From a virus: a stretch of 37,754 nucleotides of DNA. Below are positions 1 through 37,754 of the stretch, one piece after another. The DNA lies in the IMG/VR virus record IMGVR_UViG_3300046346_000048; one strand, given 5' to 3'. Numbering within the stretch: position 1 is the first letter of the stretch; the number at the start of each line of letters is the position of its first letter. Under the pieces are notes generated by a model. The model was not told the origin of the DNA and did no database searches. It worked only from the letters and a program-made list of their open reading frames with translations. The translations under genes and the position numbers were made by a program.

Positions 1-127
1 GAAAATTCTTGGAATACTTGACAAAATTGATTATGGGCCGCAGAAACTATGTTTAAAAGAGGCTCGCCAGCCACAAATAACTGAGGACTAAATATAACCG
101 TTAAGTTTGGAGTGACAGCAAATGTGT
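1..127. repeat. Terminal overlap. Bases 1-127 are identical to 37628-37754, so the window is a closed 37,627-bp genome written with a 127-bp overlap.
   Basis: I compared the two ends directly. The string gaaaattcttggaatacttgac...gtgacagcaaatgtgt is present at both. The overlap lies inside an uninterrupted minus-strand reading frame. Confidence 0.95.
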
Positions 128-1004
128 ACCCATTTTGACTAACGCTATTATAGAAACTTCCATAAATTACAGCTGGGTTTTGCGTTTCATCTATAGCGAT
201 GCTAAACATTGTCGCTGTGTAACCCGCAAAAACTCTCGGAGATGCTACAATCAAGGATGCGCTAAGACTAGTAATCGCAACAGATTGGCCTCCTGATGTA
301 GTATCATAACCGATATAAAGATAATTTCCTGATACAGAACCATCCCATGACAATGTGGTAGCGGGTACGTAGGAAGCAGCTATATCTGTATTTACAGAAA
401 CATTTGTAGGCGTCGCAATACTTATGGCAATGTATTGAAGATGTGCGGTACCCGCAATTGTATTTGTAAAAACAATAATGAAATTGTTTCCAAGTACGAA
501 AACTCTCATGCCTCCACTTACTACACCTGAACTGACGGGGATTACAGTCGGAGCCACAATATTTTGACCTGTTACCACATCTGCAATAACATATTTGTTT
601 ACTGTGGTTGATCCATTAAATTCAAGATAAACAGTGCACACCAATCCGTTAGCAACAGCGCTATCACAAGCTGTTTGGTTAAAATTGTTGCGGATCAAAG
701 GAAGAGTATTGATACCCAAAGGTTGTATAGACCCTTTTTGAATCCAAGTAGCATTTGTATCATTATAAGCAGCAATGCTCGTACCAATCGCAGTAAGATT
801 GTCATTTAAGCTTGTAAGGTACGTATAGCTCGTGTTTGGAAGCGTCGACAATTGCTCATAGCCATTTCTTTTTTGAAGTAACCCACCTTTTGTAAAAATT
901 GCATTTTGAAGGGAAACAAAATTTCCAATAGGAGTCCTTTTAGGATCTGTCTTGGTATCAAGACCCTTTGCAAAAGAAACATCTATGGCTTGTTTTACTA
1001 TCAT
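1..1004 (-). CDS. Large tail (nozzle) protein, first ~334 codons. Same gene as 35515-37754, about 1038 aa in total across the circular junction. Possibly T7 gp12 / tail tubular protein B-like.
   Basis: It is absent from the ORF track because it runs off the window. The ATG at 1004-1002 overlaps the TGA of the upstream fibre gene (ATGA). My translation MIVKQAIDVSFAKGLDTKTDPKRTPIGNFVSLQNAIFTKGGLLQKRNGYEQL... stays open to base 1. It ends ...FVAGEPLLNIVSAAHNQFCQVFQEF, which is the start of the 728-aa ORF listed at 37701. The N-terminal pattern (Q.I.....G......P.....N......LQKR.G) resembles T7 gp12 from memory only. Confidence 0.6.
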   Translation of the reverse strand, partial: MIVKQAIDVSFAKGLDTKTDPKRTPIGNFVSLQNAIFTKGGLLQKRNGYEQLSTLPNTSYTYLTSLNDNLTAIGTSIAAYNDTNATWIQKGSIQPLGINTLPLIRNNFNQTACDSAVANGLVCTVYLEFNGSTTVNKYVIADVVTGQNIVAPTVIPVSSGVVSGGMRVFVLGNNFIIVFTNTIAGTAHLQYIAISIATPTNVSVNTDIAASYVPATTLSWDGSVSGNYLYIGYDTTSGGQSVAITSLSASLIVASPRVFAGYTATMFSIAIDETQNPAVIYGSFYNSVSQNGYTFAVTPNLTVIFSPQLFVAGEPLLNIVSAAHNQFCQVFQEF

Positions 1005-2293
1005 TTGATTCTCATGATATATACTGTCGATATGAACGGTGGCAAGCAAAGCGTCCCTGTCCCTGTAGAATTTGTGGTACCAGAAACAGTTGTTGTAATA
1101 TCTGGACCAGAAGGCGTTTTTGATAAAAGAGTAACGCCATCACGAGTTGGTCCCGTTGTATACCAATCTTCATTTGCACCCACTGTAGGATTGACTGTAT
1201 TAGATGCTCCCGTTCCAGCTGCTAACGGCCCAAAGATGGCAGTTGCTGGAGATGTAGCATCTGTAAAACTTCCTGTACTATAGACTCCGCTCGAGACACT
1301 TGGCATAGAGAAATGTTGTGTAGATGAATTTTTAAAATATAACCATTGATGCGAATGCTCAAAAGCATGTTCATGATTATCTGCCGCAACACTTGTAGTC
1401 GAAGTAAAGGTATGCGTATGCGCAGGTATAGTGTTTTGACCACCAGTAGTACTGTCAGTGGTGTTTCCTTGTAAAAAATTAGCGTTATTGAGATTAGGTA
1501 TAACCGCACCATTCATAGGTGAAGTGACATCACTAATGGTCTGACCGACACATAATACAAATCCATTTGCATCTGCTACAGTGGTAGCAGCAGTAGTATA
1601 TGCACCTGGAAGACTTGGAAATGTAGCTATCACACCTCCTAAAGGGGTATAGCCCACGGTACCAAAACTTAAATTTCCACTTGAATCGGATTGCATATAA
1701 CTTGTTGAAGCTGGTAATGCGACGGGCAATGTTAGATTATAATTTGCAGCTTGAGCCCCATTTGCTGCAATGGTAACACCTTTTCCTGATGCTACCTCTT
1801 GACCTATTATAACGGAGCCCACATTCATCGTCGCAGGTGTTAATGTCGCTTTATCAAAAGTAAAAGTGCCTGCACTATAAGAAGCGCTAGCTGTACCAGA
1901 AGGAAGTCCTGTAATAGTTCCCGCACTCCCTGTAACGGAACCACCAAGAGTAATTCTAACTTGATTTCCTGCACCATCATTATAATAAAGATCTACACCT
2001 GATACATATAAACAGTCTAAATCTGCAGGAAGCGCTATAGGTGACCCTTGAGATGTAAACCTCACACTTCTTAAAGACGTAGCATTATTTTGATTAAAAG
2101 TAAGATCCGAATTTATATTCATACCCGCAGGTGTAATCTGTACACCTTGACCAGGGCTATGATTGTGAGAATCAATTGCACCTAGACATGCATTGATATT
2201 ATTAGCCCAGTCAGGTCCAGGATCCGTCCCTACAACTGGAACGGGTAAATTCATATTGGGGGATATGATAGTATTTGGCATCAAAACACCCAT
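1001..2293 (-). CDS. Tail fibre protein with a phage tail-collar-like C-terminal domain
   Basis: 430-aa ORF. It has a Gly/Thr/Ser-rich beta-type sequence. The segment FVLCVGQTISDVTSPMNGAVIPNLNNANFLQGN...GGQNTIPAHTHTF matches the tail-collar pattern (C.G......PdLr..f..G....GG......H.H). It sits in the late tail module. Confidence 0.7.
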   Translation of the reverse strand: MGVLMPNTIISPNMNLPVPVVGTDPGPDWANNINACLGAIDSHNHSPGQGVQITPAGMNINSDLTFNQNNATSLRSVRFTSQGSPIALPADLDCLYVSGVDLYYNDGAGNQVRITLGGSVTGSAGTITGLPSGTASASYSAGTFTFDKATLTPATMNVGSVIIGQEVASGKGVTIAANGAQAANYNLTLPVALPASTSYMQSDSSGNLSFGTVGYTPLGGVIATFPSLPGAYTTAATTVADANGFVLCVGQTISDVTSPMNGAVIPNLNNANFLQGNTTDSTTGGQNTIPAHTHTFTSTTSVAADNHEHAFEHSHQWLYFKNSSTQHFSMPSVSSGVYSTGSFTDATSPATAIFGPLAAGTGASNTVNPTVGANEDWYTTGPTRDGVTLLSKTPSGPDITTTVSGTTNSTGTGTLCLPPFISTVYIMRIK

Positions 2294-2568
2294 ATATTGA
2301 CAGTAGCATTTGCGCTTGCTGTCAGAGTCAAAGTTAGACTATTCCATGCAGATCTCCATATTGTTGCATCTGCATTGTTATCTGTAAGAAACCAACCTTG
2401 TGGCTGTCTCTGTAAGCCATGGTTAATAACTTGAGCAATATTTGCGATGAGCTTAATTCCTGTTACCATGTTGCCTTGAAGAATAGGCAAATTTATGATG
2501 GGATTGATCTCAGAAGACCACCTTGTCTGAGCAAGACCCCATGATAAATTTGGACTTATATAAGGCAT
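2281..2568 (-). CDS. Hypothetical small virion-module protein (95 aa)
   Basis: The ORF is tightly packed and its end overlaps the start of the downstream fibre gene by 13 nt. No motif recognised. Confidence 0.5.
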   Translation of the reverse strand: MPYISPNLSWGLAQTRWSSEINPIINLPILQGNMVTGIKLIANIAQVINHGLQRQPQGWFLTDNNADATIWRSAWNSLTLTLTASANATVNIWVF

Positions 2569-2571
2569 TTA

Positions 2572-3627
2572 TCACCACCCAGCATTTGCGCCCCCTTGTG
2601 ATCCAAAACCCATACCACCATATAAAGGGTCCGATCTCGTGCTTGAGATAGTGTCAGGGATACCTGCATCTCTATTCTGGCTTGCTTGTTCTATTCTTGT
2701 TTTTAGGTATAAGATCTCTGCATCTAATTTAGATGTGTCGGTACCTTCCTCTTTGTCTAAAGCATACTTAGCAGCACGGACTATGGGATAACGTAACCAT
2801 CCTGAATATCCAAGCGTCGTAAGATCAATATCCTGAAGAAGAGAAGGAAGTTTAGGCGAATACCACATGCGAATCTGTTGATTGCCTGCTGGTGTAGGTA
2901 TGATATTTACGAAGTTTCCCATGAGACGATATCTCATGTTGTAAACTCCGTAAATTGTACTCGTAGAATTTGGATATACGTACTTATTGCGTTCTATGAA
3001 GTCGAACTTAAGAAGAGTGACCCACGCATTATTCGAAGTATTGATCCCAAGATCCATACCCGCAAGTTTGTAAAACGCATGAGAAGGCGAACCCGAAGAG
3101 TTGGGATATGTTCCACCAATATAATTGGTAACCCCATCTGGTACAGGATAATTCGCAGTCGTACCATTTGTATTGATAAAGACAAATTGTGACGCAAACA
3201 GATCTTCATAAGCAGTGATCAATATGTCATAAAGTTCGTACATTGCTAGACGAATGAATGCATTCCATTCACTCGTTACCACGAACTGAGAATTTACGCG
3301 ATCTGCCGTTTGCTGAGCTCTTAATCGTAATTCGTAAAGAGACATCTCTGATGGAGGAGCCGCAACCATCTGGGTCGTGGAAGAGGCTGTAGAACTTCCA
3401 GATCCATTGGTTGCGACTATGTAATAATAGTACATCACTCCGATGCCAGGCAAAGAATCAAGATATGAATTTACAAGACCAAGCGTGGCTAAAATGGTGA
3501 AATTAACACCATCCGTTGATCTGTAAACTACGTATCCCGTAGCACCCAAAGATCCGTACCATGATACTAAGATATTGCCATCAGATTGCTCCGCTGTTGG
3601 ATTCTGAGGCTGGTATGGTACTGCCAT
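2572..3627 (-). CDS. Virion structural protein with an N-terminal fibronectin type III-like domain (possible adaptor or tail component)
   Basis: 351-aa ORF. The N-terminus NILVSWYGSLGATGYVVYRSTDGVNFTILATL...YYYYIVATNGSGSS fits the FN3 pattern (lsW...a.gY.vyRs.dg..f......Y.Y.V.A.n..G.S). It lies between the capsid and fibre genes. Confidence 0.55.
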   Translation of the reverse strand: MAVPYQPQNPTAEQSDGNILVSWYGSLGATGYVVYRSTDGVNFTILATLGLVNSYLDSLPGIGVMYYYYIVATNGSGSSTASSTTQMVAAPPSEMSLYELRLRAQQTADRVNSQFVVTSEWNAFIRLAMYELYDILITAYEDLFASQFVFINTNGTTANYPVPDGVTNYIGGTYPNSSGSPSHAFYKLAGMDLGINTSNNAWVTLLKFDFIERNKYVYPNSTSTIYGVYNMRYRLMGNFVNIIPTPAGNQQIRMWYSPKLPSLLQDIDLTTLGYSGWLRYPIVRAAKYALDKEEGTDTSKLDAEILYLKTRIEQASQNRDAGIPDTISSTRSDPLYGGMGFGSQGGANAGW

Positions 3628-3639
3628 AAATCATCCTCA

Positions 3640-4632
3640 TCAAATCCCGTCAATTGTTACTGAACTGCCATCATATCTAAAGTTAAGACAGATCACGGAA
3701 CCTGTTGCGGGTGCGGTTACACCTAGAGCCAAGGTTCCTGTCAATGAAGCTGCGGACCCCGTAAAAGTGGGTGCAGATACTTCCCCTGCAGGAGTGCCCG
3801 CACTCGCTGCAACAACACCCCCAGCTGTTGCTGAGTTCGCACCTAAATAGGTAGCGTCTGTTGCTTCTTGTTTACCAAGCAAAGGGCCTGCATAGTTTGC
3901 GATATCATTTGTCGTAGATCCTGCTTGCCCTCCGATAACTGTAAAGTTATGGGTATGCGTACCAAGTGCAGAGCCAGAAAATGTCGGAGCAGATATAGTA
4001 CCTGCAGGAGTGTAAGCACCTGCTGTAAATATACCTCCCATGAATTGTAAAAGAAGCCATGCTCCACCATTGGATGCAATGTTTGAATTATTACTTGATA
4101 AGGTTGGATTTCCAACCACTTCAACTCCAAGAATCCCTGATGTTGTAGGAAGCTCAACTCTTGAAGTTGATGTGTTAGCACCAGCACCAACTGCTGTGGC
4201 AATAAAGGACACTCCCACCGCAGGTGTTACACCTTGTGGAAGTCCTATGGCTTGCCATTGAGCCAATGTAGAATTCCCCACAATCGTGATTACATAAGCT
4301 TGACCTGCAGTTAAAGCAGAGTTATCAATCTTAGTTGAAGTTGCGGTAGGGACTTGTGCTTGTACAAATCCGTTTAAATAATAATTAAAATTGTTTTGAA
4401 ATTGAATAAGAGCAAATCCGGCAGCAGGATTAGGATTTGTATATCCATCATTAGATCCTGGTGTTGTAGATGTGTGCATGAATACGTTACGTACATACCC
4501 ATTGCTTTTAAGCGATGTAATACCAAGACTATTTGTCGGCGTTACGGTAAATTGTAATCCGATATCCATTGGTTTAGTGACGTTTGTATAAATTGATTTG
4601 CCGTTAAGGCCAAAACCGCGGGCTACTGACAT
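3640..4632 (-). CDS. Hypothetical structural protein (330 aa) with duplicated TPAG..SAPTF.GSA segments and a THTHNF motif
   Basis: First gene downstream of the capsid gene, preceded by conserved late motif A. The internal repeat is YTPAGTISAPTFSGSALGTHTHNF / GTPAGEVSAPTFTGSAASL. Confidence 0.5.
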   Translation of the reverse strand: MSVARGFGLNGKSIYTNVTKPMDIGLQFTVTPTNSLGITSLKSNGYVRNVFMHTSTTPGSNDGYTNPNPAAGFALIQFQNNFNYYLNGFVQAQVPTATSTKIDNSALTAGQAYVITIVGNSTLAQWQAIGLPQGVTPAVGVSFIATAVGAGANTSTSRVELPTTSGILGVEVVGNPTLSSNNSNIASNGGAWLLLQFMGGIFTAGAYTPAGTISAPTFSGSALGTHTHNFTVIGGQAGSTTNDIANYAGPLLGKQEATDATYLGANSATAGGVVAASAGTPAGEVSAPTFTGSAASLTGTLALGVTAPATGSVICLNFRYDGSSVTIDGI

Positions 4633-4719
4633 AAATTTGTCCCTTTATAGCGTTGAAAATTCTCTCCGCACGGACTCAACGCCCTCCGGCGGCAGTATGA
4701 CTTGGGCAGTCTTCATATG

Positions 4720-4739
4720 TGGGACAAATGGGGTGATTT
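4720..4739 (-). promoter_or_regulatory. Conserved late-gene motif, copy A (minus strand AAATCACCCCATTTGTCCCA)
   Basis: The 20-nt string tgggacaaatggggtgattt is identical at 10988-11007. A related copy is at 30807-30826. All three lie in minus-strand intergenic positions upstream of structural ORFs. Confidence 0.5.
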
Positions 4740-4741
4740 GG

Positions 4742-4766
4742 AGCTAGCTAGAGAACCCAGCTAGCT
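4742..4766 (-). terminator. Stem-loop starting 7 nt after the capsid stop codon (possible attenuator, terminator or mRNA stabiliser)
   Basis: Two copies of the self-complementary octamer AGCTAGCT (4742-4749 and 4759-4766) are separated by 9 nt, giving an 8-bp stem. No U-tract follows, so intrinsic termination is uncertain. Confidence 0.35.
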
Positions 4767-4772
4767 TATTTA

Positions 4773-5090
4773 CTACGCAGATAAGAGAACGTTCATGTTC
4801 CAACCTGGGGCACTGTTTATTACGTTCCCGTAATAAGCCAGCCTGACCTCAAGAGCGTCCGCATTTCCAACTCTTAAGCCTTCCAACCCCTCCATGCCGT
4901 AGGTCAGAATGTGCGGTGCTTTTCCAAGTGTACGCAGCTTCCATGTATCCATAGTCAAACACCATGCTGTTTGCGGTTGGCATGAACGATCCGCAACAAC
5001 TGGAATTTTTCCATAAGCACTGTGGAAATGAATAGCTTCGAAAGCTACTTCAACTTCATCATGCTCAAGCATGACATATTGAACTTTTGC
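4773..5090 (-). CDS. Major capsid protein, exon 3 (105 codons plus stop)
   Basis: The frame of the 99-aa ORF (4773-5072) is open upstream to 5123. Intron 2 ends in G at 5091, and exon 3 then reads AKVQYVMLEHDEVEVAFEAIHFHSAYGKIPVVADRS... This is a typical capsid C-terminal pattern (G.iPVv.s) and is in frame with exon 2. Confidence 0.75.
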   Translation of the reverse strand, partial: AKVQYVMLEHDEVEVAFEAIHFHSAYGKIPVVADRSCQPQTAWCLTMDTWKLRTLGKAPHILTYGMEGLEGLRVGNADALEVRLAYYGNVINSAPGWNMNVLLSA

Positions 5091-5291
5091 CGTTTTGTTA
5101 CTCCACCTTTCGGTGTGGCCTACTCACCTCTTCGGGCTTCGGCTCTCGGATTTTATTTATTGTCCGAGTTCAGACTATCGCATCCCTTTCGGGTCTTCTC
5201 ACTTAGTCGTTCACGCTGCTTTCGCTTGCGCCCTGTCAGCCTGTCGGCCTTCCAAGTCAATCAGAGAAGATTTAGACTGGGCACAAAGTTT
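5091..5291 (-). ncRNA. Group I-like self-splicing intron 2 in the capsid gene (201 nt, no ORF)
   Basis: Paralogue of 6093-6306. The 5' exon ACUGGGU pairs with intron GCCCAGU (5276-5282), with a U:G wobble at the junction. The intron ends in G. Intron AACUUU pairs with 3' exon AAAGUU (P10). There are several GNRA-capped hairpins. Removing the intron joins ...STLVNELG to AKVQYVML... in frame. Confidence 0.8.
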
Positions 5292-6092
5292 ACCCAGTTC
5301 GTTCACAAGAGTTGAGTAACTTAGAAAGTCGATCACGATAAGATCGCAGTCTGCACCCTCTCGGTTTGCAAATGCCAAGGCATTCGTTAGACCTTCGGAG
5401 ATACTTTGAGATGAAGCATTATAGCGAAGCCCTGCTAAACGAGTAGGATCTGCACTACGATTTACTCCCCAGAAATTGTCTGTAGTTGGAGGATCTACAG
5501 AAGGAACCCATGCAGCCAAACCTGAAAGGCCGAGCATACCAGCAATAGTAGAGCTTCCACCAATACCGATATCACCCAAAACTTGTAGGTAGTCACTAGC
5601 AACCCATGATGATTGTGGGGCACCTTGTACAACCGTACCAGAGATTGCACCCGTACCTCGATTTACTGAAGTGATTTGAATTGCATCAATAGTACCTGGT
5701 GTATTTTGTAATGCTGCACCACCATCTGTTGTAGATGCTTGCATTGTCATGCCTACCTCAAACTGCACTACAGATTGAGGATTAAGCAATGTAAAGCTAA
5801 GCGTAGGCGCAACATACGTAACACCTGCTGCTGAGATTTGCCCACGTGATGCAGTCCCACCGTAGAACAACTCGAATGCCATGTTGTTACTAAGGTTGCG
5901 GAAGCCGTTGTCTAGTGTACGAGATGCTTCATCAACAAATGCACCTGCATTACTTTTGGTTTGTTCCATAAGTAAATTGGTAATTGTTATGAGCTGGTAA
6001 TCCTGAATCGCATACACAAAGTAACTTACAACATCACTTGCTGTTTGCTGATTCTGAGCATTCGCAAATGTGTGACTTCGACCTTGTGGATT
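5292..6092 (-). CDS. Major capsid protein, exon 2 (267 codons)
   Basis: This is the core of the 294-aa ORF 5211-6095. The apparent ATG at 6095-6093 is the last 3 nt of intron 1. The apparent C-terminal tail KLCAQSKSSLIDLEGRQADRAQAKAA is a translation of intron 2. The gene follows portal and scaffold genes. Confidence 0.75.
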
Positions 6093-6306
6093 CATTTTGT
6101 TACTCCACCTTTCGGTGTGACCTACTCACCTCTTCGGGCTTCGGCTCTACCACTTCTTTTGTTATATGGTAGTTCAGACTGTCGCATACTCTTTCGAGCC
6201 CCTCTCACTCAGTCGTTCACCGTGCTTTTGCTTCGGCCCTGTCACCTGCTTCCAGGCTTCCAAGTCAATCAGAGAAGGTTTTAATACGGCAATTCCATAA
6301 GGTTTA
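6093..6306 (-). ncRNA. Group I-like self-splicing intron 1 in the capsid gene (214 nt, no ORF)
   Basis: The 5' exon UACGGU pairs with intron GCCGUA (6285-6290), with a U:G wobble at the junction. The intron ends ...AACAAAAUG, so the terminal nucleotide is G. Intron UGGAAUU pairs with 3' exon AAUCCA (P10, with one bulge). Removing the intron joins ...KYIPVPLEYG to NPQGRSHTFANAQ... in frame. Confidence 0.8.
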
Positions 6307-6336
6307 ACCGTACTCTAATGGGACGGGAATATACTT
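6307..6336 (-). CDS. Major capsid protein, exon 1b (KYIPVPLEYG)
   Basis: A short open stretch with no start codon, in the +2 frame relative to exon 1a. It ends exactly at the P1-defined 5' splice site of intron 1. Confidence 0.6.
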
Positions 6337-6377
6337 CCCTGCACAAAATCACATTAGATGATGGGTCTGCTATTTAA
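6337..6377 (-). other. Non-translatable gap inside capsid exon 1 (candidate ribosomal bypass gap or mini-intervening sequence)
   Basis: The exon 1a frame stops at TAA 6356-6354. The exon 1b frame is closed by TAG 6372-6370 and TGA 6351-6349. A 7-bp hairpin, GAUGGGU (6383-6377) with ACCCAUC (6366-6360), contains Gly codon GGG 6380-6378. An identical GGG lies at 6339-6337. Confidence 0.5.
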
Positions 6378-6527
6378 CCCATCTGGACTCTCGTTTTTTG
6401 GAATCATTGCTAGCAACGGATTCTTGTTGTAGACAATGTTCTTCATGTAGTCTTTGTCATCCACATACAATTCTTTTAGAGCAGCAAGCTGATTGCTGCT
6501 ATTAGCATATTGCGGACTGATAGTCAT
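6378..6527 (-). CDS. Major capsid protein, exon 1a (50 codons, MTISPQYANSSNQLAALKELYVDDKDYMKNIVYNKNPLLAMIPKNESPDG)
   Basis: The ATG at 6527-6525 lies 5 nt after the scaffold gene stop. The full in-frame ORF is 59 aa, so it falls below the track cutoff. The sequence resembles capsid N-termini (..L.ELY......v.....Pl.a.i.k), judged from memory. Confidence 0.6.
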
Positions 6528-6532
6528 AAATT

Positions 6533-7384
6533 TTACCTTTTATAAGTTCCGTAATAGGCAGCTAAAGCCCTCGCTTTCCTACCCATTGGAACGGACGCAG
6601 TGTCTCTGTTTGTCAAAGTCCTCATGCCTTGAGGTTGACGTTGCTGCGTCTGCAAAGCGGCTTGAGGGTATAAACTTTGCATCTTTTTTACTTTTGCTAC
6701 TCGCTGAGCGTCTTTGAAGAGTTCATCTTCGACAAGTTTCATTGCCTCGGGCACATCAAGAACTTCTTTACGTTCTCTCCATGTCCTCTCAATGAGCTTA
6801 ACGACAGTAGGAACACTCCTTGTTTCCCGTACCAATTCAAACGCGTCGCTGCGGCTCAAATGATCTGCTTCTCTTCGCATTTCTGCTAAGACTTGCCTTT
6901 CGGCTAAAGCATCTTTCTCAACAAACTTCTGATCTACACCCTGTCTTAAAGCTTCAATTTCTGCTTTAAGCTTATGCACCTCATTGTTTTGTTGATTACT
7001 CATAACCGCTTGTGCAAGCTGATCATAAGTCACACCATTTTCAAGTAACACATTCAAAGGATCGGATTTGAGACGACTAAGCTCGATCATGCCTTCTTTG
7101 GGCGCATTCGCTAAAGCTTGTTCTCTTACAAGAAGTTCCTTCTGACGAATCTGAAGAGCTCTTCTTTCTTTTGCTATCCGAGCTATTTGAGGGTCAATAG
7201 GCTGTGTTGCTGCACGTTCCTGTTTGACTTCTGGTGTTACATTAGTGGGTTCAGTGGGGCGATATTCTTCAGGATTAGCATTTGTAATCATCTTTATAGA
7301 TTGCAAAGGATGATTTTGAGGTGCGGTTACTCCCTGTTGATTCATAGTAGGGAGTCCACTTGTAGGCATTGGAGATACTTTCAT
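6533..7384 (-). CDS. Scaffolding protein
   Basis: 283 aa, highly charged and Gln/Glu/Lys/Arg-rich with long predicted helical and coiled-coil stretches. It lies between the portal and capsid genes. Confidence 0.65.
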   Translation of the reverse strand: MKVSPMPTSGLPTMNQQGVTAPQNHPLQSIKMITNANPEEYRPTEPTNVTPEVKQERAATQPIDPQIARIAKERRALQIRQKELLVREQALANAPKEGMIELSRLKSDPLNVLLENGVTYDQLAQAVMSNQQNNEVHKLKAEIEALRQGVDQKFVEKDALAERQVLAEMRREADHLSRSDAFELVRETRSVPTVVKLIERTWRERKEVLDVPEAMKLVEDELFKDAQRVAKVKKMQSLYPQAALQTQQRQPQGMRTLTNRDTASVPMGRKARALAAYYGTYKR

Positions 7385-7392
7385 AAAATCCT

Positions 7393-9315
7393 TTATGCTG
7401 CTTGTGCGTTCGTATTAGGTACTAATGGAGAAGTGGGAGCAGGCATTGGGGATGCCGTTGGTGTAGGTGCAGGTAAGGTAGGTTGTATGGGTTGCGAAGC
7501 TTGAATAAGCGTTTGTACTTGAATGAAAAATGTCTCAAGCATCTCGTCTTTTTTCTGATCCAGTTTTGCCGATCGATATAAATTGATGTATTTGACTACT
7601 AAATCCGTTGCAAGTTGCAGATCCATGAATGCGTCGGGAGGTGTATATTTGCCGTCTTCCACAATTTCATCAAGAATTTGAAAAATCCTTTCTTCAGATG
7701 CATTATCGAGTTTCTCATTCTCATCCAAATCAGGAAAGCGCATCAATCGACGACCTTCCTTCAGCGTCAACATGCCTGCCTGCACTTGCTCTGTTACAGT
7801 AGCGATGCGACCTGCAGGTGTTCTTGGAAGAGAAGACTCTGTAAAACATTGAATAATGAAAGGGTCTTCAAGAAAACTCATCTGAGGAAGATTGATTTCT
7901 CTCGTTCCGTCTTTGTTGGGATAAACTGTTTGGTAAGATCCAGTTTCTTTTGCGATATCCATCGCTGTATCTGTTATAAGATAGGATAAATCTACGTAGA
8001 TACGCTCAAATTTCTTACCTGTTTCAGAAAATCTATCGGAATTGATATCATCTGCACTACGTATTGCTTCCCCACTGTCTAAGCCTTGAGGCTTCTGACC
8101 TGTGGCTTGCATATTAGACACACCTTCTTGTCTAAACCCATATTCGATGAGTCTATCTCGTTCTTCATACAGTTCAGGAGCATTGCAAGGCGCTATTTCA
8201 TAACTAGGTTTGACACCTGAATAAGTGATAAGCACACCGATTTCATTATTGTTATGAGCCTTAACAACTTTGGAACCTTGTTCTATAAATACTCTAGGAA
8301 CACCCACAAGAGAGATAGCCCTAGTAATAGTATACATGATCCTATTGATGCTAAGCTGTGTCCCAAAGAGACGTGTAGCAATACCTTGGCCCCAAAAGCC
8401 AAGATAAGGATCAGAATAATTGAAGAACACAAAAGGAAACTTAGGTTTATTCCATTCTTCATCGAAGATCACACCATTTACTGTTGCAATTGTATGACGT
8501 CCTGCTATATATCCTGGAGCTTCTGGGTCATCACCACTTGGAAGCTTCCACCCTTCGACGACGAGAACTTGATCAGCAGTTGTTTGTCCAGAATCCGGCG
8601 AGTTGTCTGGGTAGGATTTAGGTGTATTTGCTATGATTCGTTTCGCTTTATTATTATTAGCCATGAGCTTATCTCTATCGACAAGCTTCAATTGTATGAG
8701 CTGTTGAGGGTCACCATTCAGTGAATCATTATCATCAACATAAAGATCAGTTACCATAACTCGATCAATTGCTACTTTGTTATCATGACCAGCATAAACT
8801 TTAAGAGCACCGCACCCCATAGTGAGACCGTCTCTTAAGATCTTCTTAACTTTTTCGTACGCATGCGTTTGATAGAGCTCACCGAGAATAAATCTATTGA
8901 GCTCCTGTGCAAGTAACCGTTTTTTATAATCTGCACCATCTGTTAAGAACTTTGGCTCAGGCTCGTTTTGAGTGATCCTTGAGATGAGAGTGTCGACGCA
9001 GGATTGTATGAGATTGAATGTTGGTCTATCATCAGGCAACGTTTTCGTGCGATCCATTTTTGAAACATTGGAACCTGCATACGAATACACCGAGAGACCA
9101 CAGTAAAGCCTGATGGAAACTGCCAATTGTCTAAGGCGATAAGTTTGATTCTTTTTAAGGTAAGAAGCGGTACTGCATAACTGGTTTGCGAGGCTAGTGT
9201 CATCTTCTGCTTTCCACCATTCTGCTAATTTAAGATCACCATTCGTACCGTCTTGATTCATACGAGTACGCATCTTAATAGTCTCTGGACCTTTTTTCGC
9301 AGGTGTTATTTTCAT
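7393..9315 (-). CDS. Portal protein
   Basis: The 640-aa ORF lies upstream of the scaffold and capsid genes and downstream of the terminase region. The call rests on size and synteny, with no motif confirmation. Confidence 0.65.
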   Translation of the reverse strand: MKITPAKKGPETIKMRTRMNQDGTNGDLKLAEWWKAEDDTSLANQLCSTASYLKKNQTYRLRQLAVSIRLYCGLSVYSYAGSNVSKMDRTKTLPDDRPTFNLIQSCVDTLISRITQNEPEPKFLTDGADYKKRLLAQELNRFILGELYQTHAYEKVKKILRDGLTMGCGALKVYAGHDNKVAIDRVMVTDLYVDDNDSLNGDPQQLIQLKLVDRDKLMANNNKAKRIIANTPKSYPDNSPDSGQTTADQVLVVEGWKLPSGDDPEAPGYIAGRHTIATVNGVIFDEEWNKPKFPFVFFNYSDPYLGFWGQGIATRLFGTQLSINRIMYTITRAISLVGVPRVFIEQGSKVVKAHNNNEIGVLITYSGVKPSYEIAPCNAPELYEERDRLIEYGFRQEGVSNMQATGQKPQGLDSGEAIRSADDINSDRFSETGKKFERIYVDLSYLITDTAMDIAKETGSYQTVYPNKDGTREINLPQMSFLEDPFIIQCFTESSLPRTPAGRIATVTEQVQAGMLTLKEGRRLMRFPDLDENEKLDNASEERIFQILDEIVEDGKYTPPDAFMDLQLATDLVVKYINLYRSAKLDQKKDEMLETFFIQVQTLIQASQPIQPTLPAPTPTASPMPAPTSPLVPNTNAQAA

Positions 9316-9524
9316 ACCGGTCCTGTATTTTGGACTGCATAAAACATAAGTTGATCATCTGTAAGTTCTTCTGCTAAAGGATCAGACTCAACCTGAGTTT
9401 CAGAAGTTGGCTTTGAAGGCATGTCACCAAACTTGACTGTAAGTCCTTCAAAAATTACAGATTCGACTCCTTGCTTTCTGCAAAGCTTTAAGAATTTCTC
9501 TATTTCTTTAAGATCCGTGAGCAT
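9312..9524 (-). CDS. Hypothetical protein (70 aa)
   Basis: Its start and stop overlap those of neighbouring genes, which suggests translational coupling in the head module. Confidence 0.5.
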   Translation of the reverse strand: MLTDLKEIEKFLKLCRKQGVESVIFEGLTVKFGDMPSKPTSETQVESDPLAEELTDDQLMFYAVQNTGPV

Positions 9525-10201
9525 TATGCAGGCACCGGCATCCTGTCTCGTTTCGCACGAGATCTCATGATGCGAGATACAATGTCATGCATTTCATCAT
9601 CTAGAGTTTGGTTGCCTATTTCATCACCAGAGTTTGCACCCGTATAATGTGAATCGAGATCATCATTGTTCACAAGATAATCAAACTCCGCTGGTTCTGA
9701 ATCTGCAATAGGATCAGAATCATTGGCAACTTGACCACCTTCTGAATAATGTTCTTCCCTTTGTTTCATGATTCGAGAAACCATATCTTCCTCTTCCATT
9801 GGGAAGCCTTGATTCTCTACAGCATGATCTACAATGCGATCAGGTTCAGATTCGTTATCTTCATCCATGCCACGAGGACCTATCTCATCTTGACCGTGCT
9901 GATTTAGCATACGGTCATCTTCCCGCATTGCTGGTTCATCTCTCTTCTCAGATTCTTCTGGCATGGATCTGTAACCCGAATCTTTTTCTTCTTCTACAAA
10001 TCCACCTTCTGCCATAGGATGACCATAGGCGCACATCTCTCCACCTGTAGCCATTTCATGTTCACGAGCTTTTTTCTTCATTGCATAAGCAATTGCTAAA
10101 GACTGATTCAATGGTTTTCCTTCACGCATCTCTGTAGATACATTTTTAGAAAATGAAGACGGTGATTTACCTTGGATAAGTGGCATACTAGGTACCCTCA
10201 C
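9524..10201 (-). CDS. Highly acidic hypothetical protein (225 aa) with A-x-GG motifs and a duplicated VSRIM.R segment
   Basis: Asp/Glu-rich sequence. Motifs are MATGGEM, MAEGGFV, YSEGGQV, and MVSRIMKQRE / IVSRIMRSRAKRD. It is located just upstream of the portal gene. Confidence 0.5.
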   Translation of the reverse strand: MRVPSMPLIQGKSPSSFSKNVSTEMREGKPLNQSLAIAYAMKKKAREHEMATGGEMCAYGHPMAEGGFVEEEKDSGYRSMPEESEKRDEPAMREDDRMLNQHGQDEIGPRGMDEDNESEPDRIVDHAVENQGFPMEEEDMVSRIMKQREEHYSEGGQVANDSDPIADSEPAEFDYLVNNDDLDSHYTGANSGDEIGNQTLDDEMHDIVSRIMRSRAKRDRMPVPA

Positions 10202-10952
10202 CTTGGAATAGATTCACAATAGACTTCACTGCATTGAGTCCCGCATCCGCAGTAGATAGGGAACTAAATACAACCGTAATAACATCAGCTGCTGCTGCTT
10301 GAATAAGCACAGAGCCCCCCATGATAGGTTGTGTGGGAGAAGGAAATCCCCATCGTCCGACTACCGTAGAATTTTGATTGATTACAATGTTAAGACCTGA
10401 CATTGCAGGATCACCAAATGATCCTGTAGACGTTACGGAGAATGAAGCCCCCGCAGAAGATCCACCTGCACCGTTAGCAGCTGCTGTGAGAGTACCAGGA
10501 TTAAGCTGAGTGATAATAACATGAGCACCTGATCCGGTGATTGTTACATATGAACCTGCTGAAGACGCTGCGATTGCAGTCCTTGCTGCACCACCCAGTG
10601 TGGATGCTGTGGCACCAGTTGCCCCATCTACTTCAATCCCTGTAAGACCAGATACAGCAGGATCAGTGCCTGCAGAGTTAATATTAAACCATACATAGTA
10701 CCCCCTCAGATTACCTGCGACATAAAATGTGAGGTACGTATTGTTTCTACTGCCTGCTGTATCAGCAGCTACTGTGACATCTGTGACGTTTGCAGAAGGT
10801 TGTGTCGTAACAGGAGGCATTCCAGAAGCAAGATAAGGAATGAAACTTTTAAATGAGCAAGTATATAATCCAGCGGTAACGACATTATATGTTTGAGTCC
10901 CTAATCCACCTACGACCGTACTCGTATTAGCTTGTAAGCTATTTATTGTCAT
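10188..10952 (-). CDS. Hypothetical Ala/Gly/Thr/Ser-rich protein (254 aa), probably virion-associated
   Basis: The ORF follows TerL and is preceded by conserved motif copy B. No domain recognised. Confidence 0.5.
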   Translation of the reverse strand: MTINSLQANTSTVVGGLGTQTYNVVTAGLYTCSFKSFIPYLASGMPPVTTQPSANVTDVTVAADTAGSRNNTYLTFYVAGNLRGYYVWFNINSAGTDPAVSGLTGIEVDGATGATASTLGGAARTAIAASSAGSYVTITGSGAHVIITQLNPGTLTAAANGAGGSSAGASFSVTSTGSFGDPAMSGLNIVINQNSTVVGRWGFPSPTQPIMGGSVLIQAAAADVITVVFSSLSTADAGLNAVKSIVNLFQGEGT

Positions 10953-10987
10953 TTTTTGTCCTTTTTTGAATGAATTGCATTCAATTA

Positions 10988-11007
10988 TGGGACAAATGGG
11001 GTGATTT
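10988..11007 (-). promoter_or_regulatory. Conserved late-gene motif, copy B
   Basis: Identical 20-mer to 4720-4739. It abuts the terL stop codon and lies about 35 nt upstream of the ATG at 10952. Confidence 0.5.
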
Positions 11008-12455
11008 TAACCCAGTTCTCCTAAACTTCCCATTTCAGGCCAGTCATTTTTTTGCTCGAGTTGTTCTCTTTCGCGTTCCCATATGTCTTCGGATTGTTGT
11101 CTATGCCATTCAGGGGAATATAAAGTGAGCTTCTTTTGAGCAGGCGCTGAGGAGTAATGATAACCACCTCGCCATGAATATAACGCCGCGTCTGTACAAT
11201 GGTTGGGCAGCGAAGGATGCTCTTTCTTGGGGTATTTAATCTTATCCCCGTCTGTGACCCATACTAAGGACGACATTTCCTCCCATAGAGGACGGTTCTC
11301 GGATGTATCAAGAATCTTAATCTTGCCTTGAATAAGATCTGAGTTCATAAGCTCTATAAATGTCACCTTGTCTTGCTTCTCTGCGTACTCAAAAGGAATT
11401 GCTGAGCGCATACGCATAGACTCGACTCCCTGCTTATTGGCTCCATCTATGATGATCTTGTGGGGCGCATATTGTGGATCACGTTGGAATTCCCCAATCT
11501 TTGCTGCGACATCATCGAATGTCATTTTCTTTTGTTTAAAGACTTTGAGAATATATAGATGAGGATCGTTGATATGATACGCTGTAAGCACGAAAGCTGA
11601 ATCATCTTCCCATCCCGTATCGACTCCAAGTATATAAGACCATCCTTGCACCGGCAAATGCGGGATTTGTTTGATGAGATTCCGTACTATATCGAATCTA
11701 TAGACAAGCTTTTCTTCATCTATCACCCACTGATTGAGATACCATTGTTTATACTGTGGGGTTTGCATGTATTCAGGACGGTCTAACGCAATCTTATCAA
11801 GAGTCTCTTGCCATTGCTTTGCAACATAAGGATTGTCATATGCTGTCCATTCAAATCTCTTCCAACCCCTTTCAACATTGGTCGTAATATCGTAGAAAAG
11901 ACCTCTTGGGAAGTTTGATGCAGTACCCATTAGACATGTTGTACCCCTCATGTCTGCCATAGCAGGTCCGAGAACACCGTACACCAAGTTACGAAGATCA
12001 ATTGTGTACATACTGGCTTCATCAATACAGACTAAAGCCCATTTGCGCCCCAAGAGCTTAAACATCTCATCTTCAGATGTATCTACACCTGTAGCATAGA
12101 TGACAGACCCATTCGGAAAAGTCATCGTAAGCGCTACTTGATTAAAACTTGCATTTAGATTGTAATGCGTATTAAGTACTGTTAAGATGTCTTTCCATAT
12201 TATAGCTTTTGCAGAATCTCTTGTCAGTCCTATGAACAAGCAGTTACAGTTCGGGTTCTCGAGTGCTGTTTTTACAAGATACAATCCTATAGTGAATGAT
12301 TTGGCAGCACGACGAGTGCAAAAGAGCGTCTTTTGTTTTGCAGGATCTTGGATAAATTCTATTTGCTGCTTGAAAGCATGTTCTAAGACATTCGGGATCT
12401 TAGCCTGCAAGGCTTTGCGTAATGCTAACTCTTCGAAAAAAAGACGTGAGTTCAA
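11007..12455 (-). CDS. terL: Terminase large subunit
   Basis: 482 aa. Walker A-like LFCTRRAAKS, Walker B LVCIDEA, and nuclease-domain acidic motifs ILGVDTGWEDD, IIIDGANKQG and HCTDAALY. Confidence 0.9.
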   Translation of the reverse strand: MNSRLFFEELALRKALQAKIPNVLEHAFKQQIEFIQDPAKQKTLFCTRRAAKSFTIGLYLVKTALENPNCNCLFIGLTRDSAKAIIWKDILTVLNTHYNLNASFNQVALTMTFPNGSVIYATGVDTSEDEMFKLLGRKWALVCIDEASMYTIDLRNLVYGVLGPAMADMRGTTCLMGTASNFPRGLFYDITTNVERGWKRFEWTAYDNPYVAKQWQETLDKIALDRPEYMQTPQYKQWYLNQWVIDEEKLVYRFDIVRNLIKQIPHLPVQGWSYILGVDTGWEDDSAFVLTAYHINDPHLYILKVFKQKKMTFDDVAAKIGEFQRDPQYAPHKIIIDGANKQGVESMRMRSAIPFEYAEKQDKVTFIELMNSDLIQGKIKILDTSENRPLWEEMSSLVWVTDGDKIKYPKKEHPSLPNHCTDAALYSWRGGYHYSSAPAQKKLTLYSPEWHRQQSEDIWEREREQLEQKNDWPEMGSLGELG

Positions 12456-12845
12456 TCAAAACTTCCTCGGTCTACCCGTAGTCTTATCTACTGTGCCTGC
12501 TATTGACGCAGCTATTGCCTGTTGCCTAGATTGCATTGCCTGTGCGGTTTGGGGAGTTTGCGCAATGACTTCTACAGGCATAACATCTTCAACTTTTATA
12601 GGAGGATTTATCATATGTGCAATTGTGCCTTCAGGTATACCATGCCTTGCCATTGCAGCAAGTGTGGACGGTGCTTGAGTACTTTTATAAGGTAACGTAC
12701 CTACATGTGGACCTGCAGGAATATATACCTCTTTAACTTGCAAGAGCGATCCAACTTCCTTAATCCTATTTGCAATAAGCTCCTTTGTAACTTTAGGCAG
12801 CTTATGATTCATGAGCAGATCGATGAGAAAGCTAAGCTCAGTCAT
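12456..12845 (-). CDS. Hypothetical protein (129 aa)
   Basis: The ORF abuts the terL start. No motif recognised. Confidence 0.5.
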   Translation of the reverse strand: MTELSFLIDLLMNHKLPKVTKELIANRIKEVGSLLQVKEVYIPAGPHVGTLPYKSTQAPSTLAAMARHGIPEGTIAHMINPPIKVEDVMPVEVIAQTPQTAQAMQSRQQAIAASIAGTVDKTTGRPRKF

Positions 12846-13134
12846 CTATCAAACTCTTATAATGCTTGTTTAAATATGGATTAGCTCTATTAAAGATACC
12901 ACCCCTTTGCACATTAATTGCTTCTTTTCTTTCAGCATAACATTTTATTGCATCGGTTGTGTGTGCTATAATCTCAGGTTGTTTGCATTCTATAATTGAA
13001 GAGAAAGTCACATTTTCAAGATCTTTGTTAGCTTCTAATATCTTGAGAGTAGAATTACATTGATTATTTGAAGACTCATAAGGAAGCTTACCTTCATGCT
13101 TTTTATAAGTTTCTTTTAATAAAACAACTCTCAT
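12838..13134 (-). CDS. Hypothetical protein (98 aa)
   Basis: Overlapping start and stop codons place it in an operon context. Confidence 0.45.
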   Translation of the reverse strand: MRVVLLKETYKKHEGKLPYESSNNQCNSTLKILEANKDLENVTFSSIIECKQPEIIAHTTDAIKCYAERKEAINVQRGGIFNRANPYLNKHYKSLIDD

Positions 13135-13478
13135 TTTACTTTCCCTCCTACTCCGCTCTTGCCATGCCCATGCCCTGCATGCACATGAGACATAGGAGTT
13201 TCTACTTGTGCAGAGATAATTCCAGCAGTCATGGGATGAGAGACTTGCGGTGCTCGTAATGTTGGTACACCTTCTACCATCCTCGCAATATCACCAGATG
13301 GTATTATCACAGTTTCCCCATTAAACGTGGCATGCAATTCCTTCTCTTGTCTATCGTACACAAGTTCTAAGCCTCCTGATCTTGTAGGATCAAGCTTAAG
13401 GCCATGATTCTTGCCACCGATGAAACATGGCGTTTTAACTTCTGCGAATTTTAGTTGTAACATATGTCTCTCAAGCAA
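13131..13478 (-). CDS. Hypothetical protein (115 aa) with a His/Gly-rich C-terminus
   Basis: ORF in the operon. The C-terminus is HVHAGHGHGKSGVGGKVK. Confidence 0.45.
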   Translation of the reverse strand: MLERHMLQLKFAEVKTPCFIGGKNHGLKLDPTRSGGLELVYDRQEKELHATFNGETVIIPSGDIARMVEGVPTLRAPQVSHPMTAGIISAQVETPMSHVHAGHGHGKSGVGGKVK

Positions 13479-13908
13479 ATGGATTAAACTTCAAATGTCT
13501 ATACTCTTCTCTAGAATTCCATATTTCAATTGCTATTGCTGTAATGTGAGTGAATGTACTAATTCCTTTAGGAACAAGGCTAGTACCAATACCGATATGC
13601 CTATTATCAGTATGCACATGTACGTAATCAAGCACATCTTCTCGACTAACTGAAAACCCCAAGCATACATCATGATCCTCCTCTAATACCGCTAGTCTTG
13701 TTAGGGAATCGGGCTTGGCTAGGAGCTTTTCAATGTAGATATGATAATGCTTGTAATACTGATGAGAGGTAATCTTGCGAAAGAGTGGATTACCAAAGCG
13801 AAGGGAGCGAAGCCATCTTGAATATACAAGCGCGGTGTAATTGGTTGGAAGCTTTGAGGAGTGATATTCTAAGATTTTGTATGTCGCTTGGGGTTCTTTA
13901 ACTTCCAC
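13471..13908 (-). CDS. Possible GNAT-like acetyltransferase (145 aa)
   Basis: The segment VHVHTDNRHIGIGTSLV fits GNAT motif A (R..G.G). Weak call made by eye. Confidence 0.35.
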   Translation of the reverse strand: MEVKEPQATYKILEYHSSKLPTNYTALVYSRWLRSLRFGNPLFRKITSHQYYKHYHIYIEKLLAKPDSLTRLAVLEEDHDVCLGFSVSREDVLDYVHVHTDNRHIGIGTSLVPKGISTFTHITAIAIEIWNSREEYRHLKFNPFA

Positions 13909-14273
13909 TTTTCTTCGTACCTTCTGATGATTAACCGCACGTTTTTTCTATCTCTACTAAGCCCTAAAAGCTGAAGTTCTGCTACGATATTCTTTATCTT
14001 TGCTCCTTCTGCGAATCTAATCATTATAATTTTATGCGAAGGATCTTTGTATTTTGTCTCAGGATCTTCTGCAATATGGCTAAGAATTGTAAAATACTCT
14101 TCAACTGCTACGATCCTGTCCTTGTCTTTTTCTTTGCCATAAGAATCCAATGCATCCGTTTTAAGATATCTTTCATTGCCATTTGTGTTTTCGATATCTT
14201 TAAATCCAGAATCTTGCGCTTTCTTGTACCAGAGATCTTGCAAAGCTTTGAACTCTTCCTTTGTTAGTTTCAC
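13869..14273 (-). CDS. Hypothetical protein, possible DNA-binding protein (134 aa)
   Basis: The basic C-terminus has a helix-turn-helix-like segment, IKNIVAELQLLGLSRDRKNVRLIIRRY. Confidence 0.4.
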   Translation of the reverse strand: MKLTKEEFKALQDLWYKKAQDSGFKDIENTNGNERYLKTDALDSYGKEKDKDRIVAVEEYFTILSHIAEDPETKYKDPSHKIIMIRFAEGAKIKNIVAELQLLGLSRDRKNVRLIIRRYEEKWKLKNPKRHTKS

Positions 14274-14530
14274 ACACTTTTTCTATCCTTGAATTTTAGT
14301 GTAGGAATATTTTCTTTCTTTGCCAACTCAGGTGCTTGGAAGGCTTTATCAAGATCTACAGGTCGCCCTGTAATGTGATAGCCTGCTGTCCAAGCTTTAA
14401 TCATAAGGTTCTTAAATCTGTCTTGTGTAGCTAATGCCATACGCTCAGATTCTTTTTGCTCAACGGTTTTCCCATCCACTAACTCTTCATAGTGCTGCTC
14501 AGTCGGTGCAATGGGAAATTCTTTATTCAT
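14270..14530 (-). CDS. Hypothetical protein (86 aa)
   Basis: ORF in the operon, with an ATGA-type overlap downstream. Confidence 0.45.
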   Translation of the reverse strand: MNKEFPIAPTEQHYEELVDGKTVEQKESERMALATQDRFKNLMIKAWTAGYHITGRPVDLDKAFQAPELAKKENIPTLKFKDRKSV

Positions 14531-14646
14531 GACTCTTTCATTTTCTTTAACTTGAAATCAAATTTCTTCTCAAGTTTACCCTCACGGAATACGCGTAAGT
14601 TTCCTTCACGGTCCATGTGAATATCAAACTGCCCAAGAGTTACCGA

Positions 14647-15054
14647 TCACTCCATTCCTATTCTCGGTAAAGTTTCTGCTTCTTGCTTAGTAAGCCTTTC
14701 TTTCGCTCTTTCTCTTAGTTCTGTGCCAATTGTAATTGCAGTCTGATTTGCTGCACCTTTGCGCGCTGCATGGATAAAGTATGCATCAGGTTTATGATCT
14801 TCTGTAGGACCTAGATGTAAGATCATATTAGCAAGAACACCCTTCACAGAATCTATGAGGATCTGTGGATCTTGCTCAGGTTCACCTTTGATGAGTGCGC
14901 CACTTATGATCCGATCACTCCATTCGTGGAACTCCTTACGACCCATAGGCAATGGTCTTGGTTCCCCCATCTGCTCTAAGATTTCTTCTTTAGGAGTAGA
15001 CTTTAAATTCTTTGTTTGTACAGCAATGCGCTTCACTTGTGATTTACTTAACAT
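14647..15054 (-). CDS. Hypothetical protein (135 aa; start moved to an internal ATG)
   Basis: The track ORF starts at 15099, inside the upstream gene. The ATG at 15054 (MLSKSQVKRIAV...) is preceded by GAGGG and overlaps the upstream stop region. Confidence 0.45.
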   Translation of the reverse strand: MLSKSQVKRIAVQTKNLKSTPKEEILEQMGEPRPLPMGRKEFHEWSDRIISGALIKGEPEQDPQILIDSVKGVLANMILHLGPTEDHKPDAYFIHAARKGAANQTAITIGTELRERAKERLTKQEAETLPRIGME

Positions 15055-15448
15055 CGGCACCCTCTGGTAATAAAGTTTTGACTGTTTCAATAAGCTCATT
15101 CATGGACATACGTTTAATCTTGTCACGCTCTATATCTGACACATCTGAATACTCGACTTTATCCTTAACTTTACCCCATAAGCGGTCTAGCAATACTTGC
15201 CTTGCATCTTTGTCACCCTTTGCTGCACTTGCTACAATCTGCCCGAACATGATCTCGAACATAGTTGCATCTGGACGTTGTAACTCTGCTTGCAATTCAG
15301 TTCTTGATAAGGCGCCGTACTTTTGCAATCCTTCGAGGAATTGTATATAGGATGTCTCTTTGATTGCAGATACAATAGGATTTGCTTTCTTACGTCCAGA
15401 AGGATTACCAGATACACCCTTCTTGAATTGAGTACGTTCTTTGCTCAC
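15044..15448 (-). CDS. DUF5681-type protein, small terminase subunit candidate
   Basis: The N-terminal FKKGVSGNPSGRKK matches the F.kGqSGNP.GRpkG signature of DUF5681 phage proteins. It lies at the head of the packaging and late operon. Confidence 0.55.
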   Translation of the reverse strand: MSKERTQFKKGVSGNPSGRKKANPIVSAIKETSYIQFLEGLQKYGALSRTELQAELQRPDATMFEIMFGQIVASAAKGDKDARQVLLDRLWGKVKDKVEYSDVSDIERDKIKRMSMNELIETVKTLLPEGADVK

Positions 15449-15451
15449 CTG

Positions 15452-16603
15452 TTATACACCTGCTTGCAGGGTTGCTGTTTTACCCGTAAACTTCTCCCAC
15501 CTTGCAATTATAACATCACAATAGTGAGGATCTATTTCCATTCCGTAGCATTTGCGTTTAGTCTTCTCGCAAGCTATGAGCGTTGAGCCTGAGCCGAGGA
15601 AGAGATCTAAAACTGATTTTGTGTCTTTTCCATATTCTTTAAGACACCATTCTAATAAAAACGCAGGTTTTTGTGTGGGATGAACCCTATCCTCTTGTCT
15701 TTCTGAAGCTCTATGATATCCATCCCAACGGTGTCTAATAAATTTCAAAGGAGTCGTGAAGTTAGTCCAAGCTACTTCACCATCTGCAAATGTTAATCCC
15801 TTGGGCCGTTCTTTATCCCAAACGATCCAACATGGGGAAGGGGGAAGGAAATCTGTGAAATAGTTTCCACCCCATATAATGATTTTAGGGATTTCAAGAG
15901 TTGAGACAAGATTCCATACATCTCTTGCAATGGTGGTGTCTTCATCTCCGATAACAGGTCTGTATTTCCTAGCTGGAGCTTGTTTTGTACTCCCTCCAAC
16001 CTTGCCTTCTTTAGAGACCGCATTCATTCCATAAGGGGGATCAGTGTAAACCATGTCGACTTTATCTCCACCCATCAGCCTTTCAACAGCAAGCACATCA
16101 GTTGAATCACCGCATAAAAGCCTGTGCCCCTCAAGAATCCAAAGGTCACCGAGTTTGCATCGAGTCTCAACTTCTTGAGGTATTTCATCTTCATCACATC
16201 CTGGTATCGCCTCGGGCTCTACGATCCATTTAGCTAAGTCTTCATTGCTAAAGCCTATTGCAGCGAGATCAAAATTCTCTGCTTTGAGTCCTTGCAAAGT
16301 TTTACTTAGAACATCATCGTCCCATTCAGCAAGCTCACCAGTACGGTTGTCTGCAATAGCATAAGCAATCGCTTCGCTACCTGTGAGCTTAGAGCGTACG
16401 ATTCCAATGTCTTTCCAACCAAGAGACTCAGCTGCTGCTAGCGTTCCATTACCTGCAAGTACAATATTATCTTTTGAAATTACGATAGGCTTTTGCAAGC
16501 CAAACTTAGCTAAGCTTCCCTTAATTGCAGAAAGATTCTTTTCAGAATGCTTTCTTGCATTGGAAGGATCAAGTAAGAGTGAGCTTATAGGCACGTATTC
16601 CAA
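15452..16603 (-). CDS. ParB-like nuclease domain fused to a beta-class DNA N6-adenine/N4-cytosine methyltransferase
   Basis: The N-terminus LLLDPSNARKHSEKNLSAIKGSLAKFGLQKPIVI is a ParB/Srx-like fold motif. The catalytic motif is DPPYGMN, and the SAM-binding motif FLGSGSTLIACEKTKRKCYGMEIDP comes after it. Confidence 0.85.
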   Translation of the reverse strand: MEYVPISSLLLDPSNARKHSEKNLSAIKGSLAKFGLQKPIVISKDNIVLAGNGTLAAAESLGWKDIGIVRSKLTGSEAIAYAIADNRTGELAEWDDDVLSKTLQGLKAENFDLAAIGFSNEDLAKWIVEPEAIPGCDEDEIPQEVETRCKLGDLWILEGHRLLCGDSTDVLAVERLMGGDKVDMVYTDPPYGMNAVSKEGKVGGSTKQAPARKYRPVIGDEDTTIARDVWNLVSTLEIPKIIIWGGNYFTDFLPPSPCWIVWDKERPKGLTFADGEVAWTNFTTPLKFIRHRWDGYHRASERQEDRVHPTQKPAFLLEWCLKEYGKDTKSVLDLFLGSGSTLIACEKTKRKCYGMEIDPHYCDVIIARWEKFTGKTATLQAGV

Positions 16604-16817
16604 GTGAGACTCTTTAAATAATTTGGGATTATGAAATAAGCTTCTCTAAGCTCTTGAATTTAGGCAAGTCTTTTTTACGCCGGAAAGTCTAATAGAACCC
16701 CACAGTTACAATAACCACCAAATATCATTGCATATTTATATTCAATTTTATATCGCCGTATTCCGATACATCCTTTAGAAGAGAGGTTGGATAACCACTC
16801 TTAAAGGAGGAAACAAA

Positions 16818-17117
16818 ATGAAAATTACATCTGTACAAGAAATACAAAAAGCAACCGAACTTCGAAAGATCATGGATCTGAGGCTTTTTGCAGAAAAGAA
16901 AGAAACGGAACTGAAAAAACATTTCAAGGATTTAATGGGTAAGGAGGAGATTCTTAACATAGGAGATAAATTCATAGTTTTTCTTGAACCTAGAGAACGC
17001 ACAGGACTTGATGCGAATAGATTAAGAATGGCTCTTGGTGAGAGAATTCATGAATTTGAAACAATAAGCTTTTACAAAATTTTCAATTTGAAAGAAACAA
17101 AGGAGAATAAAAAATGA
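16818..17117 (+). CDS. Hypothetical early protein (99 aa)
   Basis: A strong ribosome-binding site, AAAGGAGGAAACAAAATG, and it is the first gene of a plus-strand block. Confidence 0.55.
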   Translation: MKITSVQEIQKATELRKIMDLRLFAEKKETELKKHFKDLMGKEEILNIGDKFIVFLEPRERTGLDANRLRMALGERIHEFETISFYKIFNLKETKENKK

Positions 17118-17431
17118 GATATTTTATAACTTTTTTCATGCTAATGCTTATTCTCTTTGCATGTGGAAATGAAAAAAAAGGAGCTGATAGAAAAGCAGGG
17201 TGGAACGAAAATACTCTCTTGCTAGAAGAGGATTCTTGCATAGAATCTTTTTACACTGAACCCTCTGTTCCGGTTCCTCCAGTTGAAGATTTAAAAAGCT
17301 ATTGCGATTGTGCTGTTGACGATATTAGCTATAAATTTCCTTATGCCGTCGCTGCTGCCTCTCCTGATTCTGTCGTCTTGCAAGATAATATTGCCATTAC
17401 ACAATGTAGAATTAATAGTCATCTACCATAA
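17114..17431 (+). CDS. Lipoprotein (105 aa), paralogue of 27793-28101
   Basis: The signal peptide has lipobox LILFAC|G. It shares GWNENTL and C.C..D(D/E)IS.K(F/Y).Y motifs with the second lipoprotein. Confidence 0.7.
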   Translation: MRYFITFFMLMLILFACGNEKKGADRKAGWNENTLLLEEDSCIESFYTEPSVPVPPVEDLKSYCDCAVDDISYKFPYAVAAASPDSVVLQDNIAITQCRINSHLP

Positions 17432-17444
17432 TAGGAGGTATACA

Positions 17445-17696
17445 ATGATTACGAATGATTTTTTACAAAACTTAGAAAAATACCAAGGCAAGATCGGGAA
17501 AGAACACTTAAAATCTTTCAAAAAATACGGATTTTGTACTTTAGAAGGATGCAGATGCAATCAGAGACCAACATTCTCTAGACATAAAATAGGAAAAATT
17601 GTGCTGAGCACACCTGAACTTACCGCAAAAGAAATTAAAGAAATTAAAGCGAAGTGGAAAAGATTGGAGAAGATCAGGAAAAGTAAAAATGGCTAG
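17445..17696 (+). CDS. Hypothetical basic protein (83 aa)
   Basis: AGGAGG lies 6 nt upstream of the ATG at 17445. The longer track ORF beginning at 17310 overlaps the previous gene and lacks a ribosome-binding site. Confidence 0.5.
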   Translation: MITNDFLQNLEKYQGKIGKEHLKSFKKYGFCTLEGCRCNQRPTFSRHKIGKIVLSTPELTAKEIKEIKAKWKRLEKIRKSKNG

Positions 17697-17755
17697 TCTA
17701 GCGTCAATTTAAACTAGCCACCTTAACCGCTCTTCAAGGAGATGATTCTTCTAAT

Positions 17756-18232
17756 CTAACACATCCTCTTTCTAAGCTGCAAGATAATCTCCGCCATAAT
17801 CTGCGAAACGCGAGAAGTGTCGACATCGCACTTCCTCGCAATCTCTGTCAGAGAGAAATCTCGCAAATAAAGACTTGCTACAAGTGCTTGCTGAGCCTTT
17901 AGACCTCCTAAAGCTCTTCTAAGCTCCGATACCTGCAAGTTTCTGATAGGATCGACGGGCGGTTGCCCTAGCTCGTTATAATGGTAATCAGCGCTTAATG
18001 GACAGTATACCAAAGATTCATAGTACTTCGGATGTTTCTCGCCGTTTTGTGACCTTCCCCCAATGCTTCTCATAAAGTTCGAAAACTGACATTTCAAATC
18101 CGTGGTCTCATCTTGCATGAGCGCTAGGCAATAGAACTGCCCAAAGTCCTCACGCTGCTCTTGCGCATGCATACCCCTTCGTAAGGCATACTTCATCGCC
18201 ATAGATCTGAGATTCTTGTAGTCAGGTTCCAT
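17756..18232 (-). CDS. Sigma-70 family-like transcription factor (158 aa)
   Basis: The C-terminus QALVASLYLRDFSLTEIARKCDVDTSRVSQIMAEIILQLRKR matches the sigma region 4.2 helix-turn-helix pattern. Confidence 0.5.
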   Translation of the reverse strand: MEPDYKNLRSMAMKYALRRGMHAQEQREDFGQFYCLALMQDETTDLKCQFSNFMRSIGGRSQNGEKHPKYYESLVYCPLSADYHYNELGQPPVDPIRNLQVSELRRALGGLKAQQALVASLYLRDFSLTEIARKCDVDTSRVSQIMAEIILQLRKRMC

Positions 18233-18259
18233 TCTGCAAGTTTAGCAGACTTCCTTTCA

Positions 18260-18545
18260 CACTGGTTAGGGGTGGTGGTTAGGGGTTGGTTCGGGGTTGG
18301 TTCGGGGTTAAATTTGAAAATTCTGCAATGATTTCATTATGGTAAGGGGTGACGAGGGTGGTTAGGGGTGTTTTTTCTTATCCGGTATATTTATATGGTA
18401 CTACCCTATATTCCCTTTTATCTATAAGATACTTCTCTTAAATATAGAAAAGTACTCCGAACCACCCCTAACCACCCTATAAAAATAGAAGTTTGAACCC
18501 AGAACCAGTACCCCCGAACCAGCCCCTAACCACCCCTGACCATCA
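18260..18545. repeat. Inverted iteron arrays (GGTTAGGGG / GGTTCGGGG and their complements) flanking an AT-rich core. Candidate origin or regulatory region.
   Basis: Left-arm 9-mers lie at 18264, 18277, 18288, 18299, 18341 and 18360. Right-arm complements lie at 18465, 18512, 18523 and 18533. The central imperfect inverted repeat is 18397-18412 with 18441-18458. Confidence 0.7.
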
Positions 18546-18557
18546 TCCAAAAACCAG

Positions 18558-20015
18558 TTAAAAATGCTCCTTTAGCAGATCTAGCAGGAGGGGAGTATAT
18601 TTTGGCAAGATTCGAACACCATTATAATAATGGATGCGAGGGGTAGGATCTCGCGGGAAGGTTTGAGTTACTCCTGCTTGTCGAAGAATCACTTTTTTGC
18701 AAAGACCTTGGATGAATCCCGATCTCATCTCTGCGTGAATCATGAGCTTTTGCACATGATAAATCGGTACACGATAAGGCTTTCCATGCAGATCTTTGCC
18801 GAGTTCAAGATAGTTCCCTATGAAGTCAAGATAGGGAGCCTCATGCTCCTCCACAGCGGCAGCAAGACTTTCCCTACCCTTCTCATCGTTAGGAATATCT
18901 CTGCCATCAGGATGCGTCTTCCATAGTCCATAGCAGTAGTTCACGAAGTAAGGGATCTCACGTTCGAACTTCTCAAGGACTGAGAATTCGTTAATCCTCT
19001 TTTCTTCGGGGATAATGGCAAGCTGGCAGTGAATCAACCGTTCCGTTGTGGCAGCTTCGCCCTGAACCAGTGGTGAATCGTTACTGAAGTTGAATAGTAT
19101 GGGATAGAGATAGGTCTGGAAAGAACCGCCTCCAAAGGGTCTTACACGATGAAGTGCATCCCCCGTTAGATTTTTGAAGGCAGCCGTTCTAATGAACTTT
19201 GGCGATATTTCATTAAAAATTACTAAACGCTTTCCTACTATACTCTCCTTCCAGAACTTCTCTTGCAGATCTTCCTCGCTAATCACCGTGAAGGCTTTTC
19301 CAACTACCATAGTTAAAGCGGCGGCGAGTTGGCTCTTCCCACTATCTTTGGGTCCTTCGACCCATATTGATTGTTTCCTATGAGCGCGGGAATCGAAGAG
19401 AGAACCCACTCTCATGCAAAACGCAGTCGAATTTGTCATACGCTCAAGATAGTCATGAAATTGTGGCGCGTTTTTTCTGAGATCGAACAAGGAAGTTGGT
19501 ACGGGATCAAAGTTTAGGCGATGAATGCAAATTTCAGGGTCAGATTTAAACCCCAAAGGCTTAGGAAGCTTATCGCGATGAATATAAAGTTTAGTCCATG
19601 CCTCCACTATTTTTTCACAAACAGTCTGTGAGATAGCATAGTCACCGCACATCGGACCGCTCAAATCTTGAACATATAATCGAAGTTTCGCTGCGATATA
19701 TTCAATATTTACAAGAGTGGCAGTATTGTTTTCGATCTGAAGCTGAACTGATTTATCCCTCGGTTCAGATCTCATATTCTCGAATCTATAGGGGAAAGCT
19801 GGCATGTTACTCAAGAGCGGCGGAACTATACCTTCTAAAAGACCGCACAAATCCCTTTCAATAGTCGAAGCCTTAAGATGGATGACAGTATCTTCCTTAT
19901 CACCTGTATCGGCGTTATCCTCTTTCTTAGTTCTTTTCTTCTGCTTATCCTTGATATCAAGGACTTTTGCTGACAAAGTAGATTCTTGATTGACAGGATC
20001 TTTGGATTCAGTCAT
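18558..20015 (-). CDS. SF3 (D5/P4-type) replicative helicase
   Basis: Walker A is GPKDSGKSQLAAAL. The downstream segment FKNLTGDALHRVRPFGGGSFQTYLYPILFNFSNDSPL matches the D5_C/P4 primase-helicase C-terminal pattern. Confidence 0.7.
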   Translation of the reverse strand: MTESKDPVNQESTLSAKVLDIKDKQKKRTKKEDNADTGDKEDTVIHLKASTIERDLCGLLEGIVPPLLSNMPAFPYRFENMRSEPRDKSVQLQIENNTATLVNIEYIAAKLRLYVQDLSGPMCGDYAISQTVCEKIVEAWTKLYIHRDKLPKPLGFKSDPEICIHRLNFDPVPTSLFDLRKNAPQFHDYLERMTNSTAFCMRVGSLFDSRAHRKQSIWVEGPKDSGKSQLAAALTMVVGKAFTVISEEDLQEKFWKESIVGKRLVIFNEISPKFIRTAAFKNLTGDALHRVRPFGGGSFQTYLYPILFNFSNDSPLVQGEAATTERLIHCQLAIIPEEKRINEFSVLEKFEREIPYFVNYCYGLWKTHPDGRDIPNDEKGRESLAAAVEEHEAPYLDFIGNYLELGKDLHGKPYRVPIYHVQKLMIHAEMRSGFIQGLCKKVILRQAGVTQTFPRDPTPRIHYYNGVRILPKYTPLLLDLLKEHF

Positions 20016-20089
20016 TTAGTGACTCCTTGAGGGATAGTTGTGTGTTCCTCATCGTTGTATTTGAGAAAAAGTTTCTAGTGTTTACTGCA

Positions 20090-20929
20090 CTAGGAAGCTG
20101 GGGTCTTCGGACCCCACGTTTTTTGCACCTGATCATACCCACTCCTTAATTGTGATCTAATCTTCTTCATTGTGTCTGGACTTACGACACTATCCTTGTA
20201 AGTAGGGCTTGCCAATATTCTACTTAAGGCTTCTTCATATTGCATACCGCACATACAAAGTTCTTTGCCTAATTTCCACACTGTATCGGATCTTTCGCCT
20301 TGCGGGATTTCATTCATAAGCCAACGTAGCGCATAACGTGAAACAGCACCTTTATAAGAGCTTGCTTGAAACTTTGCACGTTCTATGGCTTCCCGCTGCC
20401 TAGCTTGGACTTCTTCTATAGGTGGTGGTTCTTTCCATACCTCGTAATAACAATCCTCCTCATAAAATTCAGATACGATCTGCTTACAAGGAAAAAATAG
20501 CCTTGCACCATCAAAGCATTTACCATCTGCTTTTTGATTCTTTATAAAATAACTCATGGTGTGCTTGTAGGCTCTGAGGTCTTCACATACACAAGATGCC
20601 TTAAGCAGTAAGCGAAATCGATCACACGGGGGCTTATCACTTTTCCATTGTTGATGCGTTCGAGTGGTTCCTATTATATGCCAAGTGTCTGCATACTTTT
20701 TTGCAATCTCCGCAATGGTCACACCTTCGTCAAAATCCAACGCTATATATTCGCAAGATTCAAAATTCTTCTCATGCCTATAAGCATTCTTGAATACAAT
20801 AGGAGACCATGTGTACTTAAGCATAATGTTTTTTATGACAAAGGCAGAGTCTCCTTTGTAAGATATAAAACCTGAGGCTACATTAGGTTTATAGGGTTCA
20901 ACAAGAGAAGAGGGCAAATAGCTAATCAC
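20090..20929 (-). CDS. Primase-like protein (possible AEP/prim-pol family)
   Basis: It lies directly upstream of the helicase. IALDFDEG is a D.D-type motif, followed by HIIGTTRTH. Weak motif-level call. Confidence 0.4.
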   Translation of the reverse strand: MISYLPSSLVEPYKPNVASGFISYKGDSAFVIKNIMLKYTWSPIVFKNAYRHEKNFESCEYIALDFDEGVTIAEIAKKYADTWHIIGTTRTHQQWKSDKPPCDRFRLLLKASCVCEDLRAYKHTMSYFIKNQKADGKCFDGARLFFPCKQIVSEFYEEDCYYEVWKEPPPIEEVQARQREAIERAKFQASSYKGAVSRYALRWLMNEIPQGERSDTVWKLGKELCMCGMQYEEALSRILASPTYKDSVVSPDTMKKIRSQLRSGYDQVQKTWGPKTPAS

Positions 20930-20988
20930 TTAATTTCCTTTACAAGTTACTAGAGAATTACTATAAAGGTAACAAAGGAGAAATGTAA

Positions 20989-21156
20989 ATGAAAAATCAA
21001 ATCAAGAAACCCGCGAAAGAAACTGCTTGTCACTTGCTACCTCTGCGAGTCACAGAAAAAGAATACAAGCTCATCAAGCGAGCAACGAAAGAATCCGGTG
21101 ATCGCTACATGACACGTTACATGAGGCGTATAGTCATGGAAGCGGTGAAGAAATGA
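20989..21156 (+). CDS. Small ribbon-helix-helix-like protein (55 aa)
   Basis: It falls below the ORF-track cutoff. AAGGAG lies 8 nt upstream of the ATG. The translation is MKNQIKKPAKETACHLLPLRVTEKEYKLIKRATKESGDRYMTRYMRRIVMEAVKK, with a beta-strand then helix pattern as in CopG/MobC-type proteins. Confidence 0.45.
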   Translation: MKNQIKKPAKETACHLLPLRVTEKEYKLIKRATKESGDRYMTRYMRRIVMEAVKK

Positions 21157-21343
21157 ATAAAAAAGAGCTCATAGAAAAATTCATAGACGATAACTTTCCA
21201 AGGGTCTACTTCCATAGTGATGATTAATCATGAAGGACAAATCTATAATTATTGTTTGCAAACCATATCCAACTCTACTGTGATCAGTATGCTTGAAGTA
21301 ATGAAATTCAATATTTTAAAAAGTATGAGCGAAGAGGTTAAAG

Positions 21344-21793
21344 ATGGATCCGCAGAAGACTAATAAACCTTGGCTCAATGAGCCAGACAGACTTGAGTTT
21401 GAAGCACATGGATTTCCTTGTTTGATCCGCAGAGCTCCTCTAGGAAATTTATGTGGTTACGTCGCTGTTCCGGTTGGGCATCCTTACCACCGTAAAGATT
21501 ATGCCAATATGGATATATCTGTGCACGGAGGGTTGACTTATGCAGGAGAATGTCGAGATGAGATCTGCCATGTTCCTAAAATAGGTGAATCTGATGATGT
21601 ATGGTGGTTTGGATTTGATTGCGCTCATTTCTTGGATGTCACACCTAAGATGGTAGAGATGAGAGAACCTGGAGGTATACTTCATGATCTTTGGAAGGAT
21701 AGCAAATATTACACACAAGACACTTATAAAGACATCAATTATGTAAAACAAGAGTGCATAGATCTTGCTAGACAATTGAGGAAAGCTGCATGA
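21344..21793 (+). CDS. Conserved-looking hypothetical protein (149 aa)
   Basis: The ORF contains LCGYVAVPVGHPYH...VHGGLTYAG...WWFGFDCAHFLD. Function unknown. Confidence 0.55.
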   Translation: MDPQKTNKPWLNEPDRLEFEAHGFPCLIRRAPLGNLCGYVAVPVGHPYHRKDYANMDISVHGGLTYAGECRDEICHVPKIGESDDVWWFGFDCAHFLDVTPKMVEMREPGGILHDLWKDSKYYTQDTYKDINYVKQECIDLARQLRKAA

Positions 21794-22785
21794 CCCTACT
21801 TTCATTTCATAACGATCCTGCTATCAAAGAAAAATATTTAAATCGAGTCCGAGCACACCGATTAGCAGATGAGATTGTAAAAGGAGTGTATTGGGAATCA
21901 GGGAAAGGATGTGCGGTCGGTTGCACAATTCATTCCTCTGATCACGGTGCTTATGAAGAAGAACTTGGTATTCCACGAATACTGGCAAAATTGGAAGATT
22001 GCATATTTGAAAATCTTCCTAAGGAGCTCGCAAAGGGTTGGCCCGAAAAGTTTCTCAACTCTGTTCCGATTGGTAAAGATCTTTCAAAAATATGGATTCA
22101 GTTCGCAATTTTTATTCTTACGGATTCTACGCAATGTGCTTCTCGGCATTCTCAATGTGAGATTGTTGCAACTCATTTACAAGAAGAATTAAACGGAAAA
22201 ACTGTAGATTGGTTACCAATAAGAGAAAAGGCGTTCATTGATCGTAGATACGCCGCTGCCGCTGCCGCTGCTTATGTCGATGCTTATGGCGCTTATGCTG
22301 CTGCTAATTATGCTAATGCTAATGCTAATGCTAATGCTAATGCTACTTATGCTGCTTATGTCGATGCTTATGGCGCTTATGCTGCTGCTAATTATGCTAA
22401 TGCTAATGCTAATGCTAATGCTACTTATGCCGCTTATGCTGCCGCTTATGCCGCTGATGCCGCTGATGCCGCTTATGCTGCTACTTATGCTGCTACTTAT
22501 GCCGCTTATGCCGCTGATGCCGCTGATGCCGCTGATGCCGCTACTTATGCCGCTGATGCTGCTACTTATGCCGCTGATGCCGCTGATGCTGCTACTTATG
22601 CCGCTGATGCTGCTACTTATGCCGCTTATGCCGCTACTTATGCCGCTGATGCCGCTGATGCCGCTGTTTATGCCGCTTATGCTGCTACTTATGCTGCTAC
22701 TTATGCCGCTGATGCTAGTGCTGCAAAACAGAAAGCATTTGTAGCACAATCTGAAAAACTTTTACAACTTTTGAGGGATTCATGA
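21790..22785 (+). CDS. Hypothetical protein with a globular N-domain and a ~155-aa Ala-Ala-X repeat tract
   Basis: The N-terminus is LSFHNDPAIKEKYLNRVRAHRLADEIVKGVYWESGKGCAVGCTIH. The C-terminal half is (AAY/AAD/AAT/AN)n. Confidence 0.6.
   Translation: MTLLSFHNDPAIKEKYLNRVRAHRLADEIVKGVYWESGKGCAVGCTIHSSDHGAYEEELGIPRILAKLEDCIFENLPKELAKGWPEKFLNSVPIGKDLSKIWIQFAIFILTDSTQCASRHSQCEIVATHLQEELNGKTVDWLPIREKAFIDRRYAAAAAAAYVDAYGAYAAANYANANANANANATYAAYVDAYGAYAAANYANANANANATYAAYAAAYAADAADAAYAATYAATYAAYAADAADAADAATYAADAATYAADAADAATYAADAATYAAYAATYAADAADAAVYAAYAATYAATYAADASAAKQKAFVAQSEKLLQLLRDS
22249..22722 (+). repeat. Nested coding tandem repeats: (GCTAAT)n, 9-nt GCCGCTGAT/GCTGCTACT-type units, and an 84-nt duplication (22270 and 22354)
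   Basis: Read directly from the sequence. All three plus-strand frames and one minus-strand frame are open here because of the low complexity. Confidence 0.9.
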
Positions 22786-23240
22786 CTTCAATAATGGGAA
22801 TTGATCCAGGCCTTAAAGGTGCTCTTGCTATTTCTCATCATGATGACCCTATAAAAAGTCATTTATTAGAAGGAATGGAGTATATAAGATTTAGAGAAAT
22901 TATCCATGAACATGGATTGCATCATATCTTCCTAGAAAAAGCACAAGCGATGCCTAAGCAAGGTGTCACAAGTATGTTCAACTATGGAGTAGGCTTCGGT
23001 AAGCTCATAGGTTGGATTGAATCTTTGATGATACCATTTACACTTATCACTCCTCAAATGTGGACTAAAGAACTGCACAAGGGAGCCACCGGTAAGGACT
23101 CTAAAGCAAAATCTCTACAAGTAGCGCAAAGACTCTTTCCCGAGATTGACTTTAGAGCAACAGAAAGATGCAAGAAACCGCACATGGGATTAGTTGATGC
23201 AGTCTTGATTGCAGAGTATGGAAGGAGAGTGCATAGATGA
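22782..23240 (+). CDS. RuvC-like Holliday junction resolvase
   Basis: The N-terminus is IMGIDPGLKGALAI, and the C-terminus is HMGLVDAVLIAEYG. These carry the catalytic acidic residues of the phage RuvC family. Confidence 0.8.
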   Translation: MTSIMGIDPGLKGALAISHHDDPIKSHLLEGMEYIRFREIIHEHGLHHIFLEKAQAMPKQGVTSMFNYGVGFGKLIGWIESLMIPFTLITPQMWTKELHKGATGKDSKAKSLQVAQRLFPEIDFRATERCKKPHMGLVDAVLIAEYGRRVHR

Positions 23241-23614
23241 GCGAACAAGAATTTAATTATGAATTTAGAGAATCTATACAGCAAGGATTCTTGGATCAAG
23301 CAAAGCATTATGACTACATAGCTGCCAAATTAAACCATTGGCATACAATAATTTTCACTTGGTCGCCTGATGAGATAAATTCCTATATTCTATCTTTTTC
23401 AATAAGTCCAAAAGTCTTAACACGCATGTCATTTGGAGGACAATTAGGAGGAAATTCCATTCAAGTTGGGGTAAGATACAGAGGATTTAATTTCTTTACA
23501 ATAGAGCAATGCGCAGAAGGGCTTCATCCTGATTATGTACAAGAAAAATTAGGATGCTCAGGACAAGTTTCGCTTTTATTGAAAGAAGTATGTAAACGCT
23601 TATTAGACAAATAA
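23237..23614 (+). CDS. Hypothetical protein (125 aa)
   Basis: The ORF has an ATGA overlap with the resolvase gene. Confidence 0.5.
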   Translation: MSEQEFNYEFRESIQQGFLDQAKHYDYIAAKLNHWHTIIFTWSPDEINSYILSFSISPKVLTRMSFGGQLGGNSIQVGVRYRGFNFFTIEQCAEGLHPDYVQEKLGCSGQVSLLLKEVCKRLLDK

Positions 23615-23629
23615 AGGACAAATACAACG

Positions 23630-24394
23630 ATGAGTACACAAGCACTAGCGGTTACAAGAAAAGAAGATACAATACAAGTACAAACTCTCATGAAGCCTGT
23701 GGCAACTCCTGCACAGCTTATAGCTTACCATGAAAGCATGACAAGCATAATTAGAGACGCTTTAAAAGAAGGTGTAGATTATGGGACAGTACCAGGATCA
23801 AGAAAGAAAGGTTTATTCAAAGCAGGCGCTGAGAGACTTAATATTGCGTTTGGTACGCACCCAGAATATGAGCTTGTCGAAAAAGAAGCTCACCATGACA
23901 GAGAAAATACTTACACAGATAAATACAAAGGTAATTTAAAATCCCTTGGCCTTTATCGTTATATCTACAAATGCAAGATTACGAAAAGTGATGGCACTTC
24001 CATTGGTGAAGGCGAAGGATCTTGTTCAACACTAGAGCAAAAGTATATATCACGGCCCAGAGACATGGAAAATACTGTCGTTAAAATGGCTCAGAAAAGA
24101 GCTTTTGTTGCTGCGACACTCCATGCATTTGGCTTATCAGATCGCTTTACGCAAGATGCGGAAGACATGCATCAGGAAGCTCCTGTAACAGTTGTTGATA
24201 TACCTAAATCTTCCATAGATACATTTGACACTGCAAAGCCAGATCATCTCGACAAGCTTGAGAAGGGTCTTAAGAGAGATCATCCTAATCTATCCGCAAA
24301 GCATTATGATGCGATAGCAGTGGAGCTGCATGGCAAAGCATTTAGTAAGGCGAGTGTGGATGAGATAATAAAAAGAGTATCGGAGAAAGAATGA
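23630..24394 (+). CDS. Possible single-strand annealing protein (ERF/Rad52-like); function uncertain
   Basis: LFKAGAERLNIAFG and VVKMAQKRAFVAATLHAFGLSDRFTQDAED resemble the ERF-type ...ARKY..NGLFGIDD..D motif. It sits in a recombination-module context between the resolvase and SSB. Confidence 0.35.
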   Translation: MSTQALAVTRKEDTIQVQTLMKPVATPAQLIAYHESMTSIIRDALKEGVDYGTVPGSRKKGLFKAGAERLNIAFGTHPEYELVEKEAHHDRENTYTDKYKGNLKSLGLYRYIYKCKITKSDGTSIGEGEGSCSTLEQKYISRPRDMENTVVKMAQKRAFVAATLHAFGLSDRFTQDAEDMHQEAPVTVVDIPKSSIDTFDTAKPDHLDKLEKGLKRDHPNLSAKHYDAIAVELHGKAFSKASVDEIIKRVSEKE

Positions 24395-24681
24395 AATTAG
24401 AAGAGATCGAGAATCTTTGTGAGAAGGCAACGCTTGGACCTTGGTATTGGGATAGCATAGATGAAATAGTAAGAACTGAAGCGGAAGAATCTAACGTTTG
24501 GACTTCATGTGGGGCTCTTTTATCAAAAGAAGATGGTAACTTCATCGCTGCCTCACGAGCACTAGTTCCGAAACTTCTTGCGGTCGCAAAGGCCTGCAAA
24601 AAGTTTCTTAGCGATCCTAATCGCTATGAGAGAACTATGATGAGAGATGCTATGGAAGATTTAGAAGAGGAGAAAGAATGA
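24391..24681 (+). CDS. Ead/Ea22-like protein (96 aa)
   Basis: CEKATLGPWYWD ... GNFIAASRALVPKLLAVAKA matches the Ead/Ea22-like pattern (A.pGPW ... FIaaar..vp.L). Confidence 0.5.
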   Translation: MKLEEIENLCEKATLGPWYWDSIDEIVRTEAEESNVWTSCGALLSKEDGNFIAASRALVPKLLAVAKACKKFLSDPNRYERTMMRDAMEDLEEEKE

Positions 24682-24866
24682 TTCCTAATACATTTATTGA
24701 ATATTTTTGTTGCTCTTGTGGGGTCTTAGGCGCAGGCATATGGCTACTTGCTGCTATTGAGACAAGAAAAAGGATCAATAGACTGGAAGAAAGAATTTTG
24801 GAGATGCAAAAAAGAGAAGAAGCGTTGAGAGCTATGGAGGCACGAACATTATGGAAGCGCAACTGA
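24678..24866 (+). CDS. Small membrane protein (62 aa, one TM segment plus a charged helix)
   Basis: The hydrophobic segment is CCSCGVLGAGIWLLAAI, followed by RKRINRLEERILEMQKREE. Confidence 0.45.
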   Translation: MIPNTFIEYFCCSCGVLGAGIWLLAAIETRKRINRLEERILEMQKREEALRAMEARTLWKRN

Positions 24867-25029
24867 AGCATTCTAAGGTTTTTCTCGACCTAAAATCTTG
24901 AAAGATCTATGACCGCACTTAAAGCATTCTCTTTCCAAAATTCTGAAATATGTGTAACTATGAATCTTAGAAAAAGTATAAAAATGAATACAAAGTAATG
25001 TTTCAAAAAACTTAAACATTGGAGTCCTT

Positions 25030-25425
25030 ATGCACTTGGAAAACATCGCTGTTATTGGATATCTTGGCAAAGATCCTACGCAAAATCAAGTGAACGGAAA
25101 GACTGTATGCAACTTCTCTGTAGGTGCTACGAATGCAAGAACTAAGAAGACCACTTGGTATCGTGTTGCAGCATGGGGTGCATTAGGTGATCTTTGTATG
25201 AAGTATTTGAAAGTAGGAAAAGCCGTGTATGCGCAAGGAGATCTTGAATTAGTAGAATGGCAAAAAGAAGGTATAAGCGATAAGCAATTGCAGATACAAG
25301 CGCGTACTGTGCAGTTTTTGTCTCCTCAAGATGCTAGACAGGATGCGCCGCAACGTCACGTACCGCAAAGCGCTGATTTAGGTTATGGGCCACCAATGTA
25401 TGATCGAGATGAAATCCCTTTTTAG
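25030..25425 (+). CDS. ssb: Single-stranded DNA-binding protein
   Basis: An OB-fold pattern (IAVIGYLGKDP...TTWYRVAAWG...KYLKVGKAVYAQGDLE) and an acidic C-terminal tip, DRDEIPF. Confidence 0.9.
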   Translation: MHLENIAVIGYLGKDPTQNQVNGKTVCNFSVGATNARTKKTTWYRVAAWGALGDLCMKYLKVGKAVYAQGDLELVEWQKEGISDKQLQIQARTVQFLSPQDARQDAPQRHVPQSADLGYGPPMYDRDEIPF

Positions 25426-25483
25426 GTTTATAGTGAACCAATTTTAGGTTTATAATGAAACAATTTAAGGTTTATAGTGAAAC
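25423..25483 (+). repeat. Three direct repeats (T/A)AGGTTTATA(G/A)TGAA(A)C spaced 22 bp apart
   Basis: The copies are at 25423-25438, 25445-25461 and 25467-25483. The third contains the GTG start of the next ORF. Confidence 0.85.
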
Positions 25484-25704
25484 AAAAAATTATTCTTGAA
25501 CATACTCCAACGCAATTCATTCCTCCATTGCCAGAATTCCCCTATAGAATCTATTGCTGCATATGTAGAAATACAATTGCTGCTGCTGAGACTCCTATTC
25601 CAAAAAAGTTGTTGGATCAAATGCAGAATGTTCCTTGTAGTAGATGTGTGAGTACGGAAGACTTTATTGAAAGAGAAAGAAAAAATAATGGCGGCGTTCA
25701 GTAA
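25477..25704 (+). CDS. Small Cys-pair (zinc-ribbon-like) protein (75 aa)
   Basis: Cysteine pairs CCIC ... CSRC. The start is a GTG, so it is uncertain. Confidence 0.4.
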   Translation: MKQKIILEHTPTQFIPPLPEFPYRIYCCICRNTIAAAETPIPKKLLDQMQNVPCSRCVSTEDFIERERKNNGGVQ

Positions 25705-25790
25705 ACAAGTGTGTTTAGTGAACGGTGAATTTAAAATATCGCACCTTTGAATGAGAAGGTTTTCAGAAGATTAAGGGGGTTTAATGAACA

Positions 25791-26537
25791 ATGGCTATAA
25801 AGTTGACCCCAGAACAAAAAGCCAGCCGGAAAATATCAAGGGATAAGTACCGTCAAAAGCTCCGTGATAAAAAAAACAACAATTCCGATCCTGTCCTATC
25901 TCTTCCCGAAAAAGAGATACAACTCCCCTATGTCCCACCTATACCCGAAACAATTTTGCCTATGCCCACCTATGCCCCACCTATGCCCCATGTCCTCAGC
26001 TTATGCCTCAAGGTATCTCTTTGTATCTCCATTACGTGCCTTCTGTGCTATTTTCAGGCAGTGGCATACGCTCCCAAAGAATCTCTGGAACCCTTGCACT
26101 GGGCCATTGCCATCGTTTGTGAGATATCTCTCTGTTATCTCTCTGCTTCCCTAAATATCTCTTGGGCATCCCGATTTCTTTTTGCTGCTCTATTCACTTA
26201 TAACATCGGCGTGATGACCTATGCCATCAAACGAGATGAGACAATAAAGACCATCAAAGAGATAAAAGGAGATACGGACGAAAAGATGAGACAAGAGCTT
26301 TTTGCCAAAACTATGATCGCTTTCGACCTTTCGGCAAAAAGACACGAAACTGGAAATACAGCCAGATTTATCAAAATATTAGAAGACACCACGAAATCTC
26401 CCGTTGCTCCAATGGCAAAACCTATGCTTAATGTGCTTAAATTTGAATCAATAAGTCTGATCGTTTTGAGGGCAATTCTAATGCTTCTCAATGCACTTTT
26501 GATTCATCGGATTCTGCTTTTAAGAAAAATTAAATGA
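25791..26537 (+). CDS. Multi-pass membrane protein (248 aa)
   Basis: A basic N-terminus, a Pro-rich linker, and at least four hydrophobic segments. Confidence 0.5.
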   Translation: MAIKLTPEQKASRKISRDKYRQKLRDKKNNNSDPVLSLPEKEIQLPYVPPIPETILPMPTYAPPMPHVLSLCLKVSLCISITCLLCYFQAVAYAPKESLEPLHWAIAIVCEISLCYLSASLNISWASRFLFAALFTYNIGVMTYAIKRDETIKTIKEIKGDTDEKMRQELFAKTMIAFDLSAKRHETGNTARFIKILEDTTKSPVAPMAKPMLNVLKFESISLIVLRAILMLLNALLIHRILLLRKIK

Positions 26538-26628
26538 TATTGAAAAAATAAAGAATGAATCTGAATCTGAATGCGAATACATTAGCGAATGCTTATGCAT
26601 TTCTTTATACAAGGTTTTTGGAGAAGTA

Positions 26629-26856
26629 ATGGAGCTAGACGAACTTGAGAGATATTGTGAGGAACTTCCCATCGACATGGAAGATTTGAAGAAATATGAA
26701 ATTAGACCTGACTTTATCGTATTTCTTGCAAATAAAATGCCTATGTTGATTGCTGTCGCGAGGGCTGCTAAATGCCAATTAGCACAGATTTGTGCAGATC
26801 CGAATTATGAAATTCATGAATTAGAATGTGCTCTTACAGAGCTAGAAAAAGATTGA
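26629..26856 (+). CDS. Hypothetical protein (75 aa), distantly similar to the C-terminal part of 24391-24681
   Basis: Compare FIVFLANKMPMLIAVARAAK...DPNYE with FIAASRALVPKLLAVAKACK...DPNRYE. Confidence 0.45.
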   Translation: MELDELERYCEELPIDMEDLKKYEIRPDFIVFLANKMPMLIAVARAAKCQLAQICADPNYEIHELECALTELEKD

Positions 26857-27042
26857 AGTATGAATTACGAGACTTTCATAAATCCCTGTATCGCAATGAT
26901 AGCAGCGCTTTTAACTTATAAGATCCTAAGCATAATTATGAAATATTTTAAAAATAAATAAGTAATTATTGATGCCTTTCATTTCTTGTATATTTCTCAT
27001 AAAATGCACTCCTTTCGAATAACAATGTTTGGAGTAAAATTT

Positions 27043-27756
27043 ATGATTACAGGATTAGTATTAGCAACAAGCTTAATGTTCTCGACTTACATAAAAGGTG
27101 CAGATGCCTATGTAGGTGATGACATGACAGATGAAGATTTTGAATCGTTTGTGGATAAAAACTATGAGCAATTCAATGATGCTAGAAAATTTATACATGA
27201 ACATCGAGATGCACTCTATAGAGGGATGCTTGGTGGTGCTATAGGAATTGGGTTAAAAAATGTTCTTAATAAACACCCCGCTATAGGCGGTACAATCATT
27301 GCAGGCGCTGTAGAATTTGCGAAAGAAATTTATAAAGAGACAAGTGGAGGTTCTAGAGAAGATCGCTTAGATGAGATGCAACGCGAGCTAGATAATTTAA
27401 AATCTGTTGCGAATCAATTGAGCGGAAGAATGGATGAAGTCCGTAGTGAAGACATTCGGTTGGCAGAAGAATATAATGCAAAATCTGATAAACTAATGGA
27501 AAAAGCTAGAGCTCAGCTAAAGATTGAGAATGCTATCCATAGATACAATATGCAGCATGATCCTGATTACAGAACAAAATACGCCTCTGAATCTGCTGAT
27601 TGTGGGCCTCACAGTGAACACTATCGTTACTATCGAGATCCTGAAACAAGGGAAATACGAGACACAATTGATAGAATCTATCATGATTCTGTCAATCCTA
27701 GATCGGAATATGTGACACCAGATAGATATGAACGCTCAGAATCCCAAAAAGATTAA
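27043..27756 (+). CDS. Secreted or membrane-anchored coiled-coil protein (237 aa; start moved to ATG 27043)
   Basis: GGAG lies upstream of ATG 27043. The signal-like N-terminus is MITGLVLATSLMFSTYIKGADA. The track start at 26986 is a non-ATG codon. Confidence 0.5.
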   Translation: MITGLVLATSLMFSTYIKGADAYVGDDMTDEDFESFVDKNYEQFNDARKFIHEHRDALYRGMLGGAIGIGLKNVLNKHPAIGGTIIAGAVEFAKEIYKETSGGSREDRLDEMQRELDNLKSVANQLSGRMDEVRSEDIRLAEEYNAKSDKLMEKARAQLKIENAIHRYNMQHDPDYRTKYASESADCGPHSEHYRYYRDPETREIRDTIDRIYHDSVNPRSEYVTPDRYERSESQKD

Positions 27757-27792
27757 GATTTTTTAACAACAATTTAAACAAAGGAAAGGAAA

Positions 27793-28101
27793 ATGAAAAA
27801 TGTATGTGCTCTTTTAATCTTCACAGTAGCGTGCGGTAGCCAGCCAAACAGCAAAGAAGACAATGGTTGGAACGAGAACACTCTCACAAAACAAAAGTCA
27901 GAGTGTACACACGAATTCATAAAGAGAGCCCCAAATTCCAAATTGGATCAAGTCAAAGGTATGTGCTCTTGTCTTATTGATGAGATAAGTAGCAAGTATA
28001 CCTATGAGGAGTCCAATGAAAAGGCCTCTGAAATTGCAAAAGAAATGGAAGACAATGGCACTATCAAAAGGTGTCTGAAAGACAACGGTATGGTGAAGTA
28101 A
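27793..28101 (+). CDS. Lipoprotein (102 aa), paralogue of 17114-17431
   Basis: Lipobox FTVAC|G. It shares GWNENTL and MCSCLIDEISSKYTY motifs with the other lipoprotein. Confidence 0.7.
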   Translation: MKNVCALLIFTVACGSQPNSKEDNGWNENTLTKQKSECTHEFIKRAPNSKLDQVKGMCSCLIDEISSKYTYEESNEKASEIAKEMEDNGTIKRCLKDNGMVK

Positions 28102-28310
28102 TGTATACCGCAGAGGATTACATATTCACTGTCGGCGATTACATTTACTTGAGTTTTGTATTCGGTGGATTTCCTGTAATGGTATTTCATAAGTTTACTA
28201 AGCGAAAATATGGAAAGACTCTGTATCAAGTCATGTACGCATGGACAGGATTTTTTCTATATTTTGTGGCTAGAGTTATACTTGCGACTATTAGATTGGT
28301 TCAAGCTTAA
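28101..28310 (+). CDS. Small two-TM membrane protein (69 aa), weak holin candidate
   Basis: The ATG at 28101 overlaps the upstream TAA (TAATG). Hydrophobic segments are YLSFVFGGFPVMVF and WTGFFLYFVARVILATI. Its 3' end overlaps that of the lysin gene by 4 nt, convergently. Confidence 0.4.
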   Translation: MYTAEDYIFTVGDYIYLSFVFGGFPVMVFHKFTKRKYGKTLYQVMYAWTGFFLYFVARVILATIRLVQA

Positions 28311-28795
28311 GCATCTGGAACTTGAATAAGCTTAATCACCTTGTCCACATAATCCTGATTTTGATATGTACCATCCTGTTTCTTTCTCGGCTCCCCCGCA
28401 TTGTAAGCTGCTATCTGATCTGTAAGTGATACATATCTGGTACATATCCTTTTCATATACACACACGCCCAAAAGCTTCCACAATCAGGCAAACTTAAGC
28501 TTTGCAAAGGGCTCTTCATTCCGCAATCTCGTGCGGTAGCACCCATGATCTGGCCCAACCCCCATGAGAACTGTTGGAGTGTCTTTTCAGTCATTTCGGT
28601 GATACGTAACATTTGCGCAAAATAAGATGGTTTTGATACATATAAGAAAGAAGGTTCAAAGCGAATGGCTGAAGGATTCCAACTGGATTCCACAGAAATG
28701 ATAGCAAGCATAAGATCAAGCCGAAGTTCGAGATCTTTACAAGTTTTTACAACGTAATCTTTATAAAGATCCTTTTCGAACATGTTTGACCTCAA
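28307..28795 (-). CDS. Lytic transglycosylase (SLT domain) lysin
   Basis: AIISVESSWNP carries the catalytic Glu-Ser. GLGQIMG and AAYNAG are the other SLT signature motifs. Confidence 0.8.
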   Translation of the reverse strand: MRSNMFEKDLYKDYVVKTCKDLELRLDLMLAIISVESSWNPSAIRFEPSFLYVSKPSYFAQMLRITEMTEKTLQQFSWGLGQIMGATARDCGMKSPLQSLSLPDCGSFWACVYMKRICTRYVSLTDQIAAYNAGEPRKKQDGTYQNQDYVDKVIKLIQVPDA

Positions 28796-29031
28796 ACGCT
28801 TGCAAATACCCCAATGATCGTCTTTATGAGTTCGTAAGAAGCTTCAGCAAGTTCTAATGCGTCTTCCTTGCTTAAAGATTTAAGCTCTGGTAAAACTCCA
28901 TGCTCATCTTCTGAAAGAGATTTAAAATCGCTTAGAAGATGAAAGATATTTGCATGCTCACCATCCTCTATAATTTGTGCGAAATCATGGAGGACTTTTT
29001 TGCTCTGTTCTACTGACATCTTTGACCTCAA
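28792..29031 (-). CDS. Hypothetical acidic protein (79 aa)
   Basis: The ORF is coupled (by overlap) to the lysin gene. Confidence 0.45.
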   Translation of the reverse strand: MRSKMSVEQSKKVLHDFAQIIEDGEHANIFHLLSDFKSLSEDEHGVLPELKSLSKEDALELAEASYELIKTIIGVFASV

Positions 29032-29055
29032 AATGTTACACGTGAAACATTTAAA

Positions 29056-30375
29056 TTATGTAATAGGTGTTGCTTGAATATATCCAGATCCGTAATTGCA
29101 AGTTGAAACGCTGAAATTTGCCACTGCTATAAGAAATAATGTCGTCGTAGAACCAAAAGTCGCAATGTAGCTTGGGATAGGAATGCAAATATCATTGGCA
29201 GGTACAGTTCCAAGAGAAACAAATTGAGTAAATTCTCCACCACTAGGAACGCCCAATACGGTTGTAAAAATAGTCCCAGAAGTTTTTGAAACGCCCGCTC
29301 TTAAAATAGCTACAGCAGTTGTACCTCCTACACCAAAATCTATATTACCGCTAATTAGCCATTTACCAGCAGGCACAGAAATACTTGTCACATTAACAGG
29401 CGTGTTTGTCGTGAGACTGGCACCTGAAGTTACAACGGATGAGACAGACACTATAGGACTAACTTTGCCGTTGAAAGTATTCCAATCTGTTGAAGATAGA
29501 TAACCGTTATGTGTAGTATCTGCTACTTGTTGCGCTATCGAAGTCCCACTTCCTATAATGGCACCCGTGCCCCCCGTAACAGTTATGCCGTCGGTACCTG
29601 CATCCGTTAAATTTCCGGTTGTGATTGTTGCTTGTTTATTATTGAAAGTTGACCAATCCGTACTTGATAAATAACCATTATGAGATGCATCTGCTACATG
29701 CTGAGCAATGCTAGTACCTGATCCTATAACCGCACCTGTTCCAGACGTAACAGTTATGCCATCTGTACCTGCATCCGTTAAATTTCCTATCGTAAGTGCA
29801 GCTTGCTTTGAATTAAAAGTGCTCCAATCTGTTGAAGATAGATAACCATTATGCGAAGCATCCGCTACATGCTGTGCTATCGAAGTTCCCGATCCAATAA
29901 CTGAACCTGTACCTCCCGTGACAACAATCCCATCAGTTCCTGCATCAGATAGATTTCCAATGGTAAGCGCCGTTTGTTTATTGTTGAACGTCGACCAATC
30001 GGTGCTTGATAAGTATCCGTTATGAGTGCTGTCAGCGACGTGTTGAGCGATACTCGTTCCGCTTCCAACGACAGCAGCAGTTCCGCCTGTGATGACAATT
30101 CCATCTGTGCCTACATCCGTTAAATTTCCTGTCGGAATATCTGCGGCTACGATAGCCCTAAAAGTAGGTTGAGCAGCGGCCCCTGTAGTGGGCCCTGCAA
30201 ATACACGATTTGCAGTCTCTGTTTTCAAAGTCATGTCAATAGTACCTGCGCCTGTCACAGGACTATTTGTGATCGTGTATATAGGAACAGTACTTGTGTC
30301 TGCTAATCCTACACTTGTTACAGTACCAGAACTTCCCGTACTATCTGCAGGATAAGATGCATAAATATCTGTCAT
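29056..30375 (-). CDS. Tail fibre protein with four 57-aa tandem repeats
   Basis: The unit GNLTD(A/V)GTDGI.VTGGTG..IGSGTSIAQHVAD.SHNGYLSSTDWSTFNNKQ..LTI occurs four times. The C-terminus is beta-rich. Confidence 0.7.
   Translation of the reverse strand: MTDIYASYPADSTGSSGTVTSVGLADTSTVPIYTITNSPVTGAGTIDMTLKTETANRVFAGPTTGAAAQPTFRAIVAADIPTGNLTDVGTDGIVITGGTAAVVGSGTSIAQHVADSTHNGYLSSTDWSTFNNKQTALTIGNLSDAGTDGIVVTGGTGSVIGSGTSIAQHVADASHNGYLSSTDWSTFNSKQAALTIGNLTDAGTDGITVTSGTGAVIGSGTSIAQHVADASHNGYLSSTDWSTFNNKQATITTGNLTDAGTDGITVTGGTGAIIGSGTSIAQQVADTTHNGYLSSTDWNTFNGKVSPIVSVSSVVTSGASLTTNTPVNVTSISVPAGKWLISGNIDFGVGGTTAVAILRAGVSKTSGTIFTTVLGVPSGGEFTQFVSLGTVPANDICIPIPSYIATFGSTTTLFLIAVANFSVSTCNYGSGYIQATPIT
29446..30129 (-). 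repeat. Four tandem 171-nt coding repeats inside the fibre gene
   Basis: The repeats are visible in the protein, and the DNA shows a 171-nt period (for example, related strings at about 29505, 29676, 29847 and 30018). Confidence 0.85.
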
Positions 30376-30376
30376 G

Positions 30377-30769
30377 TTATGACACCTTTCCGTTGATCAC
30401 AGCTTGCAATGTACCTGTTCCACTTCCTGCTGTGTAAATAAGTCTTATGGCGTAGGCCATGATTCTTTCTATATCAATGAATACAGTTCCAGTATTTCCC
30501 GTGATCGCAATTGTAGTAGAAGGAACGCCTGCAACATTTAGTTCTACAGTTGTCCATGTTCCTGAATTATTAACCGCACCTGTTGGTTCAAGTGAGTAGT
30601 CATTAGAAACTTGAACACTCACAGTTCCAACTGGACTTGTGCCTGCCCAAGAAAGAGCATAACTAACGCCTGTAATGGATTGTAAAACTGTGACACTAGA
30701 CGTGATATTTGCTGCCATTGCACCATTTGTGATGACGGAATACGGCCGCAGGGTGGTGCGAGTACTCAT
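30377..30769 (-). CDS. Hypothetical beta-rich virion protein (130 aa)
   Basis: The ORF is preceded by motif copy C and a good ribosome-binding site (AAAGGAGAACCCTATG). Confidence 0.5.
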   Translation of the reverse strand: MSTRTTLRPYSVITNGAMAANITSSVTVLQSITGVSYALSWAGTSPVGTVSVQVSNDYSLEPTGAVNNSGTWTTVELNVAGVPSTTIAITGNTGTVFIDIERIMAYAIRLIYTAGSGTGTLQAVINGKVS

Positions 30770-30806
30770 AGGGTTCTCCTTTAGTTTTTCAGGGATCTCC
30801 TACAAG

Positions 30807-30826
30807 TGGGTTAAATGGGGCGCTTA
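30807..30826 (-). promoter_or_regulatory. Conserved late-gene motif, degenerate copy C (minus strand TAAGCGCCCCATTTAACCCA)
   Basis: It shares the CCCCATTT..CCCA core with copies A and B. Like copy B, it overlaps the TAA stop of the upstream gene. Confidence 0.4.
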
Positions 30827-31882
30827 TTGTTTTTGCTGTCTTGACGCTAAGGCTTGATTGCTTGTGAGAAAACTTTGATCTGATTTTGTAAGCTTTGATG
30901 TGTTTTTCTTAGGCTTTGTAGCTTGTCCTGCTTGAGGAACAGGCATTGGAGGACGGAATGTGGCTTGAATGGCTTGCATGTTTTGCGGATAGAGATCGCC
31001 AGATAAAGGTGTTGCCATGAGCATGCTGAGGCCTTGTCTTACTCCATAATGTGGTTTTTCCCCCTTAAGCTGGGAACTAATGATTTTATCCGTAATTTTT
31101 TTTTGCATAGTTTGCAAAAGTTCAGGATACATCGTAGAAAGATGCAAGATTTGGGAAGGCTCAATAGTCCCCCTTTTAATATCATGAAGAACAGACAACG
31201 GATGATTAGCCACATCCAAGGCTTTGTTATATTTTTTAAGCTGTGCGGTTTGATCAGGTTCAGCATCAAATGCAAGACGTGGAGCATTGGCTTTAGGTTT
31301 TAAATCATTTAAGTAACTCGATACTTTCGCTTTTGTACTTTGTAGGAGTAAGTTTTGTTCAGGATGAAAGCTATGAAGCGTAGATTCCTGTAAAGGAGTT
31401 GAAGGATCAGCTTGCCCCTCTGATAAAGCATTTTGCACATCGTCATAAGCGTTTCCTTTTTCCATCCAATCATCCAAAGTTTTTCTTTGCTTAGTCATGT
31501 CATAGGCAGGAAAATCATCCTTGGAAAATAAAGACGCTGCGGAATCATCAAGATTCTTATGTCCTTTTTTGATTGAGGCATAATATTTTTCCATAGGGTC
31601 ATTAAGTTTCTTATTAAGAAGTCCTGTTGCTCCATGATTTGCAAGATATCCTGAGACAGCAGATAAGGGGTCTGGAAACTGCTCTTTTTCTGCTTCTCCA
31701 CCTTCTGCAAAATATTCACAATCAGGCTGGTGAGCTTCATTAAGCTGACAAAAATGCTTAGGGACATCTCCCCCTTTTGCGAGATTCCCATAGCACTTAC
31801 AATTAGGATGTGGTTTTCCGTGTGACTTACAACTCGGATTCCTACAAGGAAGTCTCTCATCATAAGCTGCATACGTTGTCAT
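30824..31882 (-). CDS. Hypothetical virion-module protein (352 aa) with an N-terminal Cys/His cluster and A-x-GG motifs
   Basis: The N-terminus is CRNPSCKSHGKPHPNCKCYGNLAKGGDVPKHFCQLNEAHQPDCEYFAEGGEAEKE. Confidence 0.5.
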   Translation of the reverse strand: MTTYAAYDERLPCRNPSCKSHGKPHPNCKCYGNLAKGGDVPKHFCQLNEAHQPDCEYFAEGGEAEKEQFPDPLSAVSGYLANHGATGLLNKKLNDPMEKYYASIKKGHKNLDDSAASLFSKDDFPAYDMTKQRKTLDDWMEKGNAYDDVQNALSEGQADPSTPLQESTLHSFHPEQNLLLQSTKAKVSSYLNDLKPKANAPRLAFDAEPDQTAQLKKYNKALDVANHPLSVLHDIKRGTIEPSQILHLSTMYPELLQTMQKKITDKIISSQLKGEKPHYGVRQGLSMLMATPLSGDLYPQNMQAIQATFRPPMPVPQAGQATKPKKNTSKLTKSDQSFLTSNQALASRQQKQ

Positions 31883-33501
31883 TGTGCAAACCTTTTCATA
31901 TCTTTATCGGATATGCCCGCTGTATTAAAATTCTGATTCTGAGGGGCACTCCTTTCTCCTGCCACATAGGATTGATACGGGAATGGGGCTTTTAATCCTA
32001 AAGTGTTTAAATTTTGCCCCAGACCTGCGTCGCGTATAGCGAAAGCTTTATTCATACTCTCCCAAACTTTACCAAGATCTTCTTGTTTATCTGCTCGACT
32101 AGGTAAAATGGCGTCTGCATCTATTCCTGCTTGTTTAAGAATTTTTGTAAGACGTGTTCTAGGTCTTTCTAAATATTCTTGAGCAGTATTTGCGCCTTCA
32201 TTTATAGAATTACCAGCTCCCGCTCCCGCTACACCACCAGCAGGGCCTCCTCCAATTAATCCCATGATAGCAGCACCAACTCCACCAATACCTTTTAATG
32301 CGGAAGATACTACAGGATTGATTTGCCCATGATTAGGCATTACTGCTAATTGTTTTGCAGCATCCACAGCTTGAGCATAAAGTATTCTATTTTGTTGCAT
32401 GGCAGCGATTTCTTTATTTGCTGTATCTTGATCAATAGAACCTGGAATAGAAGGGTCCATTGCTCGTAGGGCAATTTTTTGATTCAAAAGATTTCGATCT
32501 GTAACAACATCTCCATTCAACGCTGCTTGAGCAGGATTTGCTACAGCATCCATAGCGCCTATTTTGGCATTGTTCTGCTGATTTGCTGCAAGGATTCCAG
32601 GAAGTACCTGAGTTTTAAACATAGCCTGCGCTTGAGGATTGTTGCCTATGCTATCTGCTAAATTTTGTGCAGCAGCTATGCGCATAGAATTCTCGGCACG
32701 GAGAGGTGCCACCATTGCAGCATGTTTTACATCATCAGGATGAGGGGGCAAAGGCGAAGGGATATTTTGTATTCCATTCTGTCCATTAGGTGTAGTCGCT
32801 GGGATTGTAGGCCCCGAAGTTCCATATGGGGATGCTGATGGATTAATCGCTTTTGCAAGGGCTTCCGTTTTCAATGCTTTTGCAACATTCTCTATTCCTA
32901 TACCCTTCGTCGTAGCTTGAGCCTGAGCGATCTGAGCGGGTGCTATGCCCATTTGAGATTGAGTTAACGCATTCTCATATTGATACCGTTTTTGTTGTGC
33001 CTGTTGCAATTCATGTTGAAAACTCAATGTGAGAAAGTTTTGAGCATTCGAAACATTTGTTTTCTGAGATTCAAGATCGTTATTGATTTGTTTATTCATC
33101 ATGTCTAAAAGAGCATTGGATTGGTGAGCCAACCCTGAGCCTGCACCTGATAGCATTAGACCAAAAAGTGTACCAATTTTCCCAAGGGTGCTCTTATTGG
33201 CAAACATGCTTTGATATGTCATAGGAGTGATCTGTTTAGTAGCAGCATCCTGCATATGCTGCGTATCATGCATGTCATACTCTTGCGGGGTTGTGGGCTG
33301 AGGGGGCATTACAGGAGCCTGAGAAGGAGAAGTAGGTGTTGCAAGATTTTGAGCAGTCTCATGTGCTTTCGGTGCCGCTTGTTCTATCTCAGGATCTTGT
33401 TCTACAGGAGTTGCTGCACTTGGATTGTTATCTGCAATAGTCTCTGGCATAGTCTCAGCTTCTGAGCCTCCACCATCCGCGAATTTTTTAACTTTTTTCA
33501 T
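31879..33501 (-). CDS. Gln/Ala/Pro-rich protein (540 aa), internal virion or ejection protein candidate
   Basis: Low-complexity sequence. The N-terminus is MKKVKKFADGGGSE. Its position between the tail and fibre genes resembles podovirus internal-core genes. Confidence 0.45.
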   Translation of the reverse strand: MKKVKKFADGGGSEAETMPETIADNNPSAATPVEQDPEIEQAAPKAHETAQNLATPTSPSQAPVMPPQPTTPQEYDMHDTQHMQDAATKQITPMTYQSMFANKSTLGKIGTLFGLMLSGAGSGLAHQSNALLDMMNKQINNDLESQKTNVSNAQNFLTLSFQHELQQAQQKRYQYENALTQSQMGIAPAQIAQAQATTKGIGIENVAKALKTEALAKAINPSASPYGTSGPTIPATTPNGQNGIQNIPSPLPPHPDDVKHAAMVAPLRAENSMRIAAAQNLADSIGNNPQAQAMFKTQVLPGILAANQQNNAKIGAMDAVANPAQAALNGDVVTDRNLLNQKIALRAMDPSIPGSIDQDTANKEIAAMQQNRILYAQAVDAAKQLAVMPNHGQINPVVSSALKGIGGVGAAIMGLIGGGPAGGVAGAGAGNSINEGANTAQEYLERPRTRLTKILKQAGIDADAILPSRADKQEDLGKVWESMNKAFAIRDAGLGQNLNTLGLKAPFPYQSYVAGERSAPQNQNFNTAGISDKDMKRFAQ

Positions 33502-35177
33502 GCTCGTTTCCTTTTTGCTAGAACTTGAGCGACGAATTGCGCAGATGCATTTATAGGATCTTTTCCTTGCGTCACAGATCTAGGAATCACAATCTCATGC
33601 TCAGATAACAATGCGGGGATCTTGTCATTTGCGTAACTATTGCCTGACTTTGTGGCCTTTTGTTTTTGAGATTCTGCTTTTACATTCCCTCCTGCGGTAT
33701 AATCTTTCTTTGCCATACCCCCCTTAGCAGCAGCTAAAGCACTTAAGGCAGCCGCCTCAGGCATAATATCAATCGCACCTGTAGCAGCAGCAGGCGCTTC
33801 AAAAGATGTTGCACCTGCGCCCATTCCTGCTGATGCAGGAGTTGTAGGAGTCATCCAATTTTGAATGGCTTGCGAAAGAGGTTTTCCAAAACTTGATATT
33901 CCCTGCTGCAATGCTTGAGCCCCTAGATTATTTCCAGCCATATTAAAATTATTTTGAGGATTCCCATTCTTATTCTGGTTTCCTTGTAAGGCACCTTTAA
34001 GAAATTTTCCAAACGAACTCGACGGCCCAGGGATATTTTGAGTACTGTTATCATTATTTATTTGAGATGCTTGACCCGCTATACCCTGAGCATTATCTGG
34101 TATAAAATCTCCACTAGCATCATATGCCCCCGTTCCTGAATCCCCTCCATTATCAAAATGCTTAGGTTTTTCTACATCTCCACCTTCAGCATGGATAAGA
34201 GCTCCTAATCCTGTACCGACAGCGTTTGCTGCGCCTCCTACTACACCTTGTTGTCCTTGCATATTCGTTTGAGCAAGTCCTGCGTTCGATGCGTTAATAT
34301 TGCCTTGCATTGAAACATTTGCATTATTTTGAGCAGCAAGAGCCTCTTGTTGTATCTGCTGTTCTGATTGTAGAGCTTGTGTATTTTGCGTAGTAGCCCC
34401 GATTTGTTGACCTGCCATCGTGTTGGCTTGTCCTGCAAGAGCAGCTTGTTGTGCTTGCTGTTGCCCTGTAATCCCCGCTGCTGCTGCTTGCTGCGCGCCG
34501 ATCCCAGCTTGTTGTTGACCGATTTGTTGACCAGCAGTATTTGCAACGCTCTGTTGCGCAGCACCTATCCCCGCTAATGCGTTCAAACTTTGATTCGCCT
34601 GCATCGAAGCGCCTTGACCCACTGCCTGTTGCTGTGTGGCAGCACCTTGCTGGGCAGCTTGCCTTGCAAGAAGCCCTACATTGGAACTTGCCCCACGTTG
34701 ACCTGCCATAAGAGCAGCTTGATTTGCAACGTTTTCGCCTGTCTGTTGATTAAGCATAGCCATTGCAGGATTCGGGCCTGTACCATTTGCGATGCCTTGA
34801 TATTGCTGAGCAAGAGCTTGCTGCGCCTGTAAAGCAGCTTGTTGATTTTGTACTCCTCCCACACTACCAAATTGTTGATTTAATCCCTGCTGCTGCTGTA
34901 AGGCTTGCCCTTGTGCATTTACTGCACCAAGATTTCCTTGTTGATTAGCAAGAGCCTGTTGTTGATTTAAAACAGAGGATTGATTTTGAATGCCCTGTTG
35001 AGATTGCAACGCATTAAGAAGCCCTTGCTGACTTGATAAGCCTCGATTTGCATTGTATTGAGATATCCCAATATCTGATTCATTTGTTCCAGGTGTAATA
35101 ACCGCACTACCAGGAGCTTTAAAGCCCGATCCGCTAGCTCCGCCTGCGGTTCCTATAAGTCCCCCAATAGCACCCAT
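33498..35177 (-). CDS. Gln/Ala/Gly-rich protein (559 aa), internal virion or ejection protein candidate
   Basis: About 300 aa of Q/A/G/N low-complexity sequence. Motifs are HAEGGDVEKPKHFDNGGDSG and YTAGGNVKAE. The C-terminus is LLSEHEIVIPRSV. Confidence 0.45.
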   Translation of the reverse strand: MGAIGGLIGTAGGASGSGFKAPGSAVITPGTNESDIGISQYNANRGLSSQQGLLNALQSQQGIQNQSSVLNQQQALANQQGNLGAVNAQGQALQQQQGLNQQFGSVGGVQNQQAALQAQQALAQQYQGIANGTGPNPAMAMLNQQTGENVANQAALMAGQRGASSNVGLLARQAAQQGAATQQQAVGQGASMQANQSLNALAGIGAAQQSVANTAGQQIGQQQAGIGAQQAAAAGITGQQQAQQAALAGQANTMAGQQIGATTQNTQALQSEQQIQQEALAAQNNANVSMQGNINASNAGLAQTNMQGQQGVVGGAANAVGTGLGALIHAEGGDVEKPKHFDNGGDSGTGAYDASGDFIPDNAQGIAGQASQINNDNSTQNIPGPSSSFGKFLKGALQGNQNKNGNPQNNFNMAGNNLGAQALQQGISSFGKPLSQAIQNWMTPTTPASAGMGAGATSFEAPAAATGAIDIMPEAAALSALAAAKGGMAKKDYTAGGNVKAESQKQKATKSGNSYANDKIPALLSEHEIVIPRSVTQGKDPINASAQFVAQVLAKRKRA

Positions 35178-35179
35178 AT

Positions 35180-35518
35180 TTAAATCCCTTTTCGAAAATA
35201 TATTATGTTATCTGTGCTCTTAAAAACTTCCATACCGTAAGAAATAAGAACCAAAATACTGTCATTAGATCCGCGACAAGAGGGATTCACCGTTCCTATA
35301 ATTTCATTACATCCCACTTGTCTTGCAATTTCGCAAACCTTATCTCCGAGCTCTTTAGCGACGCCGTGATTTCTGACTGCAGGCACAACATAGATATCAA
35401 TAATATACATCTGGTTTTTATTGAGTCTTCTATAGGTAACAAAACCAGTGTCTGTTTCTATAATACAATCATCTGTTCTTTCATCGAGATATCTTGCATA
35501 TAAAGACGTCATAATCAC
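35180..35518 (-). CDS. Minimal GNAT-family N-acetyltransferase (112 aa)
   Basis: IIDIYVVPAVRNHGVAKELGDKVCEIARQVGCNEIIGTVNP fits GNAT motif A and the beta4-alpha3 region. Confidence 0.6.
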   Translation of the reverse strand: MIMTSLYARYLDERTDDCIIETDTGFVTYRRLNKNQMYIIDIYVVPAVRNHGVAKELGDKVCEIARQVGCNEIIGTVNPSCRGSNDSILVLISYGMEVFKSTDNIIYFRKGI

Positions 35519-37754
35519 CCGAATGATATGGAAGATGGTAATGTTGGAAATTTATTCTTAAATCCGAGAATAATATTTATTCCTGAAAGTGACAAACCCT
35601 GACCAGGTGGCGCATCCATAGTAGAATCATAAACTTCTTGCAAAGTTATTGCCAAAGCTTGGCATCTTTGCTGTTGCAAGAAAATTCTAAATTGCTCAAT
35701 GTTTCCAGGTCCCCCATAAGGAGATCCCTGCCCATAAGGACTTTGAGAAGATCCTGATCCATAATTGGTGCTGTAATTAAGAGGTCTTAATATCGTAGAT
35801 TGAGAAGGTGAACTTGAATAATCATAACTTATAGACACATTAAGCACGTGTGGTGAATAGAATGTGCCAAGTAAATAAAAGAAAAAGGCTCTTTGATAAT
35901 TCTGTAAATCTCCTAATCTTAGAGGCCCTGTCGTAAACGATAAAAGTACAGGATTACTTCCATCGAGATAAGTATCAGGAGACTCAGCAAATACACGTCC
36001 ATAAGAGTCAATGAAAGTATGAAGTCCTTGAAATATACAAGCGCTGATTGCAGGTACACCATTGAATGTCCCCCACTGTGCATAAAAATAATCATACATC
36101 AAGGTGATGCCTGTATTTAAAACAAAGCGGACTTGATTTGTTGCAGGAATAAGATCTGCAGATTCAACCAGACCATCATTATAAATTTCTACGGGAGCTC
36201 CGATATAAGTGGTGTTTAACCCTCGATCTAATAACCAGATCCCTTTATTACTCTGGAACATCAAACCTTCTGGCATAAACACAATACTATTTTGATTTGC
36301 ACATCCAACTGTCGATGTTATGAAGATGGGTTGTGAATATTGATTATTGGCACCTGTATTATCAGGGCCACTACCATTGACGTAATATATGGAATTATTC
36401 TTAAATATTATAAGCTTATCATCCATAGGAAATATGCTCGTAATAGGCCCAGTATTTCCTTCGGAGCTTGTCGTCGGAGCAATGTACATCGTAAAAAGAT
36501 CTGACATTTCCACAGGGGTGGCTTCTATAACCTGTTTTGAAAACCATAAAAGATTTTGATCTTCTGCATCCACGAGCCATAATCTTGTATCAAATAAAGC
36601 AAGTAAATTAGATCCAGGTGCATTGACATCTTCTACAACACCCCCTGTCGTATAAAGGATATTGTTTCCAAGTATAGTGGCATCAGAATGAGTATCTACA
36701 AACTGAACGCTATCGATTGTCGTATCGTTAAGAAGTGGTGCGGTAATACTTGTTGTTTGGTAGTAAATCTGTTGGCCTACAGACCATCTATAGATTACAA
36801 TCTTTGCGGGGTTTGCAGTCTTGTATGTTAGACGAAGTGTTGGGATATTAAGTGTTATGCTTCCACTTGTACCAGACCCTGTAGTTGTTACAGCAACCGG
36901 AATAGAGGGAGCAGATCTATAAGCATTTCCTTGATTATCTGTCCACTCGTAGGTGACTTGGTAGTAATAGGCATTTGTGTTTGTTGCTGTGTCGGGTTTT
37001 GCTGCAATGGACCCTCCTGTTGCAGCCCATGACGCAAAATCAGTCGGTGTGGTGGTGTCGGTATCTGGCCAGAGGAAAAAGTTATGCTCGACGGGCAGGT
37101 AAGCATCATACATCCACAAAAAACCACCGGTAAGATGCAAATCATTAGCAATCTCAGCAGTGTCAAGATTTTGTGTACCGATTTTAAACGAAACAAGATT
37201 AATACCCGTTTGCGAATAAATTCCATTCACTTGCGTACCCGCAGGCACATTTGTATCTTTGTTAACAGCTTGTATTAGATCTTTATAGAGATATGAAATT
37301 TGCACAAGCATATTGTTAACATTGACATTCGGTAACCCATGAGTTAGGTATCCTCCTGCGTTTGAATATGCGAGTTTTGCAGTGATAATTGGTGCAGCTT
37401 GTGTGCTCAAAGTGCCATTGATCAAAAAATATGTGGATTGATATGCACTTTGATATACCGTAAGAAAATAAATATAGTTCGTTCCGGCTTGATTCATGAC
37501 AAATGCTTTAGACGCTAATCCAACACTTCGTATACAAGTGAAAGGACTTCCAACAGCTCCTGCTTGAGTAACTTCTATACCGACTATATAGTTTGTAGCG
37601 ATTCCAGAATCATAGGAATATGTATTAGAAAATTCTTGGAATACTTGACAAAATTGATTATGGGCCGCAGAAACTATGTTTAAAAGAGGCTCGCCAGCCA
37701 CAAATAACTGAGGACTAAATATAACCGTTAAGTTTGGAGTGACAGCAAATGTGT
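35515..37754 (-). CDS. Large tail (nozzle) protein, C-terminal part. The true start is at window position 1004, reached through the circular junction.
   Basis: The track starts this ORF at a GTG (37701), but the frame stays open to the window end. The 127-bp overlap shows that it continues into 1-1004. Confidence 0.7.
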   Translation of the reverse strand, partial: TFAVTPNLTVIFSPQLFVAGEPLLNIVSAAHNQFCQVFQEFSNTYSYDSGIATNYIVGIEVTQAGAVGSPFTCIRSVGLASKAFVMNQAGTNYIYFLTVYQSAYQSTYFLINGTLSTQAAPIITAKLAYSNAGGYLTHGLPNVNVNNMLVQISYLYKDLIQAVNKDTNVPAGTQVNGIYSQTGINLVSFKIGTQNLDTAEIANDLHLTGGFLWMYDAYLPVEHNFFLWPDTDTTTPTDFASWAATGGSIAAKPDTATNTNAYYYQVTYEWTDNQGNAYRSAPSIPVAVTTTGSGTSGSITLNIPTLRLTYKTANPAKIVIYRWSVGQQIYYQTTSITAPLLNDTTIDSVQFVDTHSDATILGNNILYTTGGVVEDVNAPGSNLLALFDTRLWLVDAEDQNLLWFSKQVIEATPVEMSDLFTMYIAPTTSSEGNTGPITSIFPMDDKLIIFKNNSIYYVNGSGPDNTGANNQYSQPIFITSTVGCANQNSIVFMPEGLMFQSNKGIWLLDRGLNTTYIGAPVEIYNDGLVESADLIPATNQVRFVLNTGITLMYDYFYAQWGTFNGVPAISACIFQGLHTFIDSYGRVFAESPDTYLDGSNPVLLSFTTGPLRLGDLQNYQRAFFFYLLGTFYSPHVLNVSISYDYSSSPSQSTILRPLNYSTNYGSGSSQSPYGQGSPYGGPGNIEQFRIFLQQQRCQALAITLQEVYDSTMDAPPGQGLSLSGINIILGFKNKFPTLPSSISFG
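37628..37754. repeat. Second copy of the 127-bp terminal overlap
   Basis: Identical to 1-127. Confidence 0.95.

Follow-up and report, generated by a model that had tools for sequence, protein, structure and literature searches.

The window analyzed here is a 37,754-nucleotide stretch of viral DNA (IMG/VR virus record IMGVR_UViG_3300046346_000048) that carries a capsid gene divided by three intervening sequences (Table 1). Both strands were read, and the capsid exons, together with the 294-aa and 99-aa open reading frames (ORFs) found among them, all lie on the minus strand. A portal gene (PHROG 156) is located two genes upstream, and the capsid gene follows both this portal and a 283-aa ORF in the usual position of a scaffold gene. 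Specifically, joining 6527..6376, 6343..6307, 6092..5292, and 5090..4773 yields a coding sequence of 1308 nt and a 435-aa product that can be aligned over its full length, without a gap, to the uninterrupted homologues P0001, P0002, and P0003 at 89-90% identity. A first-pass annotation made from the sequence alone had proposed two introns and a spliced product of 432 aa. Both numbers need revision: a third intervening sequence, the 32-nt insert at 6375..6344, is also present, and the product reaches 435 aa once all junctions are set.

Table 1. Features of the interrupted capsid gene and of intron 2, in window positions
Feature	Position	Strand	Description
Exon 1	6376..6527	-	MTISPQ...NESPDG plus the first two bases of a Phe codon
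32-nt core-less insert	6344..6375	-	AAAUAGCAGACCCAUCAUCUAAUGUGAUUUUG
Mini-exon, 37 nt	6307..6343	-	Encodes (F)AGKYIPVPLEYG; part of the predicted spliced product
Intron 1, 214 nt	6093..6306	-	Sibling group I intron; P1 ACGGU/GCCGU; 3' end AAAAUG
Exon 3	5292..6092	-	NPQGRS...STLVNELG, 267 codons
Intron 2, 201 nt	5091..5291	-	Group I, without an ORF of its own; in-frame excision, covariance model match, MFE fold
Exon 4 (last)	4773..5090	-	AKVQYVMLEHDE...LLSA plus stop codon
Predicted spliced RNA join at intron 2			GAACUGGGU joined to GCAAAAGUU
P1 5' strand, ACUGGGU	5292..5298	-	Last 7 nt of exon 3; U5292 precedes the 5' splice site
Internal guide sequence, GCCCAGU (P1 3' strand)	5276..5282	-	G5282 pairs with U5292
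P3 5' strand, UCUUCUC	5264..5270	-	Pairs with GAGAAGA 5200-5194; 7/7 pairs covary in the family
P4	5232..5256	-	CUUG 5256-5253 with CAGG 5235-5232; encloses P5
P5	inside P4	-	GGCC 5249-5246 with GGCU 5241-5238, loop GACA
P6 and P6a	5213..5231	-	GCGC 5231-5228 with GCGU 5216-5213, plus P6a (GC/GC, GAAA loop)
P7 5' strand	5204..5210	-	A5210, bulged C5209, GACUA 5208-5204
P3 3' strand, GAGAAGA	5194..5200	-	Between the two P7 strands
P8	5184..5193	-	CCC, GAAA loop, GGG; 99.6% of cells pair; 4/4 pairs covary
J8/7 and P7 3' strand	5172..5183	-	AUGCGA 5183-5178 and UAGUC 5177-5173, plus U5172
P9	5145..5168	-	CUCGGA with UCCGAG; 6/6 pairs covary
Peripheral 3' domain	5104..5143	-	P9.1/9.1a (5143-5118); P9.2 CACC, GAAA loop, GGUG (5115-5104)
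Terminal G (omega-G)	5091	-	End of conserved tail AGUAACAAAACG

Deletion of intron 2, the 201 nt from 5291 to 5091 on the minus strand, joins GAA CUG GGU to GCA AAA GUU in frame, so that ...STLVNELG continues into AKVQYVMLEHDE... at the protein level. A protein search with the capsid sequence in its first joined form yielded more than 2,400 relatives, from metagenomes. The best 120 of these are nearly all uninterrupted 435-aa proteins that share 83-88% identity with that query, and more than 100 uninterrupted homologues carry exactly the joined sequence at the junction, again gap-free. When ten uninterrupted homologues were aligned, the stretch ...SYSTL[IV]NELGAKVQYV[QM]LEHDEVEVAFEAIHFHSAYGK... 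proved invariant or almost invariant, and the joined sequence fits the NELG/AKVQYV block with no gap and no missing or duplicated residue. This in-frame join had been predicted in the first-pass annotation, which also named the test of whether the junction falls in a continuous conserved block. The prediction holds in both respects, as the reading frame is restored, homologues match across the junction, and nothing in the block is lost or doubled.

The two ORFs that an automated gene call would report at this locus are readily placed with respect to these junctions. The 294-aa ORF spans 6095..5211, and its last 26 codons, KLCAQSKSSLIDLEGRQADRAQAKAA (5291..5214), fall within intron 2, in line with the earlier proposal that its tail is encoded by a structured element. 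At its other end, the start ATG (6095-6093) consists of the final three bases of intron 1 (...AACAAAAUG), and the GGUGGAG that precedes it is Shine-Dalgarno-like but part of P9.2. This ATG therefore only resembles a start: it marks a false beginning of a gene or, possibly, an internal start that is used while the RNA is unspliced. Intron 1 itself (about 6306..6093) is 81% identical to intron 2. The 99-aa ORF opens with an ATG at 5072, its frame remains open back to 5090 (AKVQYV...), six codons earlier, and no Shine-Dalgarno sequence stands at a suitable spacing before the ATG, as expected from the earlier remark that this ORF has no ribosome-binding site of its own. Between intron 1 and exon 1, where homologues read KNESPDG-FAGKYIPVPLEYG-NPQGR, the window encodes AGKYIPVPLEYG in the mini-exon at 6343..6307, which in a tblastn search is 100% identical to residues 52-63 of P0003. 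Between the exons, a scan detected neither promoter-like sites nor, on the minus (coding) strand, terminators. Codon differences in exon 1 are predominantly synonymous (184 synonymous versus 48 non-synonymous), and by this measure the exon is under purifying selection.

With respect to the identity of the host protein, AlphaFold2 supplied with a shallow set of 24 sequences (≥85% identical) gave an unusable model with a pLDDT of 38. After relatives from a library clustered at 50% identity were added, the model of the close homologue P0001 reached a pLDDT of 90.5. In a Foldseek search this model matched the capsids of SU10, Pa223, A-1(L), and HK97, the best match in the PDB being the SU10 capsid (7z48_F, E = 8e-10). 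The Pfam family SU10_MCP matches 39 of 56 diverse relatives gathered from the same 50%-identity library (best E = 8e-13); the window's own protein scores 16.2 bits against it, below the cut-off of 24.1. No match was returned by a PHROGs search with the spliced protein and P0003, by a profile search of PDB sequences, or by tblastn of the capsid against 50,697 GenBank phage records. The gene product is an HK97-fold major capsid protein, and the 99-aa ORF, which had been read as a capsid C-terminus, is the end of this same protein. The phage lineage appears to be uncultured; its contigs are about 36-40 kb and carry a portal, the SU10-like capsid, a terminase, a DNA methylase, and a sigma-like protein.

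The RNA of intron 2 folds in the helix order P1, P3, P4, P5, P6/6a, P7 5' strand, P3 3' strand, P8, P7 3' strand, P9, P9.1, and P9.2, with no P2. Such an order corresponds to the topology of group I introns (PMC3984707). The location of the P3 3' strand between the two strands of P7 makes P3/P7 a pseudoknot. This structure was derived by eye, checked on 14 copies, and then converted to a covariance model. Across 137 copies from viral metagenome contigs, counted with P7 written as a pseudoknot, 96.9% of cells form a standard pair and 36 of the 38 pairs, in nine helices, show compensatory changes, while none of 500 shuffles reached the observed pairing values. The alignment used for these pair counts was fitted to the model structure and leans towards it, a lean that is partly offset by a slid-partner control, in which displacing the partners by 1-3 columns left 38-45% of cells paired, and by independent fold predictions. 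In the latter, the MFE fold of the window sequence and an RNAalifold consensus computed from other contigs only recovered the same helices. Moreover, a covariance model built without the window scores 5129-5276 (minus strand) at 144.9 bits, with E = 7.6e-36. The compensatory changes include C-G to G-C replacements in the P6/P6a region. The P9.1/P9.2 domain, which is seen in MFE folds, likewise shows them in L187 (GGGG/CCCC and CGCA/UGCG) and in L123 (CGCC/GGCG).

A central feature of this fold is P7, which is formed by GUGAACGACUAAGUG and AUGCGAUAGUCUGAAC. Its G-C pair (G5208-C5173 in the window) is invariant in 121 of 121 copies and has the bulged C5209 beside it, and the pairs that flank it covary (A-U/G-C in 82/29 and 90/23 copies). 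By its arrangement, G5208-C5173 next to C5209 would constitute the guanosine pocket, and binding of guanosine at this site is predicted accordingly from the sequence pattern. The two P7 sequences also look like candidate R and S elements when set beside the consensus of these elements and their definition in PMC3984707. The description of the element as "group I-like" in the first-pass annotation can be made more definite, the core being a canonical group I core that is supported by covariation in 137 copies.

The 5' splice site is specified in the sequence by P1, in which exon bases ACUGGGU (5298-5292) pair with GCCCAGU (5282-5276) and close on a terminal U5292·G5282 wobble. This pairing had been noticed at the outset, and it is recovered in the MFE fold. 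Of 127 family copies, 63% have a P1 hairpin that spans 6 bp or more, is closed by U·G, and adjoins the core, as compared to 12% of shuffles. The 3' end, ...AACAAAACG, has G5091 as its last base, again as first reported. To place these bases in context, exon junctions were mapped by protein alignment for 36 inserts in 79 capsid loci, and for 34 of them the best-scoring junction puts U just ahead of the 5' splice site and ends the intron with G. The two that break this rule are alignment artifacts, and one of them, checked by hand, obeys it. A set of 80 further metagenome loci gave 29 insert rows, several of which repeat contigs of the first 79-locus set; 26 of these rows follow the U/G rule, and two of the three exceptions scored poorly.

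The situation at P10 is less clear. The pairing of AACUUU in the intron with AAAGUU in the 3' exon (6 bp), which the first-pass annotation took as P10, does exist in an offset register, but it is rivaled by a 5-bp pairing of UUUGU (5287-5283) with the 3' exon GCAAA in the canonical register at the splice site. In L187, the orthologous intron maintains neither pairing and keeps just 2 bp of P10. As judged from these pairings, P10 of intron 2 is weak or ambiguous.

Intron 2 is a member of a sizable family that Rfam overlooks. Rfam release 15, searched at the gathering score and, over 4700-6600, at E values up to 10, gave no match to group I introns (RF00028, Intron_gpI) and yielded chance matches only (for example, a group II D1-D4 fragment at 11.8 bits). 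Because the tests of group I architecture come out positively, we read this miss as a gap in the sensitivity of the model. The invariant 16-mer CTGATTGACTTGGAAG matched at least 120 IMG/VR contigs, nearly all of them true copies, and the covariance model identifies 137 copies; these come from 100 sources, and a single locus often holds two or three of them. Most copies were collected through this exact 16-mer in J3/4-P4, so that variation there is under-sampled. Among GenBank phages, blastn found the element in two records. In MW202674.1 it lies between two "P22 coat protein" fragments (L001, 16569-18084), and in Roseobacter phage CRP-118 (OR420741.1, L002, 34084-36157) between two "ribonucleotide reductase" fragments. 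The former record also annotates a "hypothetical protein" (UOF80274.1) within the intron. Phage group I introns are classically encountered in just this way, as structured inserts within conserved genes.

Host genes of the family other than the window capsid gene include those for class I/II ribonucleotide reductase, NrdD, P22-type coat protein, and Phage_capsid_4, and lone copies are present in further genes (e.g., L123 and L163). A relationship between the P22-type coat fragment of MW202674.1 and the window capsid was considered and rejected, as profile comparison gave a probability of 0.9%; the two capsid hosts of the intron accordingly belong to different families. Intron-split capsid, coat, and ribonucleotide reductase genes in many environmental phages are annotated as separate or hypothetical coding sequences, and a dedicated covariance model for this family, which Rfam misses, would repair many such gene calls. 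Two further observations concern larger members and possible relatives. Long ORF-like insertions in the loop of P6 or P8 are seen in L008, L009, L015, L018, L027, L041, L049, and others, and are candidate homing endonucleases. Introns of 600-900 nt at capsid aa 51-64 and 104-114 do not match the covariance model; they may form a related subfamily with a core beginning ...UAAAUCGGG.

Within the capsid gene, the occupancy of individual sites varies between genomes. The codon boundary that holds intron 2 (aa 330/331) is also occupied in L187, by an intron 89% identical to intron 2 with compensatory changes in P8, P9, P9.1, and P9.2, and the site is empty in L124, L125, and about 100 homologues. 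At this site the sequence is CTT GGC in alleles that lack the intron and CTG GGT in those that have it, and it is the latter that supplies the required U. In other contigs, introns 78-89% identical to intron 2 occupy aa 56, 62, 343, 355, 392, and 412 of the same gene, and each of these introns carries a guide sequence that matches its own exon. Over the capsid gene family as a whole (loci L123-L200 and L321-L400), at least 20 distinct insertion sites were found. The region from aa 30 to 65 is a hot spot, and up to four or five intervening sequences occur per gene (L187, L191). This distribution suggests recent movement to new sites that did not involve an intron-encoded endonuclease. Intron 2 contains no ORF, and a non-exhaustive scan covering 22 other ORFs of the window detected no endonuclease domain. 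As to the mode of movement, recombination between co-infecting phages, endonucleases encoded elsewhere, and reverse splicing are possible routes. The spread of one intron group across at least 20 capsid sites makes this gene a good system in which to study how ORF-less group I introns relocate.

Our preferred reading is that 5291..5091 (minus strand) is a compact group I intron, with neither a P2 nor an ORF, that lies within an HK97-fold capsid gene and is probably self-splicing, and we place the probability of this reading at about 0.92. The sequences themselves show the exact junction, a fold backed by covariation, membership of the family, and the presence or absence of the intron in different genomes. 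We infer catalysis by the RNA, its independence of helpers, and the timing of splicing. According to this model, the capsid pre-mRNA would be transcribed as a single unit, and intron 2 would fold into a P4-P6 domain and a P3-P7-P8-P9 domain that contains the P3/P7 pseudoknot. The last seven exon bases would pair with the guide GCCCAGU to form P1, which would then dock into the core. A free guanosine held in the P7 pocket (G5208-C5173, beside C5209) would attack after U5292, and G5091 would subsequently occupy the same pocket. In the final step, the freed 3'-OH of the exon would attack after G5091 and ligate GGU to GCA, with the 435-aa capsid protein resulting once intron 1 and the 32-nt insert had been removed as well.

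The alternative that comes closest to this model retains the group I ancestry of intron 2 and differs in that folding or catalysis would depend on a protein, from the phage or its host, or on the intron 1 core. A dependence of this type would fit an intron that is very small (201 nt), lacks P2, and has a thin periphery, and it would fit a transcript in which two near-identical cores are present and in which the same gene tolerates a core-less insert, a tolerance that implies some trans-acting activity. All core elements of intron 2 are nonetheless intact and under covariation constraint, and the single family copies in L123 and L163 stand alone in their genes. On balance, a requirement for a helper is unlikely.

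Considerably less probable is a broken gene, in which the element stays in the RNA, so that either this metagenomic genome is defective or the capsid protein is produced in two pieces. The insertions at no fewer than 20 sites nearly all obey the U/G splice-site rule, and the site of intron 2 is occupied in a diverged genome (L187) whose RNA helices are maintained by compensatory changes. All exons are under purifying selection (184 versus 48 in exon 1), and exon 4 begins with six conserved codons that precede any start codon or ribosome-binding site. In favor of a broken gene are the separate 294-aa and 99-aa ORFs given by ORF callers and the separate coding sequences annotated in GenBank records with the same element; we hold this outcome to be very improbable. 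Recoding, in which ribosomes bypass or frameshift over the 201 nt as in T4 gene 60, would account for two ORFs that are contiguous parts of one protein, a feature in no way specific to it, and has next to no probability given a gap four times that of gene 60 (where the bypass is 50 nt), the lack of matched take-off and landing codons, and a conserved ribozyme core that it would leave unexplained. Two other candidates were rejected outright, namely an intein, by an in-frame stop within the insert, and a pair of separate genes, by the conserved first codons of exon 4, which have neither a start codon nor a ribosome-binding site.

In addition to its two group I introns, the window capsid gene contains the insert at 6375..6344, which is too short to hold a ribozyme core. 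This insert nonetheless forms an 8-bp P1 (GAUGGGUU/GACCCAUC) that closes on U·G, with P10 (UGC/GCA) directly beside it; its last base is G, and its removal gives exactly DGFAGK. Ten distinct core-less inserts of 32-41 nt were identified at four sites of the capsid gene in ten contigs (the window, L191, L161, L162 (=L373), L192 (=L396), L186, L198, L365, L377, and L378). In all ten, P1 comprises 7-8 bp and includes the U·G, P10 (3-6 bp) is adjacent to it, and the final base is G. The mean P10 is longer in seven core-less inserts (4.9 bp) than in 27 full-size introns of the same gene (3.0 bp). Every one of them is positioned 30-81 nt upstream of a full-size intron. In the first 79 loci, core-less inserts are present in 7 of 22 loci with a full-size intron and in 0 of 57 loci without one (Fisher p ~6e-5). 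The orthologous inserts of L162 and L377 differ at about nine positions, as counted by eye, yet compensatory changes preserve both P1 and P10. In L200, L374, and L372, full-size introns are found at the sites of core-less inserts, and with these sites in common the core-less inserts look like internal-deletion derivatives.

The simplest model for these inserts is hypothetical and invokes excision by a sibling core. In the window, the core of intron 1, of intron 2, or of both could also remove the 32-nt insert, in cis on a tether or in trans, an activity to which we would give somewhat less than even odds. If true, this would represent a natural group I ribozyme that splices out a second, catalytically dead intron, and the resulting dependence between introns would be a step on the proposed path to a trans-acting splicing machinery. 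A search with the loose pattern GATGGGTT...GACCCATC for further relatives of the insert gave 120 matches that were all attributable to chance, none being in capsid context. An engineered counterpart exists in trans-excision-splicing, in which a group I core excises an internal stretch of a second RNA and ligates the sequences on either side (PMC2532722). The two differ in the location of the guide, which is in the excised segment here and in the ribozyme there, and the reaction proposed here is hypothetical. A literature search that covered few subscription journals returned nothing relevant on core-less or miniature group I introns in phages, which is weak evidence of novelty.

That small, ORF-less group I introns occur in essential phage genes, with several in one gene, is already established. 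The gene orf142 of Staphylococcus phage Twort contains three self-splicing group I introns (Landthaler & Shub 1999, as listed in PMC6669764). Twort and the window have in common several small, closely related group I introns in one protein-coding gene, short exons between them, and no endonuclease ORF. The window differs in its host gene, which encodes the major capsid protein of an uncultured podovirus-like phage, in that the core of its intron has no P2 and no extra helices seen between P3' and P8, and in that one of the three intervening sequences is core-less. Gut "Jug" jumbo phages have group I introns of ~206 nt, mostly ORF-less and many per lineage, which split the essential genes terL and nrdD, were found with subtype covariance models, and were supported as spliced by metatranscriptome reads in 37 of 76 predicted cases (PMC12880540). 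By description, intron 2 is much like these, at ~200 nt, ORF-less, and in an essential gene, whereas the window phage has a genome of ~37 kb and the Jug phages are jumbo phages. Lactobacillus phage JCL1032 is cited in the same PMC6669764 for group I introns in late genes (Riipinen & Alatossava 2004). The likeness lies in the gene setting, namely the late (structural/packaging) genes of a tailed phage, and the host and phage type differ.

The classical group I introns (T4 td, nrdB, and sunY, and the tRNA introns of Azoarcus and Anabaena) are reviewed in PMC3984707. Intron 2 shares with them P1 and an internal guide, a P7 predicted to bind G, the P4-P6 and P3-P9 domains, and sequences that look R/S-like, as well as a preference of its family for conserved sites such as the active-site region of ribonucleotide reductase. 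It differs from them in having no RF00028 match and no endonuclease ORF, and in a periphery made of P9.1/P9.2 and not of P2 or P5abc. The tRNA intron of Azoarcus, at 205 nt, is of comparable length. A P2-less ribozyme of ~200 nt holds interest as a compact module for splicing or for RNA circularization. The finding as a whole gains from the size of the family, its absence from Rfam, the spread of one intron group over many sites in a single capsid gene, and above all the core-less insert.

Two minor observations at capsid loci are worth recording. At 3064-3080 of L165, two overlapping tblastn segments jointly span 1306 nt (1305 + 1), which suggests a single-base frameshift due to sequencing error or recoding. 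In the window itself, a near-perfect palindrome, AAGCUAGCUGGGUUCUCUAGCUAGCU, occupies 4735-4772 (minus strand) directly after the capsid stop codons (TAG TAA). It went uncalled in the terminator scan because no U-run follows it, and it may act as an mRNA-stabilizing or processing hairpin.

Follow-up and report, generated by a model that had tools for sequence, protein, structure and literature searches.

Probable compact group I introns without reading frames and a 32-nt core-less insert in the major capsid gene of a phage

The DNA analysed here, called the window below, is a viral stretch of 37,754 nucleotides (IMG/VR record IMGVR_UViG_3300046346_000048). On the minus strand of this phage of about 38 kb lies the gene of a 435-amino-acid major capsid protein, which is split by two elements termed intron A and intron B. 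The sequence-only reading had described these two interruptions and overlooked a third, a 32-nt element at 6375–6344, which brings the interruptions of the gene to three. Exon limits were taken from the alignment with 435-amino-acid homologues and from the spliced open reading frame (for exon 1 also from the ORF list), those of introns A and B from junction alignment, helix parse and a model of the intron family termed R1, and the P3/P7 regions from the helix parse and the covariation of P7 and P3. From the 5' end of the gene the features are:

6376–6527, minus strand: capsid exon 1, from M1 to PDG plus the UU of a Phe codon
6376–6383, minus strand: predicted P1 5' strand of the 32-nt element, GAUGGGUU, the last 8 nt of exon 1
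6344–6375, minus strand: candidate core-less mini-intron of 32 nt, AAAUAGCAGACCCAUCAUCUAAUGUGAUUUUG, with P10 guide GCA at 6370–6368, internal guide GACCCAUC at 6367–6360 and terminal G at 6344
6307–6343, minus strand: micro-exon of 37 nt, U GCA GGG AAG UAU AUU CCC GUC CCA UUA GAG UAC GGU, coding for (F)AGKYIPVPLEYG
6307–6314, minus strand: P1 5' strand of intron A, AGUACGGU, with U6307 facing G6290
6093–6306, minus strand: intron A, a probable group I intron of 214 nt (R1 171.1 bits, E = 2e-49), with L1 and P10 guide at 6306–6291, internal guide at 6290–6283, core P3–P9.2 at 6278–6106 and terminal G at 6093
6177–6214, minus strand: P3/P7 pseudoknot region of intron A, with P7 5' strand GACUG at 6214–6210, J7/3, P3 3' strand at 6206–6200, P8 at 6199–6188, J8/7 AUGCGA at 6187–6182 and P7 3' strand CAGUC at 6181–6177
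5292–6092, minus strand: capsid exon 3, NPQGR...VNELG
5292–5298, minus strand: P1 5' strand of intron B, ACUGGGU, with U5292 facing G5282 (fold z = -3.9)
5091–5291, minus strand: intron B, a probable group I intron of 201 nt (R1 172.5 bits, E = 7e-50), with L1 and P10 guide at 5291–5283, internal guide at 5282–5276, core P3–P9.2 at 5270–5104 and terminal G at 5091
5173–5208, minus strand: P3/P7 region of intron B, with P7 5' strand GACUA at 5208–5204, J7/3, P3 3' strand at 5200–5194, P8 at 5193–5184, J8/7 at 5183–5178 and P7 3' strand UAGUC at 5177–5173
4773–5090, minus strand: capsid exon 4, AKVQY...LLSA and the stop codon

A search for intron-less capsid alleles in related phages, which had been advised for defining the insertion sites, yielded uninterrupted 435-amino-acid homologues. 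These place intron A between ...PLEYG and NPQGR... and intron B between ...NELG and AKVQY..., both junctions lying within invariant stretches of the protein. Excision of both introns, with a U before each 5' junction and a G before each 3' junction, restores the reading frame exactly as in the homologues. Removal of 6375–6344 in turn restores PDG-F-A-GKY exactly, as judged from the homologue alignment and the spliced ORF, and the micro-exon at 6307–6343, which separates the 32-nt element from intron A by 37 nt, codes for residues invariant among capsid homologues. The spliced ORF of 1308 nt is intact, encodes 435 amino acids, aligns without gaps to the homologues P0001–P0003, and matches the uninterrupted homologues at 389–391 of 435 residues (89–90% identical). 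Ten contigs carry the identical capsid region; five of them were examined and come from five different samples.

A repeat search found four collinear direct-repeat blocks of 69, 42, 25 and 17 nt, 86–96% identical and about 1000 nt apart, within 5091–5291 and 6093–6306; overall, introns A and B are 76% identical. That the two are homologous introns of group I type with compensatory changes in their helices had been proposed from the letters alone, and both the helix parse and the covariation in the family described below bear it out. All five helix differences listed at that time were recovered at their places in the parse, namely CCUG-GAAG-CAGG versus GCC-GACA-GGC in P5, GCCG..CGGU versus GCGC..GCGU in P6, GACUG/CAGUC versus GACUA/UAGUC in P7, GCUC-GAAA-GAGU versus CCC-GAAA-GGG in P8 and CUACCA/UGGUAG versus CUCGGA/UCCGAG in P9, and a sixth was added in P3 (C-G versus U-A). 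By alignment and by eye about 10–11 pairs are changed on both sides yet paired, two are changed on one side via G.U and none is broken; five cells that the output lists as broken stem from MAFFT shifting the register in P8 and P9. Paired columns are richer in differences (25 of 74) than unpaired columns (19 of 117).

A group I layout takes up every nucleotide of both elements, with P1 and its U.G pair, P10, the P3/P7 pseudoknot, P4–P6, P8, P9–P9.2 and a G at the end. Helices and junctions account for all 201 and 214 nt, which leaves no room for an endonuclease reading frame. P2 is absent, J3/4 has 7 nt, and P4 with 4 bp and P5 with 3–4 bp are both short, which is unusual. No pairing could be assigned to P9.0 in the helix parse. 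P7 reads GACUR/YAGUC, its flanking A-C...U-G permits a bulge and J8/7 is AUGCGA, a constellation for which the role of guanosine site is predicted, and in intron A P7 is presumed to be the guanosine-binding helix. The P1 hairpins of both introns are minimum-free-energy folds. In intron A P1 is formed by AGUACGGU/GCCGUAUU and P10 by AAU/AUU (shuffle p = 0.001), the latter being extendable by eye to CC/GG across a bulge; in intron B P1 is ACUGGGU/GCCCAGU and P10 GCAAA/UUUGU (shuffle p = 0.0003). The guides hence differ from site to site and exceed shuffled expectation, in line with the exon-specific guide sequences that had been claimed.

The search of viral metagenomes that had been recommended disclosed a very large family. 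An exact 18-mer of it is found on more than 120 IMG/VR contigs, model R1 has 149 matches in 100 loci, often several per gene, and relatives carry copies at many other capsid sites. When P7 was added as a pseudoknot to an alignment of 32 family sequences, 96% of the cells paired and 23 of 37 pairs changed on both sides, compared with 37–45% pairing for slid partners and 0 of 500 shuffles reaching the observed value. In 146 distinct sequences 96.9% were paired and 31 of 33 pairs were compensatory (slid-partner controls over both alignments, about 36–49%), the stems covarying and the single-stranded core segments and junction nucleotides being nearly invariant. RNAalifold recovered P3, P4, P5, P6, P8, P9 and P9.1, with 22 of 34 pairs compensatory. 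Homologues devoid of covariation, named beforehand as the result that would speak against introns, were thus not what either sequence set contained. The guides are also a family property, with a mean P1+P10 of 9.2 versus 3.8 in shuffles and a P1 of at least 6 bp in 66 of 76 members. Homologue-based junctions gave the same lengths of 201–214 nt for the small, ORF-less introns A and B as had been read at first. The further claim that they are about as small as the smallest known holds insofar as they lie near the lower end; they are not the minimum, as predicted lengths in the family run from 189 to 278 nt and a related locus, L004, also holds a 190-nt intron of a second family. Short model matches which had looked like graded, reduced introns of 113–150 nt are really halves of members with an ORF inserted in L6. 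A blastn search of the intron against cultured-phage records returned four weak partial matches.

The Rfam model of group I introns, RF00028 (Intron_gpI), had no match to the window or to the intron, a 216-nt query included, either at its gathering threshold of 50 bits or at E ≤ 10. The introns of the T4 genes td (40.3 bits, E = 1.5e-7) and nrdB (35.7 bits, E = 3.7e-6), used as positive controls, are seen by this model, both below gathering, whereas A and B are not. Rfam as a whole, at gathering and permissive settings, gave no group I match and no credible other family for the window, the intron, 12 related loci and a family-3 intron; membership of a known non-intron RNA family, the second result named beforehand as adverse, did not emerge. 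The sole trace of group II was an 11.8-bit sub-threshold match to D1-D4, and neither the size nor the junctions after U and G fit such a reading. The assignment of P3–P9 and of the subgroup, which had also been called for, succeeded for the helices from P3 to P9.2; as to the subgroup, the P7.1/P7.2 of IA1/IA2 are missing, J7/3 being only AGU, and the absence of P2 (P1 and P3 are joined by 4–5 nt) and the capsid instead of a tRNA host gene depart from IC3.

Compared with known systems, introns A and B are of no unusual kind, as structural genes of phages are already known to carry group I introns. The td and nrdB introns of T4 (IA2) likewise interrupt protein-coding genes of a phage and follow the same logic of P1, P10 and terminal G. 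R1 matches them locally in the P7-3'/P9 region only, where their P7 3' strand and J7/9, AUAGUCUGrAC, align, and this match assigns no subgroup; the P7 5' strand AACGACUA of the T4 introns is presumably also common to the A/B family. The T4 introns differ by a length of about 0.6–1 kb, endonuclease ORFs and P7.1/P7.2, whereas A and B have a J7/3 of 3 nt, no ORF and no P2, and R1 has no full-length match in T4. Bacterial tRNA introns of subgroup IC3, such as those of Azoarcus tRNA-Ile (about 205 nt) and Anabaena tRNA-Leu (about 249 nt), are ORF-less group I ribozymes of minimal size, about 200 nt, as A and B are. They sit in the anticodon loop of a tRNA and possess P2, in contrast to the capsid mRNA location, the lack of P2 and the three 3'-terminal hairpins P9, P9.1 and P9.2 of A and B, and Rfam gave no sequence-level match between the two. 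Closer in host gene are the group I introns in capsid and tail genes of Cluster J mycobacteriophages (PMC3706429) and the intron-dense capsid genes of Zeta-group crAss-like phages (PMC7886860), which are of self-splicing type, lie in major capsid genes and in some lineages number several per gene. The crAss-like introns were recognised via endonuclease domains, unlike the family of A and B, which is ORF-less, about 200 nt long and accompanied by core-less minis.

Taken as a whole, the best explanation is that two full-length group I introns, both ORF-less and members of the same family, very probably interrupt the capsid gene. Each has an internal guide of its own that pairs with the last 7–8 nt of the upstream exon to form P1, with the U.G wobble at the cleavage site, and the same guide with the first 3–5 nt of the downstream exon to form P10. 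Along with the compact core of the P3/P7 pseudoknot, P4-P5-P6, P8, P9, P9.1 and P9.2 and the G at the intron end, this would allow both introns to leave the capsid mRNA by the standard two-step transesterification initiated by guanosine, a process that could still depend on a protein cofactor. That A and B are instead decayed or protein-dependent introns without self-splicing, or that the capsid gene is a pseudogene of a defective genome or an assembly error, is most improbable: RF00028 does not recognise them, their length is minimal for ribozymes of this kind and their splicing is a prediction, yet junctions and single-stranded core are near-invariant in 146 sequences with covarying stems, an identical genotype was assembled independently in at least five samples, and the spliced ORF is intact and gapless against homologues 89–90% identical to it.

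As for the arrival of the introns at their sites, the notion of spread without an obvious endonuclease stands for the genome of the window, where none of 40 ORFs matched HNH, GIY-YIG, LAGLIDADG or Endonuclease VII in Pfam. It does not extend to the relatives: L004 has an Endonuclease_7 ORF inside an intron of a different family exactly at the site of intron A, and Endonuclease_7-bearing introns occupy this site in further relatives too. A recent duplication within the gene, in which one of the introns gave rise to the other at a second site without an endonuclease, would agree with the homology of A and B (76% identical), their location in one gene and the 40 endonuclease-free ORFs, yet we consider it improbable. 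Intron A is 82% identical to copy 1 of L002 and 81% to the L004 copy at another site, and intron B 82% to copy 3 of L002, 80% to L003 and L117 and 80% to copy 2 of L002 at the same site. Because A and B are closer to copies in other phages (81–82%) than to each other (76%), a recent duplication in the capsid gene is not indicated, and the family copies at many other capsid sites of relatives and the Endonuclease_7 ORFs at the site of A also argue against it.

The two introns, taken as members of a wider family, may rather have come to their sites when the guide was retargeted in reverse splicing; or else recombination, or transfer aided by an endonuclease, may have brought them there during co-infection with relatives that carry introns, and endonuclease-driven events during co-infection remain a live route. 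Two routes described for ORF-less group I introns are collaborative homing with free-standing endonucleases and transposition through reverse splicing, for which the occurrence of related introns at several places in a single gene is classical circumstantial evidence (PMC3984707). Both would open new sites to ORF-less introns such as A and B. Collaborative homing uses free-standing endonucleases, whereas the relatives carry an intron-encoded Endonuclease_7 in a different family and the genome of the window none.

An abundant family of ORF-less introns of about 190–280 nt thus escapes the Rfam model in uncultured phages, and therefore capsid and other genes will be wrongly annotated as fragments. 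For work on structure and engineering, it is a source of many minimal ribozymes from nature, and its closely related copies with retargeted guides at many sites of one gene, together with introns of another family that bear endonucleases at the same sites, form a rich natural data set on the movement of ORF-less introns.

The 32-nt element shares the ends of such introns. Its P1, GAUGGGUU/GACCCAUC, has the U.G wobble of group I at the junction and forms a hairpin that is the centroid fold; its P10 is UGC/GCA (shuffle p = 0.004), and it terminates in G. A catalytic core (P3–P9) is absent, with 16 nt between guide and terminal G, and R1 finds no third copy in the window. Although the exact 32-nt sequence has no match in IMG/VR, 18 distinct minis were read in related phages at at least five sites, each 25–75 nt upstream of a full-length intron, their guides covarying with synonymous exon changes. 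In three diverged relatives of the window's element at the same site, found via truncated N-terminal ORFs, the guides covary too. All minis read have a P10, of 3–8 bp, which covaries with the 3' exon where that exon differs by synonymous changes.

A simple +1 or -1 frameshift across 6375–6344 is impossible because the stops of both frames overlap in the wrong order, the 0 frame reaching its stop (6356–6354) before the downstream frame has passed its last one (6351–6349). Skipping by a translational bypass as in T4 gene 60, with the RNA retained, is unlikely, though the window offers a take-off GGG at 6380–6378 within the hairpin and a matching landing GGG at 6339–6337. The 50-nt element of gene 60, which is linked to homing-endonuclease biology, likewise interrupts a phage gene with a short stretch that is not translated and has a hairpin at the 5' edge. 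It requires matched take-off and landing codons and a take-off stop and has no complementarity to the downstream exon, whereas the codon after the take-off in the window is UUA and not a stop. The hop would give ...NESPDGKYIPV... and delete the invariant F-A-G, where splicing would give ...NESPDGFAGKYIPV.... Among the first 12 minis, four (L002, L340, L004 and L306) have an in-frame triplet at -9 to -7 that is the same as or synonymous with the last codon of the 5' exon, as a bypass could use, yet seven lack a matching landing codon; taken mini by mini, most exclude a bypass and a minority would allow it. It also predicts neither the invariant terminal G and U.G wobble nor a guide complementary to the downstream exon, such as the P10 found in all minis.

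Very unlikely, too, is a dead remnant of a deleted intron in genomes that are non-viable or rescued by unrelated means. The element does look like an internal deletion in which L1, guide, a J1/3-like AUCUAAU and a 3' end ...UUUUG were kept, and the tail of the L002 mini retains UACGGUAA from the 3' end of a family-3 intron; against this stand the 18 distinct minis at five or more sites, variants at the same site, in genomes whose flanks are only 66–80% identical, that keep P1 and P10 by compensatory changes, and the recurrence of the window genotype in at least five samples.

The reading that we favour, though in our judgement it could equally well hold or fail, is that the 32-nt element and at least 17 relatives are non-autonomous group I introns. 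Each mini would be a cassette of substrate only, which has lost the whole core and retained its own P1/P10 guide, a spacer of 15–26 nt and the terminal G, and it would be removed by the core of the full-length intron 25–75 nt downstream on the same transcript or, in trans, by the excised intron RNA. Introns A and B would then, besides being introns themselves, jointly serve the capsid mRNA as splicing catalyst. That the tail of a mini pairs with the P7 5' strand of its neighbour to deliver the terminal G was considered and rejected, as UACGGU of the L002 tail is mutated in L240 and the neighbour in L002, an intron of family 1, has a different P7. The literature searched contained no account of group I mini-introns without a core, which is not proof of novelty.

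An engineered precedent is the spliceozyme, a Tetrahymena group I ribozyme which acts in trans to remove a 100-nt intron from a pre-mRNA (PMC4509937). In it, as proposed for the minis, the core of a group I intron cuts out an intervening sequence that itself lacks a core. The guides are, however, supplied by the ribozyme in the engineered system, whereas the natural minis bring their own P1 and P10, so that a P1 formed beforehand would have to dock into the core. These core-less minis are the most consequential point of the locus: they retain only P1, P10 and the terminal G, compensatory changes preserve them, and a full-length intron always follows closely downstream. If the reading is true, a self-splicing intron would act as a shared catalyst for core-less intervening sequences, a step long imagined in scenarios for the origin of trans-acting splicing machinery. 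The minis would then be a natural counterpart of engineered spliceozymes and a group I analogue of MITEs or of the reduced group II/III introns of Euglena. For the capsid protein itself, splicing at all N-terminal junctions would yield the peptide NESPDGFAGKYIPVPLEYGNPQGR.

Searching with the provisionally spliced capsid protein as query returned thousands of relatives, and almost all of the best 120 of these were uninterrupted proteins of 435 amino acids, 85-89% identical to the query. Alignment with seven homologues fixed both intron junctions to the nucleotide, between ...PLEYG and NPQGR... and between ...VNELG and AKVQY..., both within invariant stretches of the protein, and therefore placed introns A and B at exactly the extents proposed by the sequence-only reading. 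A repeat search of the window yielded four collinear blocks about 1000 nt apart within the same two segments. A third capsid interruption, which that reading had missed, was located 37 nt upstream of intron A.

Interruptions of the capsid gene in the window
6375-6344, minus strand, 32 nt: core-less element (mini)
6306-6093, minus strand, 214 nt: intron A, preceded by U, terminal G
5291-5091, minus strand, 201 nt: intron B, preceded by U, terminal G

Removal of all three leaves an open reading frame of 1308 nt, and its product of 435 amino acids aligns without gaps to three uninterrupted homologues (P0001-P0003; 389-391 identities).

More notable than introns A and B themselves is the missed interruption, together with the class that it stands for, the core-less minis. 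Read as an open reading frame, exon 1 ends in ...NESPDGLNSRPII and a stop codon where homologues read NESPDGFAGKYIPVPLEYG, and (F)AGKYIPVPLEYG is encoded in another frame at 6343-6307. A frameshift joining the two is impossible, since the 0 frame already ends at a stop (6356-6354) upstream of 6351-6349, where the target frame has its last one. Removal of the mini restores PDGFAGKY exactly. P1 of the element (GAUGGGUU/GACCCAUC) carries U.G at the junction, P10 (UGC/GCA) has 3 bp, and a spacer of 16 nt leads to the terminal G. There is no catalytic core; R1, the covariance model of the intron A/B family, found exactly two copies in the window (172.5 and 171.1 bits) and no third. The identical genotype occurs on 10 contigs, the five examined coming from five different samples, and the mini is thus not an assembly artefact.

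Seventeen further minis of 32-54 nt were found at at least five sites of capsid genes from related phages (loci denoted by L-numbers).

Further minis in related capsid genes
L002: 5626-5658
L004: 2445-2476
L236, L240
L301, L305-L308, L340: N-terminal capsid region
L350-L355

In every mini the 5' splice site shows U.G and the last nucleotide is G, removal of every one gives the exact consensus protein, and in every one the guide runs on into 3-8 bp of complementarity with the downstream exon, guide lengths having been scored for the first 12 and judged by eye for the other six. Each is followed, 25-75 nt downstream, by a full-length intron or by another mini that is itself so followed; this full-length intron belongs to the A/B family or to another one, often one with an endonuclease reading frame. 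Variants at the same site have flanks only 66-80% identical between genomes, and their guides track synonymous exon changes. At the site of the window's mini UUC GCU, UUC GCC, UUU GCC and UUU GCA (Phe/Ala) are matched by the guides UAGCGA, GGCGA, GGCAA and GCA, a change of Ala GCG to GCC is answered by C to G in the internal guide, and Glu GAG to GAA, Ser AGU to AGC and Gly GGU to GGC are likewise matched by guide changes. To judge from these sequences, complementarity to both exons is selected in minis, as group I exon alignment predicts.

The most economical mechanism, to which we give about an even chance, is excision by the neighbouring full-length core, which would dock the pre-formed P1 of the mini and carry out both steps. 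The chemistry of excision with the core in trans has an engineered precedent (PMC4509937), and no natural precedent for core-less group I minis was found in the literature searched. Translational bypassing is formally possible in the window, by a hop from GGG to GGG that would delete the invariant FAG. The formal possibility extends to a few other minis, but bypassing is impossible in most. Neither a bypass hairpin nor a dead remnant predicts selection for guide complementarity to both exons. In the minis of L002, L340, L004 and L306, four of the first 12, the in-frame triplet at -9 to -7, counted from the 3' splice site, is either identical to the final codon of the 5' exon or encodes the same amino acid (GGU/GGU, CCU/CCU, GGU/GGG and CCU/CCG), which could be chance, a mimic of the 5' exon or a back-up hopping route.

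For introns A and B, what the sequence-only reading saw is correct and how it interpreted this is essentially right. They are ordinary in kind, being new members of the group I class from a large family not detected by Rfam. A group I layout accommodates every nucleotide of both. L1 with the P10 guide is followed by the internal guide (P1 3' strand) and a short J1/3, then by P3, a 7-nt J3/4, P4, P5 and P6/P6a, then by J6/7, the P7 5' strand, a 3-nt J7/3, the P3 3' strand, P8, J8/7 (AUGCGA) and the P7 3' strand, and finally by P9, P9.1 (GAA/GAGUA internal loop, CGAAGA loop), P9.2 (GAAA loop), a 12-nt tail and the terminal G. P2, P7.1/P7.2 and P5abc are absent from the family. P1 and P10, the P1 hairpins being predicted folds, are site-specific (AGUACGGU/GCCGUAUU and AAU/AUU in intron A, ACUGGGU/GCCCAGU and GCAAA/UUUGU in intron B) and far longer than in shuffled sequence. 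The five compensatory helix differences listed earlier are all present, in P5, P6, P7, P8 and P9, and a sixth was found in P3. About 10-11 pairs are changed in both strands, with no pair disrupted; differences fall more often in paired columns (25 of 74) than in unpaired ones (19 of 117), the pattern to expect from a ribozyme whose junctions are conserved and whose stems covary freely.

Short exact core patterns retrieved four close relatives, and the 18-mer GTGAACGACTNAGTGAGA matched at least 120 IMG/VR contigs. RNAalifold on 32 diverse members recovered P3, P4, P5, P6, P8, P9 and P9.1; once P7 is included as a pseudoknot, the paired share of cells is 96%, versus 37-45% with slid partners, 23 of 37 pairs show two-sided change, and none of 500 shuffles reached the observed pairing values. 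R1 found 149 copies in 100 loci, often three to seven per locus. In the 146 distinct sequences 96.9% of cells are paired, and compensatory change is seen in 31 of the 33 pairs; the alignment, being fitted to R1, leans towards the structure. Predicted lengths range from 189 to 278 nt (median 222); A and B, earlier likened in size to the smallest known self-splicing group I introns, stand at the small end without being the smallest. Some single viral contigs carry three to seven copies within a few kb (L078, L022, L009, L036, L074, L107, L100, L024), making certain genes extremely intron-dense. In some members an inserted reading frame splits the P6 loop (L065, 18-185 and 495-615; L078, L024, L087, L095), and ORF-bearing relatives of the ORF-less family therefore exist. 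Among cultured or named phages, blastn matched part of the intron core in OR420741.1 (Roseobacter phage CRP-118; 35075-35150), OR395405.1/PV062637.1 (Desulfovibrio phage 7757; 81354-81484) and MW202674.1 (16878-17000). These places lack annotation or are labelled 'hypothetical protein', suggesting that cultivable phages open to experiment hold introns of the family that have escaped annotation.

Rfam gave no match, to a non-intron RNA family or any other, for the window, the intron alone or 12 related loci. The T4 td and nrdB introns were detected by the same search (E = 1.5e-7 and 3.7e-6, both below the gathering score), so this is not a failure of the tool; their match to R1 is local, confined to the P7 3' strand and the first part of P9. 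The A/B family is a canonical-looking, uncatalogued lineage of a known ribozyme class. Two further families occur in relatives.

Further intron families
Second (putative group I, about 190 nt): L004 3934-4123 and L002 about 6000-6190, same capsid genes; ...CGAACGACUGACAAGGG...GAUAUACAGUCU...
Third: L004 2507-3116; L236, L240, L301, L304-L309, L336, L340, L350, L353-L356; ...UAAAUCGGGYAAWAUCGGUGAA...ACCGUA...UACGGUAACAAGUUG

The second, smaller than the window's introns, was not seen by Rfam and scored 13.8 bits with R1 (E = 0.096). In the third, additional IA-like helices stand between P7 and P3', P9 is nearly missing, and an Endonuclease_7 reading frame is often present.

Intron-less capsid alleles, sought in related phages, account for 53 of 80 loci, the rest having one to five interruptions at many sites. 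In one otherwise uninterrupted allele (L312, 4064-4080) the reading frame changes by 1 nt between residues 355 and 360; an error in sequencing may account for this, or a frameshift. Origin of A and B by recent duplication within the capsid gene is not favoured, as they are 76% identical to each other and each has closer relatives elsewhere (80-82%), among them copies at different sites of the capsid gene and, in the case of B, a same-site copy in L002. Spread without an obvious endonuclease had been proposed, and Pfam indeed found no homing-endonuclease domain in the 40 reading frames of the window, the whole 37,754-nt contig; in relatives, however, introns with Endonuclease_7 reading frames are common, and in L004 the third-family intron, encoding such a protein (PF02945, E = 1.4e-22), sits exactly at the site of intron A with nearly the same P1. 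A and B may have arrived by transfer during co-infection, by collaborative homing or by reverse splicing (PMC3984707).

Directly 3' of the capsid stop codon lies a near-palindrome, AGCUAGCUGGGUUCUCUAGCUAGCU (about 4745-4770, minus strand), without a match in Rfam, which may serve as a terminator or as a stabilising hairpin. The start motif UAUAAA(A)GGnAnAAUUUAUG (4630-4649 and 6525-6544, minus strand) is common to the capsid gene and the next gene (330 amino acids) and is probably a ribosome-binding and start context.

Follow-up and report, generated by a model that had tools for sequence, protein, structure and literature searches.

Evidence for a compact group I intron, and for a core-less element beside it, in the major capsid gene of an uncultured tailed phage

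An uncultured tailed phage has its major capsid gene interrupted at positions 6306-6093 by what is very probably a compact, ORF-less group I intron (herein intron 1), spliced by group I chemistry. The phage is represented by a stretch of 37,754 nucleotides (herein the window; IMG/VR record IMGVR_UViG_3300046346_000048), which is the whole of JGI contig 3300046348 Ga0456332_000002. Support comes from the exact boundaries of the insert, a widespread family of related elements, a secondary structure backed by covariation and the conservation of the spliced product. The group I reading, put forward in the original prediction, has survived every structural test that we ran, covering splice sites, boundaries and a covarying core with a P3/P7 pseudoknot. 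That prediction had also taken intron 1 for the first interruption of the gene, which proved incorrect: a 32-nt element without a catalytic core sits 37 nt upstream of it. On its own, intron 1 is a solid but ordinary result, capsid-gene group I introns being known; it is the short element and others of its kind (herein minis) that raise the interest.

Layout of the capsid gene and boundaries of intron 1

The capsid gene and its neighbours in this part of the window lie on the minus strand. Exon 1 (6376-6527) encodes MTISPQ...PKNESPDG plus the UU of a Phe codon and aligns with residues 1-50 of uninterrupted homologues of 435 aa. It is followed by the core-less mini-intron AAAUAGCAGACCCAUCAUCUAAUGUGAUUUUG (6344-6375; 32 nt with P1, P10 and a terminal G, without P3-P9), exon 2 (6307-6343; 37 nt, U GCA GGG AAG ... 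GAG UAC GGU, encoding (F)AGKYIPVPLEYG), intron 1 (6093-6306; 214 nt), exon 3 (5292-6092; NPQGRS...LVNELG, 267 aa), group I intron 2 (5091-5291; 201 nt, a sister copy of intron 1 that ends ...AAAACG) and exon 4 (4773-5090; AKVQYVMLEHDE...NVLLSA and the stop codon). Excision of 32, 214 and 201 nt yields a CDS of 1308 nt that encodes exactly 435 aa, and this product aligns with homologues P0001-P0003 without gaps at 89-90% identity. The expected spliced junctions are CCAGATGGGTT joined to TGCAGGGAAGT for the 32-nt element, GAGTACGGT to AATCCACAAGG for intron 1 and GAACTGGGT to GCAAAAGTTC for intron 2.

The joined product has 3,465 relatives at E ≤ 1e-5, the best of which are 435 aa long, 85-90% identical over 100% of the query and free of interruption. 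Uninterrupted homologue genes are continuous stretches of 1305 nt; among related viral loci, 58 of 80 carry the gene as one unbroken stretch of ~1305 nt, and the homologue alignment is gap-free at both full-length intron junctions (...GKYIPVPLEYGNPQGRSHTF... and ...LINELGAKVQYV...). Pfam gives the capsid protein only a subthreshold match to SU10_MCP and PHROGs gives none, and a tblastn search of 50,697 GenBank phages with the protein returned no match. Other products of the same genome include a P22/SU10-like portal (subthreshold Pfam matches), a terminase, a methylase and a DUF5906-domain protein that may be a primase-helicase. The identical capsid region was assembled from further JGI samples and Logan runs, with the 32-nt element unchanged in at least four samples; the recurrence of the ~37-kb contig in several independent samples argues for a replicating phage.

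Because the intact homologue genes lack the segment 6306-6093, it is an insertion whose removal restores the conserved protein, and the same holds for 5291-5091. The in-frame join proposed in the original prediction is borne out: ...PVPLEYG runs on into NPQGRSH..., as it does without a break in the uninterrupted 435-aa homologues (YIPVPLEYGNPQGRSHTF across the junction). The open stretch upstream (...GGG AAG UAU AUU CCC GUC CCA UUA GAG UAC GGU) ends at 6307, as predicted, but it is a separate short exon, cut off from the start of the gene by the 32-nt interruption at 6375-6344. Intron 1 runs from UAAACC to ...GGUGGAGUAACAAAAUG; the 5' exon ends ...GAG UAC GGU at 6307 and the 3' exon reads AAU CCA CAA GGU... 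from 6092. On protein identity the boundary could slide by 1 nt, since the Gly codon stays synonymous; the rule that the exon closes with U and the intron with G, together with P1, sets it at 6306/6093. The predicted terminal U of the exon and terminal G of the intron agree with the uninterrupted homologues, and both window introns carry a terminal G at boundaries fixed by those homologues.

Both splice-site helices can be drawn at these boundaries. P1 pairs exon AGUACGGU with the internal guide GCCGUAUU (6283-6290, the 3' strand of P1) over 8 bp with a U.G wobble at the junction, so that the helix first proposed with guide GCCGUA at 6290-6285 is present and longer than envisaged. Immediately 5' of the guide lies the P10 strand UGGAAUU (6291-6297); exon AAU-CCA pairs with UGG-A-AUU (6297-6291) over 6 bp with one bulged A, and the P10 predicted here is therefore real but imperfect. 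No sense-strand ORF of at least 30 aa lies within 6093-6306 or 5091-5291, in keeping with the description of the 214-nt insert as ORF-less, and neither intron holds a homing-endonuclease ORF by this measure. The annotated ATG of the 294-aa ORF is, as noted at the outset, formed by the last three bases of the intron (6095-6093). The Shine-Dalgarno-like GGAG and the AUG that it precedes are present; they belong to a conserved structural tail of the family, however, and are nothing special to this gene.

Core structure, family and predicted splicing of the full-length introns

Downstream of the guide, the region 6278-6220 holds the P3 5' strand (6272-6278), J3/4, the P4 5' strand, J4/5 (GAAG), the P5 hairpin, the P4 3' strand and the P6 hairpin, all supported by covariation and by the minimum-free-energy fold. 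Next come J6/7 and the P7 5' strand A-[C bulge]-GACUG (6210-6219), in which P7 and its bulge covary, the P3 3' strand (6200-6206), the P8 hairpin (6188-6199), J8/7 AUGCGA (6182-6187) and the P7 3' strand CAGUCU (6176-6181). P3 crosses P7, giving the P3/P7 pseudoknot that defines the group I fold. The periphery consists of P9 (6147-6172), P9.1 (6121-6144) and P9.2 (6105-6119), with compensatory changes between the two window copies, and of the tail AGUAACAAAAUG with its terminal G at 6093. The minimum-free-energy fold of intron 1 recovers P3-P6, P8 and P9 (z = -2.5). There is no P2, and the size is near the lower limit of the class; like the bulge that P10 requires, these two points weigh against the assignment.

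Intron 2 shares 86% column identity with intron 1, and compensatory changes between the two fall in P1 (exon-guide), P5, P6, P7, P8 and P9. Its own splice-site helices are a P1 of ACUGGGU with GCCCAGU and a P10 of GCAAA with UUUGU (5 bp). A covariance model of the family core (R1) scores intron 1 at 124 bits with E = 9e-27 and intron 2 with E = 1.7e-25 in the window, these E-values being rough. The core model finds exactly two copies there; no third full-length copy and no further minis rise above chance in the window.

The two introns belong to a large phage family. The 16-mer CTGATTGACTTGGAAG has matches in more than 120 viral contigs, and among 120 listed matches in genome contigs 12 are family members, in assemblies from diverse phyla. 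At least 77 members have distinct cores. A blastn search of GenBank phages returned two relatives, both of which divide a gene in two: in MW202674.1 the gene is that of a P22-like coat protein, in Roseobacter phage CRP-118 that of ribonucleotide reductase. Homologous capsid genes have introns at many more sites, with up to 3-4 copies per gene. ORF-less members measure 190-243 nt and are spread over many unrelated phages and genes, and in some relatives P6 or P8 is enlarged by a long insert.

To an alignment of the 77 distinct cores we fitted the canonical group I core (P3, P4, P5, P6, bulged P7, P3', P8, P7'). Pairing is found in 98.9% of cells, compared with 38-52% when the partners are slid, and changes on both sides occur at 16 of 25 core pairs, including six of the seven in P3. 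The second pair of P7 is an invariant G-C (77/77) preceded by an unpaired nucleotide, and the pair that flanks the bulge covaries (A-U in 54, G-C in 22), as do the outermost pairs of P7; the G-C pair beside the bulge is the likely guanosine-binding site. Of 81 members, 73% can form a P1 of 6 bp or more that has U.G at the junction, as against 22% of shuffles, and a P10 of at least 3 bp is seen in 26/44 members as against 6/44 at an offset control. The 3' tail of the family is GUAACA..G, with AAUG the commonest ending (14/44). The elements thus display a P1 with U.G, a terminal G with P10, the core topology and the P7 G-C pair with its bulge.

Rfam model RF00028, which the original prediction had named as the check to run, stays silent. 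A cmscan of the window gave no RF00028 match either at gathering (50-bit threshold) or at E ≤ 10, and RF00028 at gathering found none in 33 loci carrying relatives. The positive control, the Twort orf142 record AF132670.1, behaved as it should, its three introns scoring 64-101 bits with RF00028. The sole intron-type Rfam match in the window is to group-II-D1D4-6, at chance level (E = 1.9). The seed of RF00028 is incomplete and may miss phage variants (2025 study, PMC11878797), and the silence reflects a gap in that model. With RF00028 membership tested and absent, we classify the element, on structural grounds, as a group I intron. The family model aligns in register with Twort orf142 intron 3 from P3 to the P7 5' strand (AACGACUA; E = 0.002 in 2.4 kb), a weak link that is consistent with this assignment.

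Catalysis itself, its dependence on guanosine and whether a protein cofactor is needed are inferences from the established group I mechanism. Within the late transcript, the 8 nt that close the upstream exon would pair with the internal guide to form P1, placing the U.G wobble at the splice site. P1 would dock into the core of P3-P8 and P4-P6 held by the P3/P7 pseudoknot, and a free guanosine at the P7 G-C pair beside the bulge would attack after U6307. The terminal G (6093) would then occupy the same site while P10 aligns the 3' exon, and the exons would be joined to read ...LEYG-NPQGR.... Likewise, the sister intron at 5291-5091 would be removed, and the 32-nt element at 6375-6344 would also be removed, leaving an mRNA for the 435-aa capsid protein.

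Two other accounts of the insert have to be weighed. It could be a non-catalytic repeat, such as a MITE-like or other selfish insertion, with the capsid gene a pseudogene of a defective phage or the 294-aa ORF a gene apart. The missing Rfam match, the presence of the element twice in the gene and the GGAG and AUG that precede the ORF would all fit. This account is nevertheless hardly credible: target-site duplications and terminal inverted repeats are absent, every copy has a guide complementary to its own exon, covariation matches the ribozyme core and excision restores the 435-aa protein residue for residue, while the same ~37-kb contig, recovered from several independent samples, speaks against a defective phage. 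Rather unlikely, by our estimate, is a group I-derived intron that no longer self-splices and depends on a phage or host protein (maturase, chaperone) or on another RNA. Many natural group I introns need proteins in vivo, this RNA is very compact with neither P2 nor an intron ORF, and the adjoining 32-nt element shows that at least one interruption in the gene cannot act alone. Against this, conservation and covariation extend to every core helix, to J8/7 and J4/5 and to the bulged P7, and the ORF-less relatives in many unrelated phages and genes are better explained by an autonomous ribozyme than by reliance on a specific cofactor.

Core-less mini-introns upstream of full-length introns

The window's mini places 32 extra bases between ...SPDG and (F)AGKY, closing all three frames without offering a restart codon. 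When AAAUAGCAGACCCAUCAUCUAAUGUGAUUUUG is removed, the exons read GGG UU-U GCA GGG, or GFAG, which is invariant in homologues. The 5' exon ends in U; exon GAUGGGUU pairs with the internal GACCCAUC to form a P1 with U.G at the junction, and the first exon bases UGC pair as P10 with GCA just 5' of the guide. Apart from P1, P10, a J1/3-like AUCUAAU and the terminal G, the element contains nothing: the catalytic core P3-P9 is absent, and the family core model finds no match there. It behaves as a group I substrate, not as an autonomous group I intron. Energy minimization folds the element into its P1 hairpin, and none of 20,000 composition-preserving shuffles matched the element. A phage whose capsid gene was broken would not be expected to be assembled again and again, so some process must take care of the 32 nt. 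Neither the spliced junction nor the unspliced mini has a match in the metagenome collection, which itself lacks the window's own sequence. Two readings of the gap were discarded: a GT...AG spliceosomal-type intron, as GU-AG boundaries fail to restore GFAG, and frameshifting, as all three frames are closed.

In total we identified 17 core-less mini-introns (32-54 nt), which occupy about a dozen sites and interrupt genes of at least three protein families; the data show them to be real and conserved. Alignment of interrupted with uninterrupted capsid N termini, made without any RNA rule, gave ten, namely that of the window and nine others (33-54 nt) at four other sites. Seven more, in other proteins, came from a scan of the sequence upstream of family introns, the candidates being checked by translation. 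Five of the seven are in a second protein family, whose members confirm each other: L017 is unbroken at the mini site of L043 and L076, these two are unbroken at the mini site of L017, and the mini of L046 occupies the site of a full-length intron in L030, L043 and L088. Every one of the 17 has a P1 of 7-9 positions with a junction U.G (with one internal mismatch in two minis, both at site-c), a P10 of 3-8 bp and a final G. Composition-preserving shuffles reached P1 ≥ 7, P10 ≥ 3 and a final G in at most 3 of 10,000 trials. Between homologous minis, P1 and P10 covary with synonymous exon differences, as where L170 pairs exon GAUGGUUU with loop AAACCAUC and L171 pairs exon GACGG with CCGUC.

Each of the 17 minis is followed, 18-120 nt downstream, by a full-length intron of the same gene, a member of this family or of a second, undetected one ("family B"). 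Of 81 capsid loci, 19 contain full-length introns and ten of these 19 have minis; none occurs in the 62 intron-free loci, although some of the 81 are close relatives, making the association weaker than the raw counts. The N-terminal part of the gene is an intron hotspot, a confounder of this association. A generic P1/P10 scan that ignores homology has a sense-strand background of 0.4 per kb against 0.68 per kb just upstream of introns; given this high background, the scan served solely to nominate candidates for the translation check. Searching viral contigs with the pattern GATGGGTTN{6,12}GACCCATC was unproductive, all 120 matches listed being chance occurrences outside capsid genes.

Whether the 32-nt element stands for a previously undescribed class of helper-dependent group I mini-introns is, in our judgement, an evenly balanced question, and removal by a helper intron is the explanation that we prefer. 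Minis would be internally deleted introns that have kept only the substrate half, P1 with its U.G, P10 and the terminal G. The core of the downstream full-length intron would dock the upstream P1-P10 stack and perform both splicing steps, with the downstream intron's own P1 hairpin serving as a P2-like spacer where P2 normally sits. Such docking would explain why minis are always 5' of, and near, a full-length intron. A variant with strand swapping in P3, pairing the mini tail with the helper's P3 3' strand, was rejected; the complementarity was no better than in shuffles in 9 of 11 cases.

The same 32 nt could instead be a dead intron remnant, either tolerated or breaking the capsid gene, as the missing catalytic core might suggest. 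We regard this as unlikely: the element sits within an invariant N-terminal motif of an essential protein, is unchanged in contigs of at least four samples and has 16 analogues elsewhere that keep P1, P10 and the terminal G, with P1 and P10 covarying with synonymous exon changes. Translational bypassing of the T4 gene 60 type would leave the 32 nt in the RNA and skip them during translation. It could draw on two GGG codons, one within the 8-bp stem where the gap begins and one 41 nt downstream, and the closure of all three frames, which makes simple frameshifting unworkable, counts in its favor. A hop between these GGG codons, the sole matched pair, would however delete the invariant GFA of SPDGFAGKY, and the codon after take-off is UUA, not a stop, so that the element has neither matched codons that restore the protein nor a stop after take-off. 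L171#1, L169, L193 and L207, the four checked of the sixteen other minis, have no matching landing codon (GUU...AAG in L171#1), and 17 of 17 minis end in G and have a guide-exon P1 headed by U.G and a P10. Bypassing is thus quite unlikely in our view.

Implications and comparison with known systems

Because the JGI gene caller splits the capsid gene into ORFs of 57, 294 and 99 aa, the major capsid protein is misannotated or missed across an uncultured phage lineage. The standard Rfam model misses a group I family that is widespread among phages; the family's spread and this silence, together with capsid genes that can carry 3-4 copies, suggest that the intron load of environmental phages is underestimated. 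If the helper-intron explanation is true, the minis would be the smallest group I-type introns known and natural introns that have handed catalysis to another RNA. A transfer of this kind is a long-standing postulate for how spliceosomal introns arose from group II introns; to our knowledge no group I case has been described. In the literature searched, the coverage of which is incomplete, we found no description of core-less or helper-dependent group I introns in phages.

In minimal size the window introns resemble the Azoarcus tRNA-Ile intron (~205 nt) and the cyanophage S-PM2 psbA intron (212 nt), which similarly have no ORF and carry GNRA-capped peripheral hairpins. The Azoarcus intron (IC3) differs in having a P2, the host genes of both differ from a capsid gene, and blastn detects no similarity of the window introns to these compact introns. 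The orf142 gene of Staphylococcus phage Twort (IA2) is likewise a single structural gene with several phage introns, and these share with the window introns the J6/7-P7 sequence AACGACUA...UAGUCUGAAC, a P9 hairpin straight after P7 and a 3' tail containing GUAAC. The Twort introns are longer (225-287 nt), have P2 and P7.1/P7.2, which the window introns lack, and are recognized by RF00028, whereas the window introns are not, even at E ≤ 10. Group I introns in capsid genes are already known from lactococcal phage Tuc2009 and mycobacteriophage LittleE (PMC3706429), where introns of the self-splicing type also interrupt the late gene with the highest expression. The LittleE intron, too, is preceded by an exon that closes with U and itself ends in G (PMC3706429); it is ~820 nt long with an HNH endonuclease gene, whereas the window introns are ORF-less, 201-214 nt long and present as a pair plus a remnant.

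For the 32-nt element, the coding gap of 50 nt in T4 gene 60 offers a likeness: it, too, is short and noncoding, interrupts an essential phage gene and has at its 5' edge a stem-loop with a Gly codon. T4 gene 60 needs matched take-off and landing codons and a stop after take-off, and the 32-nt element has no such stop. The closest precedent is found in the degenerate group I introns of fungal SSU rRNA genes (Phialophora, Porpidia, Arthonia), which are 56-81 nt long, are regarded as deletion products of full-length introns and have kept P1 and P10 while losing most of the core (PMC3160393). These fungal introns are reported to keep P7 and to splice alone in vitro, whereas the phage minis (32-54 nt) have no P7; and they occupy rRNA genes with no neighboring intron described (PMC3160393), whereas the phage minis lie in protein-coding genes.

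Interruptions of the window capsid gene

Besides intron 1, the ORF-less 214-nt group I intron at 6306-6093, the minus-strand major capsid gene of the window is interrupted by a 32-nt element at 6344-6375 (minus strand), which lacks a catalytic core (P3 through P9) and has the group I P1 (5'-exon/internal-guide helix), P10 (3'-exon pairing) and terminal G. This mini-intron lies 37 nt upstream of intron 1, splits the invariant SPDGFAGKY motif and closes all three reading frames; the same sequence is found in contigs of several samples. Farther downstream, a second group I intron of family A, the phage intron family to which intron 1 belongs, spans 201 nt (5091-5291, minus strand) between ...LVNELG and AKVQYV..., and the 99-aa ORF at 4773-5072 is a spurious by-product of it.

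The peripheral hairpin P9.1 occupies 6121-6144 in intron 1 and 5118-5141 in the second intron (minus strand), with the stem sequence CCGAAGCC / GGUGAGUAGG. In both, it contains a GAA/AGUA internal loop resembling the sarcin-ricin (loop E) motif, whereas most family-A relatives have a plain helix with a CGAAGA cap at this position.

Mini-introns and intron load in related genes

Comparison with related loci on other contigs (designated L plus a number) identified 16 more mini-introns of 33 to 54 nt. Some occupy different positions in homologous capsid genes, and the rest interrupt genes of two or more further protein families (L165, L169, L170, L171 [two], L172, L193/L194, L204 and L207; L017, L043, L046, L076 and L088; L078; L062). 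Each of the 16 is followed by a full-length intron 18 to 120 nt downstream; L091 and L103 hold additional, unvalidated candidates. At ∼545 through 600 of L171, the 3' end of the second mini-intron (CUAAAGGAAUUGG) repeats the first 12 nt of the junction of the next full-length intron, such that a direct repeat stands on both sides of the 27-nt exon. This repeat may bear on the origin of the mini-introns.

Among the whole capsid-type genes compared, some have between two and four full-length introns of family A; the family-A covariance model matches three times each in L207, L016, L088 and L076 and twice in L161. In the window's capsid family, insertions concentrate in a hotspot at codons ∼30 through 65, where at least eight distinct sites are used.

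Other intron types and the spread of family A

A second intron family, family B, also inserts in the capsid N terminus, at codons ∼50 through 62 (L165, L168, L169, L170, L172, L173, L193, L200 and L204). Its members have a P1 whose junction pair is U.G and a core of the form ...AAAUCGGGCAAUAUCGGUGAAGGCUGAGAUGCUAAUACCGAG...CCGUAGAGCGUAGUGGAUGAACCUAG, and were missed by both Rfam and the family-A model. On the minus strand of L062, about 450 to 900 nt downstream of its family-A intron, there is a further intron-like insertion. It starts with AAAA, forms P1 between CAACGUCU and GGGCGUU, and includes an ORF in which a LAGLIDADG-like motif (LAGIMDGEG) is present; the insertion is probably an intron of another type that bears a homing endonuclease.

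Family-A cores were found in 12 of the 120 genome-contig matches listed (L341, L351, L362, L371, L378, L379, L382, L385, L428, L431, L435 and L442). The source assemblies represent very different taxa (Gammaproteobacteria, Iamiaceae, Omnitrophota, Burkholderiales, Clostridium and an "archaeon" bin), and the contigs themselves probably derive from phages or prophages. The window is itself a contig of a JGI metagenome, yet a 21-mer from it, GGGTTAAATAGCAGACCCATC, had zero matches in the metagenome contig collection; negative scans of that collection are therefore uninformative on the window phage.

Comparison with a giant virus capsid gene

The capsid gene of Faustovirus E12 contains seven non-group I introns with ends that are mostly AA/TG (PMC6247863). 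These terminal dinucleotides match those of the window phage's intron family (AAA...UG), and, as pure speculation, these seven introns of the giant virus may be unrecognized or degenerate group I introns.

Follow-up and report, generated by a model that had tools for sequence, protein, structure and literature searches.

Self-splicing group I introns are familiar residents of phage genomes, as exemplified by T4 td and Twort orf142, and compact forms of the class exist, for example the ~205-nt intron of the Azoarcus tRNA-Ile gene. In larger group I introns, P2 and P2.1 connect P1 to the core, and Doudna and Szostak reportedly found in 1989 that P1 can be given to a group I core as a separate duplex. 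Reduced, non-autonomous introns are represented by the group III introns of Euglena and by domain-deficient group II introns that depend on factors acting in trans. Short gaps in coding regions are also known from T4 gene 60 and the mitochondrial byp elements, where the ribosome bypasses a segment characterized by a hairpin at its 5' edge, by stop codons and by flanking Gly codons. Two further precedents concern the sharing of splice sites between group I introns. Where the exon between tandem introns measures 23 nt (Twort orf142) or 34 nt (Coxiella 23S rRNA), each intron makes use of the splice sites of the other, and Tetrahymena introns engineered in tandem are able to combine into one ribozyme (PMC10136302). 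An engineered Tetrahymena 'spliceozyme', finally, removes introns in trans (Amini, Olson & Muller 2014, PMC4094466).

The locus described here lies in a 37,754-nt stretch of viral DNA, IMG/VR record IMGVR_UViG_3300046346_000048, which we refer to in its entirety as the window. Its capsid gene is interrupted by two full-length group I introns and, in addition, by an insert of 32 nt. We consider it probable, on balance, that this insert is a non-autonomous group I mini-intron which is excised by a full-length group I core, most likely that of intron 1 in cis.

The capsid gene is encoded on the minus strand, downstream of ORFs for a portal protein (9315-7393) and a scaffold-like protein (7384-6533). 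Its reading frame opens at ATG 6527, translates as ...IPKNESPDGLNSRPII with a tail reading ...PDGLNSRPII, and runs into TAA 6356-6354. The frame that encodes the continuation, GKYIPVPLEYG, is blocked by TAG 6372-6370 and TGA 6351-6349, and the third frame is blocked by TAA 6376-6374. Since all frames are closed by stops, a single frameshift cannot connect exon 1a and exon 1b. Single frameshifting and readthrough are ruled out on this ground and because inserts of relatives that are in frame (33 and 36 nt) hold UAA; likewise ruled out is a split capsid protein re-initiating at AUU 6330, the start codon being absent in relatives and the group I signature described below being left unexplained. 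The original prediction, made from the letters of the window, had located the stops of the first two of these frames, a pair of GGG codons (6380-6378 and 6339-6337) and a hairpin, GAUGGGU with ACCCAUC, all of which are found where it had placed them.

It is practically inconceivable that an assembly or sequencing artefact has added 32 nt to a continuous exon. The 57-aa ORF which enters the insert recurs on 10 contigs, to which at least 5 samples contribute (two JGI, three Logan runs). Five loci carrying this ORF were retrieved; all are 100% identical to the window and thus represent one genotype, and this 37.7-kb genotype emerged from the assemblies of at least 5 samples. The insert is identical in the independent JGI and Logan assemblies, and divergent homologous inserts occur in other phages and other samples. 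An assembly error, which had been raised along with the original prediction, is hence excluded, and the frame-breaking insert is genuine sequence, with one genotype represented. The 57-aa ORF is a singleton in clustering at 90%, the exact sequence of the mini-intron has 0 matches in IMG/VR, and a search of GTDB genomes returned only one false positive, in an unrelated gene, and no clue to the host.

What the capsid protein should look like at the insertion point can be read from its homologues, more than 3,000 of which were found with the conceptually joined protein. The best 120 of these are nearly all exactly 435 aa long, uninterrupted and 85-89% identical. The closest homologue in the protein collection is 89% identical, and the product of this strain itself was not among the matches; Pfam and PHROGs gave only a weak match of the spliced capsid protein to SU10_MCP. 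Uninterrupted homologues read ...NESPDGFAGKYIPVPLEYGNPQGR at the site, and the consensus around the insertion point is ...PKNESPDGFAGKYIPVPLEYGNPQGR... (motif PDGFAGKYIPVPLEYG). The window DNA reads cca gat ggg tt[aaatagcagacccatcatctaatgtgattttg]t gca ggg aag tat, where the brackets enclose the 32-nt insert. Deleting exactly these 32 nt (6375-6344) recovers GFAGKY within the consensus ...PDGFAGKYIPV..., and removal of the insert together with intron 1 (6306-6093) and intron 2 (5291-5091) yields a protein of 435 aa with the exact consensus motif. No other 32-nt deletion recovers both, and the differing flanking bases leave the boundaries no room to slide. The boundaries were set from the protein consensus alone, RNA features not being used, and place the junctions at U6376/A6375 and G6344/U6343. 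Of the ways in which the original prediction proposed to restore the protein, removal at the RNA level was essentially right; the segment concerned is 32 nt long (6375-6344), and neither 35 nt, which gave PDGSGKY, nor 41 nt.

The capsid gene would accordingly be assembled from the following parts, all on the minus strand: (i) exon 1a (6376-6527), which extends from M1 to the first two bases of F51, has U6376 as its last base and aligns with residues 1-50 of the 435-aa homologues; (ii) the core-less 32-nt mini-intron AAAUAGCAGACCCAUCAUCUAAUGUGAUUUUG (6344-6375), to which nine distinct inserts in relatives are homologous; (iii) a micro-exon 1b of 37 nt (6307-6343), which runs from the last base of F51 to G63 (..AGKYIPVPLEYG) and is supported by the consensus protein and by synonymous variation; (iv) exon 2 (5292-6092); and (v) exon 3 (4773-5090), with the stop codon at 4775-4773.

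Examination of the insert at these boundaries reveals the parts of a group I intron that define its splice sites. The end of the 5' exon, GAUGGGUU (6376-6383), forms the 5' strand of a predicted P1, and the internal guide, GACCCAUC (6360-6367), forms its 3' strand. The helix comprises 8 bp and is closed at the loop by a wobble between the splice-site base U6376 and G6367. The hairpin had been predicted with 7 bp and with a U-A in place of the U:G expected at the junction of a group I intron; the hairpin is present, its eighth pair is the U.G wobble, and the junction is a proper U.G once the helix is extended by this pair. Taken alone, the P1 hairpin has a folding energy of -12.2 kcal/mol (z = -6.5), and 0/200 shuffles were as good. 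Directly 5' of the guide G lies a P10 guide, GCA (6368-6370), which pairs with UGC (6343-6341) at the start of the 3' exon. In the window P10 thus has 3 bp and immediately adjoins P1 (5-8 bp in relatives), and contiguous P1 and P10 as observed here are encountered in 0.4% of shuffled inserts. The insert ends with G6344 in the omega-G position. Its tail, UCUAAUGUGA (6349-6358), provides the 5' strand of a helix with exon 1b, pairing at 9/10 positions of 6358-6349 with UCCCAUUAGA (6323-6314), which ends one base ahead of the P1 of intron 1; for the window alone this tail helix is not significant (p = 0.39). The minimum free energy (MFE) fold of 6392-6283 (-36.5 kcal/mol, z = -4.65) consists of three successive hairpins, namely the P1 of the mini-intron, the tail/exon-1b helix and the P1 of intron 1.

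Only 16 nt of the insert remain after P1, and these pair with the exon. A 32-nt insert has no room for the P3-P7 pseudoknot, P4-P6, P8 and the G-binding site in P7, and the minis compared share no nucleotides able to build a core, almost none being conserved. Neither an ORF nor an intron-borne endonuclease is present in the mini-intron, and the same is true of introns 1 and 2 of the window. As judged from its sequence, the mini-intron is thus an element with every substrate feature of a group I intron (P1, U.G, P10 and terminal G) and no core. Devoid of P3-P9 and of the G-binding site, the defining parts of the class, it cannot self-splice and is not a self-splicing group I intron.

Relatives of the insert were sought by a scan of IMG/VR for the intron core, by applying to IMG/VR and the JGI metagenomes a gapped exon pattern (GATGG and AARTAYATHCCNGTNCCNYTNGA, with 35-50 or 42-50 nt between them), and by direct inspection of one locus, L006. 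Nine further distinct mini-inserts (32, 32, 33, 33, 33, 33, 34, 36 and 47 nt) were found at three other points of the capsid gene. Site A, after GGGUU, is occupied in the window only (32 nt; guide GACCCAUC; P10 of 3 bp). Site A', after GAUGG[G/C]U, harbors the inserts of L018 (33 nt), L019 (36 nt) and L020 (34 nt), in which the guide is GCCCAUC or GGCCAUC, tracking GGG or GGC, and P10 has 5-8 bp; relative to these, both splice sites of the window are displaced by +1. At site B, after the GGU of Gly53, the inserts of L009 (32 nt), L007, L013 and L014 (33 nt each) and L021 (32 nt) exhibit the P10 AAGUAU/AUACUU (AAGUA/UACUU in L021), and their guides, GCCGGC or GCCCGC, track an Ala codon GCC or GCG; the guide of L021, GCCUGCAAA, has one U-U mismatch. 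Site C, after the CCU of Pro48, is represented by the 47-nt insert of L006 (guide GGGUCUCUC; P10 of 7 bp).

All ten distinct minis follow an exon base U, end in G, and upon removal recover the consensus. Their lengths span all three frame classes. Across the ten minis, which are not fully independent and correspond to about 6 distinct guide/exon combinations, P1 and P10 together form 8-16 contiguous bp (shuffle p < 1e-4 to 0.04), and in a cross-matrix each guide matches its own site group only. Changes in the exons are compensated in the guides: GGG->GGC goes along with GCCCAUC->GGCCAUC, and GCC->GCG with GCCGGC->GCCCGC. When the minis are removed in silico, nine genomes give an identical GFAGKYIPVPLEYG, and 15/15 variable nucleotide columns among the mini-carrying genomes are synonymous, which argues for a micro-exon that is translated, under purifying selection, in the frame which only splicing restores. 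The tail-exon helix (7-11 bp) is found in 10/10 minis and follows synonymous changes of the exon, as when GUC CCA->GUG CCU occurs alongside AGUGGG->AGAGGC; its p values, from 0.002 to 0.39, are weak for single minis but consistent over the set.

These relatives bear directly on the proposal, advanced in the original prediction by analogy with T4 gene 60, that ribosomes hop over the gap, either from GGG 6380-6378 to GGG 6339-6337 or from AUC 6359-6357 to AUU 6330-6328. Matched GGG codons do border the gap, the take-off codon sits in the 5' arm of a stable hairpin, and site-B relatives exhibit a Gly codon followed directly by UAA (GGU-UAA), reminiscent of GGA-UAG at the take-off site of T4 gene 60. 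In the window, GGG is followed by UUA, with the stop 7 codons on, the hairpin is accounted for by P1, and Gly50 and Gly53 of the regular protein account for the two GGG codons. However, the product of the GGG-GGG hop, PDG-KY, is devoid of the invariant F-A-G and measures 432 instead of 435 aa, and the hop from AUC to AUU costs even more residues. Nor are the relatives consistent with hopping: the codons of L019 are unmatched (GGC vs GGG), L013 and L014 offer no Gly codon in frame on which to land, and a hop in L007 and L009 would give +2 residues. The U.G wobble, the adjoining P10, the terminal G and the covariation with the insertion point would all be left unexplained. Programmed bypass is therefore very improbable in either version, and the insert is probably not a ribosome-hopping site.

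The same data can be held against the view that the insert is the dead relic of a third intron which lost its core, leaving the capsid gene broken, the phage defective or complemented, and the pairing residual. The resemblance of the insert to a group I intron cut down to P1-J1/3 and its 3' end, and the tail motif UCUAA of the insert, which recurs in intron 2, would fit such a history. Yet at least 5 samples contain this same 37.7-kb genotype, a phage could not do without its major capsid gene, and ten minis at four sites, with compensatory guides and with only synonymous change in the micro-exon, point to long-term selection on both guide and reading frame; a dead relic is thus quite unlikely. 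The original prediction had considered the gap a possible scar of a third intron copy, and its reading of the gap as derived from a group I intron survives; by the comparative evidence the minis are no one-off scar, and constitute a family of at least ten distinct inserts maintained under selection. A search of IMG/VR for a full-length ancestor by means of the 5' end of site-B minis yielded the known minis and unrelated random matches only.

A candidate catalyst lies in the same transcript. Intron 1 (6093-6306, minus strand) is a compact group I intron of 214 nt, with P1 UACGGU/GCCGUA, a P3-P7 pseudoknot (P7 GACUG/CAGUC), P4-P6, P8 and P9 supported by covariation, and a 3' end ..AAAAUG. Intron 2 (5091-5291, minus strand), with P1 CUGGGU/GCCCAG, is a sibling of 201 nt which has no mini-intron upstream. 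The two are about 82% identical, and both possess a U.G-closed P1, a P10 and a terminal G. An alignment of their cores with nine copies from related phages supports P3, P4, P5, P6, P8 and P9 as well as a P7 (GACU[A/G] with [U/C]AGUC) pseudoknotted with P3: 95.5% of the cells are paired, vs 82% for shuffles and 34-43% for slid controls, and 22 pairs of the core covary by double changes, with P7 as GACUA/UAGUC. Based on this covariation, introns 1 and 2 are bona fide group I introns. The Rfam group I model had no match, at gathering or at E <= 10, in the window and nine related loci, full introns included; since Rfam misses even the full-length introns, it is uninformative for this lineage.

Three further observations concern these compact introns. 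The ATG that opens a called 294-aa 'gene' (ORF 5211-6095) consists of the last three bases, AUG, of intron 1 (6093-6095), exon 2 starting at 6092. In Roseobacter phage CRP-118 (OR420741.1; our locus L126), a match to the compact family at 35056-35455 occupies an unannotated gap between gp44 and gp45, which are annotated as fragments of a 'ribonucleotide reductase' CDS; this match is probably an unannotated group I intron in a cultured phage and as such a possible experimental handle. In the GenBank phage MW202674.1, positions 16878-17006 exhibit 77% identity to the intron family beneath a CDS annotated as 'hypothetical protein'.

The pattern used to search for minis did not demand a neighbouring intron, and all ten distinct minis have a full-length intron 21-38 nt downstream, the mini being invariably 5' of the intron. 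In the window and in L007 this neighbour is a member of the compact family. In L009, L013, L014 and L018-L021 it comes from a second family; these introns share one 5' sequence, starting ..AAAUCGGGUAAAAACGGUGAACCC..., and are located at the exon-1b site (L009, L013, L018-L021) or one codon earlier (L014). The neighbouring insertions of L013 (from 4162), L019 and L020, all of the second family, are of similar size, 660-700 nt. An ORF of about 133 aa of the Endonuclease_7/His-Me finger type, likely a homing endonuclease by its sequence, resides in the neighbours of L009 (2511-3116) and L006 (about 8142-8750), the latter being an ORF-bearing intron at aa 55 with the same type of ORF as the second family. 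When exons were mapped in 109 related capsid loci, about 10 further positions proved to carry full introns (aa 33, 94-98, 103, 113-115, 259, 313, 341-346, 355 and 410-417), none of them with a mini. With restrictive patterns applied to IMG/VR, the search for an exon-1b-site intron without a mini returned 0 true cases, the four matches being uninterrupted genes recognized via CCTCAAGG. The co-occurrence of mini and intron could reflect co-inheritance instead of functional dependence.

Across the 109 loci the introns are concentrated at roughly a dozen points of the capsid gene, including aa 48-64, and copies of one family are found a few nucleotides apart with retargeted guides, a pattern which suggests frequent re-targeting or sliding of introns. 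Single genes can be heavily loaded: the capsid gene of L007 (5460-7610) contains one mini and four full-length introns, of which that at about 6000-6144 falls outside the compact family, and the first 64 capsid codons of L013 accommodate two full introns and one mini, with an additional ORF-bearing intron after Tyr33 (about 3327-4041; P1 GUCUAU/GUAGAC).

Removal of the mini at the RNA level is well supported by the comparisons above, from which we infer both splicing itself and the identity of the catalytic ribozyme. Two transesterifications would excise the mini and join ...GAU GGG UU to U GCA GGG AAG..., thereby encoding ...PDGFAGKYIPV...; the predicted junction in the spliced RNA is ...CCAGAUGGGUU^UGCAGGGAAG..., and the predicted capsid peptide SPDGFAGKYIPV / SPDGFAGKYIPVPLEYGNPQGR, where bypass predicts SPDGKYIPV. 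Because the mini has no core, we propose that catalysis comes from a full intron. Intron 1, 37 nt downstream, would supply P3-P9 in cis, two guides thus sharing one core; alternatively, the core may be that of intron 2, or of an excised intron that works in trans. Intron 1 is favoured because the P1 of the mini would be placed 5' of its core and connected to it by a pair of hairpins (that of the tail with exon 1b, and intron 1's own P1), in a manner reminiscent of P2 and P2.1 in larger group I introns, and because the guides are separate: each would hold its own exon pair by P1 and P10, and skipping of the micro-exon would be prevented. The tandem introns, the spliceozyme and the separately supplied P1 duplex mentioned at the outset lend plausibility to such an arrangement. 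A search for duplexes between the mini and introns 1 and 2 found nothing better than shuffles, so that docking would rest on tertiary contacts only. That splicing by the neighbouring core is obligatory, and that we are dealing with a natural 'two guides, one core' system of 32-47-nt minis which shed their ribozyme, is in our judgement an evenly balanced proposition.

That no pairing between mini and intron was detected would also be expected if the same junctions were processed by some other catalyst, such as a protein endonuclease working with an RtcB-type RNA ligase, or an unrecognised activity that the 32-nt RNA and the micro-exon exert autonomously, which we regard as a minor though not negligible possibility. 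The U at -1 paired to G, the P10 contiguous with P1 and the terminal G, however, constitute a signature specific to group I introns, and the minis share almost no nucleotides from which an active site could be formed. The MFE fold with its three hairpins is no bulge-helix-bulge either, since the junctions are located at the edge of a hairpin loop and in a large loop. Furthermore, the strict location of the minis 5' of, and adjacent to, full introns would be left unexplained.

Excision by a neighbouring group I core can now be compared with the systems introduced above. Like phage group I introns, the mini has a P1 with U.G, a contiguous P10, a last G and early in-frame stops, and interrupts a conserved structural gene; unlike them, it is devoid of the P3-P9 core and the G-binding site, and the compact full introns of the same family (201-214 nt) exceed it in length about sixfold. 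The capsid and tail introns of Cluster J mycobacteriophages measure at least 265 nt. With tandem group I introns it has in common an exon of 21-38 nt between two group I-type sequences and, on the present model, a core that uses the splice sites of its neighbour. There, however, each intron possesses a full ribozyme and cross-reaction yields a by-product from which the exon has been lost, whereas in the capsid gene the upstream element lacks a core, and splicing would always have to proceed by cross-reaction and keep the exon. As in the spliceozyme, a group I core would remove a foreign intron by P1- and P10-type recognition of both sites; the spliceozyme carries its guides on the ribozyme and acts in trans, while in the capsid gene the guide resides within the mini and the core would be a natural intron of the same transcript. 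T4 gene 60 and byp elements likewise feature an essential gene whose coding sequence is broken by some tens of nucleotides, a hairpin, stops and Gly on both sides, but the hop fails to give the expected product, matched codons are missing in relatives, and a group I signature is found instead. A conceptual parallel is seen in degenerate organellar introns, where a self-splicing lineage has likewise been reduced to splice-site parts with catalysis supplied elsewhere; those, however, derive from group II. In the literature searched, a review of bacterial group I introns included, core-less group I mini-introns are not reported.

The model is directly testable on a transcript of about 320 nt. A natural sequence of 32 nt that can be removed would define the minimal needs in cis, i.e., a P1 with U.G, a P10, a terminal G and a tethering helix, and could be useful for RNA engineering. 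For genome annotation, capsid genes of this kind would otherwise be called frameshifted genes, pseudogenes, or sites of bypass or recoding, and the compact introns next to them are invisible to Rfam. If confirmed, the mini-introns would imply that group I introns can decay to substrate-only elements which depend on the ribozyme of a neighbour, a dependence that as a rule comes up only in connection with group II introns and with how the spliceosome arose. The mini-intron would then be the first non-autonomous group I intron known from nature, where it would parallel the engineered spliceozyme, and a living lineage of phages would show the step from self-splicing to a shared catalyst that acts on other introns.
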